Part shown: one piece after another, positions 1 through 64,000 of the stretch
Position numbering within the stretch: position 1 is the first letter of the stretch
How the letters are laid out: every line of letters starts with the position of its first letter
Source: Dictyostelium discoideum
Lineage: Eukaryota
NCBI GenBank assembly: GCA_000004695.1
Contig: CM000153.2
Location: 2,752,001 to 2,816,000, forward strand
Direction of reading: 5' to 3'
DNA length: 64,000 nucleotides
The notes under the pieces: generated by a model
Seen by the model: only the letters and a program-made list of their open reading frames with translations
Told to the model about the DNA's origin: nothing
Databases searched by the model: none
Translations under genes and position numbers: made by a program

Positions 1-356
1 ATCATACAATTTGTAATTTCTATTTGATTTTACTATGGGGTGGGAATCTCACAAAAAATGATATAGATACATTGAAAAAAAATTACAATTACAATTTCGA
101 AATAAAAATAATAAAAAATTACCCCCTGTCCACATATATATTGTATACAAATTTTTTTTAAAAAAAAAAAAAAAATTAAAATAATAAAGAGTAAAATCAA
201 AAATACACTCTACTCACACATTTTGTGTGATAATTTATTTATTTCATTGTTATTTTTGAATAAAAAAAAAATCACCATATTAAATTAAAAAAAGTATGTG
301 ATCGAGTGATCCATTGTAAAAAATATTTGTAAAAAAAATAATAAAAATAAAATAAA

Positions 357-396
<40 letters not shown>

Positions 397-701
397 TAAT
401 AATAATAATAACAATAATAATAACAAACACCCTATATTTATTTTTTATTTTATTATTTATTTTTTTTTTTATGAAAAATTGTTATTAATATTATTATTAT
501 TTTTATTTATATTTTTCAATACTAAATTAATCATCCTAATAATTCAATACCAACTTTATATTATTTTATGAAAATATTGAAAAAAAACAATAATAATTAT
601 AATTATTTATAATTAAATCTATATATATTTATTGATAAAAAAAAAAACAATAAAAAAAAAAAAAGAAAAATAAAAATAAATTAACAAATCAAATTCTAAG
701 A

Positions 702-732
<31 letters not shown>

Positions 733-866
733 TGTAATGTATTAAAAAAAAATTTAAAATTTAAAATTATAAATTTAAAATTATAAATTTATTTATAAAT
801 TATTAATTTATTAACTTATTTATTTTTTTATTTTTTATAGTAAAAAAAAAAAAAAAAAAAAAAGAA

Positions 867-3644
867 ATGATAAAAGTATTTAAAGATTTAAAATTTTTAA
901 TTTTAATAACCATAATATTATTAAATTTAAAAAGTATAAATTGTAAAATTATTTATGGAGATTCAGTATCATTTGAAAGAGTATTATCACCACAACTTGG
1001 TAAGAATATTACGTTGCCATGGGGTAAAGATAAGGTAATTCATTTGTGTAATCCACATGGAGAAGAATCTATACCAGTTTTAGTTTCAAACAATATACCA
1101 TTGGGTAAACTTGCTTCAAATGATGAAAATTTCTTGGCAATTTTTGGAAACCAATCATTTGCTAGATTGTTGGCTCATTTTAATTGTAAGAAAACAGAGG
1201 AAACTTGTATTAGATTACGTACTGATTTGCCAGTATTTACAAGTTGTCTTTTAATTGGTTCAGTTGATGGGTTTGATCATGTTACTTTCAATTCATCGTT
1301 GAGTGGTGTACCAACCAATATGAATTCATGGAATGTGGATACCGTTGGTAAATTTTCAAATAATCTTACAAGTGCTGGTAGAATTATAGTAAAGAATGAT
1401 AATAATCAAATTTCATTGGGTTGCTTTGAAGAAGGTGATAAAAACAATTTGAACTATATTTTAATGCATCCAAATAATCCAATTGATACCATTGATATAT
1501 GTTATAAATCATTTAATGAAGAATCAGAGTATGTTTTATATGGCCTAGTGGAATGTGGTGATACTTCAAAATCTTCATTCTCTATTAGTGGCTATGTTTT
1601 CTTTGATAAATATTATAGTAGTTCGCGAATTAATAATCCACCTGTTGCTGGTCAAATTGTATATATTCAACAAAAAAATGGTGTGGTTTATGATTTAGAT
1701 GGTAAACGTGTAAATCAAACAATTACAGATGCAAGAGGTTTCTATTATTTTAATAATATTCCAGGTGGTGATTATCAAGTTTACATTACACCAAGTGATC
1801 CAGATACACTATATAGTCCTGATGTTGATTCAAATTTACAAGATCCATATACAAACAAAGCAACCAATGGTTCAATTGAAACCTATATCTATATCAATGG
1901 AAGTGGTGTTGTACCAGTTAGTAAAACCAATTTCGATGATATTAAATTAACATCGGTTTATGTTATTCGTGAAATGAATATTGGTATCTTACCAAAGAAT
2001 ATTTCAATGGAAGGTTTGGTTTTCATTGATTATAATGCCAATGGTCAAATGGATACTGCCGTTACCAATACCTCTGCTCAAGATAAACCATACTCTGGTG
2101 TAAGAGTACAATTACTAGATGAAAATAGAGTTGTAAGAGATGTTATCACTGGTGATGATGGTATTTTCAGTTTTCCAGATGTTCCATATGTCTCAACTGG
2201 ATATATTGCAGTGATTTACACACCAAGTGGTAATGTAATGACAAATTATCCATTCCCACCATCACCATTGGCTGGTGAAATTATAAACTTGGAGATTGTA
2301 CCAAATAATATATTATTGGTCGGTTTAATTAATAATGAAAACTATTGTCAAGATTCACCATTGATGGCAATTATTTGTTATGCAAATCAAGGTTATAATG
2401 AATCACATGCTGATGATCCAGTTTTAATTACATTCCCATCCAATGCAAATAAACATCTCTATAATATGCCACATGGTACAGTTCAACATATTGCCACACA
2501 TAAAGAAATTGGTTCAGTTTATGGTGTTGGTGTTGATAGAGTGAATGGTGATATTTATACAAGTGCATTTATGAAATACTATTCTGGATTTGGACCAAGT
2601 GGAACAGGTGCAATTTATAAATCTACAACTAAAAACAATGATTATCAAACTTCATTATATTTTGATTTGAATAAAGCAATGAATCAAGAGGATTATTGTG
2701 GTACAGACTCACATATTTATCCAATGGATAATTATGATGGAGGTGTTGAAAAGGTTGGAAAGATTGCATTTGGTGATTTAGATATTCACAATGGTTCACT
2801 CTATACCATTGCATTGGCAACCAAAGAGTTGTTAAGAGTTTCAATTTCAGATCCAAGAGATTTCCAACTTTATAATATCTATAATCCATGTATTGAAGAA
2901 CCAGATGATTGGCGTCCATTTGCATTGGGATTACGTCATGGTAATATAATTATTGGTGGTGTTTGTTCTAAAGAATCTGATTCAACCAATATACCAGTTG
3001 GTTATATTATGGAAATGAGTGGTAATATTTTATTAACTGTTCCAATGGATTTCCCAAGAGGTTGTAAATCATTTGGTGGTTCATTCTGTATTCCAGGTGA
3101 ATATTCAGCTTGGTCAAGTGTTTATTTCGAATCACAACCTTGGATTTCAGATTTAACAATGGATGGTGAAGATATGATAATTTCAATTCGTGATCGTGGT
3201 GGTGATTTAGATCGTGATGTTGGTACCTATGATATGTTAAGAGCTTGCTTTGATGGTGATCAATTAATACTTGAGAATAGTGGAATTTGTGGAGGTGTTC
3301 CTGGTGCTCATCTATTACCTTCTGGTTATTTCGGTACACCTGACGGTATCAATAGTGGTGAATATTACAATGATAATTTCTATTATCCAACTGATAATGA
3401 TGGTCATGATAATGTAGCTTCGACTTCTGGTGTTGTAATTCCAGGTTATCATACTCTCTTTGGTTCTTCATTAGATATCGATAGTGTTGGACAAGGTACT
3501 GTTAAAGTTTGGGATAATAAAAATGGTCTATTACTATATGGTATTGGTGTTTATCTTCAAAGTAATGAAAATCCAACAAATAATTTTGGTAAAGCAAATG
3601 GTTTAGGTGATATGGAACCAATTTGTTATAATTATATTAAATAA
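867..3644 (+). CDS. Secreted protein (925 aa) with an N-terminal signal peptide and two SdrD-B/Cna-B-type beta-sandwich repeats (colossin-like); C-terminal ~550 aa of unknown function
   Basis: Single long ORF from the track. The N-terminus MIKVFKDLKFLILITIILLNLKSINC is a hydrophobic signal-peptide-like start. Two segments match the SdrD B-like / Cna B pattern G.V..D.N.NG..D..E.G..GV.V.L...G....T.TD..G.Y.F: YVFFDKYYSS..AGQIVYIQQKNGVVYDLDGKRVNQTITDARGFYYFNNIPGGDYQVYITPSD and EGLVFIDYNANGQMD..SGVRVQLLDENRVVRDVITGDDGIFSFPDVPYVSTGYIAVIYTPSG. There are many N-glycosylation sequons. Codon usage is typical of a genuine Dictyostelium gene. Confidence 0.65.
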   Translation: MIKVFKDLKFLILITIILLNLKSINCKIIYGDSVSFERVLSPQLGKNITLPWGKDKVIHLCNPHGEESIPVLVSNNIPLGKLASNDENFLAIFGNQSFARLLAHFNCKKTEETCIRLRTDLPVFTSCLLIGSVDGFDHVTFNSSLSGVPTNMNSWNVDTVGKFSNNLTSAGRIIVKNDNNQISLGCFEEGDKNNLNYILMHPNNPIDTIDICYKSFNEESEYVLYGLVECGDTSKSSFSISGYVFFDKYYSSSRINNPPVAGQIVYIQQKNGVVYDLDGKRVNQTITDARGFYYFNNIPGGDYQVYITPSDPDTLYSPDVDSNLQDPYTNKATNGSIETYIYINGSGVVPVSKTNFDDIKLTSVYVIREMNIGILPKNISMEGLVFIDYNANGQMDTAVTNTSAQDKPYSGVRVQLLDENRVVRDVITGDDGIFSFPDVPYVSTGYIAVIYTPSGNVMTNYPFPPSPLAGEIINLEIVPNNILLVGLINNENYCQDSPLMAIICYANQGYNESHADDPVLITFPSNANKHLYNMPHGTVQHIATHKEIGSVYGVGVDRVNGDIYTSAFMKYYSGFGPSGTGAIYKSTTKNNDYQTSLYFDLNKAMNQEDYCGTDSHIYPMDNYDGGVEKVGKIAFGDLDIHNGSLYTIALATKELLRVSISDPRDFQLYNIYNPCIEEPDDWRPFALGLRHGNIIIGGVCSKESDSTNIPVGYIMEMSGNILLTVPMDFPRGCKSFGGSFCIPGEYSAWSSVYFESQPWISDLTMDGEDMIISIRDRGGDLDRDVGTYDMLRACFDGDQLILENSGICGGVPGAHLLPSGYFGTPDGINSGEYYNDNFYYPTDNDGHDNVASTSGVVIPGYHTLFGSSLDIDSVGQGTVKVWDNKNGLLLYGIGVYLQSNENPTNNFGKANGLGDMEPICYNYIK

Positions 3645-4031
3645 TTAATAAAAAAAAATGAAATAAATAAAACAAAATAAATATAAAAAAATAAATAAAT
3701 ATAAAAATAAATATAAAAATAAATAAATATAAAAATAAATAAATAAACTATAGATTAAGTAATATGTTTTTTTTATTTTTTATTTTTTTATATATATATT
3801 AATAAGATATTTATTATTAAATTTGTATTACAGGAAATAATCGTCAAGCTATATTATTACTATTTTTTTTTTATTATTATTATTATTTATTATTTTAACT
3901 CTCTTTCTCTCTTTTTTTTTTTTTTTTTTTTTTTATTTGGATTACATGTATTAAACTTTTTTTTTATTTTTTAATTTTTTTTTTATTTTTTTTTTTTTTT
4001 TAATTTTTTTTTTTTGATATTGTTATTTGAT

Positions 4032-4292
4032 TTAACAAAAGGATTTTTTACCTCCACTCTTTGTTTTATTTTTTGATTTGATATCAACTTCGTCTGGTTT
4101 TGGTGTTTCTTGAATATCTGCAAGTCTATTTTTAATATCTCTTGCCATTGAAATAAAACATTCTTCAACATTTGTTGCATTCTTAGCACTAGTTTCAATG
4201 AATGGAATACCATAACTTTCTGCAAATGACTATTTTTTTTTTTAAAAAAAATATAAATGAAAATATTTATGTTAGTGTGTAAATTAATTTTG

Positions 4293-4389
<97 letters not shown>

Positions 4390-4953
4390 TATTAATATTA
4401 TTTATTATTTGAAATAACAAACTAATTACATACTTTAGCTTGATTTGAATCGACAACTTTTTCGTTTACTAAATCAGTTTTGTTACCAACTAAAAGTTTA
4501 TTAACATTTTCGCAAGCATATCTATCGATTTCACCCATCCATTGTTTAACATTTGTAAATGAATCTTGATCAGTGCAATCATAAACAAGAATAATACCTT
4601 GAGCACCACGATAGTATGATGATGTAATAGTTCTAAATCTTTCTTGTCCTGCGGTATCCCACTATAAATTAAATGAATAAATTATCAATAAAATGATTCT
4701 GGTGTGTAGTTTATTTTTAATTTTTTTTTTTTTTTTTTTTTTTTACATACGATTTGTAATTTTATGGTTTTACCATCAAGATTTAATGTTTTAATTTTGA
4801 AATCTACACCAATTGTTGAAATATGTGTGTCGGTCCACGAATCATCCTAAAAAATATATACATATATATGGAAATAAATTTAAATTAGTTTTTTTTTTAA
4901 AAAAAAATTCCATTGTCATAAAAATAGTATGGATTTTAACCCAGGGACGTTCT

Positions 4954-4991
<38 letters not shown>

Positions 4992-5418
4992 AAATTTTTA
5001 AAAAAAAAAAAAACAGAATGTCGGGTGATAATAATGATTTAAAAAATTATAGTTATACTTACAGCAAATCTAAGTAATAAACATGATTTACCAACACCAC
5101 TATCACCAATTAAAAGAATTTTAAAGAAAAAATCGCTATAAGTTTATATATTTTTTTAAAGAAAAAAAAAAAGAGAGTTAGTTTATTTTTTTTTTTTTTT
5201 TTGAAAATTTTATGAAAAAAAAAGTCGATCGTTTTGATTTTTTAACAATATTTTATTTTTGTACACACTAATCCAAATTTTATTTTTATAAAAATAAAAA
5301 AAAAAAAAAAAAAGTAAAGTTTTATAAAAAAATAATAAAAAAGATTAAAAATAAAAATAAAAAAAAATTATTCCATTTGGATACTTACTGTTCTGGTGCC
5401 ATAGACATTTTATATGTG
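4032..5418 (-). CDS. Rab1-family small GTPase, 5 exons: complement(join(4032..4229,4434..4661,4751..4846,5063..5135,5399..5418))
   Basis: Spliced translation: [180 protein letters not shown]...GGKKSFC*. The P-loop GDSGVGKS, switch [16 protein letters not shown] and NKxD motifs are all present. Every intron has GTAAGT/GTATGT at the 5' end and AG at the 3' end, and the phases are consistent. The track ORF 3983..4225 (-) is a wrong-frame artefact overlapping the last exon. Confidence 0.85.
4305..4390. repeat. (ATT)n microsatellite of about 29 units inside the Rab1-like gene intron
   Basis: Perfect trinucleotide repeat read directly from the sequence. Confidence 0.9.
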
Positions 5419-5860
5419 TATATGTGTATATGAGGTATATAAATTTAAAAAACTTTTTTTTATTTTAAAAAAAAAAAATATATATATATTATTTAACTGT
5501 TGTTTAGATAATAAAAAATTATTGATGATGATATTTATTCGTTTTGGGTTCAAAAACTATAGTGGTTTGTTTTCGATTGGGTTTGTATATATAAATAAGG
5601 TTTTGAGATTTTTTTTTAAATTATAAATAGTTTTTTTTTTTTTTTTCTTCTTTTTTTCTTCTTTTTCCTATATAATTTTAAATATATTTTATATTGATAT
5701 TATTTGTTACAAGTTAGTGTGATAAACGAATGATATTGTTATTTATAAATGAATTGGTGGTGGGTGTTTTATAGTGTAACTATATCAAAAAAAAAAAATT
5801 TAAAAAAAAAAAAAAAAATTAAAAAAAAAAAATCAAAAAAATTTTAAAAAAACTTTTTTT

Positions 5861-5915
<55 letters not shown>

Positions 5916-5960
5916 GATAATTTTTTTTTTAGGGTAATTTTTTTTTAAGAAAAAATGAAA

Positions 5961-5998
<38 letters not shown>

Positions 5999-6128
5999 AT
6001 TTATTTATTATTATTATTTTTTTTTTAATTAATAAATATCTTTGTAATCAATGCAATTTATTTTTAATAACTCTATTTTTTTTTTTTTTTTTTTGGGCTT
6101 TAACCATTCAAACAAAACGAAATTTATC

Positions 6129-6169
<41 letters not shown>

Positions 6170-6227
6170 CTTAACAATCGCGATTATTAAAATTTTTTTT
6201 TTCATTCCCAGTTAGTGCGTTTTTTAC

Positions 6228-6267
<40 letters not shown>

Positions 6268-6385
6268 TAAAATAAACAAAAAAATTGGGATTCTTTGTTT
6301 TCATTTATTTATTTTTTTAGTTCATCTTTTTTTTTTTTAAAATTATCCAAATAAATATATAAATGTTAAAAGTTGAAAAAAAAAA

Positions 6386-6430
<45 letters not shown>

Positions 6431-6463
6431 TTTAAGTTGCCAGGGCAAAAAAAACCCTTAAAA

Positions 6464-6501
<38 letters not shown>

Positions 6502-6635
6502 TTAAATACCCAAGTTTTTTTTTTTAAAATTTTTTTTTTAATTTTTTCAAACTTACCCAACTACAAAATAAAAAAAAAAAACCCACATAAGAACAAATAA
6601 TAAATAAAAATATAAAAAAACGAATAATAATAATA

Positions 6636-9135
<2,500 letters not shown>

Positions 9136-10808
9136 TAACTTTGTTTTTTTTTTTTTATTTATTTTTTTTGATTTATTTATTTTTTTTTTAATAAAAATAA
9201 ATTATTTAATTTTTAAATCTTTTTTTTTTTTTTTTATTCTTCAATTTTCTTTTTTTTTTTTTTTTTTTAAATTATCAAACAAATAAATAAATAATTTACA
9301 AGATTTCAATTTAATAATTATTTAAGTAATTTTTTTTTATTTTTCCTTTTTTTTTTATTTTCCATCATTTATAATTATTATTACTTTATTTTTATTTATT
9401 ACAATTGACGAAATCCAATAATTATTGAGCAAAATTAATTAACTTTACTAGATTGTAAATATATCACAAATTATATTTTATCTTTTTAATTAATTTTATA
9501 AAATATTTATTAATATCAATTTAGTAATATTGGAATTGGCTGGAAATATTTGATTATATTTTTATAAAATATTTCACTACAACTTTAAAAAATATTAACT
9601 AATGCAAATTAATTATATTTTTATTAATATTTGTTTTTGTGAAATTTAAAAAAAAAAAAAAAATTTTAATCTTTATTTATTCCAATTAGTATTTGTTTGT
9701 GAATATTTATATATTGGGTTATCAAAGGTATTATTTTAAAATTAGAGATATTTATTTAAAAATTGATTAAACTAAATATAATAATTTATTTAAAAAAAAA
9801 CTTGAAAATAATTAATTTTAAATTTAATTGAAAATGGTATAAATTTCATTAAAATAGTGTCCATATAAAACATTTAATGTTGTATGGTCAGGTATAGATC
9901 ATTTTATTAAGGGACAGGGACATTGGATTACTGATAAAGTTGGAAAGACAGGCCGAATATTTAACTTAAAAAAGAAATGATGAAAGGTGAAAGACAACAT
10001 GCCATTCAACAAAAGTCTATAAACTGGTCATGTAAAAAAAGTCTTTATAAGATGCCCAATTACTTTCAAAACTATCCTATTATGATCTCAAAAATTGAAT
10101 TTTATTAACATGTCAAGATGTAAGAATTTCACAAGTTAAATTACAATTAACCAACCAATTAATGGCTTAGATGCATCTTCTTTAAGTGAGGTTGATCTTC
10201 CCAACCTGAATTTAGTGAAAATGAAAGTACCCAGATTACTCGTCTATTTTTTAAAAACATATGAAAATGCTTCAAATCACAAAGCCAAAATATTGTAATT
10301 AAAGTGGGTGTAATAGAAATGGTAATAAATATGCATTGGTCAAGTCAAATTAGAAAAAATAATGTTTTGAGGAACTCCTCAACACAACTATTCAATAAAT
10401 CTTCTTGAGTTTTGTAAAACTCTCATTGTATATTTACATTATAGAAACTATTTCTTGAGGCTTTCACCTTTAAAGAATCTTCATTGGTGGTATTTAAAAT
10501 TTATACCGCTCAAATTACAAAATCAAATACATATATCAAATTTAATGATTTTTTTAAATACTCAAATAAAATAATTGTTTTATAATAAAAAAAACTTTAT
10601 TTTCAAAATTTAATTTTTTAATATAAATAAATCTATATCAATGTGTTTTTATAATTTTCATTTTAATTCAAAACCTTATTTATAAATTATTCTAAAAAAA
10701 AAAAAAATTAAAATCTCATAATGAAATTTTTAGCCTTTTTCAAAGATATAAAAAAAGTATTTTTAGAAATAAAAAAATAAATAAATAAATAATTAAATTT
10801 ATTTTTAA

Positions 10809-10840
<32 letters not shown>

Positions 10841-10876
10841 ATAAATAATTAAATTTATTTTTAATTTTTTTATATT

Positions 10877-12154
10877 TTATTTTCTTTTAAAAGTTGATGA
10901 AGATTTTTTAGAAGTTTTTGCAGAAGGTTTTGAAGGAGTTTTTGTAACTTTCTTTTTTTTATCATTTGGATCTTCTGGTTTTTTAATTACAGTTATAAAA
11001 GAGTCCATACGAGATTGAACACTTGTATTTTTAAATTTCTTTAATTTTTCAATACCTTGAGCGACTCTAACATCAGAGAAACCCATTTCTTCAACTAAAA
11101 ATTTATTTAAACCTTCAACATCTGGATCTTTCCATTGAAAAGGTGGTAATTGATCAGCTGGAATAACATTTGGATTTTTAAATAATTCTCTCACCTCTGG
11201 GTATGGGAAAAACTCTGGTAATGGGTATTTGGATTTATCTAAATGTTTGATTACCTCCTCCAATGATTTATGTTTTTGAATTAACTCAATTGCTCTCTTT
11301 GGACCAATACCTTTGATACTATCACAATAATCACAACCTAAAAGAATGGAAAGATCAATAAACTCATCTTGAGTTAACCCTAAACCCTCCAATACTGATT
11401 GTAATTCAAATTCTAGAATTGGCATTTTCTTTGCTTCTGAAAAGAAAAGACGTCTAAGTAGTACTGTTGAACCTAATGTCAAAGAATCCATATCCTCTGA
11501 CCCGGTTGCCCATGCTTTACCCTTCTTTACAATCTCTGCACATTGCGCTTCTGCCTCACATGGTGCCTTTACAATTGGTACACCCATTAATGTTAAAAGT
11601 TTTATACAATCTTCATTTTGTTTACGTGTAACTGTAATAACACGTTTTGCAAATTTCTGAACCTCTTCATTGGTACCAACCTCTGTTGCTTCCTTTAAAT
11701 TCTCTTTTGCTTCTTTTCTTCTTGCTTGTCTTTTTGCTAATTCACCACTCTTTAATACTGGTGCACTACCATCAAATACATAAATTGGTTTAATACCTCT
11801 TGAAATTAATTTAATTGTACGATAAAACATACCTTGTAAATGACTAAATAAAAAAAAAAATAAAAAAATAAAAAATTTTAATATTTTATTATTTTATTAT
11901 TTTATTAATTATTAATTATTAATTATTAATTATTAATTATTATTTATTTTTATTTTATTTTTTTACCTTGTAGTTTCACCAAGTTGATTTGTTAATGCCG
12001 AAGAAACATCAGCATTCATTGCAATAAGAAATTGATATAAACTTGTTGATGCATCAATTGCAATAATTCTACCAAAATAGTTTTTTAATATATTTGTTTT
12101 AATTGAAGTTGGTGCATTATCTTCAATTAAATCTGTTAATTTTTTAATTCCCAT
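10877..12154 (-). CDS. repG: Flap endonuclease 1 (FEN1), 2 exons: complement(join(10877..11843,11967..12154))
   Basis: Exon 1: [62 protein letters not shown]. After the splice: [40 protein letters not shown]...[20 protein letters not shown].... This is collinear with eukaryotic FEN1 (MGI.GL..LI.D.AP.....Y.GR..AIDASMS.YQFL, the XPG-N/XPG-I domains, and a basic C-terminal tail). The donor is AG|GTAAAA and the acceptor is TTTAG. The gene symbol repG (Dictyostelium FEN1) is given from memory and not verified. Confidence 0.9.
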
Positions 12155-12740
12155 TTTCTCTTTTTTATGAATACAGAAATAATATAATTGATAAAAAAAA
12201 AAAAAAAAAAAAAAATTTTTTAAAGAAAAAAAATAAAAAAAGAAAGGTGTGAAAAAAAATTTTAAAAAAAAAAAGCGGGATATAAAAAAATTCTAATATT
12301 TATTATTTTTTTTAAAAGTTTGAATTTTTTGGGAAATTGTTTAATTATTATTTTATTTTTTAATTTTTTTTTTTTTTAAAATATTATTTACTTATCAGAT
12401 TTTAATAGATCTATTTACCATTTTTTCCAAAATTTAATTCCCTTTTAAAAAAAACCAATTGATTTATTTTTGTCAATTGTAATATTTGGGTCTTGTTTGA
12501 AAGATAAAAAATTCTATTTTTAAACCAAACCATTTTATAATTTACAAATCAATACCAAATTATTTATGAATAATTTCTATAATCTTCATTAATAAAAAAT
12601 AAATAAAAAAAAATTATATCAAAATACCAATTTTTTGTTATTAGATATATTTGTTAATAAAATATCAATTTTTTAAGTGATTACCATAGTTTTTTGGATT
12701 TTAAAAACTCTTATTAGAAAAATCAATTCAATTTTCACAG

Positions 12741-12776
<36 letters not shown>

Positions 12777-13007
12777 AATTCTTGTTCTGATTTTTTATAC
12801 AAAATTTTCCAAAAAAAAAAAATGATAATAAAAATTAAAAAATCAATAAAAATAAAATAATGTTAGTATAATAATAAATACGGTTGTAAAAAAAAAAAAA
12901 AATAATAAAAAAATAAAAAAGGATTTCTTTAATAATTCTCTATTTTTTTTTTTAAAAAAAAAAAAAAAATTAATAACATTGTTATGATTTGTAAGTTTAA
13001 TGAAATA

Positions 13008-13041
<34 letters not shown>

Positions 13042-13475
13042 GAAAATTATTATAAAATAAAATTAATTATTTCTGAAAATTTTCTCTTTTTTTTTTTAAT
13101 ATATATAAAAAAAAAAACATTATATTAAAAATTTGGTATAAAAATAAGTTAATATTTATTTTTATTATTAAAATAATTTCCTCACAAAAACACTTTTTAT
13201 ACCTAAAAGTTTATCCAAAGAATTTTATGTATAGAATCATCATTAGAAAATATAACAGTTTTATTATTAAATTATAAATTCTCTTTTTATATTTTTTTTT
13301 TATTTACTCAAATTTAAATTTCATTTCTCTTTTTATTTTTTTTAAAATAATTGTAAGTAAAACTATTTTTATTTTTATTTTTAAAAACCTTTTGCTTGAA
13401 ATTCAGTTGGAGAGTCTCGTTTTTTTTTTTTTTTTTTTTTTATTTTATTTTCAAAAAATTATTTTTTTTTTTTTT

Positions 13476-13514
<39 letters not shown>

Positions 13515-13884
13515 CTTCCCCGTGTTTTTTTTTTTTTTTTTTTTTTTTTTTATTTTTGTAATTTTTATAGCAGGTAAAGTATCTCAACGAAATTGTGTAC
13601 TTTTTTCATTTTCACCATTATGTGTTTATATAAAAAAAAAAAAAAAAATAAAATAAAATAAATTAATTTTAAAAAAATAAAATAAAATAAAATAATAAAA
13701 GTAAATAAAATAAAAAATGAAACATTAAATTTTAAAAAAATAAAAAATAATAATAAAATATAAATAATTGAAATAATGTGTTTGCATTTCTAAAATAACA
13801 ATAATAATAACAACAATAATTATAAATAATAATAAAAAGTCAACTTTTCTATCTACACTTTCTTTGATATTTTTTTTTTGCATG

Positions 13885-13922
<38 letters not shown>

Positions 13923-14074
13923 TATATAAAAAAAATTCAACCCACACTTTTTTTCTTTTTTTTTTTTTATTTTTTTTTCTTTTTTTTTTTATTTTTTCAC
14001 ACTCTAAAATATTATTCATTGCTAATATCAAAAAAAAAAAAAATTTTTAAAAAAAAGAATTTAACAACAACAAA

Positions 14075-14554
14075 ATGTCAGATAACGAAGCTTTAGATGT
14101 CGAAGACTACGCCCAAGCCGGTTCAGGTGCTTCATTAACCTTCCCAATTCAATGTTCAGCATTAAGAAAGAACGGTTTCGTCGTCATTAAAGGTTTCCCA
14201 TGTAAGATTGTTGATATGTCAACTTCCAAAACCGGTAAACACGGTCACGCCAAAGTTAACATCACTGCTATCGATATCTTCACTGGTAAGAAATACGAAG
14301 AAATTTGCCCATCAACTCACAACATTGATGTACCAAATGTCAGCAGAAAGGAATACACCGTTATGGATGTTCAAGATGGTTACTTATCACTCTTGGATGC
14401 TGGTGGTGAAGTCAAAGAAGATCTTGCCCTCCCAGAAGATGATATTGGTAAAGAAATTACCCAAATGTTAAAAGAAGGTAAAGAGCCATTAGTTTCAGTC
14501 ATCTCTGCTTTAGGTAAAGAAGGTGTCGTCTCTGTTAAAGTCAGCAACAATTAA
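14075..14554 (+). CDS. eif5a: Eukaryotic translation initiation factor 5A (eIF5A), single exon, 159 aa
   Basis: The hypusine-loop motif STSKTGKHGHAK is present, and the overall sequence is typical eIF5A (..FPCKIVDMSTSKTGKHGHAKVNITAIDIFTGKKYE..). Third codon positions are enriched in C/G, as expected for a highly expressed Dictyostelium gene. Confidence 0.95.
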   Translation: MSDNEALDVEDYAQAGSGASLTFPIQCSALRKNGFVVIKGFPCKIVDMSTSKTGKHGHAKVNITAIDIFTGKKYEEICPSTHNIDVPNVSRKEYTVMDVQDGYLSLLDAGGEVKEDLALPEDDIGKEITQMLKEGKEPLVSVISALGKEGVVSVKVSNN

Positions 14555-14940
14555 ATTGTTTAAAATTCTCTTTATAAAAAAAAAAAAAAAAAAACAAAAC
14601 TCTTACATGCAAAGACTTTTTTTCTTTTTCTATTTTTTACCCTCTTTTCAATTTAAATAAATAAACCAAAAAAAAAAAGTTCAATTTCATTAGAGATAAA
14701 ACATTAATTTTTTTTTTCTTTTTTATCTTTTTTAAAATTATGAATCAAAAAGATTTAATTGTGTTTTTAATAAAAAAAAATAAAACAAGGATTAATTCAT
14801 TGTTATTAAAATTACAAAAAAATTAATTTTTATTATATGTTAACAGTTGGTGAAGAACACATTTGTTATTATTTTTGAATGTGATCACCACCATTTGAAA
14901 TTATTATTATTATTATTATTATTATTATTTATTATTATTA

Positions 14941-14982
<42 letters not shown>

Positions 14983-15626
14983 TATTTATTAATTATTAAT
15001 TATTATTAATTATTATTTTTTTTTACTATTATTATTAATTATTATTTAACTACTAATAATAAATAAATAATAAATAATAAATAATGACAGAAAAAAAAAT
15101 AATAAATAATAATAAATAATAATAAATAATAATAAATAATAAATAATAATAAATAATAATAAATAATAATAAATAATAATAAATAATAATAAATAATAAT
15201 AAATAATAATTATTTGATTAATTTATATATAAATTTGTAGTATTTTAAAATTCAATTGATGAGTATCTAATGAAATTAATAATGGTTTGTCATGTTTGTT
15301 TAATCTCTTAAGTTGAATTATTTTAATTAAACCTGAATGAAACACTATAAACTGAGATCATTTTTAATGTTGTTGTTGGTTGATACTATTATGTTTCTTT
15401 AATCATTGATTTTAAATTCTACTACTGTTATTATTAATTCCTATTTTTGCTGTTGTTATTCAATACAATTAAAACTTTAAAACCTAAAATATACTAAATA
15501 GATCTTTTTTTTTATATTTTTTTTTTAATGACCATCACTAAATTTTTTTAATTTTTTTAAAATTTCTAAAAATAAAAAATTTAAAAAACATCACTGACCA
15601 CAAAAAATTAAAAAAACATCTGACTA

Positions 15627-15634
15627 TCCCATAA
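15627..15634 (+). promoter_or_regulatory. DUSE-like element (ATCCCATAA) about 60 nt upstream of the candidate SRP RNA start, followed by a TATA-like TTATAAAG at 15683-15690
   Basis: The Dictyostelium upstream sequence element consensus [AT]CCCA[CT]AA normally lies about 60 nt upstream of ncRNA genes. An exact match is read here. Confidence 0.5.
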
Positions 15635-15690
15635 AAAAATTTCATCAATTAAAAAAATGATATAAATACTGATTCTTACCATTATAAAGT

Positions 15691-15975
15691 ATGCAGGATT
15701 GGGTAGCGGCAACCTGTAATCAAGCGATGCATTCGAGGCGAGGACGAGAGCATTGTTAGGACCTTTGGGACAAGCGACGCATACAGTTGATCCACACTAA
15801 CGTTGGTGTCGACATACTATCAGTCTCTAAGGATTGAAAGTAAGTTGATAATGACCAAGTCAAGGTCCAGGCTGGCAACAGAGCAGACAGAGCGAGGCAC
15901 ATCGATGGGTAGCGAGGAAAGTCGACTTAAAGTCGTCCAAAGGAAATAACAATGTAAACTCGAACAAACCTTTTT
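15691..15975 (+). ncRNA. Candidate signal recognition particle RNA (7SL/SRP RNA), about 285 nt, ending in a T14 run
   Basis: This is a GC-normal island in AT-rich DNA with no ORF. The 5' part GGGUAGCGGCAACCUGUAAUCAAGCGAUGCAUUCGAGGCGAGGACGAG resembles the SRP Alu domain (GCCUGUAAUCCCAGC...GGGAGGCNGAGG). The 3' part CAGGCUGGCAACAGAGCAGACAGAGCGAGGCAC resembles the helix-5 return strand of metazoan 7SL (CAGCCUGGGCAACAUAGCGAGACCCC). A Pol III-type T-run terminator sits at 15971-15984. The exact ends are uncertain. Confidence 0.55.
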
Positions 15976-15984
15976 TTTTTTTTT

Positions 15985-16174
15985 AAAACACCGTAGAGCA
16001 ACATACTCTAACCTAGTGAAGATATGATTAAATGAAAAAGAAGAGAACTATTATTATAGAATGATAGTTGAAAAATATGTGAGAATTTATAAAAAAGAGA
16101 GTAGTTTATAAATTAAAGAAATATTATGGAAAGAAAGTTGAAAAATAAAAATAAAATTTATAATATAAGTGGCC

Positions 16175-16205
<31 letters not shown>

Positions 16206-16390
16206 CCGTAGTGAAGATATGATATAAAGAAAATAAAATAATAAAAAAAAGAATAATAATACTTTAAGTACATTTTAAAAATTTTAAAAAAAATTAATTA
16301 AATTAGTATAAGATAGTAAAAAATGCTATAGCTAACCCATCAATCAAAAAAAAAAGAATATACTGTAACCTAACGATGATATATATGACC
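15985..16390 (+). repeat. Two tandem ~190-nt AT-rich units downstream of the SRP RNA gene. Each begins AAAACRCCGTAG..GTGAAGATATGAT and ends RCC plus a long T-run.
   Basis: Unit B is 15985..16199, starting aaaacaccgtagagcaacatactctaacctagtgaagatatgat and ending ggcc+T25. Unit C is 16200..16390, starting aaaacgccgtagtgaagatatgat and ending ..atactgtaacctaacgatgatatatatgacc+tttg. A shared ATACT-TAACCTA-GATGATAT module sits at the start of unit B and the end of unit C. Confidence 0.4.
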
Positions 16391-16539
16391 TTTGTTATTA
16401 TATTATTTTTACCCATCCCTTTTAAAAAAAAAAAAAAAAAAAATTTTAAGATAATTTTATTTATTTTTATTATTATTATTATATAATGGTATGATTATTT
16501 TTTTTTTTTTTTTTTAAAGTTTAATTTTATTGATTAATA

Positions 16540-16573
<34 letters not shown>

Positions 16574-16631
16574 TTTATTATAATTGATTGATAAAAATAA
16601 TATAACAAAAAAAATTGATTAATATATATAC

Positions 16632-16662
<31 letters not shown>

Positions 16663-17559
16663 TTTATTACAATTGATTGATAAAAATAATATAACAAAAA
16701 AAACTTTGAAAATTGCTTGTTGATTTTAATGTGACAATTTTATTTGATAGATAATAATTAAATAAAATAAAAAAAAAAAAAAAAAAAAATAAAAATTGGA
16801 TTAGACATGTGTTTGGAACTATTTGGATATTTTTAATTAAAGTTCTAAACACATGTTTTGAAATTAAAATTTAAAGTAAACATTTTTTTATCGGAATTAA
16901 AAAAAAATTAAAATTTTTTTTTTTTTATTTTTTTATTTTTTATTTTATTTTTTTTTTTTATTTTATACTTTTACATTTTTTTAAAAACAAATTTTTTTTT
17001 TTTTTATTTTTTTTATCTTATTATTGTAAATAGAATTAAGAAAATACATAAACTGAAAAATTTTAATAGTCACCCTTCCTCATCCTACTCCTCTATCACT
17101 ACCAGTTATTTATAAAATATAATAGTGAAAAGGATCATAAAGATTTATCAGTAAAATTAAGTGAGTAAAAATATAAATACAAATAAAAAAAAAATAATAA
17201 TAAATAATAATATTAATACAAATATAAATACAAATAAAAAAAAATAAAAAATAAAAAATAAAATATTAATAATATAATTTAATGAGTAAAGAAGAATACT
17301 TTAAACTGTATAGATTTAAATACCATTTGTCCAACACCATTAAATAGTTGAAATTACAAGTATTTTTTAGTTGAAAGGTCATATCTTGGGAGATTTTAAA
17401 ATTGGTGCTTATTTGGGTATGTACATTTATTATTTTTATTATTGTTATTATTATTATTATTTATATTATTATTATTATTATTATTATTATTAAAAATTAC
17501 ATTAAAAGCTAATAATCAATATTTTTTATTTAAAGTTTGCTGTATTGACCCATTAGTGG

Positions 17560-17960
17560 AATTACAGGTAAAGTTACTAATGTTAATGATAGGTAACCTT
17601 TATTTGATTTAAATAGATAATCTTTGTACATATAGTATACAGTTCCTAATCACCTGTAAAAAGCAAGAATATTTTGTTTGGATAGGTGATCGGTATCTGA
17701 ATATTGTATGTACAAATGTATCTATTAAATCAAATCAAGGTAACCTACCATTAGCATTAGTAAACTTTGTGGATATCCAAGTCATCTGAATTGTAGTTTT
17801 GATTTTTTGATATGAAGATAATTATTACCATTATTATTATTATTATCATGGTAATAATTATCTCCATATTACAAAATCAAAAGTACGATTGTCAGATGTC
17901 TTATATATCCACAAGATACAGGCAGATTCTATAAAAAACAGATCAAGGTAACCTCTCATC
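17560..17960. repeat. Complex inverted-repeat / palindromic non-coding block (candidate DNA-transposon or MITE relic)
   Basis: taatgttaatgataggtaacctttatttgatttaa (17570-17610) is the imperfect inverse of ttaaatcaaatcaaggtaacctaccattagcattagtaaa (17725-17765). A perfect palindrome gataattattaccat...atggtaataattatc sits at 17810-17875. The motif aatcaaggtaacct recurs three times. The region is GC-normal with no ORF. Confidence 0.4.
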
Positions 17961-18228
17961 AAATTTTTTTTTTGAAAATTAAACAAGGATTTGTTTATGA
18001 TCGATTTATTTTTGTATGAAATGGTATTTGGAAATGGTGATTCTGTATTATAAAAAACTTGAATGAAAGTCTTCTTTATCTTGTAATTTGGACTTATTAC
18101 AAGTTTGTTATAATACAAAATCTCTACACTTCCAAAAACAAATTGATCATTTTTTTTTTTTTTAATTTTTTTTTATATATCCTCCATTTGTTCAAAATAA
18201 AGAAACAAACACAAAAATGAATGATAAA

Positions 18229-18263
<35 letters not shown>

Positions 18264-19153
18264 GTTTTTTATATCTAAAATCATTTGTGTATAATAACTA
18301 AAGTTATTTATAATTTATAAATTAAAGAATTGTTCATTAACTTGTGGGATACTACATATAATATGTAAAAATGAAAAAGAAAAAAAAAAAAAAAAATGAA
18401 AATTAATCAATAAATATTAAAATTTTTAGGTGTGCCCAAACAACTTGAACCCCAATTGCGGTTAATCTGATATTATTTTTATTGCTCCAACTTTTTTAAT
18501 GGGTTATTGTGTCTCCAAAACAATTATTTTACTTTTGGTGTCCCGGCTGATTTTTTTATTTTATTTTTTAATTTTGTTTTTTTTTAGCATTATTTAAGAG
18601 TTGAGTGATTTTTAAGTTGAATCCATTTAATTTATAAAAAACCAACAACATTTTTACCAAGATCAAAAATTAAACTTTTTTACTATTATCTTATCCCAAA
18701 GGTTATAAAAAAAGAAAAAAATCTTAAAATTAAAAATCTAAATAAATTTTAGCCTAAGATCTAAATCAAGATCTGGCAAATAATTTATTAATATCCTGAA
18801 AAAAAAAAAAAAAAAAAAAAAAAATCCAAAACCTTCAACATAATGGCTTTAAAATTTGAAAAACAAATTTTTATTATTATAATTAAGAATCCGAAAAATA
18901 AAAAACAAAATTAAAAAAAAATACACCTACAAATTTATTATGTATATGTGAAGGTTCCCGATTTATTTTTTATAATTTATTTGAGGAAATAAAAAAGAAA
19001 AAAAAAAAAAAAGTTTTATTATTATTTAGGATATGGCACTTAATCCCACTAACAAGTAAAATCTATGATTAAAAATATATTGTTTTAAAATCACCAACAA
19101 ATAGCGGTAATGAATAGATGATCAGTATTATCAAATAATTATGCATTATTATT

Positions 19154-19208
<55 letters not shown>

Positions 19209-20127
19209 AAAAATGATATATATAAAATAGAATTAATAAAAGTTTTAGTAATAGATTATCAAAATTAAAATTTAAAACTTTTATATGATCCAATTGGTAA
19301 TAGTGATTTTGAATATTTTGGTATCATATTTACAAGTATTAATTATTTAAAGTCAAAATATTACTTTTTTTATCTTTTTTTGAAAAAGAAAATATAAAAA
19401 ATATTAAAAAACAGAACAAATATCTAAATTAATTTTTAAACTTATCATAAAACCCATAGTTATTATATTTTTATTAATAAAAATTTGGAAATGGGAAAAA
19501 AAAATAAAAAAAGTTGGCCAATGGATTTTTTAAAATGAATTGCCTGATAGTGATGATGTCGAGAAGAAGAGTGTTAATTATTTTTTTAGTGTTTTTAGAG
19601 TATTAAATTTTAAAATAAAGTATTATATTTAGTTTTTATAAATTTTTAAATAAATTAAAATAAAAATATCTCTATTTTTAAAATATTACCTCAATACATA
19701 TACTCAAAAAAATACTAATTGAAATAACAAAGATTAAAATGTTTTTTTTTTTTTTTATAAAAACAAATATAAATCAATAAAAATTATCATTAATGAATGA
19801 AAAAAACGATATTATAAAAATAAAATTTGATCAAAAAAATTTATTTACATTACAATTAGAAAATTAAATTTACATTTTTAATATTTTTTAAAGTTGTAAT
19901 GAAATATATTTATAAACAACAGGTTCCTATCAAGATCTAGGAATTCTACACTGTAGAATGAAAATTGAAAATTAAGAGTGAAAATTTAATTGCGAAGATC
20001 TAAATTGTTTAAATTGTTCACCAACACATAGAAAGTTCAATAGATTCACAAATAAACACTACAATGGGACACACTCACATCTAATCAAGATATCAAGTAT
20101 GTTCCAAAAAATAATAAAAAGAATATA

Positions 20128-20136
<9 letters not shown>

Positions 20137-20206
<70 letters not shown>
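20137..20206. repeat. (AAT)n microsatellite
   Basis: Perfect trinucleotide repeat. Confidence 0.9.
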
Positions 20207-20212
<6 letters not shown>

Positions 20213-20520
20213 ATAATGATGATTACTTTTTTTTTAAAATTTTTTTTTTTTTTTTTTTTTTTATTTTTTATTTTATCTATTTGTTTTTTTTTTTTGGTGG
20301 ACCAATTTCGCCTTTTTTTTTTTTTTTAAAGTTTTGGAAATATAAAGTGATGTGTATGTGTGTGTTGTGTATTGAATGTATGATTGATTGTAAATACAAA
20401 ATGGACACCAATCTTTTTTTAGGTTCAAAGAATAATACAAAATAATAAAGATTGGATATTTCTATTTTGTTTGAAAATTGTTTGATTTGATGTTTTTTTT
20501 TTTTGATTTCTTTGATTTCT

Positions 20521-20557
<37 letters not shown>

Positions 20558-20560
20558 TGG

Positions 20561-20602
<42 letters not shown>

Positions 20603-20763
20603 TAAAAGCTATTATTTACATTTATAATTAAATATAACATATATTGTAAATTATTGGATGATTTATTATTATTATTATTATTGTTTTATGATTTTAAAAT
20701 TATTTTACTATAATTATGTTTTGAATTAAATTTTAAAATCTAATAGCTAGTATATTTTAGGGT

Positions 20764-21233
20764 TTAATGGAAAAAAGAAAAGTTTGGTTGGAAATCCATA
20801 GTGTTGGTTGAATCTGGGAATGATTTTTGGGCATTTGGATTATTTGGATCGCTTGAGTGAAGTCCTGAGACTCTTCCTAGATTACCTAAATTACCAGCAT
20901 TATTTAAACTATTTGTAAGATTGTTGCCACCAGGTGCGGTTGTGGTTGCTGTTGTTGTATTACTATTGTTACTGGTGTTATTATTATTATTATTTTGATG
21001 ATTATTATTATTTGGATTATTATTATTATTTGAATTATTACCCATATTATTGTTGTTGGTATTTTGGTTATTGGCATTGTTATTATTGTTGTTGGTGTTA
21101 TTATTATTGTTATTAATATTATTATTATTATTATTGGTATTGTTGTTGGTATTATTGTTATTGTTGTTGGTATTATTGTTGGTGCTGTTGTTGTTGTTGT
21201 TGTTATTGTTGCTGCTGTTATTGTTATTGTTGC

Positions 21234-21265
<32 letters not shown>

Positions 21266-22260
21266 ATGTTGCTGTTATTATTATTATTATTATTATTATT
21301 GTTGCTGTTTAAAATACCATTACCAAGTGTATTATGAGTAGGAGAAGCAGATGGACTATCACCTTTTGCCTTTGGTGGTCTACCTCTCTTTTTAGGTGTA
21401 CCATCTGTGTTACTATCGGAAAATGATGTATTATTATAATCAGATTCATTCTCATCCTTTGGTTTCTTGGGTCTACCTCTCTTTTTATTGCTTCCTGGTT
21501 GTGGTACTGGTTTTGGTTGTGGATTACCTTCTTCATCCATCTTTGGTGGTCTACCTCTCTTTCTCTTTGGACCACTGGTATCTTTTGGTTCTGATGGTGG
21601 GTTTTTACGTGGACGACCTCTTGATCTCTTATCTGCTGAATTTGCTGATGATTGAGTTGGTGATGAATTAATACCCAAATTACTATTATTATTATTATTG
21701 TTGTTGTTACTATTATTATTATTATTATTAATATTGCTATTATTATTGTTATTGTTATTATTATTATTTATTGGTTGTGGTAATGATGATTGATTTTGAA
21801 TTGCTAATAAATATTAAATATTTAGTGTATATATATATATTAGAAAATATGAATATTAATATTTTAAATATATTATTTATTAATATTAGTAAAATTTATA
21901 ATTACCTAAACTTAAACCATTTAAATTGGTTCCATGCATTTGTGGTTGACCATTATTATTACCGCTATTGTTTCCATTATTACCACCTCCCATCATATTA
22001 TGACCCATTAATCCTAAACCATTTGGATTCATCAATGGTGGTGGAAGAGTTGTATGTAAATTATATTGTGGTTGTTGCATTTGTGGAGCTTGTTGATGCA
22101 AGTTTTGGATTGGTTGTTGCATTGTTTGCTGTGGTTGTTGTTGTTGTTGTTGTTGTTGTGGTTGTTGTTGTTGTTGTGGTTGTTGTTGTTGTTGTTGTTG
22201 CAATGACTGATTTTGAATTCCGTGAAGTTGTGAAAGATTTGGTAGAGTGGGTGTGCTCAT
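20764..22260 (-). CDS. AT-hook DNA-binding protein with long poly-N/poly-Q tracts, 2 exons: complement(join(20764..21803,21906..22260))
   Basis: Exon 1: MSTPTLPNLSQLHGIQNQSL(Q)n...NGLSLG, ending at donor G|GTAATT in phase 1. Exon 2 starts after the TTATTAG acceptor: ..AIQNQSSLPQPINNNN...SPTQSSANSADKRSRGRPRKNPPSEPKDTSGPKRKRGRPPKMDEE...KKRGRPKKPKDE...KKRGRPPKAKGDS... This carries at least four canonical AT-hook cores (RGRP). The track ORFs on the opposite strand here are low-complexity artefacts. Confidence 0.7.
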
Positions 22261-22962
22261 ATCTTTAAAAAATCGAGATTAAAAAAAAAAAAAAAAAAAG
22301 AAATTAGTATTTTTTTTTTTTTTTTTTTTAATATGATTTATTTGACTTTAATTATTTAATTTTTTTTTTATTTCAAATATTTAAAATGAAAAAAAAAAAA
22401 AAAAAATAAAATAAAAAATAAAAAAAAAAAAATAAAAATTTTATTTTTTTTTTTTTTTATTTTTTTTTTATTTTTTTGAAATTAAGATAATTTTAGAATG
22501 TTACGGTTTTTTGTGCGTCCGTTATATATTAAAAAATACGATGATCACCGCCTTTTAACGGCTATATGATTGTGTCATTGTTTATTTTTGTTATATTTTT
22601 TTTTTTTTTTTTTTTATGTTATTACTAAAACTATTATTATTATTTTTATTATTTTTATTATTTTTATTTTATATTTTTGTTTATTTTTCATTTTTTTTTT
22701 TGTTATGCCATGTCATTACTAAAATATTATTATTATTTTTTTTTTTTTTTTGTTTGTTTATTTTTTTTTTTTTTTGTTTGTTTGTTTATTTTTTTTTTTT
22801 TTTTTTTTTGGATTTTTTGAAAAAAAAAAAAAAAAAAAAAATTATTATTATTTATTTTTAATATTCTTTTTTTTTTTTTTTATATAAAATATATATATAA
22901 ATAAAGACGAAAAAAATTAAAAAAAAATTAAAAAAAAATTAAAAAAATAAACCACTAACCCT

Positions 22963-22997
<35 letters not shown>

Positions 22998-23512
22998 AGG
23001 GGAACTAAACTTTAGGAATAAGGATGGCTTAAATAAAAAAAAGTCAAATCCCTATACAAATACAACTTTGATTTATATTTATCGATGGATCTAAAAAAAT
23101 TATGATTTTGGGCCCTTTTTTTAAAATTTTTGGATTTTATGGGTATTAATTAATTTATTTTATTTTATTATTAATATTTTTATTTAAATAAAAAAAAAAA
23201 AAAAAAAATTTGAAAAAAATTAAAAAAAAAAAAATTAAAAAAAATTAAAAAAAAAATAATTTTAAAATTTCAAAAAAAAATAAAAAAATTTAAAAAAAAA
23301 AAAAAAAATTTCAAAAAAAAAAAAAATTTTTTACTAAATAAAAAAAAAAATAAAAAAAAATAAAAAAAAATAAAAAAAAAAATAAATATTAACAGCAAAA
23401 AAAGTTTCAGTTAAAAAATTCAAAAATTTTTTTTTTTTTTTACCGTGTGTTTTATTACTTTTTTTTTTTTGAACATTTATTAAAATATGAGTTTAGTTTT
23501 TTTTTTAAAAAA

Positions 23513-23551
<39 letters not shown>

Positions 23552-23625
23552 TAATTAATTAAATTGAGGATGATTAATAATTTTAATTCTATTTTTGAGA
23601 TTTTTAAATAATTTTTTTTTTTAGA

Positions 23626-23737
<112 letters not shown>

Positions 23738-23793
23738 TTTTTTTTATTTTTTTTATTATTTTTTTTTTATTATTTTTTTTTTGTCCATATATA

Positions 23794-23826
<33 letters not shown>

Positions 23827-24929
23827 TATTTTTTTGTTATTTAGTATCAGTTAGAGATTAATCTGAATTGAGTTGTAGTTGATTTTTTTTAAATTTCAAC
23901 TATCCGATGTATCTAACTTCATTGATTTTATACGCAGCCAAGTTTTCCCAACCTTTGTCATACTGACTCGACCTTTACATTTTCCGACCTTTCGGCAAGT
24001 TGATGAATTGGTTTCTTTGTCGTTTTTTAGTATGAGCTTAGACTATTTCTGTTACCTGACCATTACATTGTTTGTAATTTCCCCCCTAGAGATTTTCGCG
24101 TACTCAGACCTTCCCATATTATTCTCTCTTTATGATTTTAAAAATTTGTGAGAGATTCCTTTTTTTAATGATTGCCATTTGTTGAATATTACATTGGTTT
24201 CAAACCAATACCAAATAATCAAAATAAAATACCCCATTGACATTTGATTTTGTGATGACTTTTGTGGAAATTTTTCAAAAACGTAAAAAATTTTATGGGA
24301 ACAATCAATTTTTTTTTTTTTTTTTTACTAAAATAAAAAAAAATAAAAAAAATAAAAAAAATATTTTTTAAAAAAGTGTGGAGATGATTATGGTGAAGTT
24401 ATTTAACAGTTTTTATATTGGTTGGTGCAATGATAAGTGATTAAAAAGAATTTGGTAAAAAAGTTATTAATGAATCTTTTTTTTTCAAAATAAAAGAATA
24501 AAAAAAAAAAAAAAAAGAAATTAAATTTTTTTTGAATTGGAAAAAAAAGAAATTAAATAATTATTGAAATAATAAAAATAATAATAATAATAATAAAATT
24601 AAATAATAAAATTAATGTATATTTTTTTTTCCCTATTTAATCTTTGAAATATCAAATAAACAAACAAGTTTTTGTATATAAAATATCTATTTATCTATTG
24701 TTTTTATTATTTTCTTTTATTACCAAATCAATTTTATTTTTTTAATTTTTTTATTATTTTTTTATTTTACAAGATATAATTTTGAATCTATAAATAAATT
24801 AATTGTTTTAAAATTATTTTATAAATGTAAATTTGAAAAAAAAGAATTAAAAAGAGTTTTTGAAAAATGCCCAATTGATGAATTAAAATTTAAAATTAAA
24901 GATTTAAAAAATTCATGTATTTCAATTAT

Positions 24930-25200
24930 TTATTTAAATTTTAATGAATAAAATAATATTATATTTAAAAATGTAAATGAAATTAATGAATTATATAAAT
25001 CATTATTTTTATTAAAATCAGATAGAAATCAAATAATATTAGATTTTATTTATGATCAATATTCAAATAATAATAAAGATAATGAAAAATTTAATTTCAT
25101 TTTAAAATTATTGAAAATGTATTTTGAAAATTGTAATTCAAATCATGATGAATTCTATTCAATGTTATTAAATAATAGGCATTATTAATATAAAAGTAAT
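24930..25200 (+). pseudogene. Frame-disrupted N-terminal fragment of a lineage-specific family gene (paralog of the 26336..29617 gene)
   Basis: One frame reads ..LKSDRNQIILDFIYDQYSNNNKDNEKFNFILKLLKMYFENCNSNHDEFYSMLLNNRHY* and aligns with ITKIERNQKIFDFVYYQYNSDNKNKLKSILKLLGLFYGHSFFEGNEFYSLLAGEK of the full-length paralog. Homology then continues in a different frame (..NSIKFGNFQLFKVM ~ HSFRFGDIELFKEV) into the 25267 ORF. This indicates a frameshift and stop near 25195-25200. Confidence 0.45.
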
Positions 25201-25266
25201 GAACCTAGAAGAAATCAATTATTTAAGAATTCAATTAAGTTTGGAAATTTTCAATTATTTAAAGTA

Positions 25267-26139
25267 ATGTTTAAATTAATAAATTGTTTATTTGATTTTT
25301 ATGAACCCGTTTCAAATGATGGATTTAAACTAATGTTATTTCAATTTGAAAATAATTTAAATTATAAAATCGAATTTATTAAACAAGTTTGCCAATTGGT
25401 TAAAAATAATTCAAATTATTTAAATTTTATATTTAATCAAGTTTTATTGTATGATGATTTAGAGTTAATAGAATTAGGATATAACCAATTAGATAAGCCA
25501 ATGTTAAAAATTGAATTTATAAATCAAGATAATTATAGAGAAAGTACTAATAGTAATAAAAAAGAATGTGAAGCTGAATTTTATTTTATTAGGTCAGAAG
25601 GAGTGTTGGAATTTATTTTTAAAAATTATTTAAAAAATTGTAATAAAATATTACCAATTACCAATTTCATTTATAATGGCAGATTAGATTTAGTTGAAAA
25701 GTATAAATCATTATTATTATCATCATCATCATCACAAGAAATATCATATATTGAACCATCATTTAAATTAGATCCACCAATTTGTTATTCTCATAGACTT
25801 TATTCAATTACTATTGCAATGGAAGCAATGATTGGTTTTATAAATTCACCATCACTTTCAAATGGTTGTGGTGATAGTGATGATGGCGTAATTTTTAAAA
25901 ATGAACATTTCTTTGGTTTAAATAATTTAAAATTAATTTCTGATTTTATTTATTTAATTAATCATAAATTTACAAATCAAAAAGGACCATTCTATTTTAG
26001 TTTTTATGGTCACCCAAGACTAAAATTTTATATTAAAATTTTAATTGCAAGATGGATATATTTTAATAAACCAAATCATTTTGAAAGATTTGGATTTAAT
26101 ATTTTAGATTTATTAATTAAAAAAAATAAAATTTTATAA
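25267..26139 (+). CDS. Truncated paralog (290 aa) of the lineage-specific family protein, corresponding to the central region of the 1093-aa protein
   Basis: MFKLINCLFDFYEP...NQVLLYDDLELIELGYNQLDKPMLKIEFINQDN...FYFIRSEGVLEFIFKNYLKNCNKILPITNFIYNGRLDLVEKYKSLLLS... is collinear with ..FFGQVLLYDDLELIELAYNQLNKPMLKIEHMNE...FHFIRSEKVLEFVFNNCLKNNSKVLPITAFIYNCRLDLVEKYKSLLLS.. in the downstream gene. Whether it is expressed is uncertain, since the upstream homology is frame-shifted. Confidence 0.5.
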   Translation: MFKLINCLFDFYEPVSNDGFKLMLFQFENNLNYKIEFIKQVCQLVKNNSNYLNFIFNQVLLYDDLELIELGYNQLDKPMLKIEFINQDNYRESTNSNKKECEAEFYFIRSEGVLEFIFKNYLKNCNKILPITNFIYNGRLDLVEKYKSLLLSSSSSQEISYIEPSFKLDPPICYSHRLYSITIAMEAMIGFINSPSLSNGCGDSDDGVIFKNEHFFGLNNLKLISDFIYLINHKFTNQKGPFYFSFYGHPRLKFYIKILIARWIYFNKPNHFERFGFNILDLLIKKNKIL

Positions 26140-26335
26140 ATAAAATAAATAAAATAAAATAGAATAAATAAAAAAAAAAATAAAAAAAAATTAGGAAAAA
26201 AAAATCTATTTTAGCTCAAATACTTAGAAAAACATTTTATTTTTTTAATTTATATTTTTTTTTTTTTTTTTTTTTTTTAATTTTAGGTATTTAATTTTTT
26301 TTTTTTTTTTTTTTGTTTCTTTATTTCTGTTAAAA

Positions 26336-26690
26336 ATGGGTATTTCTAAGAGAGAAAAAGAATTATTAAATGTTACAGAAAAATTAAAAAAAGAAAATCA
26401 AGAATTAAAATCAAAACTTTCAACAAGAGAAAAATTAAATAAAAAAAACAATAATAATAAAGAGATTATCATAGAAGAAGAGGTTGAAAATGAAAATGAA
26501 AACGAAAATGGTAGTCAAAATATGGATTGTGGTTTAGAAAAAGAAAAAGATATAGATACAATAATGAAAGAATTAGAAACTAAAAAATATAAAACAATAG
26601 CAAAAATCGCAAAAACAAAGTATGGTGTTCAACAATTGGGTGGTAAAAAATTAGATATTTTAGAAAGAATTAGAGAATCTATTAAATTGA

Positions 26691-26743
<53 letters not shown>

Positions 26744-27650
26744 GAGAAGAATCAACAACAACAACAACAACAACAAAAACAACAACTAATACCAATGAGT
26801 GGTGGTGAAAGATTATTTTGGAAAATTTTTAGAAATAAATATTTAAATAGACAAATTATAAATAAATTATGTACAGGAAAACATTCATTAAGATATGATG
26901 AAGTTTTTAATGTTAGTCGCATGATTGAATGTAATGAAATTGAATTGTTAAAAGACAAAGTTTATAGAAATCAATATTTAACAGGTTTTGAAAAATCATT
27001 ATCAGATTTATTTTCAGCAATTAAAGATGATAAAAAATTCTATATAAGCTTTTTTAAATTTTATCCAAAGATATCATTATTCAGTATTGATTATACTGTT
27101 GGAAATATTTTAAAATCTGATTGTATTGGTGCATTAAAATCATTAGTTGAAGAAAATAATTATAAACCAACTACCGATAATTTTATTCAATCAATTAAAG
27201 ATGGTAGTTATAAAACATTTAAATATATGATGAATCTTTTTGAAAATTCAAATAATAATGAAAATAATAATAATAATAATAAAAATAATAGTAATAATAA
27301 CAATAAAAATAGTATAGAGAAATTTAAATTACCATTCACAGAAAATGAATTTTGGAAATCAATATTTGGATACTGTTTTATAAAACGTGCTAAATTCATT
27401 AACTTTATGATTAACAGATACCATATAAAACCAGCAGCTGTGACACCACTTAGATTTAAAAAAATTTCAAAGTTTTGTCCAATCCAAGAATCATTACTTA
27501 TTAAAGATTTAATAAATATATGTGAATCTATGATTCATTTAAAAGTAAAACCAAAAGGTTTTTATCAAAATATTATTTTTAAAAAATTAAAAAAGAAAGG
27601 TGATAGTAAAAGTAAAAGTAAAAATGATAGTAGTAGTGATAGTGATAGCG

Positions 27651-27699
<49 letters not shown>

Positions 27700-27710
27700 A
27701 AGCGAAAGCG

Positions 27711-27771
<61 letters not shown>

Positions 27772-29617
27772 AAATGAAAAAGAAAAAAAAGAAAAAAAAG
27801 AAAAAAAAGATAATGATAGTAGCAGTGGTAATAGTGATAGTGAAAGTGATAGTAGTGAAAGCGAAAGAGAAAAAGAATTTAAAGAAACAATTGAATCAAT
27901 AACTAAAATTGAAAGAAATCAAAAGATATTTGATTTTGTTTATTATCAATATAATAGTGATAATAAAAATAAATTAAAATCAATTTTAAAATTATTAGGA
28001 TTGTTTTATGGCCATAGTTTTTTTGAAGGAAATGAATTTTATTCATTGTTAGCAGGTGAAAAAGTAAATATATCACGTAAAACAAAACATTCAGATTTAT
28101 TATTGCATTCATTTAGATTTGGTGATATAGAATTGTTTAAAGAAGTTTCAAGATCAACTATTTGTTCAACTATTCGAAATGTAATTTTTGAAGATAAATC
28201 ATTTGTTGGAAATATACCAATTCTCTTTCAATTTCAAAATAAAAAAGAAAATCAAATTCAATTCATTAAAGACATTTGCAAATATCTTAATATTGTAACA
28301 CTCCAAAAGATATATGGAGATAATCATATTTACATTTTCTTTGGGCAAGTTTTATTATATGATGATTTAGAATTGATAGAATTAGCATATAATCAATTAA
28401 ATAAACCAATGTTAAAAATTGAACATATGAATGAAATAGGAATCACTGAAATTTCAACCAATTTTGGTGGTAATCCAAGTTTTCATACTGAATTTCATTT
28501 TATTAGATCAGAAAAAGTATTGGAATTTGTTTTTAATAATTGTTTAAAAAATAATAGTAAAGTATTGCCAATTACAGCATTTATTTATAATTGTAGATTG
28601 GATTTAGTTGAAAAGTATAAATCATTATTATTATCAGTACCAGCAGCACCACCATCGCCATTGCTTAAAAGAGATATAGTTTTCAAAGTACCACTTCCAC
28701 CAATATTAAATACTTGCCAATTCAATTCAATGGGTTTAGTATTGAAAACATTTATAGATTTCCTTCAATCACCTCTATCAAAAGGTTGTGGTGATAGTAA
28801 AGGTGTTGTTTACAAAAGTTCTCATATAGTTAGCTATAAAGGCGTCAATTCAGTATTGGATTTTACCTATCTTTACTCTATAACTCTAGATAGAAATTCT
28901 GGCAATGGTATACCCTTTCTACCAGGCAGAGGCAGTCTAAATTATTATTTTGTAGTTGCAGTTCAAAGATGGTTATTCTACAACAGAAATGTTTTACCAA
29001 ATAGTTATAATTTCACACTATTCTCTGAAAAATATTGTTATTTTGGTATTGGTTATTCTCATGCTTCAAAAAAACCAAAAGAAATTTTCAATACTATTGA
29101 AGATACTGAATGTAAAGGTTTCATTAATGATTTTATTAAATTAGGTTTACCAAATTTTCATTCGGCTACAACTGAAACAACAACACCAACAACACCAACA
29201 ACAACACCAACAACAACAACACCAACAAAAAAAACAACCATAACTGGTAACAATCCAGATGTAATTTTAAATAATGGCGATAAAATTTGTTTTGCAAATT
29301 ATCTTAGAGGTTTATTGGAAAAAGAAGCAACAAAGGGTCATATTAGATTATTTAAAGCTTTGGTTGATAATGGTTATAAATCAATATTTTCAAAAAGATC
29401 AAATGATTCAAAAAGTATTTTCGATCAAATTCAATTACACGAAATACTCTATCGTGCTTTAAGAAATAACCATTTACAATTATCTCTTTATCTTTTAGAG
29501 GATTGTAATATTTCAATCACTAATACCCAATTTTATTCAAATGTTTCTAAAAGATTTGAATATTCTGCAACTTTTTATGCTTTAAAAGATTTATTTAAAA
29601 ATAATGAAATAATTTAA
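26336..29617 (+). CDS. Large lineage-specific hypothetical protein (1093 aa) with an N-terminal coiled-coil-like region, poly-T/poly-Q, and a (SE)n acidic repeat block; full-length member of the local tandem family
   Basis: Single uninterrupted ORF with Dictyostelium-typical codon usage. The internal GAAAGT/GAAAGC hexamer repeat (27650-27780) encodes about 38 SE dipeptides. Paralogous segments lie upstream (24930-26139) and downstream (29750-30450). Confidence 0.7.
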
Positions 29618-29749
29618 ATTTTAAAAAATAAATAATAAAATAAATAATAAAATAAATAATAAAATAAATAAATAAAATACTATAAATAAGATTTAAAAAG
29701 TGATCAATTTTTTTTTTTTTATTTAAATTACAATTTTTTTAAATGTTAA

Positions 29750-30450
29750 CATTATTTCTATTCTTAATGAATTGAACCTTGTTTACTCTATTCGTCTCAA
29801 ATTGAAATAATAATGGTATCACCAACTTTTGATTACTCTTCAAATTCTCTAAATAAAAACAACTTACAATTATAATCTAAGGCAGGTAGCAGCTCCCAAA
29901 TCTAAAGATTCATTTATAGATCAAAGTGAATTCTTTTATATTAAATCGATCAAAGTATTGGAGTTTATTTACTACAATTTCAAGATGGTCATTCTTTAAT
30001 AAACAACTTGACCAATTTCCAGATAATTATCATTGCCTTGGATTACTACCAACAAGAACATTAAAATTTCTAAATTTAAATTTAAATTTCAACACTATAA
30101 ATGGTTATGATGATTTCATTAATGATGTAATTAAAATTAAAATCAAAATAGACGAAAACAAAAATATAACCATTCAAAATACAAATACCGAGTTCATTAA
30201 ATGGTTTCATAATATTTTATTAGCTAAAATATATTTAGGAGATATTAGAATATTTAAATCAATTGTCGATAATGGATATAAATAATTATTCTCAAATGTA
30301 TCCACAAATAATTACCATCCGAATGGTATTTTCAATCAATTTCAAGTTCGTGAAATTTTACCGGATGCCTTAATGTATGACCACTTAGAGCTATCTTCAT
30401 ACCTTTTAAATTTTTTTGAAATATCAATTCCAACAGTGGGGTTGTCTTTG
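29750..30450 (+). pseudogene. Degenerate C-terminal fragment copy of the family gene (third tandem copy)
   Basis: ELNLVYSIRLKLK ~ VLDFTYLYSITLD. The track ORF 29926..30285 (..YWSLFTTISRWSFFNKQLDQFPDNYHCLGLL...[32 protein letters not shown]) aligns with NYYFVVAVQRWLFYNRNVLPNSYNFTLF...ICFANYLRGLLEKEATKGHIRLFKALVDNGYK of the full gene. Homology continues after the stop in other frames (..FQVREILPDALMYDHLELSSYLL ~ IQLHEILYRALRNNHLQLSLYLL). Confidence 0.45.
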
Positions 30451-30464
30451 ATTTTTTATTTTGG

Positions 30465-30499
<35 letters not shown>

Positions 30500-30522
30500 A
30501 ACAAAATTAAAAAGTGAAAATG

Positions 30523-30557
<35 letters not shown>

Positions 30558-30621
30558 ATTTTTATGAAATACTAAATTGTAAAATAACAACAAAAAGGTA
30601 ATATATATACACCTAATAATA

Positions 30622-31781
<1,160 letters not shown>

Positions 31782-32038
31782 AATAAATAAAATAAAAATA
31801 AATAAAAATAAAAATAAATAAATAATATTACAAAATAAAATAAAATATACATATTAAAATTGTAATTTATTTTAAATTTTGATAAAAATGAAACAACTAT
31901 TAAATTTTAATAGAGAAAATAATACAAAGTTTTTTTTTTTATTTTATCAAAAATATATATTTATATATATAAAGAAAAGATAATCGAAAATATATGATGA
32001 GGAAGAAAGGGAATATTTTTTATATATATATTTTTTTT

Positions 32039-33261
32039 TTAATTCATTCTTAAATAAGAACCTGGAGCAAAACCATAAATACCATTTAATTCACCTTCCC
32101 ACCATTCACCTTCTGATTTATGAATTGTAATGATATCACCAGCTCTAAATGATAATTCAGAACTATCAACACCAGTGAAATCATATAATGCTGTGGCAGT
32201 TGAACTGCCACCACCACCATATAAAGGTGGTGGAGCAGAAGCACCACCATATGGATTTGGTGTTGATTTTTGTAAATTTAAATTTGAAGGATTTGGTGAT
32301 TGATGGATATCTTTATCTACAGTTGAATATTGTTGTTGATCTTGTGCACCTGGTTTCATCTTTATTGACGCATTACTCTTAAATACTGGATCTGATCTTA
32401 AATTAATTGATGCTGCTGATCTTTCAACACTTGTAATTACTGGTTGATGATCTCTACCTGAATATTCATCAACATGTTTTGTAAGTGATGGTAATGGACT
32501 CCATTCATATGATACTTTTTTATGAAATTCTGATTGATATTTTATTAACTATTTTTTTAAATAACAATAAAAAAGAAAAAAAAGAAAATAATATGTTAAT
32601 AATAATTTTAAAAACAAATTAATAATAATTTTAAAAACAAACATACAGAAGCAACTAAATAATCTATAAAAATTAATTTATCTTCATTTAATCTTGGTAA
32701 ATCATTTAATAATTCTTCATGTAATGAATCATAACCTTCTTTACAAATTCTTAATTTCTCTTCAGTTGGAGCTAATTTTGCTTTTGAAGAGGAACCAGCA
32801 CCTTTTTCACGAAGTTTACCAACTTCATTTTTATAACGATCCATATCAACCTTACGAGTTGTTAATTCTTCAGTACGTTTACGAGCTTCTTTATATTGAG
32901 AGATATAGTCTGACAATGGTTTTGTGTATGGTTCTGCCATTTGTTCAGTGTAGTCCAATAAATGTTTATCATTGTTGGTTGCTACATCTCTAAGTTTACT
33001 ACCAGGTGTCCACATTGGATCTTGTGTATCATAGAGATCGCATGCATCTTGAGCAATGTCGGTTGTAATCTTATTCAAGTCTTTATATAACTCAATCAAT
33101 TTCTTTGAATTCTTTTGAATCTTTACTAAACGTTCCTCAGTTGAAAATGTTCTTTCCTTTTCATAATGATATTGTACATCAATTGTTTCTTCACTATGAC
33201 CTGTCTTTGTAAATAACATTTGACGAGTTCTTGCAAATTGTGTTGTAATTTTATTTGACAT
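32039..33261 (-). CDS. BAR domain + SH3 domain protein (amphiphysin/Rvs167-like), 2 exons: complement(join(32039..32548,32647..33261)), about 374 aa
   Basis: Exon 1 (track ORF to the donor TCT|GTATGT) has an N-BAR-like sequence: MSNKITTQFARTRQMLF...EERLVKIQKNSKKLIELYKDLNKITTDIAQDACDLY...YKEARKRTEEL..MDRYKNEVGKLREKG...RICKEGYDSLHEELLNDLPRLNEDKLIFIDYLVAS. Exon 2 starts after the AAAAATAG acceptor: LIKYQSEFHKKVSYEWSPLPSLTKHVDEYSG.. ..ALYDFTGVDSSELSFRAGDIITIHKSEGEWWEGELNGIYGFAPGSYLRMN*. This has the canonical SH3 fold motifs ALYDF, WW.GE and G.FP.NYV. Confidence 0.8.
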
Positions 33262-33436
33262 TTTTTTTTATTTTTTTTTTATTTTTTTTATTTTTTTTTT
33301 TTATTATACTCTTATTATTATTATTATTATTATTGTTATTATTATATTGTATTCTTATTATTATTATTATATTTTAGTAATACTTTAAATATTTGTACTT
33401 TAATGCTAGATATTCTCCAGAAAAATTTTTATTGTG

Positions 33437-33477
<41 letters not shown>

Positions 33478-33764
33478 AATTAAAAAAAAAAAAAAATTAA
33501 AATTAAAAAAAAAAAAAAAAAAAATTAAAAAAAAATAAAATTAAAAAAAAAAAGCAATAAAACGTGGAATGTTTTTTAATATTAAAAAATTTATCACGAT
33601 TGCGGGTGTCAAAAAAAAAGATGCGCATGCGACCCTTATAAACTTCCTTTGCAGTTTTTTATTTTCACTTAATTATTTTTTTTTTTTTTCAACAAGGTTT
33701 ATTATTATTATTTTTTTTTTTTTTTTCAACAAGGTTTATTATTATTATTTTTTTTTTTTTTATG

Positions 33765-33798
<34 letters not shown>

Positions 33799-33814
33799 TT
33801 TTTTTTCTCTGCAA

Positions 33815-33851
<37 letters not shown>

Positions 33852-34059
33852 CCCAAAATCCCTTTTCTTTTTAATTTTTATCTTTTTCTGATTAAATACT
33901 ATCAACTTAATTTATTTATAAAAAATAAATAAATAAAAAAAAAAAAAAGAATTAATTTTATAATATATTATTAAAATAACAATTCTTTTATTTTATTAAA
34001 ATTTAATAAAGTAATCAAAGTTTGATAGAATTGATTAAAATATATATATATATATATTT

Positions 34060-34976
34060 TTAAAGTAATTTTTCAAAATCAAGATAACTGTTATCACCAG
34101 TATTACAAATTGATTTGAATGATACAACTAAATCACCACCAACAAATTTCCAAACCCAATAATCAGATTGTTTTGAATCAAATTTGAATACGATTTTAGC
34201 ATTTGGAGCGATTTCTTGTAATGCTTCAAGTACCATTGCATCAGCACTTCTTGTTGCAAGATTGTAACAAATGTTTGTAACTATTTCACTGAAAATGTCA
34301 CCAATTCTTTCTTGATAAGTTGGTTCAATATTTGGATAAACAGTTTCCAATGAACTTTCATCATATGACCAATCCATTTTAGTAACTTCTTTAGCTTTTT
34401 CTAAAGCTTCAGTGAACTTTTCAGCATTCTCTTTGAGATTAATACGAGCTGGTAATGAGAAAACACCTGGTGATGGAATTACACTTGCAAGTTTAAAATA
34501 TTTAACATCGGAAATGTTTGCAATACTTGGTCTAAAGTGAACTCTTAAATCACCATTAACAAATTCGTATGCCCAATATTGAGTGAATTTTTTATCTTCA
34601 TTTGGTGCAACAATAATCTTTTGATTGGTGTTGGCTTCTAATAAAGCTTCTTTAATCATTTCATCTTTGGTTTGTTCTGCAATACATTCGGCAACACTGG
34701 TGGCAACTTCTTTATAGAAACATTCACCTAATGATTCTTGAACGTATGTATCTTTACATTTTGATGTAATAAGATCAAAATCAAATTCAAAAGTCCAATC
34801 AACTCCTAATGCTGATTTAATTGTTTCATGAGCATTTTTTAAGTGTTCTTCATTATCTCTTAATGATTTTCTTTGACCTGGAAAAAAACAAATATAAAAA
34901 TATTAATATTTTTATTTTTTTATTAATATTATTATTTTTTTTTTTTTTTTTAATATTTACTTAATGGGAGAGGCAT
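34060..34976 (-). CDS. Hypothetical cytosolic protein (~277 aa) built from two tandem ~125-aa repeats, 2 exons: complement(join(34060..34877,34961..34976))
   Basis: The tiny exon 1 ATGCCTCTCCCATTAA (MPLPL) ends at donor A|GTAAAT in phase 1. After the TTTTTTCCAG acceptor, exon 2 reads SQRKSLRDNEEHLKNAHETIKSALGVDWTFEFDFDLITSKCKDTYVQESLGECFYKEVATSVAECIAEQTKDEMIKEALLE... The repeat EKAKEVTKMDWSYDESSLETVYPNIEPTYQERIGDIFSEIVTNICYNLATRSADAMVLEALQEI duplicates the first half in order (W..D/E.....K..Y.....G..F..V........A....V.EAL). The track ORF is truncated at an internal Met, but the frame is open upstream. Confidence 0.6.
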
Positions 34977-36153
34977 TTTATTTATTTAGTTTTTTTTTTT
35001 TGATTAAAATTTAAATGTTTATTAAAAAGTTGATTTTTAGTTAATGAAAAAAAAAAAAAAATTTCTTTGTTTAAATACTTTTGAAATTTTAAAATTTTAA
35101 TTAAAATTATAAAATTAAAAAATTGTACAAAAATGCACCATCGTTATTTTACCAATTTCATATCAGAAATAAAATAGAATGATTTTTTTTTAAGATAGTT
35201 AATCGATGAAAGGTTCAATCATTAAAAAAAAAAAAAAAAAAAAAAATCAATAAATATCTAAAAATCAAATTTATTTAGTTAATAATTTTGATAGATTCAG
35301 CGAAATTTTTTTCAATAAATGAACAAATTTTTTTTTTTTTAGTTAGTTTTTTTTTTTTTTTTTTTTATTTTTTTTTTTTTTTTGTTGAAAAAGGAACCTT
35401 AAGGGTTTTATTATTAATGTTACTATTAATATAATAATTTTTTTATTACTTTAAATAGTTTTGAATTGATATATTAATTTTTAAAAATAGTCATTAGTTG
35501 TATTAATTTTTAAAATAATCATTAAGTGCACTAATTTTATTAATTTTATGGTTTGATATCCTTGGTTTAATACAAAACCTTAACTCAAAAATAGTTTAAT
35601 TCATTTTTTTAAAAAGTTTATTGTAAAAACCATTCAAATTTGAACACTTTTTGTAATTTCAAATATTTTTATATTCAAAATTTGAAAATTATACACTTTT
35701 TGTAAGTGCTAAAACTTGAATGGTTTTTACAATAATATTTTATTTTGAAAATTAAAGGGGACTTTGGTAGGAATAATAATAGTTTTTTTTTTTTTTTTTA
35801 TTTTTTTATTTATTTTTTTTAAGGTAATTTTAAATTAAATTTGGACGCTGCACAAAAATGTTCATTGCAAAAAGATTATATGTATAACCAAAAAAAAAAA
35901 AACATCTGAGACTTTTCTCTTTTTTTTTTTTCAAAAAAAAAAATTCACACTCCTATCTTTAAAAAAAAAAAAAAAAAAATCAAAAACAGTATCTATGCAA
36001 ATTATTAATGATGGCGATGTGTCATTGATATTTAAGAAGCCAGTAAATTTAATTTTGGTAAATTTTTTAAAATATTTTTGGGGAAAGATATTGCTAATTA
36101 AATTTTTTTTTTTTTTTTTTTGATATTATATTTTTTTTTTTTTTATTTTTTTA

Positions 36154-36257
<104 letters not shown>

Positions 36258-36465
36258 TTATAAACAAACAAATAATAATTGAATTTTTTTAAATTTGAAA
36301 TTAAAATATCTTCTTAAGATTTTTTTTTTTTTTTTTTTTCTTTGATTTTTTTTTGATTTGAAAGTCAATCTGTTTTTTTTTTCATTTTATTTTTTTTATT
36401 TTTTTTATTTTTTTTATTTTTTTTATTTTAAAAATAATAACACCAAACCCAATATATACATAAAA

Positions 36466-36686
36466 ATGGATAATTTAAAGGAAATAAATAATGATAAATT
36501 ATTTTTTAAAGTTTTTAGAAATATTTATTTAAAAATGGTTATATTTTATCATATTAAATTATTAAATTATTATGAAATTAAAGATAATTATACATTTACA
36601 ATAGAACAATTTCAATCATTTAAATTTAAAGATCATTTATTAAAGTTAAGATTAATAGAACCAATACAAAAATTAGCAGCAGCAGC

Positions 36687-36724
<38 letters not shown>

Positions 36725-38220
36725 ATAATTATTATACAAAAGGTGAACTTTCAAAATTAATACCAAATTCAGTTAAAAGTTTATCAATAGATATTAATAA
36801 TCAATTAGTAGTTGGTGATATAAAAGATGGTTTAACAAGTTTAAAATTTGGTAAAAGATTTGATCAAATATTAACACCAGGATTATTAGTAACGGATGGT
36901 TCATCATTGGTTGAGTTTAATTCAGGTAGTGCATTTAGGAATGGTGATTTAGATTTACAAGTTGGGTCAATACCTTCATCTATTAAATCATTAACATTAG
37001 GTCACAGTTTTAATTCAGTTATTAATGAAAATGTTTTACCAGAAGGATTGGTAAAATTAAGATTTAAAGGATTTAATAAAATGATTGTAAGGAATTCTTT
37101 ACCAAATTCATTATTGGAATTGGAATTTGGTAGAAATTTCAATAGAGCTATAAGTGCGCATGGAACATTACCAAAATCATTGACATCGCTAACGTTGGGT
37201 ATCCACTTTACCCATGTTATCCATATTGGTACTTTACCACCAACACTAAAGAAACTAATTATTCAATCGGTTGGATATAATCAAAAATTTGAAAAAAAGG
37301 CATTACCAGATTCATTGGAGCATTTGGAGTTCAATAAAAATGGGTTCTTTAATCAACCAATTGCTGATAAATTTTTACCACCAAATTTGAAGACTTTGAT
37401 TCTTCCAAAACAATGGTCAAATAATTATGAACCAATTCTAGCACTCCAATTACCAATCAATTTAACTGATTTACAATTTTACTCGAATGAATGTTCTTTA
37501 TTTTTACAAAATGATTCAATACCATCAACAGTTTTAAATTTGAGGATTAATGGTATACTTGGTAATCATTATAGTTTTACAAGGGGTGCTAAAAGGTTAC
37601 AAGGAAATATTATACCTCCATCTATTACCTCTATTGAAACTGGTACGGTTATTAATCTTTCACATTGTATAAATTTAAAGAATTTCAAATTTGATGAAAG
37701 TTTTGATCAGAGGTCTCTATCAAAAGGTTATATACCATCAACTATAACAAATTTAAAACTTCCACCATTATGGAATAGAGAATTGGTATGTGCTAATGGT
37801 TTTGATTTATTTCCAAATTGTTTAAAATTTTTAGATTTAGCATCTTATAATTATCCAATTGGTGAAAATGTTTTACCACCAAATTTAGAATCATTAATAA
37901 TTAATAGTTGGAATTTACCAATTGAAAAAAATACATTACCTCAATCTATAACTTATTTATCAATGAAATCATTCAATCAAAGATTAACTCCATCATCTTT
38001 ACCAAAAAATTTAAAAACTTTAATTCTTCATAAATATAATGTATTATTAGTACCAAATTGTTTCCCACAATCAATTAGACTTATAAAACTTGGTTCAATC
38101 TTTGAAAGAAACAATATCCTATATCCATTCAATAATAATGTTACAATTATATTTGGTAAAAATGATATTAATTTTCCAATTTATCCAAAATTTGAAAATA
38201 AATTACGTTGTAGTGCATAA
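36466..38220 (+). CDS. FNIP-repeat-containing protein (Dictyostelium-expanded FNIP repeat family), about 584 aa
   Basis: Tandem ~22-aa repeats with the FN(I/L)P signature occur throughout: ..LKFGKRFDQILTPGLLVTDGSSLVEFNSGSAFRNGDLDLQVGSIPSSIKSLTLGHSFNSVINENVLPEGLVKLRFKGFNKMIVRNSLPNSLLELEFGRNFNRAISAHGTLPKSLTSLTLGIHFTHVIHIGTLPPTLKKLII... The likely start is the ATG at 36466 (MDNLKEINNDKLFFKV..). The track ORF start at 36358 lies in a poly-T/poly-F leader and is probably spurious. Confidence 0.8.
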
Positions 38221-38282
38221 ATAAATAAAATAAATAAAAAAAAAAAATTATTTTATTTTTTATACTAATTAGTATTTTATTA

Positions 38283-39622
38283 TCATTTTAATGGTTCTGG
38301 ATTATTAAAATGTGTTTGAAATCTATTAATTAATAAATTATTTGATTTTAATATTCTTGATATAAATGAACCAAAATTTAAATTTGAATTAATTTGAGTT
38401 AAACCATCTTTTGGACCTAGTGATAGACTAATGATTGGTGGTAATAATTTATGTTTTGCAAGTTGGTTTTTATTTTTACCATTTGATAAATCTTTTATAA
38501 CTTTAGCTACTATATTCCCATGTGAAAGTGCATTGTATGTGGTTTTAAGTTCATCAAAATCTGTAATATCACCAATTGCAAATATATTATCGTATCCTTG
38601 AACTTGACAACTTTGATTAACTTTAATTTGACCAATTTCATTAATTTCATTTGAAAAATTAGTTTTATAAGATTCACTATTTAATTTAATACCAATTGTC
38701 CAAATTACAAAATCAGATTCAATTGATAACCCATTTTTAGTTTTATATGTTTTTAATGAAACTTGAAAATTTGGTGATGTTTGATTAATAAAACATTGTT
38801 TTATATCATCTGGAATTTCAATTCTATCATTTAATATAACTGAAACGTTTCTTTTTTTCATAGATTCATTAATTAAATTATTGAATTTATTATTTGTTTT
38901 GGATGATACTAATTTATTACCACTATGAACAATCGTAATTTTCTTTGCCAATTCTTTGTTTTTAATTGGATATTTATTAATAATTTCTCCAACAACTTCA
39001 CAACCTACTGAACCACCCCCAACTATTAATATACTTTTAGCTTGTTTAATTTGTTCTGATATGTCTTTATAGTAATTAAAAATTTCAGTACCTGATATTT
39101 TTTCTAATGGTGCTTTAAAAGGTGCCAATGAATTTGAACCAGTTGCAATTACTAAATAATCAAATGTTAATTCTTTACCATCTTCTAATTTTACAAGAGT
39201 TGGTGAAATTTCAATAACTGTACCATAAATAAATTTACCATTTTTCAATAGTTTATCATATGGTATATATATTTTTTTTGCCAATTCTGGTTCAACTATT
39301 GCTCTTATTGATGCAATACTATTAAAAAATGTTTGTTTTCTTTCAACAACAGTTACTTCAAAATTTGAATCTAATAATTTTGCAACTTGGCTACCTCCAA
39401 AACCACACCCAATTATTAAAACTCTTTTCTTTTCACAATCTCTTGTAATACTACTAAAATAATTAAAAATCTCTATTAATTTAATTAAAATAATATAAAA
39501 AAAAAAAAATTAATTATCTATTTTTTTTTTTTTTTTTTTTTTTTTTATTAATTAAAACAAATTAAATAATTTAAATATATTTTACTTTTTAAAGATTCTG
39601 AAATATTATAAAGGTAATTCAT
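38283..39622 (-). CDS. AIF/AMID (FSP1)-like FAD/NAD(P)-dependent oxidoreductase, paralog A, 2 exons: complement(join(38283..39472,39586..39622)), about 408 aa
   Basis: Exon 1 is ATGAATTACCTTTATAATATTTCAGAATCTTTAAAAA (MNYLYNISESLK), ending at donor A|GTAAAA in phase 1. Acceptor AATTAATAG joins exon 2: KIFNYFSSITRDCEKKRVLIIGCGFGGSQVAKLLDSNFEVTVVERKQTFFNSIASIRAIVEPELAKKIYIPYDKLLKNGKFIYGTVIEISPTLVKLEDGKELTFDYLVIATGS...ILIVGGGSVGCEVVGEI...FAIGDITD.... This contains two GxGxxG Rossmann motifs and is roughly 65% identical to the downstream paralog 42340..43503. The track ORF begins at an internal TTG. An in-frame upstream stop at 39510-39512 forces the intron model. Confidence 0.7.
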
Positions 39623-40018
39623 TTTTTAATAAAAATGAATTATATAAAATAAATTTATATAAACTATTTAGGATTATGATGTGTTGGAATAAAGATTAAG
39701 ATTAAGATTGATATTTTTTTTTTTTTTTTTTTTTTTTATAAATGGCATTTAAACATTTTAACAAGCAAGAATTACGAAATTAAATTAAAAATAATTTTTT
39801 TTTTTTTTTCATTATACCAAAGGGTGTTGCCAAATCAGAATTATGAAACCAAAAAAAAAAAAAAAATCTTAAAAAATTGTAAAAAAATGCATTCCATTTT
39901 AGAAGAGAAGAATAGAATTTTCTATTTGATTTTTTTTTTCCTTTTATTGATAATGGATTATTGTTTTTAATAATTATCTTATGAAAGATTGATTCTTAAA
40001 AAAGTTTTTTTTTTTTTT

Positions 40019-40146
40019 TATTCACCTGTTAAAACAATTTAATTTTACACAAAAAAAAAAAAAACTGGGCTAACTTTTTAATTTTTTTTTTTTTTTTTTT
40101 TATTCACCTGTTAAAACAATTTAATTTTACACAAAAAAAAAAAATA
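40019..40146. repeat. 47-nt direct duplication ttattcacctgttaaaacaatttaattttacacaaaaaaaaaaa (40019-40065 and 40099-40145)
   Basis: Two near-identical copies separated by about 35 nt, immediately upstream (in plus orientation) of the ncRNA cluster. Confidence 0.6.
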
Positions 40147-40175
40147 TTTCCTTTGGGCTTGTTCCATAAAATCAA

Positions 40176-40239
40176 AAGGACAGTTGACGAAGTTTTTCTT
40201 TGAATGTAAGGAAATGTTAGATTTGCTGTAAGGTCAACT
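40176..40239 (-). ncRNA. Class I RNA gene (Dictyostelium Class I ncRNA, about 64 nt)
   Basis: The minus-strand transcript is AAGUUGACCUUACAGCAAAUCUAACAUUUCCUUACAUUCAAAGAAAAACUUCGUCAACUGUCCUUUU. The 5' GUUGAC pairs with the 3' GUCAAC, and the conserved 11-nt Class I motif CCUUACAGCAA follows the 5' stem strand directly. A short T-run lies at the 3' end. A DUSE-like ACCCAAAA sits about 90 nt upstream (plus 40327-40334, reverse-complemented). Confidence 0.65.
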
Positions 40240-40434
40240 TATAATGTGATTACTTTTATATTTTTCACATTTTAGTTTTAATAACAAAAAATATAAAATT
40301 GAAAACATAAAAATAAAAAATAGGATTTTGGGTTCCACTTTGTTCTCATTAAATAAAAAATTTGTTTCTTTTTTTTTTTTTTTCAATTTTTTTTTTAAAT
40401 TTTTTTTTTAAAATTTTTTCATTTTTTCCCGAAA

Positions 40435-40442
40435 ACCCATAA
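40435..40442 (+). promoter_or_regulatory. DUSE (ACCCATAA) about 60 nt upstream of the 40497 ncRNA gene
   Basis: Exact match to [AT]CCCA[CT]AA at the canonical distance. Confidence 0.5.
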
Positions 40443-40496
40443 AAAGTTTTTATCAACCAAAAACTCCATTTTTAATTGAAATTCTAACATATGTTT

Positions 40497-40755
40497 AATG
40501 GGCATATCAGGACATCGAGTTTAACACCTATTCAGACTCCAGAATACAAATTAATTTGAGCGGCAACGTTCTTATCAATCTGCAATACTCATATCATCTT
40601 AGAGGAATGATTGAAAAATCATAATTCTGATGGAGTACAAAAAATGCTGAGAAGTAACAGCATTAAAATAAACATTTAGACTATAGTTGTGAGTCTTAAA
40701 TTCCAACCAGTCAGTAGTGGCTAAAAATCTACAAAACATAAACTCGATCTGATAA
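40497..40755 (+). ncRNA. Unidentified ~260-nt non-coding RNA gene (GC-normal, DUSE-like upstream element, T-run terminator); box C/D-like motifs, possibly a U3-like snoRNA
   Basis: There is no ORF. A DUSE-like element lies at about -60. Transcription would end at the T-run TTTTTTATTTTTTTT (40756-40771). It contains UGAUGG and GCUGAGAAG motifs and a terminal CUGA about 10 nt from the 3' end. Its first ~110 nt recur as an inverted copy at 41221-41332. Confidence 0.45.
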
Positions 40756-41149
40756 CTGAAATGTCTTTTTTATTTTTTTTTTATTTTTTTTTTTTAATAA
40801 TGATTACAGTAATGATGTGACAACATCCCTATTTATAAAAACAAAAACAGTATTATATACAACAGATCACCTGTCCTCCCAATAAAAGAAGTTTAAAAAA
40901 AAAAAAAAAAATTATTATAACTATAAACAACATTCGATAGAATATAAAATAATAGTAAATTTGGGTATAAATAACAATAATAATAAATAATATTTACATC
41001 AAATTTAATATTTATTTATTAATTATTAATTAATGTTTATTTTAATATTTAAGCTATTAAAAAAAAAAATAAAAAAATAAAAGAAAAAAAATTATTTAAT
41101 TATTATTTTTTTTTTAAACACTGATTAATCAATGGATATGTGAATAATA

Positions 41150-41332
41150 AAAATAAAATAAATTTGTCAAATGAGATTATGTTCGGAGCACTGAATCTGG
41201 AATACAGTAAAGTTTGCACCTAATTCCTCTGACGATAGAGGAGTGCAGATTGATAAGAATGTTGCTCAAATTAATTTGTATTCTGGAGTCTGAATAGGTG
41301 TTAAACTCGATGTCTTGATATGCCCATTTTAA
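41150..41332 (-). ncRNA. Inverted partial paralog (pseudogene?) of the 40497 ncRNA gene; the first ~110 nt are about 95% identical, then diverge
   Basis: The reverse complement of 41221-41332 aligns with 40497-40607 (atgggcatatca[g/a]gacatcgagtttaacacctattcagactccagaatacaaattaatttgagc...ttatcaatctgca). There is no DUSE at -60. A T-rich stretch lies at the minus-strand 3' side. Confidence 0.4.
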
Positions 41333-41526
41333 GTATATTTAAAATTAATTTGTTAGTTATCTTATAATTTGATTAACTTTTTATGTGTGTTTAAAAAAAA
41401 AAAAAAAAAGAAGAGAATAAAAAAAAGTTAAATTTTGTTTAACAATCAATCCCAAAAATTATTTTTTGGTTTTTAAATTCTGAAAAAAAACAAATTTTAA
41501 TTTTATTTTAAAATGTGAAAACAATT

Positions 41527-41583
41527 AAGTTGACCTTTAAGCAACTTTCTACATTCAAAGAAATCCTTCACCAACTGTCTTTT
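41527..41583 (+). ncRNA. Class I RNA-like gene (variant motif CCUUUAAGCAA; possibly a degenerate paralog)
   Basis: AAGUUGACCUUUAAGCAACUUUCUACAUUCAAAGAAAUCCUUCACCAACUGUCUUUUUUUU. It shares the 5' AAGUUGACC and the 3' AACUGUC+T-run with the two canonical Class I genes nearby. A DUSE-like TCCCAAAA lies at 41450-41457. Confidence 0.5.
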
Positions 41584-41774
41584 TTTTAATTTTATATTAT
41601 TTTTTTTTTTTATTTTTTTTTTTATTAATAACTTTTCCTTTCCATCATCTAATTTTTTGATTTACTTAATGTAAATTTGTGATTCTTGAAGGAAAAAATA
41701 GGATTTTTGGTTATTTAAAAAAAAAAAAAAAAAATCTTAATTATTTTTTTGATAATTTAATAAGAAAATAAAAA

Positions 41775-41814
<40 letters not shown>

Positions 41815-41820
41815 ATTCTG

Positions 41821-41828
41821 TCCCACAA
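41821..41828 (+). promoter_or_regulatory. DUSE (TCCCACAA) upstream of the Class I RNA gene at 41915
   Basis: Exact consensus match about 90 nt upstream of the mature 5' end. Confidence 0.45.
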
Positions 41829-41914
41829 AATTATTTTTTATATAATATTTTTTTAATAATTAATTTTTTAATTCTTTTTTTTAATGTGTAAAACATTTAA
41901 GTTAACACATAATT

Positions 41915-41980
41915 AAGTTGACCTTACAGCAAATCTTACAATTTCATCCTAAGAAAAAATACAGTCAACTGTCTTTTTTT
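41915..41980 (+). ncRNA. Class I RNA gene
   Basis: AAGUUGACCUUACAGCAAAUCUUACAAUUUCAUCCUAAGAAAAAAUACAGUCAACUGUCUUUUUUU. The terminal stem is perfect (GUUGAC/GUCAAC), the conserved motif CCUUACAGCAA is exact, and a T7 terminator follows. Confidence 0.65.
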
Positions 41981-42234
41981 AAATTTTTTTTTGGGATAAC
42001 CATTATTACCTCTCGTTTTAAAAACCAAAAAAAAATGATTTGGTTGGATTGTTGTATCTTTTTTTTTTTTTAATGTCAAATTTGTATTTTTAAATAAAAT
42101 TAAAAAAACAAATAAAATAATCCAAGATTTTAAATTAAAAATAATAAAAATAAAAAAATTAATAAAGGTAATTTAAATTTTATATTTCATAAACTCATTA
42201 ATCCTATTTTAAAATAAAGATATAGACAATTTTC

Positions 42235-42265
<31 letters not shown>

Positions 42266-42339
42266 TTTTAATATACTTAATAAATAATTTTTATTTTTTT
42301 ATTTTTATTTTTATTTTATTTTTTTTTTTTTTTTTTTTT

Positions 42340-43503
42340 TTATTGGATTAAAGGTTTTGGATTATTTAATTGAGAAATATAACGATCAATAAATAATGAT
42401 TTTGATTTTATCATTTTTGTAGCAAAAGAACCAAGACACATAGTTGGACTGATTTGAGTTATACCATCTTGAGGACCTAATGAAAGACTAAGTATTGGAC
42501 CTGATACTTTATGTTTTGCAAGCTTATCATTACTTTTACCTTTAGATAAAGCATCGATTGCTTTTGCTGCAATTGCAGCATGATAGCCAGCATTATATGC
42601 TGTTTTAAATTCATCAAAATCTGTACAATCACCAATAGCAAATACATTATTGTATCCTTGAACTTGACAGCTTAAATTTACTTTTAATTGTCCAGACTCA
42701 TTGATTACATTTGAGAAATGTGATTGATATGATTCACTATTTGTTTTAATACCAACTGTCCAAATTATTAAATCTGCTTGAATTGGTACACCCTTTTCAG
42801 TTGTATAATTTTGTGATGATATTTGAATATTTGGTGAAGTTTGATTTAAAAGGTTAGCTTTAATTTCATCTGGCATTGTAATTCTATCATTTAATATGAC
42901 TTCAACATTTCTCTTTTTCATTGCTTTTGAAACGACATTTGTAAATTTATCATTCATTTTTGGATTCACTAATTTACTACCACTGTGAACAATTGTAATT
43001 TTCTTTACCAATTCTGAATCTTTAACTGGATATTTCTCTACGATTTCCGATACCAATTCACAAGCAACTGCACCACCACCAACTATTAATATACTTTTAG
43101 CTTGTTTAATTTGTTGTGAAAAGTTTTGGAAATAATTTAAAATCTCACTACTACTTTTCTTTTCTAATGGTGCTTTAAATGGTGCCAATGAATTTGAACC
43201 AGTTGCAATTACTAAATAATCAAATGTTAATTCTTGACCATCTTCTAATTTTGCAAGAGTTGGTGAAATTTCAATAACCGTGCCAAAAATAAATTTACCA
43301 TTTTTCAATAGCTTATCATATGGTATATAAATCTTTTTAACTAATTCTGGTTCAACAACAGCTCTAACAGATCCAACACTATGGAAAAATGTTTGTTTTC
43401 TTTCAACTACAGTTACATTAAATTTTGAATCTAATTGTTTTGCAACTTCACAACCACCATAACCACCACCAATTATTAATACTCTTTTCTTTTCTGATGT
43501 CAT
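42340..43503 (-). CDS. AIF/AMID (FSP1)-like FAD/NAD(P)-dependent oxidoreductase, paralog B, single exon, 387 aa
   Basis: MTSEKKRVLIIGGGYGGCEVAKQL... has an N-terminal GxGxxG motif. A second dinucleotide-binding motif (ILIVGGGAVACELVSEI) and the C-terminal FAIGDCTD motif are typical of the AIF/AIFM2/NDH-2 family. It is strongly similar to paralog A at 38283..39622, which lies in the same orientation. Confidence 0.85.
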   Translation of the reverse strand: MTSEKKRVLIIGGGYGGCEVAKQLDSKFNVTVVERKQTFFHSVGSVRAVVEPELVKKIYIPYDKLLKNGKFIFGTVIEISPTLAKLEDGQELTFDYLVIATGSNSLAPFKAPLEKKSSSEILNYFQNFSQQIKQAKSILIVGGGAVACELVSEIVEKYPVKDSELVKKITIVHSGSKLVNPKMNDKFTNVVSKAMKKRNVEVILNDRITMPDEIKANLLNQTSPNIQISSQNYTTEKGVPIQADLIIWTVGIKTNSESYQSHFSNVINESGQLKVNLSCQVQGYNNVFAIGDCTDFDEFKTAYNAGYHAAIAAKAIDALSKGKSNDKLAKHKVSGPILSLSLGPQDGITQISPTMCLGSFATKMIKSKSLFIDRYISQLNNPKPLIQ

Positions 43504-43665
43504 TCTTTAAATTAAAATAAAAAAAATAAATTAAAAAATTAAATAAAAAATAAAAAAAATAAAAAAAGTTAACATGTTTTTTTTTTAATAAATAAAATTA
43601 TAACAATATTTATTTTTAATTACTTTTTTTTTTTTTTTTTATATATAAATTATATTTATTAATTT

Positions 43666-43704
<39 letters not shown>

Positions 43705-44144
43705 TTATATAAATAAAATGAAATAAAATAATAGTAAAGTTATTTAAAAATGAAAGTAAAATAAAATAAAAAAAAAAATTTCTGAAAAACATTTTAAAGT
43801 TTAAAAATATACCATAATGCTCATTTTTGTACCTAAAACAAAAAATTCTATTTCAAAACTGACTTTGTGGATCTATTATTTAAAAAAAAATTTATGGGAG
43901 AAAAAAAATAAAAAAAATGAAAAAAATAAAAAAATAAAAATAATTTATTTATGGTATATATTCACAATTAATTTTAGATTGTATCCAAAAAAAAAAAAAA
44001 AAAAAAAAAAAAGTAGATTTTTTATGTTATCAATTTTCTATTTTTATTTTTTTTATTTTTTTTTTTAATAATTTTTTTTTTTTTTTTTTTATTTTTTTTT
44101 TAGAAGTTGAAAGATTTATATATATTTTTTAATTTATGTTTAAT

Positions 44145-44574
44145 TCATTTTAATTCATTCTTTAAATCGTTTTTGATACCACTAACAAAGTTGGATGCTT
44201 TGTTTTTAAGGTTTCTCATTTTGAGGGCACTGTGGGCTAAAACGAAAAGTAATGAAACTAATGTTGTGTAGAATAAAGTTAAACCACTTAATTTATATAT
44301 AACAATGACAGATACTATTTATTGTTATAAATAAAAAAATTAGTATAAATTTTTTTTTTTTTTTTTTCAAAAAAAAAATAATCACTACATACCAACACCG
44401 AGAATAACCATTTGGATCATTGGAGTTAAAACAGCAAAACCAATATTTTTATCACCTTTTTGAACAAAGAATAAATAATAACCAATTGCACCTAATAAAA
44501 GAATTGCAACTAAAAGATTCATATTTGTGAATCTAATTTTGTATGAAATTATATTAGTATGGAGAGAGAAAAAA

Positions 44575-44614
<40 letters not shown>

Positions 44615-44786
44615 CTTACAAAGTAATTAAAAGTACAACAGCAACAATAGCTATATAATTTCCTGAATAAAAATTTAAATTATCTTCCATTCTGGTAATT
44701 GCATTTTGACTTCCAGGGATACTATATCTACCCCATTCAATGAAATCATTCCATGGTTGAAGTTTAATTGAGCTTGATGATGACAT
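44145..44786 (-). CDS. PRA1 (prenylated Rab acceptor / Yip3) family protein, 3 exons: complement(join(44145..44314,44393..44532,44620..44786)), about 158 aa
   Basis: Spliced product: MSSSSSIKLQPWNDFIEWGRYSIPGSQNAITRMEDNLNFYSGNYIAIVAVVLLITL | FTNMNLLVAILLLGAIGYYLFFVQKGDKNIGFAVLTPMIQMVILGVG | VSVIVIYKLSGLTLFYTTLVSLLFVLAHSALKMRNLKNKASNFVSGIKNDLKNELK*. The PRA1 signature (RPW.DF...F..P.......R...NL.YY..NY) and two hydrophobic hairpins are present. Donors are GTAAGT/GTATGT, acceptors are AG, and phases are 2 then 1, all consistent. Confidence 0.75.
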
Positions 44787-45146
44787 TTGAGGATCTATAT
44801 TTATTGGTATATTATATATGTATATAATTTAGTATTTACAATAAAAAAATCTTATTATAAGAATTTCTGTTTGTGTGTGTGAGTGTGGTGTTATGTAGGG
44901 TTTATATTGTGAGAAAAATAAAAAAAAAAAAAAAATAAAAAAAATTAAAAATTAAAAAAAATAAAATTAAAAAAAAATAAAAAAAATTCAAAAAAATAAT
45001 TTTTTTTTTTTTTTTTTTTTTAATCCAAACGGTATAATTCAAATAATAGATAATTTTTTTTTTTTTTTGTGGTACAAAAACCCCCACATCTATTTTAAAC
45101 TAAAATAATCTTAAAAAATAAAAAACTAAAAATAAAAATAACCTTT

Positions 45147-45181
<35 letters not shown>

Positions 45182-45225
45182 AAATATTCAAAACCAAAAA
45201 TAGTAAAATAAAATTGTGATAATAT

Positions 45226-46195
45226 ATGAATGTTATACCATCCATTGAAAAGGGTAAAGAGGAGGAAACAAATAGTATACCATACAACCAAATACAACAA
45301 CAGCAACAACAACGACAACAACAACAAACAAAAGGAGTGATAGTAAAAGAAGACTCTGAGGAAGGAGGAGAATATGAAAATGGTGGAGATGAAGAATCCT
45401 TATTAATAAACCACAAAAATAATAATAATAATAATAATAATAATGGTTCATCAGATAATTCAGATTCAGATTCAGATTCAGATACAGATTCAGAGAATGA
45501 AACATTTATATGTGTTTGTACATCATGTTATAAGAAACCAGAAGTTAAACCAATTGATAGGAAGAAAGGATTTGTGTCATTATTTTGGGTAATAATATGG
45601 ATTGGATTGAATATGTTATTATTTTTTGTAAATAAATATTTAGATGATAGGAATCCACCATTTGTATTCCCGATATTCGTTATTATGACAGGTACATTTT
45701 CAACATTTTTTGGAAGTTGTATAGCGGTGTTTATATTCAAGATATCGGATTTCCCAATCAAGGAATTACGACAACATAAACTATTGTTATTAGTATGCTC
45801 AGTATTTCAAGCCATTTCATATGTAATGGAGAATGTCAGTATCGATCAAATGTCAATTCCATTGAATCAAGTCATTAAGGCGACAGGACCAGCTTTCATC
45901 ATTATTCTCTCTTTTATACTCTATAGGAAAACTTACCCTTTCTCAATTCTATTGTGTACATTTATCATCATCATTGGTGTTGTCATTACCATTTTCACAA
46001 GTCCACAGATTAAAATCATTGGTTTCCTCTATGCATTTGGTTCAATCATTTTCGCCTCAATTCAAACTGTACTCATTGCAAAATTGGTTAAAAATCCAAA
46101 ATTAAATGCATTATCCTTATTAGTTGCAACCTCTTTACCATCTGCTTTAGTTTGTTTACCAATTTTCTTCATTTTTGAATTTAAAGAAAGTAAGT

Positions 46196-46240
<45 letters not shown>

Positions 46241-46837
46241 CCAACTCCCCCTGTCTCTCTCCCCCTCCCCCTTCTCTATCATTTTATACTAAAATACTAA
46301 TATTATTTATTTATTTATTTTAAAGTGAAACAATATAATGGACCAACTACAATACCAATTATATCAGTTATTGGTTTAGCTATTTCAGCATGTTTTTATA
46401 ATCTTGCACATTTTTATATTGTACAATTTACATCAGCTTTATATTATGTTATCATTGGTAATGTAAAGGTTGTATTAGTAATCATCATTTCATCATTAGT
46501 ATTTGCAAATGGATTCACTCCATTAAATTATTTAGGTGCAGTTGTTACAATGATTGGTTTCATACTTTATAATGTTTTCAAGTATTATGAAAATATTGGT
46601 AAAAATCCACCTTTTATAACACCATTTATAAATTGTTTTATCAAATGTGGTTGTTGTCAAAAGATTAAACCAAAGAAATCAAAAAGAAATAAGAATAAAA
46701 CAAATGATTATAATTATTATGACAATGAAAGTGATAACGAAAATGAAAATAACAATACCAAAAATCAGGATAATAAAAATAAAAATAAAAAAGAAATCGA
46801 AAAAGAAAACATAAATAAAACCATCAATGGTGATTAA
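45226..46837 (+). CDS. SLC35/TPT-family (nucleotide-sugar / triose-phosphate translocator-like) membrane transporter with a low-complexity N-terminal extension, 2 exons: join(45226..46189,46326..46837), about 491 aa
   Basis: Exon 1 encodes a Q/N/S/D-rich N-terminus followed by the TM helices ..FVSLFWVIIWIGLNMLLFFVNKYL..FVFPIFVIMTGTF....KLLLLVCSVFQAISYVMENVSIDQMSIPLNQVIKATGPAFIIILSFILYRKTYPFSILLCTFIIIIGVVITIF... It ends at donor A|GTAAGT in phase 1. Acceptor TTTTAAAG joins exon 2: MKQYNGPTTIPIISVIGLAISACFYNLAHFYIVQFTSALYYVIIGNVKVVLVIIISSLVFANGFTPLNYLGAVVTMIGFILYN... This is the typical 10-TM TPT/EamA fold with the K..G motif. The intron contains T- and C-runs. Confidence 0.75.
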
Positions 46838-46971
46838 TATCCTCCAACTTTAAAAAAAAAATCAAAAAAAGTGATCAACTTATAAAAATAAATAAATAAA
46901 CAAATAAATAAAACTTTGTAATAATACTTAAAATAGATTCTTATTCTATCGGTCAAAAAAAAAAAAAATAG

Positions 46972-47006
<35 letters not shown>

Positions 47007-47519
47007 AATCACAAACCACAATGAAACAACATGTCATTTAAAAAAAATTATTTTTGTTTCGTTTTTATTTTTATTTTATATTTTTTATTTTTTATTTGAA
47101 TGTCAATCCTTGAATCATTGGTTGACAGTTTTTCATTTTTTTTTTTTGAATCTAAAAAAGTAAAAAAATAAACAATCCTAAAAAGGGAATTCTTAAAAAT
47201 AAAAATTGAAAACAATTCAATTGGTTTATAATAAATAATTATTAAACAACCAAAGTAAACCTTTTTTTTTGTTTATTATTTTTTATTTTTTTTATTTTTT
47301 TTACTTTTTTAGATTTTAATAAATAAAAAAATTAAAAAATAAAAAAAAATTAAAAAAAATAAAAAATAAAAATTTTTATTTTTTTAATTTTTTTTTTTTT
47401 TTTTTTTTTAATTCAAAAAAATATATTTTTTAAAAATTTTTTTTTTTTTTCATTTATTACATATCTTTCACAAATAACACTTTGTGAAAAAAAAAAAAAA
47501 AAAAAAAAGAAAGAAGAAA

Positions 47520-47746
47520 ATGGCAGAAAGAAGAGCCGCTATTTTCGGAACTGAAAAGGATCAGTAAGTAATAATTTAACTATTTCACTTCACTACTTTC
47601 TCTTTTTTATTTTTATTATTATTACTATTATCATTCAAAAAAAAAAAAAAAAAAAAAAAAAAATATCAGATGATACTCGCATATATATATACCCAAAAAC
47701 GATTTGTTCGGGTTTTTTTTTTTTTTTCTTCATCTTCACCACTTTC

Positions 47747-47778
<32 letters not shown>

Positions 47779-49400
47779 CAATTGTTTCTTTGTTTTACGT
47801 TATTACCATTTGTCGTAATAATTTTTTTTTTTATTAACCAAAAATAAAAAAATAAAATAAAAAAAATATTGTGACAACTTGTTAATAATTCTCCTTACAG
47901 AAAGGTTTAGAGATATTTTAGTTTTTATTTCACATTTAAACAACAATAATAATAATAAAAAAACAGCATTTAGCACATCAACAAAAATTTTAGCATATTA
48001 TTTTTTTTAGCACAAAAATTTATTATTTTTTTTTTTTATTACTAAACAAAAAAAAAAAAAAAAAAAAAAAGGTAATTTTAAGACTAATATTAATTTAAAC
48101 TCTATTAAAATTTTTTTTCTATTCTTTTTTTCTTTTTTTTTTTCTTTTTCTTATTATATTAATTTAATTTGATTGAATTTTTTTTTTTTTTTTTTTTTTT
48201 TTTTTCCTTCAGACAAAATTGTCCATTTTATTTAAAAATTGGAGCATGTAGACATGGTGATCGATGTTCAAGATTACATAATAAACCAGTATTAAGCCAA
48301 ACTATATTATTACCAAATTTATATCAAAGTCCAATCTCAAAAAAAGCAATTGAAGCAGCAGGAGGTCAAGCACCAAACCTTTCAGATGCAGAATTACAAC
48401 AACATTTTGATGAATTTTATGAAGATATTTATGAAGGTCTTGCAAAGTATGGCCAAGTAGATCTTTTAAATGTATGTGCAAATTTAGGTGATCATTTAGT
48501 TGGTAATGTTTATGTTAAATATCAAAAAGAAGATGATGCAAATGAATCAATTAAGGGTTTAAAGGGTAGATTTTATGATGGTAAGTTTATAAATTTTTAT
48601 TTTATTTTATTAAAAAAAAAAAAAAAAAAAAAAAACCTACCACCTCATACATTTATATTAATATTTTTTTTATTTTTATTTAAATATTTTAAAGGTAGAC
48701 CAATTATTTCTGAATTTTCACCAGTAACAGATTTTACAGAAGCAAGATGCAGGCAGTACGATATAGGAACATGCAATCGTGGTGGATTTTGTAATTTTAT
48801 GCATTTACATAATCCATCAAAGTCATTGTACTATAAATTATTTGGCGATAGAAAGAGTAGAAGCCCAAGTCCAAAGAGAGATTACAGAGATAGAGATAGG
48901 GATTATGGTAGAAGAGGTTACGATAGAGACTATAGAGACAGAGACAGAGATAGAGACAGAGACTATGGAAGAAGAGGTGGTGGTGGCTATGATAGAGACT
49001 ACAGAGATAGAGATAGAGATTATGGTGGTGGCGGCGGTAGATATGACAGAGACTACAGAGATAGAGACAGAGATAGAGATGGCTATGGTAGATCACGTGA
49101 TTATGATCGTGACCGAGACCGTCGTCCATATGACGAGTTTAGAGGAAGTAGAGGCTCAAAATCACCAGAATACTCAAGAAATAGTGGGGGTGACATTCCA
49201 CCCTCTGATCATCACTTTAGTAGATCTCTACTTTTAACAGACTATGCCTATCCTCCACCAACCGGAGGTATTGTAAATGGTAGTCCATCCTCAAATCAAC
49301 CACCTCTTCACCTTCCTCCACCAACCAATGAATATTCACACATTTTACCAATTACAACTACACAATCACCACTCTCTACTGGCTCAAATGGTGGCTCACT

Positions 49401-49433
<33 letters not shown>

Positions 49434-49698
49434 GCAACAACCACAACAACAACAGCAACAACAAACACCACAAATAATACCACAACCATCAGAAAATGGT
49501 GGAAATGTATCAACAATTGGTGAAAAGAGAGTTAGAGATGATGAAACAATAACTTCCGAGAAAAGATTAAAAGGTGAGGAAAATTCTCAAAGTGATGAAA
49601 ATGGTTCCATTCAATGGGCGTCAAATGATGAAAGAAGAACTGATGAATACGATGTTAAAACCTCTTTAAAAACTTCAATCTCTGAATCAAAAGAGTAA
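47520..49698 (+). CDS. U2 snRNP auxiliary factor small subunit (U2AF35-like), 3 exons: join(47520..47563,48213..48580,48695..49698), about 471 aa
   Basis: Exon 1: MAERRAAIFGTEKDQ, ending at donor CA|GTAAGT. Exon 2: [40 protein letters not shown]...LGDHLVGNVYVKYQKEDDANESIKGLKGRFYDG, comprising the first C3H zinc finger and the UHM/RRM. Exon 3: [42 protein letters not shown], the second zinc finger, followed by an RD/RDY-repeat region (RDYRDRDRDYGRRG x several) and a Q-rich tail. It is collinear with human U2AF1 ([35 protein letters not shown]...[32 protein letters not shown]). Confidence 0.85.
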
Positions 49699-50047
49699 AA
49701 AAAAAAAAAAACTATATTTAAATTTTTTTTTTTTTTTCCATTTATTTAATTTTTTAAAAACAAAATAAAAAAAATAAAAAATAATAATAATAATGTATTA
49801 AATTAAATCAAACAAAAAATATCTGATTTATTTTTAGATTTATTAAAAAAATTTGAATAAAAAAAAACAACAATTAATTAATATTAAAAGATCTATTAGT
49901 TTTTTTTTTTTTTTTTATTTTATTTTTTTTTTTTTTTTTGTTTTGGCCAAATTTTTTTTTTTTTTTTTTTTTTTTCAATTTTTTTTTTAATTTTATTTTT
50001 TTTCAATTTTTTTTTTTTTTTTTTTTTTCATCAACTTTGATTATAAA

Positions 50048-50865
50048 ATGATTAGAATATTAGTAAGTTTTATAACAATGGGAGGAAAGAATAAATATCA
50101 TTTATTGAACTACAGTAATTTGAAAAAAAAAAAAAAAATAAAAACAAAATAACAAAATAACAAAATAATAAATAATAATAATTATAAAAAATAAAAAAAA
50201 AAAACTTTTTCTCTAATATAAATATATATATATATATTTAATATTATTTATTAAACTTTTATTTATTTTTATTTTAGACAAAGAGTATTGTAAATAATAC
50301 CAGTAGAGTATTAATTAACAATAATAATAGTATTAAAAGTGGTATTATTGGATTTAATAATTTTTCAACAACATCAAACAACACTACAACAACAACAGTA
50401 GCAGAATTAAAAGTTATTGAAAGAACACCAGGTGTTGCCGCACCAAATAAAAGAGCAACACCACCAAAAGTACCAAAAAGACGTCCAGATAAAATTAGAT
50501 CAATCAAATATGAACAATACTCTGGTATTCCAAGAATTGCAGCAAAAGGTTTTTTCAGAATTACAACTAAAGGTTTCGATTATTACTTTTTTGATGTAAG
50601 ATCAAGTGAAAATTTCGCAAAGGAATCAATCGTTGGTGCTGTCAATCATCCAGTTGAAAACATTGAAGAATCAATGAAAGAATTACGTGATAAATCTTCT
50701 TTAATCATGGTTATGGGTGAAAAGGAAAGAGGTTGGCCACAAGCTTGTGAAGCTGCTCTCAAACTTCAAAATAATGGTTTCAAAAATGTTATTGTAATTG
50801 AAGCTGGTATTCAAGAATTAGTTGAAAAAGGTTTCTTTTATACTTCTGAAAAAGATTTTATTTAA
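50048..50865 (+). CDS. Rhodanese-like single-domain protein with a putative N-terminal mitochondrial presequence, 2 exons: join(50048..50062,50278..50865), about 200 aa
   Basis: Exon 1 is ATGATTAGAATATTA (MIRIL) ending at donor |GTAAGT. Acceptor TTTTAG at 50277 joins it to a frame that is open but lacks a Met: TKSIVNNTSRVLINN...AKGFFRITTKGFDYYFFDVRSSENFAKESIVGAVNHPVENIEESMKELRDKSSLIMVMGEKERGWPQACEAALKLQNNGFKNVIVIEAGIQELVEKGFFY. This has a rhodanese/Cdc25-like fold pattern. The active-site Cys position appears to be substituted, so it is probably catalytically inactive. Confidence 0.55.
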
Positions 50866-51132
50866 ATATTTAATATAATAATAATAATAATAGTAGTAAT
50901 TTATATAATGAACATAAAAAAAAAAAATAACAACAACAACAAATAACAGTAACATTAAACTACAATAACATAATAATGGTAGTATAGATTGATATGAAAT
51001 ATAAACAAAAAAAAAGAAAAAAAAAAAAAAGAAAGAACGAAAGAAAACATAATATGGAATTGATTAAAAAAAAAAAGATTAAAAAAAAAAAATAATAAAA
51101 ACAAAAATATAAAAAAAAAAAAAAGTATATAT

Positions 51133-51135
<3 letters not shown>

Positions 51136-51227
<92 letters not shown>

Positions 51228-51228
51228 C
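51136..51228. repeat. (ATTT)n tetranucleotide microsatellite
   Basis: tttatttatttattt.. repeat read directly. Confidence 0.9.
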
Positions 51229-51237
51229 ATCATTTTT

Positions 51238-52341
<1,104 letters not shown>

Positions 52342-52815
52342 TTAGATATTAATAGATTAGATAATATTTTTTAAAATGAAGAATAATGAATACCTACTTG
52401 GTAATAAGGATCATCAATTTCATTGTCGTTATTTATTTTTGGTGATTTAAAAAACACTATATTTTTAATCATTGATTTTACTTGGGGTGGGGTTTCAGTA
52501 TCATATCCGAAATAATAAAACTTTTTTATTTTTTTTTTTTTTTTTTTTCAGAATAAAAAAAAAATAAAAATTTAAAAAATAAAAAAAAAACAATTCTTAA
52601 TAAAAATAATATCTAAATCTGAATAGTATCCTTAAAAAAAAAAAAAAACAATTCTAAAAATAAAATAAAACCTAGATTTTAATTTCTCACTTTTTTTTTG
52701 TATTTTTACATTGATATATGATTATATTGATATATTATCATTAATCATTTTTTTTTTATTTTGTATTTTTATTGAAATTACTACTATATATGATATGATA
52801 TTTAAAAATCTTTTT

Positions 52816-52850
<35 letters not shown>

Positions 52851-52851
<1 letters not shown>

Positions 52852-53230
52852 TAATTTACATATAAACTAACTCTCTTTTGATATTTTGTTGCTTCAAATT
52901 CATCTTTTTTATAAGTTTTAAGATAATTTGAATATCTTGTACACCATTCAGGTGATGGTGGGTCAATATCTGCTGCATCTTTTAAGTAAATGCCACCCTT
53001 TTCAACATCTTTTTTAACCTCCAATAAGAATAAACCATAACGACCTAATGACTCTGAACTACGAGCACCACTAGTAACAATTCTTTTATATAATTTCTCT
53101 GCTTTATCTATTTCTCCTGATTTTTGAATGAAAATTGCATAACTTAATAATAAACTACTATCATCTATATATATTAAAAATATATTGTTTAAATTGATAA
53201 AATTAGTATTTATCTTTAATAATTATAAAA

Positions 53231-53264
<34 letters not shown>

Positions 53265-53754
53265 TGAAAAACAAACCTTCGTCTAATGCAATCTTTGGAG
53301 CAGCATGTTTATAAGCTTCACCATAAACTTCTTTTGCTTTCTTTGGATTATTTGTTCTTTCTAAAAATTCACCATATGCTTGCCAAGCTCTAGAGTTATC
53401 AGTATCAACCTCTACAGCTTTCCTTAATGATTCTTCTGCTTCTTTATTTTTACCCTCCATTGACAATAATACACCATATTGTGCCAATAGATCTGAATCT
53501 TGAGGTTGTTCTTGTAAACCCTCTATAATATCATTCTTTAAACTTAAATCTGTAATTTCAAATAATGAAGTAGGATTATTTTGTTGTGATGCTGATGCTG
53601 CTCCTTTTCTAATTGTATTGTTTTTTCTTTTATTTGGTGGTTGTTGTCTTTGTGGTTGTTTACCATTTACGTCATTGGTTGGTCTATTTTCTAATCTTTG
53701 AGATTTTGGTACATCTTCACCATTATATTTTTCTTTTGAACCACAACAACCCAT
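52851..53754 (-). CDS. TPR-repeat protein with an N-terminal MGCCGS dual-acylation (myristoyl/palmitoyl) motif, 2 exons: complement(join(52851..53164,53277..53754)), about 263 aa
   Basis: Exon 1: MGCCGSKEKYNGEDVPKSQ...LLAQYGVLLSMEGKNKEAEESLRKAVEVDTDNSRAWQAYGEFLERTNNPKKAKEVYGEAYKHAAPKIALDE, ending at donor G|GTTTGT in phase 1. Acceptor ATATATAG joins exon 2: DDSSLLLSYAIFIQKSGEIDKAEKLYKRIVTSGARSSESLGRYGLFLLEVKKDVEKGGIYLKDAADIDPPSPEWCTRYSNYLKTYKKDEFEATKYQKRVSLYVN*. It has a repeated A..Y/G..L....D...A TPR-like helix-pair periodicity. The track ORF reads through the donor into intron-encoded poly-L. Confidence 0.65.
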
Positions 53755-54090
53755 TATTATTATTTATTATTATTTTTTATTAATGAATTATATGTTAATT
53801 ATTTATAAATATAAATGTATGTATCTATTATTTATTTATTATTTATTTATTATTATTGCGTTTTTAAGTTATTTTATTTTTTTTTTTTTTTTTTTTAATT
53901 GGTTTTTTTATAAAAAAATTTTATTATAAAGAGAAAAAAAAAATTATTTAAAAAATTAAAAAAAAAAAAAAAAAAATTTTGAAAAATTATAAATTGATAA
54001 TATATGTATAAATAATATTTATAACATTCGGTGCCGGGGAAAAAAAAAAATTAAATTAAAAAAAATTAAATTAAAAAAAAAAAAAAATTA

Positions 54091-54130
<40 letters not shown>

Positions 54131-54533
54131 GATCGAATTTTTTGTTGAGATTCCAAGATTAAAGGCAATAATTAAAAAAAAAAAAGAAATTAAATAAAAA
54201 AAAAAATAAAAAAAAGAAATTATTTGTTCATATGAACAAACAATCTTTTTTTTTTTTCAACTAAATATCTAACCGATTTTTTTTTTTTTTTTTTATAAAT
54301 TTTTAATTATTTTGTTGTCATTGTTGGTTAACTATCTTTTTTTTTCCCACCTAATTTTTTTGGGGGAGTTTGAAAAAGGTTTGGAAAAAAAAAAAAATTT
54401 TTTAAAGGTTTGAAAAGAAAAAACACAATCAGTTAAAAAAAAATAATAATAAAAATAAAAAAAAAAAAATAAAATAAAATAAAACAAAACAAAGACAAAT
54501 CGCAATTTTATAATAACCAAATCAAAAAAATGT

Positions 54534-54579
<46 letters not shown>

Positions 54580-55402
54580 TATTTTTTTTATTTTTATTTT
54601 TTTATTTTTTTTTTTTTTCTTTTTTTTAATTTCGATGTTTGCATGTTATCTGATTGGTAGTCTGATTGTTTTGAATTATTATTAATTTTCATTTAAATTT
54701 ATTTTTTTTTTTTTTTTTTAGTTTTTTTAGTTTTTTTTTTAGTTTTTAGTTTTTTTTATTTTTTTTTTTTTTTTAGTATTAACTTCAACTGATATAATAA
54801 AATAACAACATATATAAAATTACAATTCCAACCATCAACACCACAACATCATTGCAACATATTTTTTTCTTTTAATATTAATTACAACGCTGTTTTATTT
54901 TTATTATAATTAAATTTGAGAGGGAAAAAAAAAAAGAAAAAAAAAAATAAAAGAAAAATAAAAAAATAAAATTTAAAAAAAAGGGTTATATAATTCATAT
55001 CGAATCGTATATTTTTTAATTGTAAATAGAAAGAAAGAAAAAAAAAAAAAAAAAAGAGTAAAAATTGAATTTTCTTCAAACCTCACTCACAATCACAATC
55101 GAAATCACACTATAAAACTTTTTTTTTTTTGATTAAATTTTGTATATTTGGTGTTTTTTTGATCACAGGGTGTTATTCTCGCCACGCACCCACACGACTA
55201 TACCACAAAAAAAAAAAAAAAAAATTTAAAATAAAAAATTAAAATAATCAAAAAGCTATTTTTAAATTAAGGAAGATTAAACAAAAAAAAAAAAAAATTA
55301 AAAATTGAAAAAATAAAAAAAATAAAAAAAAATAAAAAAAAAAATAAAAAAATAAAAAATAATATATTATTCAATATAATAAAAATAAAAATAATAAAAA
55401 TC

Positions 55403-55447
<45 letters not shown>

Positions 55448-55689
55448 ATTATTTTCACATAATACATAACTACAAAAATCAAAATAATAACTTTGCAGAC
55501 TTGCTCTATTAATATATATATATATATAAACATATAATTTTTTATTTTTATTTTAAATTATAAAAACCAAACCAAAGTTATAAATAGAAAAAAAAAATAA
55601 AAATAAAAAAATAAAAATAAAAAATAAAAATTAAAAATTAAAAATTAAAAAAAAAAACATACATAGACATATAATTATTTTTATTATTA

Positions 55690-55746
<57 letters not shown>

Positions 55747-56283
55747 TTATATATATTTTATATATAAATACAACCAATAATAATTTTTTTTGAAAACCCA
55801 CACACTCTCACAAACACAAAAAAGTGTAAACCCACTAATAAATATAAAACAAACAAATAAATAATTTATATTTAGAATATTACAACAATAATTTAATTTT
55901 TTAAAAAAAACCAAATAAAACAACAAAAACTATAAATAAATAAAAAAAAATAAAAAAGACAAAAATAAACTCAAACCATCTATATCAATAACACTTCATA
56001 GAGTAGACCCAAATCATCATCATTTTAAAATTAAATATTATCTATTAGTCAATAAACTAACGAGGAGAAAAAGAAAAAAAAAAAAAAAAAAATGTATGTG
56101 TAACTATTATTTTTTTTTTTTATTATTATTATTTTTTTTTTAATTAAAATTAATATAATTAAATAGTTATGTATGTGTCGAAAAAATTGAAATAACATTA
56201 TTTTTGAAACAGTAATAATAAAACCAAGTAAATCTATAATTATTTATATATATTTTTTTTTTTTTTTTTTTTTTTAATTTATT

Positions 56284-56317
<34 letters not shown>

Positions 56318-56488
56318 CTATTTTTTCAATCTATTTTTTCAATCTATTTTTTCAATCTTTTTTTTTCTTTTTTCTTTTTTTTTTTTTTATTATTTAAATA
56401 ACCAAGATATATAATCAACTTTAAAAAAAAAAAAAATTATTCCAAAAAGTGCAACAACAATTCATTATTTATTTTTTTTCTTTTTCCT

Positions 56489-56528
<40 letters not shown>

Positions 56529-56779
56529 AAAAAAAAAAAAAAACAACACTAATCTTAGCCACACAAACACACATACCCACCCACATCAATTAAATTAAAT
56601 AAATTAAATTTTTTTAAATAATTATTTTTTTATTATTATTTTTATACAAAAAAAAAAAAACAATTTTTTTTTAAAAAAAAAAAAAAAAAAAAAACCATCA
56701 TTAATTTTTTTTTTTTATTGTATGATATAAAAATTTATACTTATCATTTTATATAATTTAAAATAGTTTAATATACAAT

Positions 56780-61839
<5,060 letters not shown>

Positions 61840-61923
61840 TATTTTAACAAATAATAATAAAAAAGAAAAAAAAAAAAATGATTTATTCTAATTTATATAT
61901 ATATAAAAAAAAAAAAAAAAAGA

Positions 61924-61969
<46 letters not shown>

Positions 61970-62005
61970 GAATAATAAAATTATAATTTATATGTTTTTA
62001 TTGTT

Positions 62006-62037
<32 letters not shown>

Positions 62038-62045
62038 TATAAAAT

Positions 62046-63374
62046 TTAACTAACTTGTTGTGGTGTCATTTGTAAACTTGTTAATTTACTAATCCAACAA
62101 GGTGGTAAAACTGTTAATTCTTTATTTGATTTATCATGAACAACAGTATTATCTAATTGGAAGATATCAATGTTTTCAACTTTTAACATTGCCAAACCAA
62201 CACCATGAATACCGGTAATGAATTTATCGGTTGATCTTGAAACTGTTTTAATTTCACTATCAGTACCAACTTTAACAGGTTCATCTGATGATTGTTGTTG
62301 ATTATGTTTTGGTGAGATATTTTTAACAATTAATGCAGAGTCTGATGGTGGATGCTCAAGATTTAATGCATTTAGAATACGTTTTGGGAAGAGTAATGAT
62401 TCTTTTGGTGGTTTTGTTGGGTCGATGATTGCTTCATCCATTACACTAGCACTTTCAACATCTTTAACACTCATTACAACTGGGAAAATTCTCTTTCTAA
62501 TTAAACCTGTGAAATGTGTTCTTGAGGTTAATTCTTGGCCTAAATAACATCCCTTATGAAAATCGACACCATTTAAAAGATCGAAATTATATTCCAATGG
62601 AATTATATTTCCCCATTGATATTCTTTAACACCTTGTGGTATACCTTGGCTTAGTCTAAATAAATTATAAATTGTTTCATCTTTACTTTCATATTTTGAT
62701 AATCTTTCTTCAACAACTAAAAAAATTTAAAAATAAAATAAAATAAAATAAATATCAATTAATAAATTATAATTTTATTTTATTATTAGTATTTTTATTA
62801 TTAGTATTAAATATTTACCTAATTGTTTATTATTTGGTACTAATAATCTAACACCCATGATTTGATGTCTTGGATCCATCATGACAGAACATTGATCTTT
62901 CTCTAATTGAGCAAATAATGAGTCATCTCTAACTGTCTTATAAGTTTTATCCAAGATTGAATAGACATTAAAATTTTCAGTGACATCAATGATATCAATT
63001 TTATTTCTAAGTTTATATTGTTTCAAATGGGCCATTGCTTCTTCCAAAATTGAACTATCAATATCGACAATGAACGAATCTAATCCACTGTTGTCTGAAC
63101 TACCTGGTGCCATTGAAATTGGTTTTGGGTTGCCATTATGATGTTCTCTATCAAGTGATATAATTGAATCAAATAATAGTCTACCATTTCCTTGAAGGAA
63201 ACCATTATAAATTGATGTATTTGTTGATTGATTATCCTTTAATCTATTCAAATTATTTGTTGTTAAACCTTGTAAATGCTTTAATGCATCAGGTCCAACC
63301 ACTTTAATTAAACTTCTACTTTTTAATGGTACAACACATTTTTTAATTTTTTCCAATGATTTTAAATTTATCAT
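62046..63374 (-). CDS. IBA57/CAF17-like protein (YgfZ/GcvT-fold putative transferase, mitochondrial Fe-S cluster assembly), 2 exons: complement(join(62046..62716,62819..63374)), about 408 aa
   Basis: Exon 1: MINLKSLEKIKKCVVPLKSRSLIKVVGPDALKHLQGLTTNNL..GVRLLVPNNKQL, ending at donor G|GTAAAT in phase 1. Acceptor TTTTTTAG joins exon 2: VVEERLSKYESKDETIYNLFRLSQGIPQGVKEYQWGNIIPLEYNFDLLNGVDFHKGCYLGQELTSRTHFTGLIRKRIFPV.... The KGCY.GQE signature and the L.L.G.D..KFLQG N-terminal motif are diagnostic of the YgfZ/CAF17/IBA57 family. Confidence 0.8.
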
Positions 63375-63706
63375 TATTATTATTATTATATTATAAATTA
63401 TTAATATTATTATTTAATAATTAATTTTAATTTTGGTTTTTATTTTTTTTTTTTCTATGGAAATAATAAATTATTTTAAAGTTTGTTTTTTATTTGTTTA
63501 TGTTTGCTTTTTTTTTTTTTTATTTTTTTTATTGCAAAATTTTTTTTTTTGGTGGTGGAATTATTGTAAATGTTTTTTATTTATTTTTTTTTTTTTATTT
63601 TTATTTTATTTTTTTTTATTTTTTTAATTTGAAAGGATAAATAAAGTATTTATTTTTTGAAATTAAAAAATTTTTTTTTTTATTTTTTTTTGATTTTCAC
63701 AATTTT

Positions 63707-63747
<41 letters not shown>

Positions 63748-63941
63748 AAATTATTTTATAAAATTACGTGTACACCTTTAAAAGGGGTGGGTGCTTATTC
63801 CAATTTTGTTTGTTTTCTTTTGTTTGTTTTTTGTTTTAATATTTTGGGATATAGGAGATAAAATATAAACAGTTGTATATTAATTAATTATTAATAAAAA
63901 ATAAAAATTAAAAAAAAAAAAAAAATAAAAAAAATTAAATT

Positions 63942-64000
63942 ATGAAAAGATTTATATTTTTAATAACATTGGTGTCAATATTATTATTATTATTTTTATC
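63942..64000 (+). CDS. 5' end of a gene encoding a protein with a predicted signal peptide (MKRFIFLITLVSILLLLFL..); truncated by the window edge
   Basis: ATG at 63942 in a good context (aaattATGa), followed by a hydrophobic leader. Only 19 codons are visible. Confidence 0.3.
   Translation, partial: MKRFIFLITLVSILLLLFL

Follow-up and report, generated by a model that had tools for sequence, protein, structure and literature searches.

Colossin-D of Dictyostelium discoideum combines SdrD-B-type domains with a six-bladed β-propeller shared with bacterial SdrD B-like proteins

Colossin-D (ColD) of Dictyostelium discoideum contains, from the N-terminus to the C-terminus, a probable signal peptide, a Cys-containing N-domain, two SdrD-B-type domains of predicted β-sandwich fold (B1 and B2), and a six-bladed β-propeller (Table 1). 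As judged from sequence comparison, B2 and the propeller form a conserved cassette, and the propeller belongs to a large family whose members are mainly bacterial surface proteins; there it adjoins SdrD-B domains and is often located close to the N-terminus, with more B domains and a sorting or anchor signal following downstream. With about even confidence, and by analogy with bacterial surface proteins, we favor ColD as a matrix or adhesion protein, secreted and without an anchor, in which the propeller would be a binding head, the B domains would form a stalk, and the cassette would be of bacterial origin.

Within the window (the whole 64,000-nucleotide stretch of D. discoideum DNA analyzed here), the ORF list bears out the compact 925-aa protein that an earlier sequence-only reading had placed at positions 867–3644, and the ORF extends from ATG to TAA with exactly these bounds. 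The start ATG is preceded by a poly-A run, and the surrounding intergenic DNA has a GC content of about 10%. The translation is identical over its full length to EAL64955.1/XP_639974.1/UniProt Q54NU3 (UniRef100_Q54NU3), named "Colossin-D", and among the dictyostelid colossins the product is the short member. The gene itself is not new: it was catalogued beforehand in RefSeq and UniProt, and the sequence-only reading, which had set this protein in contrast to the giant colossins, had in fact re-found an annotated colossin, whose family has been tabulated (PMC4334915). ColD orthologues of equal length are present in at least five other dictyostelids, with 53–89% identity. Colossin paralogues beside colD were sought in the 64-kb window and rejected, the flanking genes being unrelated ordinary genes. 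A literature search for colossin D and Q54NU3 found no functional study, experiment, or expression data for colD.

Table 1. Position of the colD gene and of the parts of its product in the window
Feature	Coordinates	Strand	Basis or remark
colD gene, 925 aa + stop codon	867..3644	+	intronless single ORF (ORF list), D. discoideum AX4
Probable signal peptide, aa 1–26, MIKVFKDLKFLILITIILLNLKSINC	867..944	+	Kyte-Doolittle hydrophobicity
N-terminal Cys-containing domain, aa 27–236	945..1574	+	found only in colossin D orthologues
B1, first SdrD-B-like domain (predicted β-sandwich), aa 237–375, Pfam core aa 274–314	1575..1991	+	SdrD_B match
B2, second SdrD-B-like domain, aa 376–478, with DYNANGQMD	1992..2300	+	SdrD_B match
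C-terminal six-bladed β-propeller module, aa 479–925	2301..3641	+	without model in Pfam-A or NCBIfam

The C-terminal module has the fold of a six-bladed β-propeller and is the best-conserved part of ColD among the orthologues. The Pfam-A and NCBIfam libraries that were searched provide no annotation for this half of the protein, in agreement with the sequence-only reading, which had described an uncharacterized C-terminal region; the region is, however, 447 aa long (aa 479–925) and not 550 aa as had been proposed. PDB sequence searches with whole ColD and with the propeller profile returned nothing significant. The best structural matches of the propeller are nidogen, LRP6, LRP4, and LDLR, all of which are non-catalytic. 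In comparison with YWTD propellers (nidogen, LRP4, LRP5/6, LDLR), the ColD propeller is only 9–13% identical, has about 180 extra loop residues, including a conserved loop at aa 803–853, and is not flanked by an EGF domain. The YW[ST]D motif is absent from the ColD sequence, and membership in the YWTD/LDL-receptor class B group is rejected, as Ldl_recept_b (PF00058) is absent from ColD and from all 51 members of the family alignment described below. Membership in the SGL/SMP-30/PON-type group, which was assessed by a family HMM match together with metal-binding active-site residues, is likewise rejected.

Cys residues are highly conserved, as the sequence-only reading had noticed for the C-terminal region: 16 of the 18 in whole ColD are invariant in six orthologues. 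The Cys pairs 494/504, 675/700, and 794/808 are kept even in bacterial propellers, which fits an extracellular disulphide-bonded domain. No substitution of R777, E803, or W749 occurs in 51 propeller sequences, from bacteria to Dictyostelium, and K570, K632, R683, R731, D776, D789, E832, H847, K909, and D915 are conserved in at least 90% of the family. This conservation of charged residues would suit an active site too. A tentative possibility is that the six-bladed propeller has a conserved charged site (R777, E803, H847, D776, E832, and the Lys/Arg residues preceding several inner strands) through which a single shared ligand, e.g., a polysaccharide, would be bound or processed in both bacteria and social amoebae, in which case a complete bacterial head-and-stalk surface device would have been adopted and the colossins built around it.

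The propeller family comprises 2,817 cluster representatives, of which 302 match at E ≤ 1e-30; most span profile positions of about 7–442. The sole name that its bacterial members bear is "SdrD B-like domain-containing protein", and their sources include Lentzea, Streptomyces, Crossiella, Caldilineaceae, Chloroflexaceae, Zavarzinella, Blastocatellales, Saprospiraceae, and others. These proteins (from Actinomycetota, Chloroflexota, Planctomycetota, Acidobacteriota, and Bacteroidota) have the propeller and SdrD_B cassette as in ColD, with 25–33% identity over the full module, and keep the Cys pairs and charged residues of the ColD propeller. In the family alignment, SdrD_B is found in 50 of the 51 members, and weak matches to the LPXTG anchor in three. 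In the short bacterial members examined, the usual position of the propeller is close to the N-terminus, and the SdrD_B stalk comes after it, followed in some by DUF11 or IPTL-CTERM, whereas the ColD propeller is C-terminal. A few bacterial proteins have LPXTG (weak) and T9SS tails, whereas ColD has a eukaryotic signal peptide, as predicted, and no anchor. Some bacterial chains carry up to five or six propeller copies with B domains between them, and stand-alone bacterial propellers of 533–549 aa have no stalk at all. The gene neighborhoods of two bacterial members (the stand-alone propeller P0210, and P0178) contain only housekeeping neighbors, with no operon partner and no functional clue, and a literature search for "SdrD B-like" together with propeller found no functional study in amoebae or bacteria.

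These features bear on an alternative that we consider unlikely, namely that the propeller has enzymatic activity, which would make ColD a secreted catalyst with the B domains as mere spacers and the conserved residues forming a site where the central tunnel opens. Six-bladed SGL, PON, strictosidine-synthase, and Diels-Alderase propellers have their active site at that position. The invariant and highly conserved residues listed above (D789 apart), the high conservation of the propeller relative to the rest of ColD, and the stalk-free bacterial versions would all agree with catalysis. However, the Pfam enzyme families (SGL, Str_synth, arylesterase, phytase) have no match in any of these 51 proteins, even at E ≤ 1. 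The closest structural matches are proteins without catalytic function, and several propeller copies per chain with intervening B domains are a layout typical of adhesins that enzymes rarely show.

The propeller is also present at the C-terminus of colossin A (Cavenderia, Heterostelium) and colossin B (Tieghemostelium), with scores of 144–247 bits (E about 1e-68 to 1e-38), and is preceded there by a B domain, as in ColD. The best match of the B2 HMM immediately precedes the propeller in six colossin A-type proteins (E about 1e-13) and in 52 of 143 non-ColD homologues. In a neighbor-joining tree of 182 modules, which was built without bootstrap and in which the taxon is known for only a minority of sequences, all 19 known dictyostelid propellers, including those of colossins A and B, fall in one clade of 24 together with five of dictyostelid-like composition. 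Colossins A, B, and C have SdrD-B-type repeats in common with ColD, but in the giant forms a very long array of repeats takes the place of the two B domains, and the giant colossins retrieved are about 3,000–7,800 aa in length as compared with 925 aa. [quoted passage not shown] Bacterial ancestry of the colossin repeats has been proposed since the Dictyostelium genome papers, as these are cited in that study (PMC3188802).

A second alternative, which we consider quite unlikely, takes ColD as a lectin-like receptor for bacteria, in which a head from the bacterial surface has been reused to recognize a molecule of prey or symbionts in feeding or defense. The module originates in proteins displayed on bacterial surfaces, as such a role would have it, and lineage-specific expansion is common in recognition families. 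ColD-type copies number 5, 33, 22, and 7 in group 2 dictyostelids (PMC4334915), an expansion of this kind. However, recognition receptors usually diversify, whereas the ColD propeller is highly conserved among orthologues, and the description of colossin A as a structural slug protein (PMC3188802) also argues against a receptor.

The bacterial-type SdrD-B repeats that the sequence-only reading had recognized are borne out by Pfam: SdrD_B (PF17210) matches whole ColD in two stretches with 35.2 bits (E 1.6e-8), above its curated gathering cut-off of 29.7 bits, and the absence of any such domain match, named in that reading as grounds for dismissing the repeats as low-complexity coincidence, did not occur. 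Scanned alone, B1 (26.6 bits, E 7e-6) and B2 (20.7 bits, E 5e-4) are each significant but under this cut-off. CarboxypepD_reg (34.0 bits; cut-off, 32.3) and SpaA (23.7 bits; cut-off, 23.1), which are β-sandwich models covering the SdrD_B-matched stretch, pass on aa 274–314. Cna_B (PF05738), which had been suggested along with SdrD_B, does not match and is absent from the six Pfam families with E ≤ 1 on ColD; membership in Cna_B is therefore rejected. B1 and B2 share only 21% identity (E 0.056), and B1 weakly matches the structure of a Bacillus cereus "collagen adhesion protein" (3rkp/3kpt; E 0.089). The Cna-B/SdrD-B signature quoted in the earlier reading is a composite: its first half (G.V..D.N.NG..D) is matched exactly only in B2, by GLVFIDYNANGQMD at aa 383, and its second half (TDA.G.Y.F..IP.G.Y.V) only in B1, by TDARGFYYFNNIPGGDYQV at aa 287. 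The DxNxNGxxD loop is the calcium site of Staphylococcus aureus SdrD B repeats; B2 has it as DYNANGQMD (aa 388–396), whereas B1 has no such loop and carries FFDKYYSSSRINN.

The possibility that chance or low complexity accounts for the repeat matches, or that no real gene underlies the ORF, is negligible and is refuted: although each repeat alone scores under the Pfam gathering threshold and the two are so little alike, the combined SdrD_B score and the individual E-values, the equal-length orthologues, the B2 equivalents that precede the propeller of colossin A-type proteins, and the annotation of the gene in RefSeq and UniProt all stand against it.

The B repeats of ColD are of the predicted β-sandwich type of S. 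aureus SdrC, SdrD, SdrE, and Cna, and B2 keeps the DxNxNGxxD loop. The analogy to MSCRAMMs drawn in the sequence-only reading extends to these repeats and no further: NCBIfam MSCRAMM_SdrC and MSCRAMM_SdrD do not match, ColD contains no A-region, Ser-Asp repeat, or LPXTG/wall anchor, and MSCRAMM membership is rejected. Whereas the ligand-binding head of MSCRAMMs is an A-region with an IgG-like N2N3 pair, the proposed head of ColD is a propeller.

ColD is probably secreted without an anchor, as one N-terminal hydrophobic segment and no other is present in its sequence. The signal peptide was called heuristically, by a Kyte-Doolittle 19-residue mean above 1.6, and aa 1–26 are the only stretch of ColD that exceeds this value; the same scan shows no transmembrane segment or GPI-type tail, and the C-terminus is hydrophilic. 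The earlier description of a secreted protein is thus supported as probable. That of a heavily N-glycosylatable protein fails, as ColD is rich in Asn and its 11 sequons are not above chance (10.4 ± 2.9 in shuffled sequences); three of them are invariant across six orthologues.

The N-domain is the second stretch of ColD without a domain call and has no match in Pfam, NCBIfam, or PDB sequences, a profile search of PDB included. Six of its Cys residues are invariant in six orthologues, and in a search of 215 fetched proteins its HMM matches only dictyostelid ColD-type proteins; these 210 residues were not found in the giant colossins or bacteria retrieved. A full-length AlphaFold2 model based on six orthologues has a pLDDT of 46 and is too poor for use: the N-domain (pLDDT 24–72) is unreliable, and aa 237–478 are predicted as strands throughout with a pLDDT of only 26–78.

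For ColD as a matrix or adhesion protein, the following course of events may be proposed. The B-domain and propeller cassette would have passed from bacteria into the ancestor of Dictyostelia, in parallel to the earlier proposal for the Cna_B repeats of colossin A (PMC3188802), and would then have diversified into giant and short colossins. The propeller would act as a ligand-binding head and the B domains as a rigid spacer, by analogy with the head-stalk-anchor layout of bacterial proteins and, for the head, with the non-catalytic YWTD, NHL, and Kelch propellers that it most resembles. B2 may be stabilized by calcium. ColD lacks an anchor to membrane or wall, and its opposite end holds another globular domain; it may therefore be a soluble, two-ended binder or cross-linker of the extracellular matrix, slime sheath, or cell surface. 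Roles in the matrix, in adhesion, and in bacterial recognition, all of which the sequence-only reading had raised, are plausible candidates.

For a bacterial-type module in an already known gene, the fold and family of the ColD tail are a modest addition. They provide a fold, the six-bladed propeller, for the part that is largest and best conserved in ColD and in the giant colossins, and bring with it a family of thousands of bacterial surface proteins that has no Pfam or NCBIfam model. The propeller travels with an SdrD-B domain as a unit. The propeller is a concrete handle for ligand experiments, and the account of gene transfer to the colossins, if correct, would be refined from that of a repeat to that of a head-plus-stalk cassette.

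The gene colD, encoding Colossin-D (ColD), is immediately preceded by a poly-A run, and GC content in its surroundings is about 10% between genes and about 30% inside genes, a composition typical of Dictyostelium. The colD translation is identical, letter for letter, to Colossin-D of D. discoideum AX4 (EAL64955.1/XP_639974.1; UniProt Q54NU3), and the gene is therefore intronless, real and already named. What the sequence-only reading had reported, a secreted protein with SdrD-B/Cna-B repeats, was thus already known as written. By this identity and by a common C-terminal propeller, ColD is assigned to the colossin family. Orthologues of the same length are present in D. cf. discoideum (89% identity), D. 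citrinum (85%), D. firmibasis (82%), D. purpureum (66%) and Polysphondylium violaceum (53%). Remoter orthologues are found in Synstelium and Heterostelium, the latter entry likewise being named colossin D. ColD-type genes number 5 in D. discoideum, 33 in A. subglobosum, 22 in P. pallidum and 7 in D. fasciculatum (PMC4334915).

Features of ColD, of a related colossin and of the window (aa, protein residues; E, E-value)
Feature	Position	Strand	Details
colD ORF	window 867..3644	+	single ORF, 925 aa, ATG to TAA
N-domain	ColD aa 27-236		six invariant Cys
B1 (SdrD-B-like)	ColD aa 237-375		SdrD_B alone 26.6 bits, E 7e-6
B2 (SdrD-B-like)	ColD aa 376-478		SdrD_B alone 20.7 bits, E 5e-4
C-terminal module	ColD aa 479-925		447 aa; best-conserved part of ColD
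Gly-Lys/Gly-Asp/Asp-rich blade starts	ColD aa 631-642, 757-769, 907-917 (window about 2757-2792, 3135-3173, 3585-3617)
Module in Cavenderia colossin A	aa 7233-7672		protein of 7,796 aa
VPS9 ORF	window 7879-9135	+	match only from profile position 22
XPG/FEN-type nuclease ORF	window 10877-11830	-	XPG_N match only from profile position 61
290-aa ORF	window 25267-26139	+	no Pfam family at E<=1e-3
1,093-aa ORF	window 26336-29617	+	no Pfam family at E<=1e-3
FNIP ORF	window 36358-38220	+	six FNIP repeats, E 7.5e-67
Pyr_redox_2/Pyr_redox ORF	window 38283-39284	-	E 4e-32
Pyr_redox_2/Pyr_redox ORF	window 42340-43503	-	E 1e-39
1,005-aa ORF	window 58822-61839	+	no Pfam family at E<=1e-3

Pfam SdrD_B (PF17210) matches two stretches of ColD with 35.2 bits (E 1.6e-8; curated cut-off, 29.7 bits), which bears out the proposed SdrD-B repeats beyond chance; by the Pfam criterion, ColD is assigned SdrD_B domains. 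The beta-sandwich models CarboxypepD_reg and SpaA narrowly pass their cut-offs on the same stretch, and the Cna_B model, which had also been suggested, has no match in ColD in the Pfam scan. B1 and B2 are only 21% identical. The signature from which the repeats had been recognized is a composite, of which B2 alone matches the first half exactly (GLVFIDYNANGQMD, aa 383) and B1 alone the second (TDARGFYYFNNIPGGDYQV, aa 287). ColD is not an MSCRAMM, because the A-region, SD repeats and anchor are all absent. Nor is it unusually rich in N-glycosylation sites, as had been supposed: it has 11 sequons, versus 10.4 +/- 2.9 in shuffles of this Asn-rich protein. The C-terminal stretch without a domain call, described earlier as 550 aa, is 447 aa, and the N-domain is a second unannotated region, confined to ColD-type orthologues among 215 fetched proteins. 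Hydrophobicity sufficient for a membrane or signal segment is reached in residues 1-30 alone, and the C-terminal end is hydrophilic; by this heuristic, ColD is probably secreted and not anchored.

In the C-terminal module, 54% of columns are invariant among six orthologues, versus 27-35% in the rest of ColD. The module has no Pfam or NCBIfam match and no PDB match by sequence. Modelling full-length ColD from six sequences gave a poor result (pLDDT 46). A module model built from a 51-row alignment (the ColD module, 7 dictyostelid orthologues and 43 other homologues) was confident (pLDDT 90.1, pTM 0.92), and its Foldseek matches in the PDB are exclusively beta-propellers, none of them close (query-normalised TM-score about 0.43 or less, identity about 10%). 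Its nearest neighbours in fold are extracellular propellers with a binding, not a catalytic, role. By our own reading of its strand list, the model fits six four-stranded blades, the propeller being closed where the C-terminal strand (aa 913-919) pairs with strands one to three; long conserved loops are inserted, notably at aa 803-853. Membership of the YWTD family by sequence is rejected, as the module has neither an Ldl_recept_b match nor a YWTD motif; it resembles YWTD propellers in fold only.

Cysteine pairs 494/504, 675/700 and 794/808 are kept across bacteria and amoebae, as are many charged residues. Arg777, Glu803 and Trp749 are invariant, and Lys570, Lys632, Arg683, Arg731, Asp776, Asp789, Glu832, His847, Lys909 and Asp915 are at least 90% conserved. 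Two blade starts carry Gly-Lys and Gly-Asp motifs (VGKIAFGDLDI, FGKANGLGDME) and a third an Asp-rich stretch (QPWISDLTMDGED). FG-GAP_3 matches weakly in four bacterial module members (E about 0.06). The sequence hints at candidate FG-GAP-type calcium-binding loops in the propeller.

An exhaustive HMMER search with the module profile, counted in cluster representatives, yielded 2,817 matches at E<=1e-3, 2,101 at E<=1e-10 and 302 at E<=1e-30. Most span profile positions of about 7-442, and aa 479-925 therefore form a self-contained module. Named matches fall into two groups, dictyostelid colossins and bacterial proteins. In the former, the module is at the extreme C-terminus; they comprise colossin A of Cavenderia and of Heterostelium, colossin B of Tieghemostelium, a D. 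purpureum protein of 3,513 aa and proteins of P. violaceum. The bacterial carriers bear a single name, "SdrD B-like domain-containing protein", and come from Lentzea, Streptomyces, Crossiella, Caldilineaceae, Chloroflexaceae, Zavarzinella, Blastocatellales, Saprospiraceae, Bacteroidota and Thiothrix. In ten short bacterial members, the module, at roughly residues 130-630 in most of them and covered in none by a Pfam or NCBIfam model, precedes SdrD_B domains; some of the ten also have DUF11 or an IPTL-CTERM sorting signal downstream. SdrD_B is present in 50 of the 51 alignment rows, none of which consistently matches a Pfam propeller family. Some bacterial proteins have up to five or six module copies with B domains between them; P0013, a 4,919-aa protein from a Caldilineaceae MAG, has five to six at a spacing of about 900 aa. 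P0209-P0211 are stand-alone module proteins (533-549 aa) without any Pfam domain, and 59 sequences make up the P0210 cluster.

The best match of a B2 HMM lies directly N-terminal of the propeller in 52 of 143 non-ColD homologues (only 7 of 102 for B1) and in six proteins of colossin A type, with E as low as 1.7e-13 in the latter. Upstream of the module, the bacterial proteins have the consensus GxVFxDYNANGxxD, the same as in ColD B2. Adjacency and consensus together indicate that B domain and propeller are conserved as a unit. A neighbour-joining tree of 182 modules, constructed without bootstrap and with most sequences lacking a taxon label, groups all 19 known dictyostelid modules in a single clade of 24, whose five remaining members resemble dictyostelid proteins in amino-acid composition, several of them with signal-peptide-like N-termini. 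This clade comprises ColD, ColA-type, ColB-type and short-paralogue sub-clades, and its sister group is bacterial, which fits a single ancient acquisition. A bacterial Cna_B domain has been proposed as the building block of colossin A (PMC3188802), and that proposal is here extended to the propeller.

The remaining genes in the window are ordinary and unrelated to colD. The two Pyr_redox ORFs, about 3 kb apart, look like tandem pyridine nucleotide-disulphide oxidoreductase genes. The XPG/FEN-type and VPS9 genes probably have a first exon outside the ORF and hence introns. The two largest domain-less ORFs are no shorter than colD. The FNIP-repeat family is hugely expanded in dictyostelids (PMC4334915).

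Domain order, fold, family and B-propeller adjacency are shown for ColD; beyond these, we infer a mechanism. The short bacterial proteins place the propeller near the N-terminus, ahead of a stalk of B domains, and several end in a sorting or anchor signal; this layout would be that of a surface adhesin whose head does the binding. ColD has no anchor and bears a globular domain at either end of its two-domain stalk. This architecture would suit a soluble protein that binds at both ends, or cross-links, in the matrix, in the sheath or at the cell surface, a role to which we give an even chance. What is added to existing knowledge is that the conserved tail of colossins is, as modelled, a six-bladed propeller, of a large family that occurs in bacterial surface proteins, has no Pfam or NCBIfam model and is linked to the SdrD-B domain. 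The assignment, no surprise to specialists, is useful as annotation and as a handle for experiments.

Follow-up and report, generated by a model that had tools for sequence, protein, structure and literature searches.

The SRP (7SL) RNA of Dictyostelium forms a family with its own Rfam model (RF01570, clan CL00003 SRP); the gene, its DUSE and its terminator have already been described for Dictyostelium, and work on D. discoideum has included northern blots probed for SRP RNA (PMC2175303). The DUSE (Dictyostelium upstream sequence element), [AT]CCCA[AT]AA, is found upstream of Dictyostelium ncRNA genes at a distance of about 60-63 bp (PMC3188802, PMC7919456), and Pol II genes as well as Pol III genes use it (PMC7919456). 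Genes that depend on it include those of the spliceosomal snRNAs and the Class I RNAs, many of the latter followed by a T-run. No paper was found that joins SRP RNA with the DUSE in Dictyostelium. Three other described systems bear on the sequence downstream of such a gene: the 7SL-derived SINEs of mammals (Alu, B1), the Dictyostelium retroelements, which target the vicinity of Pol III-transcribed tRNA genes (PMC5006619), and template switching of the FoSTeS/MMBIR type, in which a short duplicated segment flanks inserted nearby sequence and the junctions lie in homopolymer or microhomology tracts.

The locus studied here lies in a 64-kb window, the term being used for the whole stretch of D. 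discoideum DNA that was analysed. A sequence-only reading of it had proposed an SRP RNA gene followed by two tandem ~190-nt units that might be SINE-like elements or abortive duplications of the SRP locus. The gene was recovered as proposed, and the units were not. We consider it likely that the locus consists of the known SRP gene and a downstream local duplication-plus-insertion, the ~400 nt of flank being without function and representing neither SINEs nor SRP pseudogenes. The comparisons drew on eight orthologous SRP loci, that of the window and those of the seven next-closest related assemblies. When the flank was compared by blastn at permissive settings (word size 7, no dust filter), homopolymer and AT-rich matches swamped the output and made it unusable; the comparisons of flanks given here come from targeted alignments with dinucleotide-shuffle statistics.

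The SRP RNA gene and its promoter

The gene and the elements around it are as follows, the TATA-like box and the terminator being read from the sequence.

15627..15634, + strand: DUSE, TCCCATAA, first base at -64 (RNA start, 15691)
15661..15668, + strand: TATA-like box, TATAAATA, -30 to -23
15691..15970, + strand: SRP (7SL) RNA gene, from RF01570, fold, covariation and eIF5A synteny
15971..15984, + strand: T14 run, Pol III-type terminator

The Rfam Dictyostelium_SRP model RF01570 matched 15691-15968 (+) over its full length (model positions 1-283) with 320 bits, well above the gathering score of 90 (E 6e-95), and by homology 15691-15970 is the already-known D. discoideum SRP (7SL) RNA gene, as the earlier reading had supposed. 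Its architecture is that of the described RNA, with Alu-like hairpins at the 5' end, a long helix in the centre and two internal hairpins, and shows no noteworthy difference; synteny and covariation are seen in related species. Seven related Dictyostelium assemblies have the gene ~1 kb downstream of eIF5A, and the eIF5A protein of the window is identical to the AX4 protein; the SRP gene itself, of AX4 type, differs at 7 positions from those of the two nearest sister-lineage assemblies. The description of the gene as a GC-normal, ORF-free island also held, with a GC content of 0.42-0.50 against 0.16-0.19 in the flanks, and no ORF of at least 60 aa in the island. Folding of the single sequence gave an MFE z-score of -4.2, while the alignment fold of the eight orthologues contained 78 consensus pairs, five of them with compensatory (both-sided) changes and many with one-sided G-U changes. 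One structural detail needed correction: CAGGCUGGCAACAGAGCAGACAGAGCGAGGCAC, in the 3' part of the island, had been taken for the 3' strand of helix 5, but the Rfam consensus structure places it in a separate internal hairpin with a GCAA loop at its tip, of which it forms the 3' strand and the distal part; this hairpin would correspond to the helix-8-like hairpin of the S domain. An nhmmer search with the eight-species SRP profile found nothing in the window besides the gene itself.

The DUSE-like element, previously placed at about -60, proved to have a fixed position: ATCCCATAA was found at 15626-15634 and contains the DUSE core TCCCATAA, and the same octamer occurs at -63/-64 in 8/8 orthologous loci, surrounded by diverged sequence. 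By number alone the motif does not stand out, with 23 occurrences in the window against 22.7 expected, so that the argument for the DUSE is one of position and conservation. The TATA-like box, present in D. discoideum-complex loci as GATATAAATACT or GATACAAATACT and less conserved in D. citrinum and D. dimigraforme, may serve as a promoter element. The expected T14 terminator was likewise found, and a T-run lies 3' of the gene in all eight orthologues, interrupted in two of them (L005 and L006); uninterrupted runs directly after the gene range from T6 to T57. Since the DUSE serves Pol II as well as Pol III genes, Pol III is the presumed polymerase here. In its distance from the RNA start the SRP DUSE agrees with the ~60-63 nt published for DUSE-dependent ncRNA genes, and the T-run agrees with that of many Class I genes. 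The Class I genes within the window (40181-40238 and 41917-41971) have their DUSE at -95/-96 with a TGTG box in between, whereas the SRP gene combines a simple -64 spacing with a TATA-like box.

Structure of the 3' flank

The sequence downstream of the terminator falls into four segments, in which 'head' denotes the ~54 nt that follow a T-run.

15985..16038, + strand: first copy of the head, native sequence directly 3' of the SRP gene (AAAACACCGTAG, 20 nt, then TGAAGATATGAT...GAAAA)
16039..16174, + strand: segment X, a purine-rich insert of 136 nt ending GTGGCC, about two tandem ~70-nt copies
16175..16233, + strand: second T-run (T25) and head (AAAACGCCGTAG, a 20-nt deletion, then TGAAGATATGATATAAAGAAAA)
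16234..16392, + strand: ancestral 3' flank, ordinary AT-rich intergenic DNA orthologous to the single-copy flanks of relatives

Similarity between the two supposed units was confined to the T-run and head. Allowing for the 20-nt indel, 15971-16038 aligned with 16175-16233 at z=8.0 (0/500 shuffles); the two stretches of T14 plus 12 nt were 96% identical (D11) and the following 25 nt 88% (D13). The heads differ by ~11% (~89% identity) plus the one indel, which is bordered by CCGTAG / CCTAG. The shared starts that had been noted are real in so far as AAAACRCCGTAG occurs twice in the window, at 15985 and 16200 (0.10 expected), and GTGAAGATATGAT at 16016 and 16211, with an unrelated copy at 3166, but the similarity stops after the head. 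Across 176 kb, comprising the 64-kb window and 112 kb of related loci, nhmmer matches to the head (E 6e-13 to 4e-6) were found only directly 3' of SRP copies. The head is single-copy and at the same position in L002 (83%) and L007 (87%), and it follows both SRP copies in L009, at 77% or in fragmentary form. A comparable match was absent at E<=10 in L005, D. citrinum and D. dimigraforme, where the SRP genes and their DUSE are intact. The best non-head match of the head profile, a possible third copy at 16356-16382, was not significant (E 0.48).

The body of the first unit is segment X. Its internal repeat (16052-16077 and 16122-16147) is 88% identical, its halves, U1a and U1b, align at z=3.3, and both halves match one single-copy segment of L009 at ~9170-9245 (z=7.8 and 7.7, 0/1000 shuffles), located ~1.8 kb downstream of the SRP gene in that sister species. 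The right-hand part of the L009 segment corresponds positionally to ~19950-20050 of the window; as the match of that interval to X is weak (z about 3) and one unrelated window tile scored equally high, this presumed AX4 source stays a candidate. X resembles neither the body of unit 2 (z=-0.6) nor the SRP gene (z=0.7 to 1.5). In L007 the sequence after the head resembles the start of X (28/34 identical, low-complexity), and the rearrangement may thus predate the strain of the window and have been resolved differently in other lineages.

Judged by its relatives, the second unit is a second copy of the head, with the 20-nt deletion, followed by the ancestral flank, which is single-copy in those relatives. 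Its body is 37/39 identical at the junction to the L002 flank after the head (z=5.0), and it also aligns with the flanks of L005 (z=6.2) and L009 (z=3.1).

Comparison of the units with each other gave values no better than shuffles for the bodies (z=-0.6), body plus tail (z=0.4) and last 45 nt (z=-0.4), and Tandem Repeats Finder reported no ~200-nt period. Rfam at E<=10 gave no match in 15985-16390, ARAGORN found no tRNA there, and shuffle tests of the SRP gene against the units showed no significant similarity (z=-0.7 to 1.5). No DUSE lies between 15635 and 20555, hence none upstream of the units, and the fold z-scores (unit 1 -1.7, unit 2 +1.4) indicate no RNA-like fold. Beyond the copies directly 3' of SRP genes, no extra unit copies were present in the window or in the 112 kb of related loci. 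The tail of unit 2 (ATACTGTAACCTAACGATGA) and the 20-nt head segment resemble the SRP 3' end (ACAATGTAAACTCGAAC) by eye, a likeness that was rejected (z=-0.2 to 0.7, no nhmmer match). Of the long T-runs said to follow RCC at the end of each unit, the first exists, as unit 1 ends in GGCC and T25 (16175-16199), but unit 2 ends in GACC followed by TTTGTTATTATATTATTTTT, without a long T-run. CC precedes 7 of the 178 runs of T>=10 on this strand (~4%), p about 0.04, which makes the shared RCC-Tn ending weak evidence. The head thus appears to have been duplicated around an inserted scrap of intergenic sequence, rather than within two copies of one unit, and the proposal of tandem units is mostly wrong.

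Farther downstream, an 89-bp tandem duplication, 97% identical and with T21 runs, at 16537-16703 provides a precedent for slippage at T-runs.

Partial copies at related loci

Several relatives carry partial copies of the gene or its 3' end. In L009 a 5'-truncated SRP copy at 8369-8576 (hmm 80-286, E 3.5e-58) is inverted and has its own T-run and head. The fold-back, inverted partial copies in relatives lie at the same head/flank junction, as with the 64-nt fold-back copy of the SRP 3' end at L009 7431-7494 (E 3e-7). In the D. citrinum loci, fragments of the SRP 3' end with a T-run are found downstream of the gene (L006 7747-7791, E 1e-3; L001, E 0.09).

Origin of the duplicated flank

The arrangement probably arose at the T-runs during replication, by a switch of template or by slippage. 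Having copied the T-run and head that lie 3' of the gene, a fork would have jumped by way of short A/G microhomology to another intergenic segment, copied that segment twice to give the 136 nt of X, and returned to the T-run, so that T-run and head were re-copied. The breakpoints lie within low-complexity A/T/G-rich sequence, and the mechanism is read from the final structure alone. As in FoSTeS/MMBIR-type events, a short duplicated segment flanks inserted sequence and the junctions lie in homopolymer or microhomology tracts; the presence of X about twice and the inverted fold-back copies of relatives also follow that pattern, the assignment being made on structure; neither intermediate alleles nor an exact donor were found in this genome. 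We expect the units to be neither transcribed in their own right nor functional.

A different history would be the tandem duplication of a whole unit, in which unequal exchange between ACC-TTT microhomologies doubled a ~205-215-nt block of T-run, head, body and RCC tail in a single event, and the first of the two bodies later diverged or was overwritten. The near-equal lengths of 15971-16185 (215 nt) and 16186-16389 (204 nt) would agree with this, as would the similar heads and the RCC, followed by T-rich sequence, that closes the SRP gene and each unit. The difference between the two heads, indel included, is moreover close to the divergence of the head between strains (13-17%), which implies a duplication old enough for some decay. 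Uniform neutral decay cannot, however, account both for heads that are ~89% identical and for bodies and tails that are shuffle-like; the body of unit 1 has another homologue, in L009, and the start of the unit 2 body is still nearly identical to L002. We regard such a duplication as unlikely.

Alternatively, a duplicated SRP gene might have lost its body by deletion or replacement and left GGCC as its last bases, T25 as its terminator and head 2 as its flank. The truncated L009 copy with its T-run and head, and the D. citrinum fragments, would agree with this, and because CC stands before so few T-runs, GGCC-T25 could be what is left of an SRP 3' end that was copied. Against it, the SRP 3' end and the whole SRP gene gave only z=0.7 and z=1.5 with unit 1, the SRP profile had no nhmmer match before T25 at E<=10, and the sequence up to GGCC is X, homologous to a non-SRP segment. 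A remnant of this kind is quite improbable, and of the suggested abortive duplication of the SRP locus what stands is the re-copying of the terminator T-run with ~54 nt of flank; no SRP RNA sequence was copied here.

A function of the head as a downstream element of the gene, for example in terminating transcription, forming the 3' end or recycling the polymerase, with selection maintaining its duplication, seems very improbable. The head does accompany both SRP copies of L009 and is kept in AX4, L002 and L007, with AAAACRCCGTAG and TGAAGATATGAT intact in both AX4 copies, but its identity drops with distance as neutral DNA does, from the closest strains to L009, it has no match in L005, D. citrinum or D. 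dimigraforme at E<=10, and 20 nt are missing from head 2.

SINE-like or Pol III-derived mobile units, each independently transcribed or retroposed and ending in a terminator, are barely conceivable: unit 1 does end in T25 and start right after a Pol III-type terminator, and Dictyostelium retroelements do target the neighbourhood of tRNA genes (PMC5006619), but the units have no tRNA-, 7SL- or 5S-derived sequence, no internal promoter, no upstream DUSE, no RNA-like structure and no further copies in the 176 kb save directly 3' of SRP copies, and unit 2 lacks a T-run and is the ancestral single-copy flank. Their likeness to the 7SL-derived SINEs lies in the neighbourhood of a 7SL gene and in one T-run end; unlike those SINEs they show no dispersal in the 176 kb and have no 7SL-derived sequence, short target-site duplications or A-rich tail, and unit 2 represents the ancestral flank. 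No paper was found describing SRP-targeted retroelements, and PMC5006619 makes no mention of SRP or 7SL.

Significance of the locus

If, as seems likely, the AX4 flank arose by local duplication-plus-insertion, the downstream 'units' are a neutral intergenic rearrangement and the locus is an ordinary one. It may serve as a worked example of AT-rich DNA that can be mistaken for tandem units or SINEs because of common starts and RCC-Tn ends. Several lineages have partial re-copies in which the terminator T-run is included: AX4, where T-run and head are duplicated around the insert, L009 and D. citrinum. It is possible, if rather doubtful, that the SRP 3' flank acts as a hotspot where rearrangement has recurred within the D. 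discoideum / D. citrinum clade, and the cause could be a replication fork that stalls at a Pol III-type gene under heavy transcription, or at the gene's long T-run, and then switches template. The independent re-copies of the SRP 3' end and terminator in sister species would offer a possible case study of rearrangement near a heavily transcribed small-RNA gene, and such a hotspot, if true, would provide natural material for comparative work on the conflict of transcription with replication in a genome extremely rich in A and T.

The SRP RNA gene and its conservation

[quoted passage not shown] A covariance-model scan matched Dictyostelium_SRP (RF01570) over model positions 1-283, with a score of 320 bits (gathering score 90, E 6e-95). 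The GC content of the interval was 0.42-0.50 compared with 0.16-0.19 in its flanks, no ORF of at least 60 aa was present, and folding was far above that of shuffled sequence (z=-4.2). In the Rfam consensus, the segment previously placed in the 3' strand of helix 5 belongs instead to an independent internal hairpin capped with a GCAA loop, of which it forms the distal part and the 3' strand; this hairpin is probably helix-8-like. The gene and its promoter architecture are already known.

Features at the SRP locus (window positions)
10877-12154: FEN1, upstream of the eIF5A ORF
14075-14554: eIF5A ORF, 100% identity to AX4 eIF5A
15627-15634: DUSE core TCCCATAA, beginning at -64 from the RNA start
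15661-15668: TATA-like box TATAAATA
15691-15968 (+): SRP RNA gene
15971-15984: T14 run, directly 3' of the SRP gene

The published DUSE, [AT]CCCA[AT]AA, lies about 60-63 nt 5' of Dictyostelium ncRNA genes and is associated with Pol II as well as Pol III genes (PMC3188802; PMC7919456). Because the bare motif was not enriched in the window (23 observed, 22.7 expected), the weight of this evidence lies in position and conservation: TCCCATAA occurred at -63 or -64 in all eight SRP loci (window included), and a T-run followed the gene in 8/8.

Nine related assemblies were compared at their eIF5A loci. In seven of these (two further 'D. discoideum', two D. cf. discoideum, two D. citrinum, and D. dimigraforme) eIF5A was followed after ~1 kb by an SRP gene in the same orientation, scoring 245 to 312 bits; none was found in the 6 kb covered for D. 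firmibasis or D. purpureum. Alignment of the eight SRP RNAs gave 78 consensus pairs, five with compensatory changes. By eIF5A and SRP differences, the 'D. discoideum' loci L002 and L007 are sisters, with the window's strain (AX4 or one nearly identical, called AX4 below) as outgroup to both.

Other RNA genes and conserved elements

Several further RNA genes were observed. Both sister assemblies carry a U3 snoRNA gene between FEN1 and eIF5A (L002:4509-4717 (-), L007:4488-4696 (-)), a match absent from the corresponding region of the window, which is roughly 1 kb shorter. In D. citrinum, tRNA genes (L001:8825-8896, 9952-10023; L006:9477-9548, 10775-10846) follow the SRP gene within a few kb, and in D. 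firmibasis, with no SRP gene found within 6 kb, tRNA genes (L003:7364-7435, 8521-8592) take the corresponding place 3' of eIF5A. The window contains a nuclear RNase P RNA gene at 23846-24136 (-) (Rfam 62.6 bits, P3 region missing from the alignment). Relative to the 5' end called by Rfam, its nearest DUSE (TCCCATAA, 24293-24300 (-)) is at -157 to -164, not at about -60; the gene may start some 100 nt 5' of that point, or have an atypical promoter spacing. Two Class I RNA genes, at 40181-40238 (-) and 41917-41971 (+), each have a DUSE-like octamer, positioned at -95/-96, and an AAATGTG near -37, the known D. discoideum arrangement of DUSE and TGTG-box (PMC7919456).

Four relatives share a ~45-nt conserved element (ACAAACTTGTAAAATGCT..GGATCAAAAGATTTCACCATGGT) in the interval from the SRP gene to the conserved anchor CTTTGAAAATTGCTTGTTGATTTTAATGTGA. 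It was not found in the window, the best match having 3 mismatches, lying elsewhere, and being at chance level. In L009, from D. cf. discoideum, a ~12-bp inverted repeat flanks it.

Positions of the ~45-nt element
L002:~7950-8000
L007:~8350-8400
L005:~8415-8465
L009:~7705-7755

Extent of the duplication downstream of the SRP gene

Two tandem units with common starts and endings had been described at 15985-16199 and 16200-16390. The shared start stood: the 64 kb contain exactly two occurrences of AAAACRCCGTAG, at 15985 and 16200 (0.1 expected), each with GTGAAGATATGAT downstream, and the heads (the ~54 nt directly 3' of the T-run) matched each other at z=8.0 against dinucleotide shuffles. Similarity takes in the preceding T-run (T14 + 12 nt, 96% identity) and, beyond a 20-nt indel with CCGTAG/CCTAG at its edges, resumes for about 25 nt more at 88%. 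A repeat of the whole unit did not hold, as bodies and tails compared like shuffles (body, z=-0.6; body plus tail, z=0.4; last 45 nt, z=-0.4), and Tandem Repeats Finder reported no ~200-nt period. Nor does the second unit end in a long T-run, its actual end being GACC-TTTGTTATTATATTATTTTT. A common RCC-Tn ending is weak in any case, at a chance level of roughly 0.04, since 'CC' precedes 7/178 long T-runs on this strand.

SINE-like tandem units were not supported. Searched with an nhmmer profile built from all eight SRP genes, the window gave no match beyond the gene, SRP compared with either unit gave z between -0.7 and 1.5 (shuffles), and 15985-16390 had no Rfam match at E<=10 and none from ARAGORN. 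There was no DUSE between 15635 and 20555, and neither unit folded better than its shuffles (z=-1.7 and +1.4). No dispersed copies were found: across the window and nine loci (176 kb), significant matches to a profile built from every head copy lay only immediately 3' of SRP copies (AX4, L002, L007, and both SRP copies of L009).

Probable origin of the rearranged flank

The L002 SRP T-run leads into one head, including the 20-nt segment, and then into sequence with 37/39 identity to the beginning of the unit 2 body in AX4. This body is also significantly similar to the single-copy flanks of three relatives (L002, z=5.0; L005, z=6.2; L009, z=3.1), so that unit 2 is the ancestral 3' flank. None of these flanks matches the unit 1 body (X, 16039-16174). 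X is built from about two tandem copies of ~70 nt (88% identity between 16052-16077 and 16122-16147, z=3.3), and both halves match a single segment at L009 ~9170-9245 (z=7.8 and 7.7, 0/1000 shuffles). The right-hand part of that segment is the positional counterpart of window ~19950-20050, where the AX4 sequence resembles X weakly (z about 3). The intergenic segment 19950-20050 is about 77% conserved between AX4 and D. cf. discoideum (L009:9206-9311), and in L009 its left end runs on into X-homologous sequence. The resulting layout is SRP, T14-head 1, X, GGCC-T25-head 2 (with a 20-nt deletion), and ancestral flank.

Replication slippage or template switching most likely produced this layout. 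The signature of such events is a short duplicated segment around inserted, internally re-copied nearby DNA; the junctions here fall in a homopolymer (T-run) and in A/G-rich microhomology (GAAAA/AAAGAAGAGA). Tandem duplication of a whole unit ranks lower, since uniform decay cannot give ~89% identical heads with random bodies, and X has a distinct homologue of its own. Loss of a second SRP copy also ranks lower because there is no SRP similarity 5' of T25. In the same intergenic region, an 89-bp tandem duplication at 16537-16703 (1.9 copies, 97% identical, with a T21 run and (AT)n tract per copy) is a recent slippage event.

Divergence between heads 1 and 2 is about 11%, with one indel in addition, and so is similar to the 13-17% seen for the head between strains. 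In L007 the head is followed by sequence like the start of X (28/34 identical, low-complexity) and then by an (ATT)n array. We lean towards an event that predates the split of AX4 from L002 and L007, resolved differently in each lineage; one specific to the AX4 lineage is possible. The duplication-insertion in the SRP 3' flank is probably neutral.

Partial SRP copies in relatives

The suggestion that the terminator module had been re-copied is true of the clade, as partial SRP copies occur in relatives, but no SRP sequence was copied in the window. L009 carries a 5'-truncated, inverted second SRP copy at 8369-8576 (-) (nhmmer hmm 80-286, E 3.5e-58; Rfam 141 bits), with no DUSE visible by eye upstream. 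This copy has its own T-run and head (L009:8297-8347 (-)) and was therefore copied as DNA, not via RNA; it resembles a segmental duplication at the DNA level which yielded a pseudogene. In L009 the SRP 3' end also recurs, inverted, as a 64-nt copy (7431-7494 (-), E 3e-7) about 70 nt downstream of the gene. Together with the 3' end of the gene itself, this copy makes up a fold-back repeat, and its position is exactly the boundary of head and ancestral flank, the junction that holds X in AX4. Both D. citrinum assemblies have same-strand fragments of SRP 3' end and T-run 350-470 nt downstream of the gene (L006:7747-7791 (+), E 1e-3; L001:7818-7849 (+), E 0.09, weak). A very weak match to such a fragment was also seen directly after the terminator in D. 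dimigraforme (L004:7601-7621 (+), E 9). A local rearrangement hotspot at the SRP gene is supported, if not proven.

Follow-up and report, generated by a model that had tools for sequence, protein, structure and literature searches.

Three related gene copies stand in a 64,000-nucleotide stretch of Dictyostelium discoideum DNA (GCA_000004695.1 CM000153.2:2752001-2816000, hereafter the window). An earlier note on this DNA described them as a tandem family in three states of decay, a birth-and-death locus caught in the act. Did these copies arise and decay in place, or were they brought in from elsewhere, and is any of them still a gene? The homology and the arrangement were confirmed: a tblastn search of the flanks with the 1093-aa reading frame of the middle copy recovered copy 1 at 25009-26082 (39% identity, E 2e-53) and copy 3 at ~30193-30429 (44% identity, E 4e-13), all three head-to-tail on the plus strand.

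The block and its source

The three copies occupy intergenic DNA between an RNase P RNA gene on one side and a RabGAP-TBC gene on the other, and together they form one block.

24807..30440, plus strand: duplicated block (array B), 5.6 kb, an insertion relative to other isolates, aligned to L002 10861-16038

Each copy pairs with a counterpart in an older tandem array (array A) on the same chromosome, which in record coordinates lies 39.5 kb away on the opposite strand, next to SFXN, aldo-keto-reductase and acetyltransferase genes. Array A contains g1 (DDB_G0285087, 734 aa), g2 (1161 aa) and g3-type genes. Window positions 24807-27877 pair with L002 10861-13953 and positions 27581-29759 with L002 13862-16038; this paralogous, high-identity DNA is collinear and includes the intergenic regions, as expected for a segmental duplicative insertion. 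Copy 1 diverges from g1, and copy 2 from g2, at ~2-3% of aligned sites. For B against A, dS comes to 0.016 for g2 and 0.034 for g1, values that gene conversion between the arrays could have reduced, so that the duplication would seem younger than it is. Between AX4 and another isolate, the g1 and g2 genes show a dS of 0.066-0.086. We consider it likely that 24807-~30440 is a single young dispersed segmental duplication from array A, in which copies 1 and 3 are broken and copy 2 is open but drifting, and that the family is ankyrin-like.

The same head-to-tail arrangement of homologous units on one strand would also be produced by local unequal crossing-over, with the members decaying independently in place, and tandem copy number does change at the parent locus between isolates and species. 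That syntenic locus holds one gene in D. firmibasis, at least four to eight gene calls (some of them fragments) in D. discoideum isolates, and two intact genes plus a remnant in AX4/AX2. However, the three units share only ~30-44% protein identity with one another, whereas copies 1 and 2 lie at a dS of 0.016-0.034 from g1 and g2, copy 3 shares ~92% identity with a g3-type gene from another isolate, and the truncation of copy 1 coincides with the duplication boundary. Neighbours in the block are thus not each other's closest relatives, nor were they born here, and with the empty site described below this origin becomes very improbable. Of the birth-and-death proposal, the local tandem duplication and decay did not hold at this site, while a quick turnover of copy number is indeed found at the parent locus.

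The orthologous site in relatives

In another D. discoideum isolate (GCA_054859385.1, L005), the window sequences ending at 24820 and resuming at 30454 are joined directly at L005 9804-9807. The matching flanks are also present in D. citrinum (L006) and the block is absent. A tblastn search with copy 2 gave no match at the L005 or L006 locus, and no family homology was found at either, so that the orthologous site is empty in both relatives, as a segmental insertion requires. The empty site speaks against an old origin of the block, as far as one other D. discoideum isolate and D. citrinum can show; this absence, together with the pairing of each copy with an array A counterpart, indicates that the block is not a local tandem array.

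Could the second array be an assembly artefact, one locus split in two, or could the stops in its copies be sequencing errors? AT content is very high here and repeats are abundant, and both the 1093-aa product of copy 2 and the 1161-aa product of g2 are missing from public protein sets. The earlier note had likewise allowed that a lesion in copy 1 might be an assembly error and that all three copies might be intact genes. Yet the stops are also found in GCA_054883475.1, a second and independent assembly from the same strain background: no base of the block differs, 9.3 kb align to the window with 0 mismatches, and the 5 length differences all fall in poly-A tracts outside 24807-30440. Moreover, dozens of substitutions and many indels separate A from B, and each has its own unique flanks, both sets of which are conserved in other species. 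An artefact is therefore extremely unlikely, and the block is common to two NC4-derived assemblies.

The junctions also bear on whether a transposable element or retroposition moved the block. TTGTTT at 24803-08 and TTGTCTTT at 30441-48 could be a short target-site duplication, which, like a poly-A tract at the right flank, would suit such a process, but the poly-A tract is also present in the empty site, and the block, made of intergenic DNA plus three gene units, is not a processed copy. A scan of the block ends for mobile-element hallmarks revealed no terminal inverted or direct repeats, no nearby tRNA gene as a target and no transposon ORF. We regard mobilisation of this kind as highly unlikely and retain a segmental duplication from array A as the preferred reading.

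Copies 1 and 3 are disabled

Copy 1 is a truncated relative of g1, with ~95% protein identity to P0003.

24808..26139, plus strand: copy 1, 5'-truncated g1 (DDB_G0285087) pseudogene, equivalent to parent codons ~288-734, without its own start codon or promoter
24949..24951, plus strand: first premature stop, TCA to TAA (C to A at 24950), derived here when polarised with strain 2
25186..25188, plus strand: second premature stop, TCA to TAA (C to A at 25187), with an adjoining 3-bp deletion in frame
25267..26139, plus strand: residual ORF of 290 aa, 3' of the second stop (ORF call)
26140..26335, plus strand: intergenic region between copies 1 and 2, within the 24807-27877 alignment to L002, duplicated along with copy 2

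Its left junction is sharp and falls inside g1, at L002 position 10861. The boundary of the duplication is what truncates copy 1, which therefore has never been complete at this site. It has accumulated 19 derived substitutions against 9 in the parent g1. A frameshift near 25195, splitting the homology between two reading frames, had been proposed for this copy. Instead, the homology over 24808-26139 keeps a single frame, broken by two in-frame TAA codons, all indels against the parent have lengths divisible by 3, and the stop formerly placed near 25195 is the TAA at 25186-25188. The 290-aa ORF left by copy 1 was recovered as described. Because the 26140..26335 region was duplicated together with copy 2, it probably contains the promoter of that copy.

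Copy 3 is made of three pieces of a g3-type gene.

29759..29902, minus strand: piece 1, 144-bp g3-type fragment, inverted, 90.5% identity to L003 8238-8092 on the opposite strand
29903..29979, plus strand: piece 2, 77-bp g3 fragment, 96.1% identity to L003 8372-8448
29980..30437, plus strand: piece 3, 3' part of a g3-type gene, 91.8% identity to L003 8817-9276, with a sharp right edge

In the tblastn search, piece 1 was detected as IPLLFQFETNRVNKVQFIKN on the minus strand. Piece 3 contains a premature TAA at 30283-30285, where the relative has TCA, and ends ~25 codons short of the normal stop. Copy 3 had been described as a C-terminal fragment whose homology continues after the stop in other frames; it is a fragment, but the homology continues past the TAA at 30283-85 in the same frame, and the out-of-frame parts, namely the 77-bp piece and the opposite-strand 144-bp piece, lie upstream of that stop. 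Disabling lesions of the kind carried by unprocessed pseudogenes are thus present in both copies, as a truncation and two TAA codons in copy 1 and as fragmentation, inversion and a TAA in copy 3. The three copies do differ in their state, two being disabled and one open.

The g3 pieces of array B are 86.6% identical to the overlapping g3 remnant of array A and 90-96% identical to the g3 copy of the other isolate. This closer match to the other isolate indicates that the donor array was unlike today's array A, and, on these identities, more than one event may lie behind the block.

Copy 2 retains an open reading frame

The middle copy was reported as intact, and its ORF was indeed found to comprise 1093 codons.

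26336..29617, plus strand: copy 2, open 1093-codon paralogue of array A g2 (1161 aa), dS 0.016 and dN 0.020 relative to g2

Relative to its parent, copy 2 has a dN/dS of 1.23. It carries 27 nonsynonymous and 4 synonymous derived changes against 10 and 3 in the parent g2, and the total of 31 substitutions against 13 reveals an asymmetry of rate (p = 0.0096). Since the duplication, copy 2 has also lost ~70 aa through an in-frame deletion that removed the conserved family motif PIFPSL. Within copy 2, 17 substitutions are clustered at 28886-29036, a feature that counts against the explanation we favour.

These features can be read in two ways. Copy 2 could be a functional, expressed paralogue reshaped by positive selection, that is, a case of neofunctionalisation: all 1093 codons are open, the 8-9 indels are all in frame, the upstream intergenic DNA has been kept, and the dN/dS value and the local nonsynonymous cluster would be explained by such selection. 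The whole family evolves fast (dN/dS 0.33-0.65 between isolates), which itself lends some credit to this reading. Against it, the 27:4 ratio cannot be told apart from what neutrality predicts (p = 0.50), the probability that a sequence with 31 neutral substitutions acquires no stop is 0.13, which is not small, and most of the indels lie within tri- or hexanucleotide repeats, which are prone to in-frame slippage anyway. In addition, a motif conserved in the family was lost by deletion, and the 1093-aa product is absent from a collection of 15 billion proteins. Neofunctionalisation is thus possible but rather doubtful. The substitutions in copy 2 since the duplication are compatible with, and indistinguishable from, neutral drift, and this copy is a redundant paralogue whose constraint has relaxed, or else a pseudogene in the making.

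A family of predicted helical-repeat proteins

The family had been considered lineage-specific and devoid of recognisable domains. All named relatives come from group-4 Dictyostelium, no Pfam domain was detected in these copies, and the conserved blocks quoted earlier are present in the copies and their relatives. The suggestion of a secreted or adhesion-type module was not borne out: there is no signal peptide and no hydrophobic segment, the first 30 residues have a mean Kyte-Doolittle hydropathy of -1.15, and the highest 19-residue window reaches 1.15, below the usual membrane-segment threshold of 1.6. The proteins of this family are predicted to be soluble, intracellular and all-alpha. An AlphaFold model, proposed in the earlier note together with the caveat that a known fold might emerge, was all-alpha (AF2, pLDDT 71.7, pTM 0.69) with predicted ankyrin-like helical repeats, which in part amounts to a known fold.

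26348..26452, plus strand: long N-terminal helix, aa 5-39, probable coiled coil (AF2 helix H5-39, pLDDT ~87)
26552..26707, plus strand: SAP-like helix-loop-helix, aa 73-124 (AF2 H73-81, H85-94, H105-124, pLDDT >=90)
26693-26743, plus strand: poly-T, 17 residues
26753-26776, plus strand: poly-Q, 8 residues
26798..27586, plus strand: LFWKIFRNKYL motif, then N-terminal helical-repeat (ankyrin-like) domain, aa 155-417
27635..27772, plus strand: (SD)2(SE)21 acidic repeat, aa 434-479, encoded by (GAAAGT)n, predicted disordered
27836..29614, plus strand: C-terminal helical-repeat domain, aa 501-1093, containing the previously noted conserved blocks

The poly-T and poly-Q tracts were described correctly, while the (SE)n repeat, put at ~38 units, is an uninterrupted run of 21 (23 with the two SD units). 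The predicted layout starts with a long N-terminal helix and a SAP-like helix-loop-helix, followed by low-complexity linkers, a conserved LFWKVFRNKYL motif and two divergent ankyrin-like repeat blocks.

Any likeness to ankyrin proteins would lie in the predicted fold. An Ank profile HMM gave no match for copy 1, copy 2 or P0001-P0003 at E <= 1-10, Pfam Ank_2 was found in only 4 of 51 distant superfamily members, a Foldseek structure search with the model gave no significant match, and comparison of a single-repeat profile with ankyrin reached a probability of only 49%. Unlike ankyrin-repeat proteins (designed ANK, the glutaminase C-terminal ANK domain, Legionella AnkB), copies 1-3 and their close relatives have no Pfam Ank; they lack the TPLH-type motif and their repeat lengths are irregular.

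The resemblance to SAP and helix-extension-helix proteins (PF02037, PF18953 SAP_new25, PF07498 Rho_N) comes from an N-terminal helix-loop-helix with a G-G-K-K loop, predicted with high confidence, and DDB_G0285087 is named "SAP domain-containing" in UniRef. In copy 2, helices 85-94 and 105-124 (pLDDT >=90) may be set beside the SAP form, a helix-extended loop-helix of ~35 residues, any DNA binding being putative. SAP matches were given by 3 of the 51 superfamily members. The gathering score of PF02037, 23.9 bits, was reached by none of the sequences tested: two relatives scored 22.0 and 21.1 bits, a g1 fragment 14.1 bits, and copy 2 gave no match even at E <= 10.

An N-terminal motif is shared with FNIP-repeat proteins of Dictyostelium, as seen by comparing the FNIP gene at window 36358 (KLFFKVFRNIYLKMVIF) with copy 2 (ERLFWKIFRNKYLNRQI); in contrast to those proteins, the body here is helical and ankyrin-like, without FNIP repeats or a PF05725 match. 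An F-box identity of the LFWKVFRNKYL motif was rejected, no Pfam F-box being found among the 51 members. A profile of this region gave a single irrelevant match among PDB sequences (E 0.79).

Proposed origin and meaning

We propose that a 5.6-kb stretch of array A, starting inside g1 and ending inside a g3-type gene, gave rise to an inverted copy that was inserted into intergenic DNA, between the RNase P RNA and RabGAP-TBC genes. The insertion would belong to the lineage that led to the NC4-derived laboratory strains and would postdate its split from other sequenced D. discoideum isolates. On arrival, copy 1 would have lacked its first ~287 codons and its promoter, with the two TCA to TAA changes gained later; copy 3 would be a scrambled three-piece remnant with one piece inverted and a nonsense codon of its own; and copy 2, accompanied by its upstream intergenic DNA, would be the sole copy that arrived complete. 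The copying step was probably DNA-templated repair or template switching during replication: microhomology or target duplication at the junctions amounts to only 2-8 bp, an internal piece is inverted and transposon hallmarks are absent.

One report (Genome Biol 2008, PMC2643946) describes intrachromosomal large duplications of at least 15 kb that are recent in D. discoideum laboratory stocks. The block resembles these in being an intrachromosomal segment duplication in the same species and differs from them, as they are described there, in being 5.6 kb long, inverted and dispersed, with a dS of ~0.02-0.03 to its source. Judged by that divergence, the block is older than laboratory culture. On our reading, the locus is an ordinary case of recent gene duplication and decay.

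For the family, the predicted architecture suggests, by analogy, that its members would serve as scaffolds for protein-protein interactions, and the SAP-like motif might anchor them to nucleic acid or chromatin. The wider idea that they form a fast-evolving, copy-number-variable, intracellular ankyrin/SAP-like set engaged in genetic conflict, with copy 2 under positive selection, seems to us improbable. For the g1/g2/g3 family in the D. discoideum clade, such conflict might for example concern self/non-self discrimination, symbionts or selfish elements. If positive selection on copy 2 were real, it would account for the dN/dS of at least 1 and for the cluster at 28886-29036, and the block would not be debris but a newborn gene, caught shortly after duplication by template switching.

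The homologous block and agreement of assemblies

The earlier note had described three homologous regions on the plus strand, and a tblastn search with the 1093-aa ORF of the central copy (copy 2) against its flanks indeed found two further ones, copies 1 and 3. The G+C content of the window is about 20%. The exact 1093-aa ORF is also encoded in the D. discoideum assembly GCA_054883475.1, where it lies on chromosome CM142510.1. Alignment of the corresponding locus of this assembly with window 23325-32632 showed 0 mismatches; the 5 gaps are all poly-A length differences (23518, 23797, 24500, 30465, 30523) outside the region of interest, indicating that the two are different assemblies of the same strain background. 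The comparison assemblies used here appear to be those of a PNAS 2025 study (PMC12745789), which covers AX2-214, diverged D. discoideum isolates, possible cryptic species, D. citrinum and other relatives by long-read assembly.

The block is an insertion with a visible empty site

Using the neighbouring RabGAP-TBC gene as an anchor, we took the orthologous site from another isolate (GCA_054859385.1, locus L005) and from D. citrinum (L006). Window 21679-24820 aligned to L005 6783-9807 and window 30454-30862 to L005 9804-10245, so that the two flanks abut; the D. citrinum locus has the same flanks. A tblastn search with copy 2 gave no match in either locus. Since the flanks abut without family homology, the block of about 5.63 kb is a strain-lineage-specific insertion, copied from a second array on the same chromosome (array A).

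The empty-site junction reads AATTGTTT followed directly by GAAG, while the window carries AATTGTTT at 24801-08 and TTGTCTTTGA at 30441-50. The junction alignment suggests a few bases of microhomology or a target duplication. The right-hand poly-A tract was found at the empty site too. A transposon or a tRNA-targeted insertion was considered and rejected: there is no tRNA gene in the window, no terminal repeats flank the block, and its two ends show only low-complexity repeats.

The block was copied from array A

Protein searches returned DDB_G0285087 of AX4 (P0003, 734 aa), an intact and near-identical counterpart of copy 1. This exact protein is encoded by the first gene of array A, g1, located as follows.

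2708873-2711077 of the same chromosome, opposite strand, g1

At the array-A locus of GCA_054883475.1 (L002), g1 is followed by a 1161-aa gene (g2) and two short gene calls, then by acetyltransferase, RRM and DUF7906 genes. DNA comparison showed that window 24807-27877 is collinear with L002 10861-13953 (94% identity) and window 27581-29759 with L002 13862-16038 (91% identity), these identities being low mostly because of indels within repeats. At aligned codons, dS was 0.034 between copy 1 and g1 and 0.016 between copy 2 and g2; for the same genes, dS between AX4 and another isolate was 0.066-0.086. The left junction is sharp, at 24806/24807, and corresponds to about codon 288 of g1. By record coordinates, array A and the window block form tail-to-tail inverted repeats 39.5 kb apart, and the right end of the window (59879-64000) is collinear with the genes flanking array A in the other isolate.

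The window locus is thus one young, dispersed duplication, in which copying cut or scrambled the genes at either end. The earlier observation was largely real, although its details were mis-described: birth-and-death suits the family overall but not this locus.

Fate of the two end copies

Copy 1 matched aa 522-891 of copy 2 (39% identity, E 2e-53, tblastn), and a weaker stretch upstream matched aa 375-416. A frameshift had been proposed for this copy. Its homology lies instead in a single reading frame broken by stop codons: in translation from 24808 it runs continuously, past TAA codons at 24949-51 and 25186-88, to the natural stop at 26137-39. When the DNA of copy 1, of the parent gene and of the parent's orthologue from another isolate was aligned, both premature stops proved to be C-to-A changes in TCA codons derived in copy 1, and all indels were of 3, 6 or 9 bp, so that no frameshift exists. 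Derived substitutions numbered 19 in copy 1 against 9 in g1. The truncation of copy 1 is caused by the duplication boundary. A BLAST search of a plasmid collection with copy 1 gave no match, this collection being irrelevant to a eukaryote.

Copy 3 consists of three pieces.

29759-29902, opposite strand, first piece
29903-29979, second piece
29980-30437, third piece, with an in-frame TAA at 30283-85

Homology after this stop had been thought to continue in other frames; the same frame in fact continues. The premature stops at 24950 and 25187 in copy 1 and at 30284 in copy 3 are all TCA-to-TAA changes (C to A), which fits an AT-biased mutation spectrum.

The copy-3 pieces are nearest to one gene of the third type (g3-type) of the other isolate (90-96% identity) and share only 86.6% identity with the overlapping piece of the g3 remnant of array A, indicating that the donor array differed from the present array A. 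The third gene of array A (L002 16022-17404, same chromosome, outside the window) is itself a remnant, made of the 5' ~1.2 kb and a 180-bp piece, annotated as a pair of short genes (144 and 216 aa), and joined directly onto the DNA found 3' of the last g3-type gene in other isolates. Neither array in the strain of the window holds an intact g3-type gene. A reciprocal inversion, which would have left the 5' half of g3 in array A and the 3' half in the window block, was rejected because the g3 remnants overlap and because the interval between the arrays is collinear with the other isolate.

Copy 2 is intact and has changed more than its parent

As had been reported, copy 2 is intact, with 1093 uninterrupted codons. 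Its T17 and Q8 tracts were likewise found, but the acidic repeat is (SD)2(SE)21, with 21 SE units and not about 38. Polarised with the other isolate, copy 2 carries 27 nonsynonymous and 4 synonymous derived changes, and its parent g2 carries 10 and 3. The 27:4 ratio does not depart significantly from neutrality (p = 0.50), and the 31 changes of copy 2 are a significant excess over the 13 of the parent (p = 0.0096). An in-frame deletion of about 70 aa takes out PIFPSL, a motif conserved in the family. The probability of no stop among 31 neutral substitutions is 0.13, and the open frame of copy 2 is therefore only weak evidence of function. Seventeen differences from the parent gene are clustered in 150 nt (28886-29036), including two AA-to-GG changes, opposite to the AT bias; this cluster could stem from conversion by a paralogue outside the sample, or from clustered mutation linked to repair.

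The 1093-aa and 1161-aa products (26336-29617 and L002 12427-15912) were both absent from a 15-billion-protein collection that holds NCBI and UniRef entries for D. discoideum AX4, and in which DDB_G0285087, adjoining the 1161-aa gene, is present. The two genes thus seem to be absent from public protein annotation.

The family and its turnover

With the full 1093-aa query, low-complexity words overwhelmed the protein search, which gave 5 hits only; a repeat-trimmed alignment likewise gave 5. An exhaustive HMMER search returned 93 cluster representatives at E <= 1e-3. All 10 of the representatives looked up are hypothetical proteins, from D. discoideum, D. cf. discoideum, D. citrinum, D. firmibasis or D. 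purpureum. No paper on DDB_G0285087 was found in a literature search.

The syntenic parent locus holds a single family gene in D. firmibasis, two intact genes and a remnant in the AX4/AX2 background, at least 4 gene calls in GCA_054859355.1, and eight gene calls in GCA_054859385.1 (754, 1174, 283, 566, 472, 901, 919 and 882 aa), a number of which are fragments. Tandem expansion at the parent locus is recent and copy number is variable. Between isolates, dN/dS was 0.33 for g1 and 0.62-0.65 for g2.

Neither the copies nor their close relatives had a significant Pfam match. Among 51 superfamily members, Pfam matched Ank_2 in 4 (best E 4.6e-15), SAP in 3, SAP_new25 in 2 and Rho_N in 1. The Ank_2 match of one of them (P0061, aa 98-153) falls in the part aligned to the N-terminal domain of the family; relatives score just under the Pfam threshold for SAP, and copy 2 gives no SAP match. 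An AlphaFold2 model of the full copy-2 protein, built on a 51-sequence alignment, was all-alpha (mean pLDDT 71.7, pTM 0.69). Residues 5-39 are predicted to form one long helix and residues 73-124 a helix-loop-helix, the latter with confidence; the helical blocks at residues 155-417, 501-780 and 980-1090 are also confident, and the low-complexity tracts are modelled as disordered. The protein has no signal peptide and no hydrophobic segment; the secreted or adhesion-type module first imagined has no support.

Foldseek matches in the PDB were limited to generic solenoids of the HEAT/ARM/PPR kind (E >= 0.06). A consensus ankyrin sequence, used as the phmmer query, recovered three distant canonical ANK proteins and no family member, and the pattern G-x-TPL-x-x-A occurred in P0095 only. 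The best hhalign match of the family to a single ANK unit had 49% probability (aa 1036-1060), and the superfamily profile matched only the TRP-gamma ankyrin region among PDB sequences (E 0.37). The protein is best read as a predicted scaffold of divergent ankyrin-like repeats that carries a SAP-like motif near its N-terminus, and this "hypothetical" family probably comprises divergent ankyrin-like repeat proteins confined to group-4 Dictyostelium.

Neighbouring features of the window

23846-24136, minus strand, full-length nuclear RNase P RNA gene (Rfam RF00009, 62.6 bits, E 2.9e-16)
36358-38220, plus strand, FNIP-repeat gene (Pfam PF05725, E 7.5e-67)
38283-39284 and 42340-43503, both minus strand, Pyr_redox_2 (pyridine nucleotide-disulphide oxidoreductase) paralogues
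23625-23740 and 30777-30875, long (ATT)n/(TAA)n microsatellites

The insertion begins 670 bp to the right of the RNase P RNA gene. A 90-aa ORF antisense to this gene (23879-24151, plus strand) is probably spurious, and in GCA_054883475.1 an automated gene call of 421 aa seems to join the region wrongly to copy 1. The FNIP-repeat gene starts with KLFFKVFRNIYLKMVIF and has the same N-terminal motif (LFWKVFRNKYL) as the ankyrin-like family, making this motif a module of several Dictyostelium repeat-protein families; no support was found for an F-box relationship. The adjoining Pyr_redox_2 paralogues look like another local duplication. The microsatellite at 30777-30875 falls within intron 1 of the RabGAP-TBC gene and gives rise to a spurious poly-Ile ORF.

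Meaning of the locus

Nothing here is unexpected for eukaryotic genome evolution, and the value of the locus therefore lies chiefly in annotation, with two long ORFs (1093 and 1161 aa) missing from the protein collection searched, and in population genetics. It is a well-resolved, ordinary segmental duplication with pseudogenisation in a lineage-specific, fast-evolving repeat-protein family. A single copying event left one pseudogene truncated, one fragment scrambled and one duplicate complete, and its source, the empty site and the two junctions are all visible; the locus offers a clean, datable case of gene-array spread and death in a very AT-rich protist genome.

Follow-up and report, generated by a model that had tools for sequence, protein, structure and literature searches.

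A tandem pair of FSP1/AIFM2-type oxidoreductase genes in Dictyostelium discoideum and the divergent 5' end of one copy

Two neighbouring genes on the minus strand of Dictyostelium discoideum AX4 chromosome 4 encode closely similar flavoproteins that differ at their N-termini, which raises the question of how the extension carried by one copy, paralog A, arose and what it may do for the protein. Both genes lie in a 64,000-nucleotide stretch of DNA, referred to here as the window, and all positions are counted from its first letter.

Identity and enzyme family of the two paralogs

Paralog A (38283..39622, minus strand) coincides with the dictyBase span of DDB_G0285003 (chr4:2790283-2791622, 1340 nt), and its spliced product of 408 aa, which starts with MNYLYNISESLKKIFNYFSSITRDCEKKRVLIIGCGFGG, is letter for letter the public protein XP_639988.1 (UniProt Q54NS9, "AIF homolog A"). 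Paralog B (42340..43503, minus strand) is a single exon with one ORF of 387 aa, the product of which starts with MTSEKKRVLIIGGGYGG and exactly matches XP_639989.1 (DDB_G0285005, UniProt Q54NS8, "AIF homolog B"); a TAA stands two codons 5' of its ATG, and the direct start described for B in the first-pass annotation was confirmed. The two proteins are 68% identical over 382 residues with zero gaps (79% at the nucleotide level), a computed value that upholds the proposed paralogy and replaces the earlier figure of about 65%. The pair thus consists of genes that are already annotated and named, and the original observation was correct and not new; the new details are the age of the duplication, a gene conversion tract, and the conservation of the first exon of A with a non-conserved ATG. 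No functional study of DDB_G0285003 or DDB_G0285005 was found in the searched literature. The gene name of DDB_G0285003 differs between databases, being aifA in UniProt and aifC in dictyBase.

Both proteins match the Pfam family Pyr_redox_2 (PF07992; E 6.5e-39 for A, 1.4e-39 for B). In phmmer searches of the PDB, the best matches were to FSP1 (E 1e-46 to 1e-60), with NDH-2 at approximately 1e-8 to 1e-10 and AIFM1 at approximately 1e-7. Foldseek ranks 1-5 for the AlphaFold model of A (pLDDT 91.7) were all FSP1 structures (target-normalised TM-score 0.90-0.93, 28-33% identity), and database homologues carry FSP1 names. A and B are FSP1/AIFM2-type, two-Rossmann flavoproteins related to NDH-2, and their initial description as tandem same-strand AIF-family/FSP1 (AIFM2) paralogs is backed by Pfam as well as by sequence and fold comparisons with the PDB.

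The definitions and roles of the FAD, NAD(P)H, WXXG and GD motifs were taken from PMC10643123, and conservation was scored in 45 homologues, across which GXGXXG, GXGXXGXE, WXXG, GD and the catalytic Glu/Lys, all present, were invariant or nearly so. The FAD-binding GXGXXG motif is GCGFGG in A (residues 34-39; 39393..39410, minus strand), with G34, G36 and G39 invariant or nearly so, and GGGYGG in B (residues 12-17; 43453..43470, minus strand). This difference had been singled out before; the sequences are as described, and since GCGFGG still fits GXGXXG, the replacement does not amount to a functional change. The NAD(P)H motif GXGXXGXE is GGGSVGCE in A (residues 164-171; 38997..39020, minus strand), in which E171 aligns with the Glu of the FSP1 motif, and GGGAVACE in B (43057..43080, minus strand), in which Ala takes the place of the third Gly. 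WXXG is represented by WTIG in A and WTVG in B, and AIGD is found in both; the FAD "GD" segment of A is AIGDI (D314; 38565..38579, minus strand), with Ile where B and human FSP1 carry Cys. K388 of A (38346..38348, minus strand), in a KS..L segment aligned with KSRDL of FSP1, matches K355 by alignment position. E171, D314 and K388 are invariant in the 45 homologues, and E175, located four residues after E171 as human E160 is after E156, is at least 90% conserved. The catalytic or proton-relay residues of FSP1 are E156 (the Glu of GXGXXGXE), E160, D285 (the Asp of GD) and K355, which acts in proton transfer (PMC10643123), and they were equated with those of A by motif and position. From their sequences, we infer that A and B have NAD(P)H:quinone (CoQ) oxidoreductase activity; a published predictor gave Q54NS8 EC 1.6.5.9.

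The spliced 5' end of paralog A

Exon 1 of A (39586..39622, minus strand; 37 nt, ATG AAT TAC ... AAA A), the sequence of which occurs once only in the window, encodes MNYLYNISESLK and the first base of K13. It is followed by a 113-nt GT-AG intron of 3.5% G+C (39473..39585, minus strand; GTAAAA...AATAG) and by exon 2 (38283..39472, minus strand), which includes the stop codon at 38283-38285. Exon 2 contributes residues 14-28 of the A-specific extension (IFNYFSSITRDCEKK; 39426..39470, minus strand), which have no counterpart in B. The intron holds an in-frame TAA at 39510-39512, and a sequence scan detected no ATG from this TAA to the Rossmann motif of A, so that a contiguous AUG-started ORF is impossible; an ORF scan under bacterial start rules showed A merely as a 333-aa TTG ORF. 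The argument of the first-pass annotation that this stop forces an intron model therefore stands, and the first exon of 37 nt and intron of 113 nt that it proposed are identical to those of the public gene model and are backed by a comparison of seven genomes.

In this comparison of the 5' ends of A orthologues, which included AX4, the introns (113-157 nt) were barely alignable, with a mean identity of 0.53, and GT/AG was kept in all seven genomes. Homologous splicing keeps the frame intact in 7/7 genomes, and read-through of the intron runs into stops in six of the seven. The exon-intron model of A is supported by this GT-AG intron, its conserved flanks and the frame restored by splicing. No transcript contig for A was found in public records. 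Mean identity was 0.95 in exon 1 versus 0.87-0.89 in the adjoining coding sequence; only 4 of its 37 columns vary, one being the third base of the ATG and the other three resulting in L/F, I/L and S/T replacements. In the exon-2 part of the extension, 18 of 47 columns vary. The exon 1 ATG is confined to the D. discoideum clade (AX4 and three other genomes) and its place is taken by ATA or ATT in three related lineages; because the closest relatives do not share it, the N-terminus of A is less settled than was initially assumed.

Translation of A appears to start at the ATG at 39622-39620. A different reading, which we regard as unlikely, is that exon 1 has been conserved as a non-coding element, namely a core promoter, initiator or 5'UTR element, with the ATG at 39622 incidental or lineage-specific and A starting elsewhere, at a near-cognate codon or, in some species, at an AUG within the intron of unspliced RNA. 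Exon 1 is indeed more conserved than the adjoining coding sequence, yet ATA or ATT stands at its first codon in three lineages, the ORFs of which are still under purifying selection, and the introns of strain FIZ and D. dimigraforme contain an open in-frame ATG, with a per-intron chance probability of 2.7% and 8%, respectively. A TATA-like block (TTTATATAAATTTATTT...; 39637..39665, minus strand), kept in six genomes amid poorly conserved upstream DNA, lies just 5' of exon 1 and is the probable core promoter of A; located approximately 15-45 nt upstream of the ATG, it would leave a very short leader. However, the ATG of AX4 and the three other genomes has an A-rich context, a stop (TAA) two codons 5' and no other ATG within reach, the reviewed public model starts at this codon, and the spliced frame is intact in every genome, with L/F, I/L and S/T exchanges at the other variable sites of exon 1.

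Duplication history and gene conversion

In trees, the A and B sequences separated cleanly into two clades, with D. purpureum outside both, everywhere but in the conversion tract. The duplication is thus younger than the divergence from D. purpureum and older than that among D. discoideum, D. citrinum and D. dimigraforme. A has a derived extension: in B and its orthologues, as in the single D. purpureum gene, the protein begins immediately ahead of the Rossmann strand; the ancestral ATG position in A now reads AGA GAT TGT. An internal tract of approximately 190 nt has been homogenised between A (39084..39272, minus strand; residues 80-142) and B (43144..43332, minus strand; residues 58-120) through gene conversion. 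Within the tract, A and B are 92-98% identical at the nucleotide level, with 100% identity at third positions across alignment codons 101-130, and they group by species, whereas elsewhere they group by paralog.

The loss of the ancestral ATG, together with start codons that are missing in some relatives, where annotation pipelines have supplied ad hoc first exons, may be taken to indicate a decaying duplicate. This idea is scarcely credible: the A ORF is intact in seven genomes, dN/dS among A orthologues is 0.15-0.26, and the catalytic residues are invariant. In published data, which comprise gene-level RNA-seq and mass spectrometry, the A protein was detected by the latter and its mRNA was regulated, the log fold change after 4-6 h of development being approximately -4.5 to -4.9. 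Since A is expressed, the proviso of the first-pass annotation that it may be an unexpressed pseudogene falls away, and for D. discoideum a pseudogene is contradicted by expression and selection data alike.

The N-terminal extension and its likeness to known systems

Exon 1 and the exon-2 part of the extension together form a predicted, strongly amphipathic helix at residues 2-21 (AlphaFold, moderate pLDDT of approximately 66), with a hydrophobic moment of 0.53-0.61 that was reached in 1-5 of 20000 shuffles and an aromatic/aliphatic face made up chiefly of Tyr, Phe, Ile and Leu. The D. dimigraforme sequence is only weakly amphipathic, so that the exact AX4 N-terminus is not a conserved solution; the alternative N-termini of relatives are also hydrophobic. 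According to PMC5612234, which cites Du et al. 2013, AifC co-purified with lipid droplets from vegetative cells. This report is second-hand, and the peptides concerned might be common to B. Lipid-droplet preparations can carry mitochondrial contaminants. The amphipathic helix and the co-purification as relayed there make different targeting of A and B plausible, as suggested earlier, and point to lipid droplets or membranes instead of the mitochondrial example given there; the extension most likely serves to anchor A to lipid droplets or membranes and not as a signal for mitochondria.

A mitochondrial presequence, with A a mitochondrial AIF-like protein and B cytosolic, is improbable in our estimation. 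The amphipathic helix at the N-terminus of A is positively charged (net +3 over 29 residues) and has the general presequence shape, and the genes listed alongside A for reduced expression in development include several with mitochondrial product names. Nevertheless, residues 1-22 contain no Arg and include Glu9, with Asp24 and Glu26 following, the hydrophobic face has the composition given above, the family is that of FSP1, not AIFM1, and the sole localisation report for A, in the form cited, is to lipid droplets. We also give little weight to the view that the extension is translated with no targeting role, as a neutral consequence of losing and then rescuing the start codon or as a modulator of activity or oligomerisation. 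Its fast evolution in exon 2, the differing N-termini that lineages seem to use, and a model confidence lower than in the rest of the protein are in keeping with this view; amphipathicity far above that of shuffles in AX4, the hydrophobic alternatives in relatives, the membrane attachment required for animal FSP1 function (PMC10643123) and the reported droplet co-purification of AifC are not.

The explanation that we favour, with moderate confidence, is that A and B are an FSP1/AIFM2-type pair in which B is the ancestral form and A has a new helix-anchored N-terminus, with a gene-conversion tract kept between them. After the tandem duplication that followed the D. purpureum split, B would have kept the ancestral start at the first Rossmann strand and A would have lost it, its N-terminus being drawn from new upstream sequence, namely the 37-nt ATG exon, the short intron rich in A and T, and the first 47 nt of exon 2 (two bases and 15 codons). 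The approximately 28 new residues would fold into the amphipathic helix and may hold A at lipid droplets or other membranes, doing the job of N-myristoylation in animal FSP1, and anchored A would regenerate a reduced quinone antioxidant at the lipid surfaces of growing cells. B, without such an anchor, would probably be soluble or otherwise recruited, and gene conversion holds the internal tract nearly identical.

A further, more tentative proposal is that start-codon turnover has built a membrane anchor at the 5' end of A from junk AT-rich DNA, with lineages recruiting different starts and each N-terminus hydrophobic or amphipathic. D. discoideum would use the mini-exon ATG and splicing, strain FIZ and D. 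dimigraforme an ATG inside the intron, with translation continuing through T-rich, Phe-coding sequence, and D. citrinum possibly a near-cognate AUU. If true, an N-terminus made by turnover replaces the myristoyl anchor of FSP1 and puts a CoQ reductase on lipid droplets.

Among known systems, AIFM1 shares the Pyr_redox_2 core, from which the "AIF homolog" names originate. The similarity extends over part of the protein (TM-score approximately 0.6), the long N-terminal mitochondrial import region is absent from A and B, and Pfam gave no AIF_C match in either full-length protein. An AIFM1-type assignment was rejected on the lack of AIF_C and on similarity confined to the core. NDH-2 enzymes (S. 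aureus, C. thermarum and yeast Ndi1) belong to the same superfamily, use the same mechanism and were the second-best structural matches (TM-score approximately 0.70), with far weaker sequence similarity than FSP1. They work in the respiratory chain and bind membranes through C-terminal elements of their own.

Animal FSP1/AIFM2, the ferroptosis suppressor protein 1 that acts as an NAD(P)H:CoQ/vitamin K oxidoreductase, has the same fold, FAD/NAD(P)H motifs and catalytic Glu/Lys as A and B, the differences being GDI in A for GDC, GXGXXA in B for GXGXXG, and the 28-residue amphipathic-helix extension of A, partly encoded by a separate mini-exon. Its MGXXXS myristoylation motif, which is needed for membrane localisation (PMC10643123), is present in neither A (MNYLYN) nor B (MTSEKK), and since neither has Gly2, N-myristoylation is precluded in both; as MGXXXS is an animal-lineage feature, its absence argues for another anchoring mode, not against homology. 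Lyn11, an unrelated N-terminal membrane tag, rescues the myristoylation-dead FSP1 G2A (PMC10643123); being artificial and lipidated, not an amphipathic helix, it is an analogy only for A, and it follows the same logic as that proposed here, in which an unrelated N-terminal membrane peptide replaces myristoylation. Human FSP1 has been reported on lipid droplets, the ER and the Golgi, and lipid-droplet association is thus a reported property of both FSP1 and, in the source cited above, AifC.

Gene models and comparative support for the intron

Regarding the two same-strand tandem paralogs, A (DDB_G0285003, dictyBase aifC, Q54NS9) and B (XP_639989.1, DDB_G0285005, Q54NS8, 'homolog B', 387 aa), both are already annotated and named genes, and the observation re-derives them. 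A database comparison matched the public AX4 proteins to the A and B products letter for letter, and the public gene span of A (chr4:2790283-2791622, 1340 nt) is equal in length to window 38283-39622, which puts the first base of the window at about chr4:2,752,001. This agreement validates the gene-model reasoning of the first-pass annotation, although it does not extend knowledge.

Both genes are carried by the minus strand of a window with approximately 20% G+C. B (43503-42340) is one open reading frame that begins MTSEKKRVLIIGGGYGG, with a TAA two codons upstream of its start. A consists of exon 1 (39622-39586, 37 nt, ATG at 39622), a 113-nt intron (39585-39473, GTAAAA...AATAG) with a G+C content of 3.5% versus 24% in exon 2, and exon 2 (39472-38283). 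The spliced product begins MNYLYNISESLKKIFNYFSSITRDCEKKRVLIIGCGFGG, and its predicted N-terminal peptide is MNYLYNISESLK; IFNYFSSITR is another predicted peptide of A. The in-frame stop that had been taken to make an intron necessary is present as a TAA at 39510-39512 in the frame of exon 2, and no ATG was found between it and the Rossmann motif of A. The ORF listing gives A as a 333-aa TTG ORF because bacterial start rules were applied. The paralogs, previously estimated to be about 65% identical, proved 68% identical over 382 residues, with no gap in the alignment, and 79% identical in nucleotides.

The orthologous loci of six further genomes were compared with AX4, namely, the D. discoideum-clade strains L005, L006, and L007 (the last labelled D. 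cf. discoideum), which keep the ATG of A, the D. cf. discoideum strain FIZ (L004), D. citrinum (L001), and D. dimigraforme (L002). All loci show B followed by A in tandem, with a PRA1-family gene and an FNIP-repeat gene as the outer neighbours. In all seven genomes, the 37-nt block of exon 1 and both splice dinucleotides (GT and AG) were kept, and homologous splicing restored a single open frame of 408-412 codons; reading through the intron met stops in six of the seven. The introns (113-157 nt) were barely alignable; mean pairwise identity was 0.62 in the 60 nt upstream of exon 1, 0.95 in exon 1, 0.53 in the intron, and 0.87-0.89 in the next coding stretches. The conserved exon 1, GT, and AG, the variable intron, and the restored frame lend good comparative support to the predicted exon-intron-exon structure of A, and the 37-nt exon and 113-nt intron of the first-pass annotation are supported by this comparison and by the exact match to the public protein. 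An exact-product look-up in assembled transcript contigs did not find the 408-aa product. The synonymous divergence of the A and B coding sequences between AX4 and L005 or L006, assemblies labelled D. discoideum, was 0.08-0.09, a value that seems high within one species and could stem from cryptic species or from local effects.

Possible start-codon turnover, origin of the extension, and gene conversion

Codon 1 of exon 1 of A is ATG in AX4, L005, L006, and L007, ATA in FIZ, and ATT in D. citrinum and D. dimigraforme (orthologues of window 39620-39622 at L004:7175, L001:8187, and L002:7962, respectively). In the ATA and ATT lineages, the rest of exon 1 is nearly invariant and the A reading frames are under purifying selection; no in-frame ATG occurs upstream within the exon-1 reading frame in any of the seven genomes, and in these species annotation pipelines resorted to first exons of their own making or to fused gene models. 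FIZ and D. dimigraforme each possess one ATG inside the 'intron' that is open and in frame with exon 2 and would give a Phe-rich hydrophobic N-terminus, for which the chance, from mononucleotide shuffles, was 2.7% and 8% per intron, respectively; no such ATG was present in the four ATG-bearing genomes or D. citrinum. Turnover of the start codon, initiation at a near-cognate codon, or retention of the intron may explain this pattern.

In B, in every B orthologue, and in the one gene of D. purpureum, the protein begins immediately ahead of the first Rossmann strand. Neighbour-joining trees of the coding sequences separated A and B into clean clades and left D. purpureum outside both, which places the duplication after the D. 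purpureum split; taken together with the B-type starts, this shows that the extension, the approximately 28 N-terminal residues specific to A, is derived. Homology between A and B ends at the fourth codon of B, with ATG ACA TCA of B lying opposite AGA GAT TGT of A. Within a tract at 39084-39272 in A (residues 80-142) and 43144-43332 in B, nucleotide identity between the paralogs rises to 92-98%, third positions are all identical over alignment codons 101-130, and A and B group by species, whereas they group by paralog outside it. As judged from these alignments and trees, the tract reflects gene conversion between A and B. The unstable start codon and the conversion tract represent small, clean examples of young tandem duplicates in which the ends diverge while the interior stays homogenised.

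Pairwise dN/dS was 0.15-0.26 among A orthologues and 0 to 0.17 among B orthologues, and, thus, A evolves faster, yet under clear constraint. In a full-text literature search with DDB ids and gene names, the proteins appeared under UniProt accessions or as aifC. Mass spectrometry data in PMC6830349 quantify Q54NS9 and show it down-regulated by 5 h into development (protein FCmean -1.0); the mRNA log fold changes given alongside are -4.86 at 4 h, -4.48 at 5 h, and -4.76 at 6 h. That A is an unexpressed pseudogene, a possibility the first-pass annotation had raised against its own reading, is ruled out by the intact reading frames, this purifying selection, and the reported mRNA and protein.

Non-coding RNA genes and other surroundings

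The spacer between B and A is 2.7 kb in AX4 and about 0.4-0.6 kb in D. citrinum and D. dimigraforme. It contains two divergently oriented Rfam Dicty_Class_I_RNA genes at 40181-40238 (-) and 41917-41971 (+), scoring 55.5 and 51.2 bits, and a degenerate third copy at about 41526-41584 (+), the conserved CCUUACAGCAA motif of which is mutated. An Rfam scan covering L004, L005, and L006 placed Class I genes at the same spot; none were found in the D. citrinum or D. dimigraforme loci. The spacer also carries a conserved element of approximately 265 nt at about 40497-40762 (+), with a DUSE-like ACCCATAA (40432-40439) about 60 nt upstream and a truncated inverted copy at 41223-41346. In BLAST searches of the spacer with dust (low-complexity) filtering, this element occurred in D. 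discoideum-complex strains, with 85-94% identity in four other strains and two full inverted copies in L007, and neither it nor its inverted copy was found in the D. citrinum or D. dimigraforme spacers. A long terminal stem is predicted for the element, which also bears UGAUGA/CUGA-like boxes and a 3' T-run. It matched no Rfam family at E<=1 and counts as a candidate for an unclassified ncRNA gene.

Elsewhere in the window lie an SRP RNA (15691-15968 (+), Dictyostelium_SRP, 320 bits) and a nuclear RNase P RNA (23846-24136 (-), 62.6 bits), which, together with the Class I genes, make the window rich in ncRNA genes; a tRNA scan of the window returned zero genes. An FNIP-repeat protein gene (36466-38220 (+), PF05725, E 3e-67), a neighbour common to all related loci, is convergent with A, and their stop codons are only about 60 bp apart. 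In the spacer upstream of A, a perfect 58-nt direct repeat, TTTATTCACCTGTTAAAACAATTTAATTTTACAC between T and A runs, occupies 40005-40062 and 40087-40144, 82 nt apart. By eye, a repeated motif, CATAATTCTGAT(T/C)TGGCA / (C/T)ATAATTCTT, was seen upstream of A (39740-39860, gene strand) and is conserved there in D. citrinum and D. dimigraforme, and exon 1 of A contains a related GATTCTGAAA on the other strand; these motifs are possible transcription-factor sites.

FSP1-type enzymes and the probable role of the extension

Pfam Pyr_redox_2 matched both A and B (E about 1e-39), and the AIF_C domain was not found in either in the Pfam search. The best PDB sequence matches were FSP1/AIFM2 (E 1e-46 to 1e-60), followed by NDH-2 (about 1e-10) and AIFM1 (about 1e-7, with part of the chain aligned); on the lack of AIF_C and this partial similarity, we rejected A and B as true AIF (AIFM1) proteins. 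The AlphaFold model of A, which drew on 45 homologues, was confident (pLDDT 91.7, pTM 0.88), and FSP1 crystal structures held the top Foldseek ranks (TM-score normalised to target 0.90-0.93), ahead of NDH-2 (about 0.7) and AIFM1 (about 0.6). Every motif defined for FSP1, namely, GXGXXG for FAD, GXGXXGXE and WXXG for NAD(P)H, and GD for FAD (PMC10643123), was found in A and B, the NAD(P)H motif of B being GXGXXA, a difference from the GXGXXG of A that predicts an NADPH bias in B and an NADH bias in A. Since the GCGFGG of A still satisfies GXGXXG, we rejected it as a damaging change and do not regard the motif difference as functional. E171 (the Glu of GXGXXGXE), D314 (the Asp of GD), and K388 of A were invariant and E175 was at least 90% conserved in a 45-sequence alignment; by position, E171, E175, D314, and K388 correspond to E156, E160, D285, and K355, the FSP1 residues named in PMC10643123.

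In the AlphaFold model, residues 2-21 of A form a helix at moderate confidence; on a helical wheel, one face carries Tyr3, Leu4, Ile7, Leu11, Ile14, Phe15, Tyr17, Phe18, and Ile21 and the opposite face Asn, Ser, Glu, and Lys. Its hydrophobic moment (0.53 on the Eisenberg and 0.61 on the Fauchere-Pliska scale) was attained by just 1-5 of 20000 shuffles. AifC has been reported, in a passage of PMC5612234 citing Du et al. (2013) from the same laboratory, to co-purify with lipid droplets, and reports place human FSP1 on lipid droplets, the ER, and the Golgi. The first-pass annotation had proposed that A and B are targeted differently, for example to mitochondria versus the cytosol or membranes. 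Different targeting is plausible, towards lipid droplets or membranes; a mitochondrial presequence in A is less likely because residues 1-22 contain zero Arg and include Glu9, and the FSP1 family and the single localisation report point away from it. A is best read as an FSP1-type quinone reductase that the predicted amphipathic helix would hold on lipid droplets or membranes in place of a myristoyl group, while B would be without any anchor.

B shares the GDC of human FSP1, whereas A has GDI. Animal FSP1 carries the myristoylation motif MGXXXS, which both A and B lack, and human FSP1 requires N-myristoylation, the unrelated membrane tag Lyn11 rescuing the G2A mutant (PMC10643123). Dictyostelium possesses FSP1-type enzymes without a myristoyl anchor, one of which, reported to occur on lipid droplets, has a recently evolved N-terminus that is predicted to be amphipathic, and represents a tractable system for how FSP1-like quinone reductases reach lipid surfaces; the pair could address whether lipid-peroxidation defence predates animals.

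Follow-up and report, generated by a model that had tools for sequence, protein, structure and literature searches.

A predicted structured RNA gene and a decaying inverted duplication among Class I RNA genes of Dictyostelium discoideum

Class I RNAs are abundant in Dictyostelium discoideum, are specific to dictyostelids and are linked to multicellular development. To our knowledge, the birth, duplication and loss of genes of this type are poorly known. A spacer of about 2 kb between two AIF-like paralogs on chromosome 4 raises the question in a compact form: which RNA genes does it hold, and how did they come to be arranged as they are? The stretch of DNA that was analysed (the window, 64 kb) covers positions 2,752,001-2,816,000 of this chromosome in the AX4 assembly, and all coordinates below are window positions unless a chromosome is named. 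It was compared with two other assemblies of D. discoideum, L004 and L005, and with one of D. cf. discoideum, L006. Small ncRNA genes with DUSE-type promoters are clustered in this spacer, and we consider it probable that the cluster, taken as a whole, is made up of three catalogued Class I genes, an independent gene for a further RNA, which we call unit A, and a duplicated module that is decaying.

Both flanking genes lie on the minus strand. The first is DDB_G0285003 (38283..39480), whose 5′ end is estimated at about 39480 and whose 3′ exon ORF at 38283-39284 matches that entry at 332 of 333 residues; the second (42340..43503) is a single-exon ORF of 387 aa. A preliminary description of the locus took them for a pair of AIF-like paralogs, and rightly so, as both are AIF-like FAD/NAD oxidoreductases and are 68% identical; DDB_G0285003 has a Pyr_redox_2 domain. 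Its suggestion that the RNA genes were duplicated together with these genes fares less well. In D. citrinum and D. dimigraforme the tandem AIF pair is present with a spacer of about 390-600 bp that lacks the RNA genes. By this comparison the AIF-like pair is apparently older than the RNA cluster, and because these two species carry the pair without the RNA genes, the latter would have been gained by, or lost from, a locus that was already duplicated. In D. purpureum the locus lacks synteny. The direct duplication described upstream of the cluster does exist, not as 47 nt at 40019..40146 but as a perfect repeat of 58 nt (40005-40062 and 40087-40144, thus 40005..40144 in all; period 82, 100% identity), and it is duplicated in AX4 only, being single-copy in L004 and L005. 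Elsewhere in the same window an Rfam scan readily detected the genes for SRP RNA and RNase P RNA, and a tRNA scan of the 64 kb found no tRNA.

The three Class I loci are DdR-56 (40181..40238, minus strand, 58 nt), DdR-57 (41529..41577, plus strand, 49 nt) and DdR-32 (41917..41971, plus strand, 55 nt). An Rfam scan of the whole window places DdR-56 and DdR-32 above the gathering threshold of RF01414 (55.5 and 51.2 bits against 41.5 bits), and both have the terminal stem GUUGAC/GUCAAC and, directly 3′ of its 5′ strand, an exact copy of the 11-nt motif CCUUACAGCAA. The two genes that had been described as canonical from this 11-mer and the closing stem are thus confirmed. The exact 11-mer CCTTACAGCAA has only these two sites in 64 kb; with up to one mismatch there are 5 matches where 0.27 would be expected. 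DdR-57, which begins GTTGACCTTTAAGCAA, is a degenerate locus: its motif CCTTTAAGCAA (in the RNA, CCUUUAAGCAA) has 2 mismatches to the Class I 11-mer, 4 of the 6 stem pairs are left (GUUG/CAAC alone can pair), and a search of 2.4 kb gave no RF01414 match even at E<=10. It had been recognised beforehand as a third member with a diverged motif, and for all three genes the preliminary positions find the right loci, with ends that are off by a few nucleotides. All three loci are already known and thus not new: they are published Class I genes with the same sequence, DdR-56 being placed at chr4 2792179-2792238 (Kjellin et al. 2021, PMC7919456).

At all three loci a DUSE or DUSE-like element stands 60-61 nt before a TGTG box. 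DdR-32 has the DUSE TCCCACAA at 41821-41828 and TAATGTG at 41882-41888 (promoter 41821..41888, plus strand). The promoter of DdR-56 (40266..40333, minus strand) combines a degenerate DUSE, ACCCAAAA at 40326-40333, with the box AAATGTG at 40266-40272, at a distance of 61 nt, and is tabulated with the same two elements at a spacing of 60 (Kjellin et al. 2021, PMC7919456). That of DdR-57 (41450..41517, plus strand), which is listed in the same table, has the DUSE-like TCCCAAAA at 41450-41457 and a TGTG box at 41511-41517. The elements of DdR-56 and DdR-57 represent the weaker form CCCAAAA; in L004 and L005 the DUSE of DdR-56 is canonical (TCCCATAA / TCCCACAA). Published RNA-seq read numbers are 52,000-88,000 for DdR-32, 223-377 for DdR-56 and 0 in six libraries for DdR-57 (Kjellin et al. 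2021, PMC7919456). The decay of the DUSE at the Class I genes tracks these expression levels, and DdR-32 would accordingly be read as active, DdR-56 as a gene with a weak promoter and low expression, and DdR-57 as probably dead.

Unit A lies on the plus strand at 40497..40771 (chr4 2,792,497-2,792,771), is about 270 nt long and forms a patch of 33% GC within a spacer of 10-20% GC. A separate unit running from a DUSE to a T-run had been proposed here and is borne out: the element ACCCATAA (40435..40442, plus strand) precedes 40497 by 62 nt, with a T6 run at 40766-40771 marking the end. The preliminary extent of about 260 nt (40497..40755) has the same start and stops short of this T-run. The consensus [AT]CCCA[CT]AA matches 12 times in the window against 10 expected, which is the level of chance for the motif alone, and the weight of this DUSE is in its position and its conservation, not in the match as such. 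L004 and L005 preserve it along with its flank; no DUSE on the plus strand precedes the L006 copy. Full-length copies are present in all four assemblies. Outside one variable hairpin unit A is 95.5-100% identical to those of L004 and L005 (5′ 87 nt, 99-100%; 3′ 134 nt, 95.5-97%), and its promoter 93.5-97%, compared with 74-91% in the flanks, and similarity collapses immediately past the T-run. Short of that run the sense strand has no TTTT and five runs of A4 or longer, a weak sign, as 32% of shuffled sequences also lack TTTT. A protein-coding role was considered and rejected: unit A has no ORF of at least 60 aa, and its sole start ATG is lost in L005.

In the predicted fold of unit A the ends form a helix of about 20 bp. 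Several hairpins lie inside it, of which one carries a GNRA tetraloop and one is variable, and this architecture is the same in all four copies. The minimum free energy has z-scores of -4.25/-4.47 in AX4 and of -5.1 to -5.5 in the copies of L004, L005 and L006. Variable columns are found at 11 of 148 paired and 29 of 119 unpaired positions (p 1.3e-4, for a structure predicted from the same sequences); outside the variable region the counts are 2 of 108 and 16 of 97, and each of the two changes at paired positions is compatible with wobble pairing. The variable hairpin has only 77% identity, yet it folds as a hairpin in 4 of 4 copies, and the GNRA loop of the unit changes from GCAA to GAAA in L006. 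Among these four close sequences no pair is changed on both sides and 66 of the 74 pairs never vary. A single change from C-G to U-A appears in the alignment after re-aligning by eye only. From promoter, terminator, conservation and predicted fold together, unit A looks like a real and separate ncRNA gene.

Does unit A belong to a known family? The Rfam scan proposed in the preliminary description recovers Class I for DdR-56 and DdR-32 and no family for DdR-57, for unit A or for its partial copy, unit B, described below (whole window at the gathering threshold; 2.4 kb at E<=10). When 296 nt around unit A were searched alone against Rfam at E<=10, the result was again no family, apart from a noise match of 11 bits to a snoRNA in antisense. 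No homolog is present at the syntenic site of D. citrinum and D. dimigraforme, and an nhmmer profile of the unit run over the retrieved loci returned the known copies only. Metagenome scans gave 0 matches to an exact 24-mer and 41 to an 18-mer, which are chance matches; a spurious 46-aa antisense ORF, used as a query to other assemblies, found no match. The exact sequence had no match in literature full texts, and the searched parts of the supplements to papers on lncRNAs, snoRNAs, Class I RNAs and DrnB/miRNAs contain no entry at its coordinates. Unit A may nevertheless already stand in an older ncRNA screen of D. discoideum.

The first 110 nt of the unit had been described as repeated in inverted orientation. 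This is correct: nt 1-112 of unit A match 41328-41223 at 90% (repeat finding gives arms of 88 nt at 88%), which defines unit B (41223..41328, minus strand) as a decayed partial copy of the first ~110 nt. Beyond about 125 nt unit B has no significant similarity to unit A, so that the two differ entirely in their 3′ parts. Where unit A has its DUSE, unit B has the mutated form ACACATAA (~41387-41394), and its fold is unremarkable (z -0.7 and -0.3), in agreement with the earlier picture of a gene and a pseudogene that converge. The inverted repeat is larger than the 110 nt first noticed. Positions 40166-40608 align with the reverse complement of 41223-41595 (blastn, 299/448 identical, E 3e-43), a block of about 440 bp that includes DdR-56 and DdR-57 with their promoters; its left arm (40166..40608) carries DdR-56 and its promoter, the promoter of unit A and the 5′ 110 nt of unit A. 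By this alignment unit B and DdR-57 are one arm of what we reconstruct as a divergent pair of genes that was copied in inverted orientation. In L004 and L005 the DNA of window positions ~40860 to 41585 is missing, and with it unit B and DdR-57; an (ATT)n tract lies there instead. The full-length unit of L006 adjoins a Class I gene that is intact (42 bits), and the DNA separating the two gives an 80% match to the B/DdR-57 side.

We propose that unit A makes up a divergently transcribed pair with a Class I gene, and that this pair was duplicated in inverted orientation. In AX4 the arm with DdR-56 holds the intact unit, and from the arm of unit B and DdR-57 the DUSE, the 3′ half and the Class I motif would have been lost; in L004 and L005 this second arm is missing, and in D. 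cf. discoideum the B-side pair would be the intact one. Transcription of unit A would start about 62 nt downstream of the DUSE and stop at the T-run, with a termination that is presumably Pol III-like. The RNA is predicted to be closed, its 5′ and 3′ ends pairing in the helix of ~20 bp that encloses the hairpins, and such a stable structured RNA would most likely serve as the scaffold of a ribonucleoprotein.

Could unit A instead belong to a universal RNA family of similar size that other eukaryotes transcribe by Pol III (RNase MRP RNA, a 7SK-like RNA, a vault-type RNA), or be a telomerase RNA, and have diverged beyond detection by Rfam? Its size, its T-run end, the pairing of its ends like helix P1, its GNRA tetraloops and the fact that this window also holds genes for SRP RNA and RNase P RNA are all compatible with this, and one hairpin loop, AGAAGUAA, contains GAGAA, which we take to resemble the GARAR loop of MRP helix P8. 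We nevertheless regard it as improbable. No Rfam model matches at E<=10, while RNase P and SRP RNA are easily detected, and the unit is absent from the syntenic site of the closest sister species. For MRP in particular, RF00030 gives no match to the 296 nt at E<=10, there is neither a CR-I motif of the GAAAGUCC type (or like GAAAGUCCCC) nor a CR-V/P4 partner, and an MRP RNA of D. discoideum is already published. A telomerase RNA should offer a C-rich or CU-rich template for the AG-rich telomere repeats of dictyostelids; none is present, and the nearest candidate, GACUCC, becomes GACACC in L006.

It seems equally improbable that unit A is a conserved element that is not transcribed, such as a relic or a block that regulates the genes beside it, as the DUSE-less copy of D. 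cf. discoideum might suggest. The bounds of the conserved stretch fall at the DUSE and the T-run, all four copies have an exceptionally stable fold, substitutions avoid paired positions (of a structure predicted from the same sequences), and the strand asymmetry of T-runs fits, if weakly, transcription of the plus strand.

Less credible still is that no discrete gene of 270 nt exists, and that the 5′ part of unit A and unit B are MITE-like terminal inverted repeats or the arms of a long siRNA or miRNA hairpin locus. The geometry would allow it (convergent arms of 88-112 nt, 88-90% identical, about 700 nt apart). However, L004 and L005 lack arm B and keep a strongly constrained unit A of full length, in L006 the full-length unit occurs just once, conservation spans the whole 270 nt and not merely the repeated 110 nt, the duplicated block runs well past the unit into the Class I genes, and there is no further copy in the window or the retrieved loci; nor is a miRNA entered at these coordinates in one supplementary file of the DrnB study. 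Least likely of all, to the point that we set it aside, is the snoRNA hinted at in the preliminary description from UGAUGG (40630-40635) and CUGA (40749-40752), given that UGAUGG reads CUAAUGG in D. cf. discoideum and is located in the variable hairpin, on its 3′ strand, and not near the 5′ end, that CUGA is base-paired within the terminal helix, so that no k-turn geometry is possible, that 270 nt far exceeds the known DdR box C/D snoRNAs, that no ACA triplet stands 3 nt from the 3′ end as in H/ACA RNAs, and that no family matches besides the 11-bit antisense noise. Hammerhead, Sm-site and U2-like readings were also tried and rejected, as their defining motifs are not conserved in the four-sequence alignment (inspected by eye).

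The locus is a compact natural experiment, since very close lineages differ in whether the two-gene RNA module is intact, is decaying or has been deleted. If expressed, unit A adds a strongly structured RNA of middle size to a model organism; if it is already catalogued, its value shrinks to the evolutionary reconstruction. A bolder proposal, which we offer tentatively and would not count on, is that unit A founds a family of structured RNAs, about 270 nt long, that has not been described before, may be transcribed by Pol III and is confined to the D. discoideum complex. Unit A would have arisen or been captured beside a Class I gene as part of a divergent module that is now duplicated, swapped and lost between close lineages. 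If so, a young ncRNA gene would have been caught during its birth and turnover. In a variant reading unit A would be the RNA subunit still missing from a known ribonucleoprotein of dictyostelids, for example vaults.

Among known systems, the closest are the Class I RNAs themselves (RF01414, the DdR-21 family; Aspegren 2004, Avesson 2011, Kjellin 2021), to which DdR-56, DdR-57 and DdR-32 belong. Unit A shares with them the DUSE, the pairing of its 5′ and 3′ ends, a gene end of the form ...UGUC-U(n) and an intergenic position in a cluster beside Class I genes; it differs in its length (~270 nt versus 42-65 nt), its several internal hairpins and the lack of an RF01414 match, of the CCUUACAGCAA motif and of a TGTG box. 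The genes for SRP RNA, RNase P RNA and the U snRNAs likewise have their DUSE some 60 nt upstream (the SRP RNA of the window starts at 15691 and has its DUSE at 15627) and a GC content well above that of intergenic DNA, and the start of unit A, AAUGGG, resembles the predicted start of RNase P RNA, whereas in sequence and structure unit A matches none of them. Unit A resembles RNase MRP RNA in its size, in the terminal helix that closes it, in its T-run end and in having a GARAR-like loop, but it lacks CR-I/CR-V, the P4 pseudoknot and a match to the covariance model. As for the duplication, snRNA gene pairs and Class I clusters of D. discoideum are described, in the account of Hinas and Soderbom 2007 given in PMC7919456, as products of local duplication that lie close together and are often inverted. 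The module described here differs from these in that it joins two unrelated RNA genes, and in that one of its arms is decaying and is present or absent between strains.

Several lines of evidence point to unit A, a candidate structured ncRNA of about 270 nt (40497-40771, + strand), being a real gene. It contains about 33% GC against 10-20% GC in the spacer, carries the Dictyostelium upstream promoter element (DUSE) ACCCATAA 62 nt upstream and has a T6 run at its 3' end. The DUSE consensus by itself is not enriched in the window (12 found vs 10 expected), and the DUSE argument therefore relies on the position and conservation of the element. In AX4 the predicted fold has an MFE of -62.8 kcal/mol (z = -4.25): a long helix (GGGCAU/AUGUCU, UCAG/CUGA and AUCGAGUUUA/UAAACUCGAU) joins the 5' end to the 3' end and encloses several predicted hairpins, one of them capped by a GNRA tetraloop. 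No Rfam family matches unit A at the gathering threshold, at E<=10 over 2.4 kb, or with 296 nt alone.

Syntenic loci in new NCBI assemblies, reached via the neighbouring AIF-like protein, contain full-length copies of unit A in two other D. discoideum assemblies (L004 12068-12343; L005 12188-12463) and in D. cf. discoideum (L006 6607-6881). Between AX4 and L004/L005 the flanking spacer is 74-91% identical, compared with 99-100% for the 5' 87 nt of the unit, 95.5-97% for its 3' 134 nt, 93.5-97% for its promoter and, for comparison, 92.7% for the Class I RNA gene DdR-32; directly past the T-run the similarity collapses. A variable hairpin (40584-40636) is only 77% identical, yet its fold is kept in 4/4 copies despite the sequence divergence, and all four copies share one common architecture with z between -4.5 and -5.5. 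Variable columns are rarer at positions predicted to pair, 11/148 against 29/119 at unpaired ones (Fisher p = 1.3e-4; the structure itself came from the sequences under test); with the variable region left out, the figures are 2/108 and 16/97 (p = 2.6e-4), and both paired changes in that set are wobble-compatible. The GNRA loop changes from GCAA to GAAA in D. cf. discoideum. Formal covariation amounts to 0 pairs changed on both sides in a MAFFT alignment of four close sequences; the one C-G to U-A exchange, at the base of the variable hairpin, is seen only after re-alignment by eye. The comparison shows that unit A has gene-like boundaries, a conserved, stable predicted fold and purifying selection on a par with that seen in accepted ncRNA genes.

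The known RNA classes considered do not accommodate the unit. The preliminary description had pointed to C/D-like boxes; a box C/D snoRNA is rejected, as UGAUGG lies internally and reads CUAAUGG in L006, while CUGA is base-paired within the terminal helix. An H/ACA snoRNA would need an ACA, which is missing near the 3' end. For RNase MRP RNA, the CR-I and CR-V motifs, the P4 pseudoknot and a model match are all missing, and an MRP RNA is already on record for D. discoideum. Telomerase RNA is rejected as well: no stretch of the unit could serve as template for the AG-rich dictyostelid telomere repeats, and the nearest candidate template segment differs between copies. Protein-coding and tRNA identities are ruled out. 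The 3' strand of one hairpin (40654-40665, GUAACAGCAUUAAAA) shares an ACAGCA core with the Class I motif region CUUACAGCAAUUAAA; this likeness is probably due to chance.

Unit A would be transcribed from its DUSE with a start near 40497 and terminate at the T-run, suggesting Pol III, to yield a stable structured RNA that probably acts as an RNP scaffold. The SRP RNA gene (15691-15968, + strand; Rfam RF01570, 320 bits), with a canonical DUSE TCCCATAA 64 nt upstream (element start 15627), provides a positive control for how DUSEs are spaced in the window. For the nuclear RNase P RNA gene (23846-24136, minus strand; Rfam, 62.6 bits), a DUSE at 24300 would place the start at ~24240, ~100 nt upstream of the Rfam alignment start (24136); the predicted 5' end, AAUGGGG, is like the AAUGGGC start of unit A. 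The D. cf. discoideum locus has this gene too, at its edge (L006 21195-21503). On the minus strand at ~23030-23144, a DUSE ACCCATAA (start 23144) is followed 60 nt on by a segment of ~45-50 nt, CGATAAATATAAATCAAAGTTGTATTTGTATAGGGATTTGAC, ending in T8; it has no Rfam match and may be an unannotated small ncRNA.

Everything named in the preliminary description is present in the sequence, and its three Class I loci are already known as DdR-56, DdR-57 and DdR-32. The window is placed on D. discoideum AX4 chromosome 4 (DDB0232431), 2,752,001-2,816,000, because three of its small genes are exactly identical to genes whose coordinates Kjellin et al. 2021 (PMC7919456) gave in their supplement. The Rfam Class I model RF01414 (gathering threshold 41.5 bits) matches at 40181-40238 (-; 55.5 bits) and 41917-41971 (+; 51.2 bits), and the exact 11-mer CCTTACAGCAA has only two sites in the 64 kb, both at these matches. 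Allowing one mismatch gives 5 matches vs 0.27 expected, so the objection that the motif might be common in intergenic DNA falls away. The one-mismatch sites at 5057, 7896 and 47893 lack 5'/3' stems on their flanks and probably reflect chance or coding sequence; a DUSE-like ACCCAAAA precedes the last by 200 nt. At the third locus, 41529-41577, the motif is CCTTTAAGCAA, just 4/6 stem pairs are kept and RF01414 gives no match even at E<=10. Kjellin et al. 2021 (PMC7919456) tabulated for each locus the DUSE variant, the TGTG box that follows it by 60 nt, and the reads in six RNA-seq libraries: 52,000-88,000 per library for DdR-32 (DUSE TCCCACAA), 223-377 for DdR-56 (ACCCAAAA) and 0 for DdR-57 (TCCCAAAA). 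DdR-57 is thus silent, a catalogued yet degenerate locus. The DdR-56 DUSE (40326-40333, -) is ACCCAAAA in AX4, and the orthologous sites in L004/L005 have canonical TCCCATAA or TCCCACAA; the degenerate AX4 element fits the very low published AX4 read counts.

An inverted partial copy of unit A, unit B, lies at 41328-41223, with 90% identity over the first 112 nt. The inverted repeat had been described as only ~110 nt of the unit; it is real but much larger, as 41223-41595, reverse-complemented, aligns with 40166-40608. Each arm of this block carries a Class I gene (DdR-56 or DdR-57) with its TGTG box and DUSE, plus the unit's promoter and its first ~110 nt. The module is a pair of divergently transcribed genes, one of Class I and the other the unit, and two such modules stand inverted at the locus. 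The B/DdR-57 arm has decayed in AX4: the unit's DUSE there is ACACATAA, homology between the units stops after ~125 nt, unit B has no stable fold (z -0.3 to -0.7), and in DdR-57 the motif, part of the stem and expression are gone. The upstream direct duplication also stands, with a length of 58 nt rather than 47: the 58-mer is perfect (40005-40062 and 40087-40144, period 82), and L004 and L005 each have a single copy, which makes it a tandem duplication that arose recently in the AX4 lineage.

The second arm varies in presence between assemblies. The AX4 stretch from ~40860 to 41585 is missing in L004 and L005, which have an (ATT)n tract at that point. This microsatellite (L004 ~11872-12055; L005 ~11874-12175, longer in L005) stands where AX4 carries unit B, DdR-57 and ~440 bp of unique sequence (AX4-only part 40800-41220). 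D. cf. discoideum has one module only, an intact Class I gene (L006 6374-6429, 42 bits, CCTTACAGCAA) adjoining the full-length unit; the spacer of this module corresponds, at 80%, to the AX4 B/DdR-57 side and shows no match to the A/DdR-56 side. The paralogous AX4 arms are 67% identical with many gaps; orthologous spacers are closer (79-83%). We infer that the arm duplication would be older than the split of these lineages, with a different arm then lost or degraded in each. In D. cf. discoideum the DdR-32 ortholog (L006 8898-8954, 49.8 bits, within 8723-8975) has the opposite spacer side and orientation relative to AX4, and therefore reflects further rearrangement within the cluster. A second Class I-like gene in this species (L003 ~11800-11960), downstream of a third AIF-like copy, has the motif CCTTACAACAA and an intact GTTGAC/GTCAAC stem, scores under the Rfam gathering threshold and has a flank ~87% like the DdR-57 promoter region over 75 nt.

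The spacer is flanked by AIF-like FAD/NAD oxidoreductase paralogs, one of them DDB_G0285003, which are 68% identical to each other. Co-duplication of the RNA genes with this pair, as had been suggested, is not supported: D. dimigraforme and D. citrinum also carry the tandem pair, and their spacers (~600 bp and ~390 bp) contain no Class I gene and no unit. The protein-gene duplication therefore predates the RNA cluster; the RNA genes were either inserted into the spacer in the D. discoideum/D. cf. discoideum lineage or lost by the other species.

Three of the four cluster genes are already catalogued. Unit A is absent from Rfam 15 and from the literature and supplements searched, a scope outside which the likeliest source papers lie. 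Larsson et al. 2008 reportedly screened D. discoideum for GC-deviant segments with a DUSE, and unit A may already have been described in earlier literature. Set beside the known genes of this kind, it would be a further DUSE-driven small ncRNA gene, with a modestly interesting evolutionary story.
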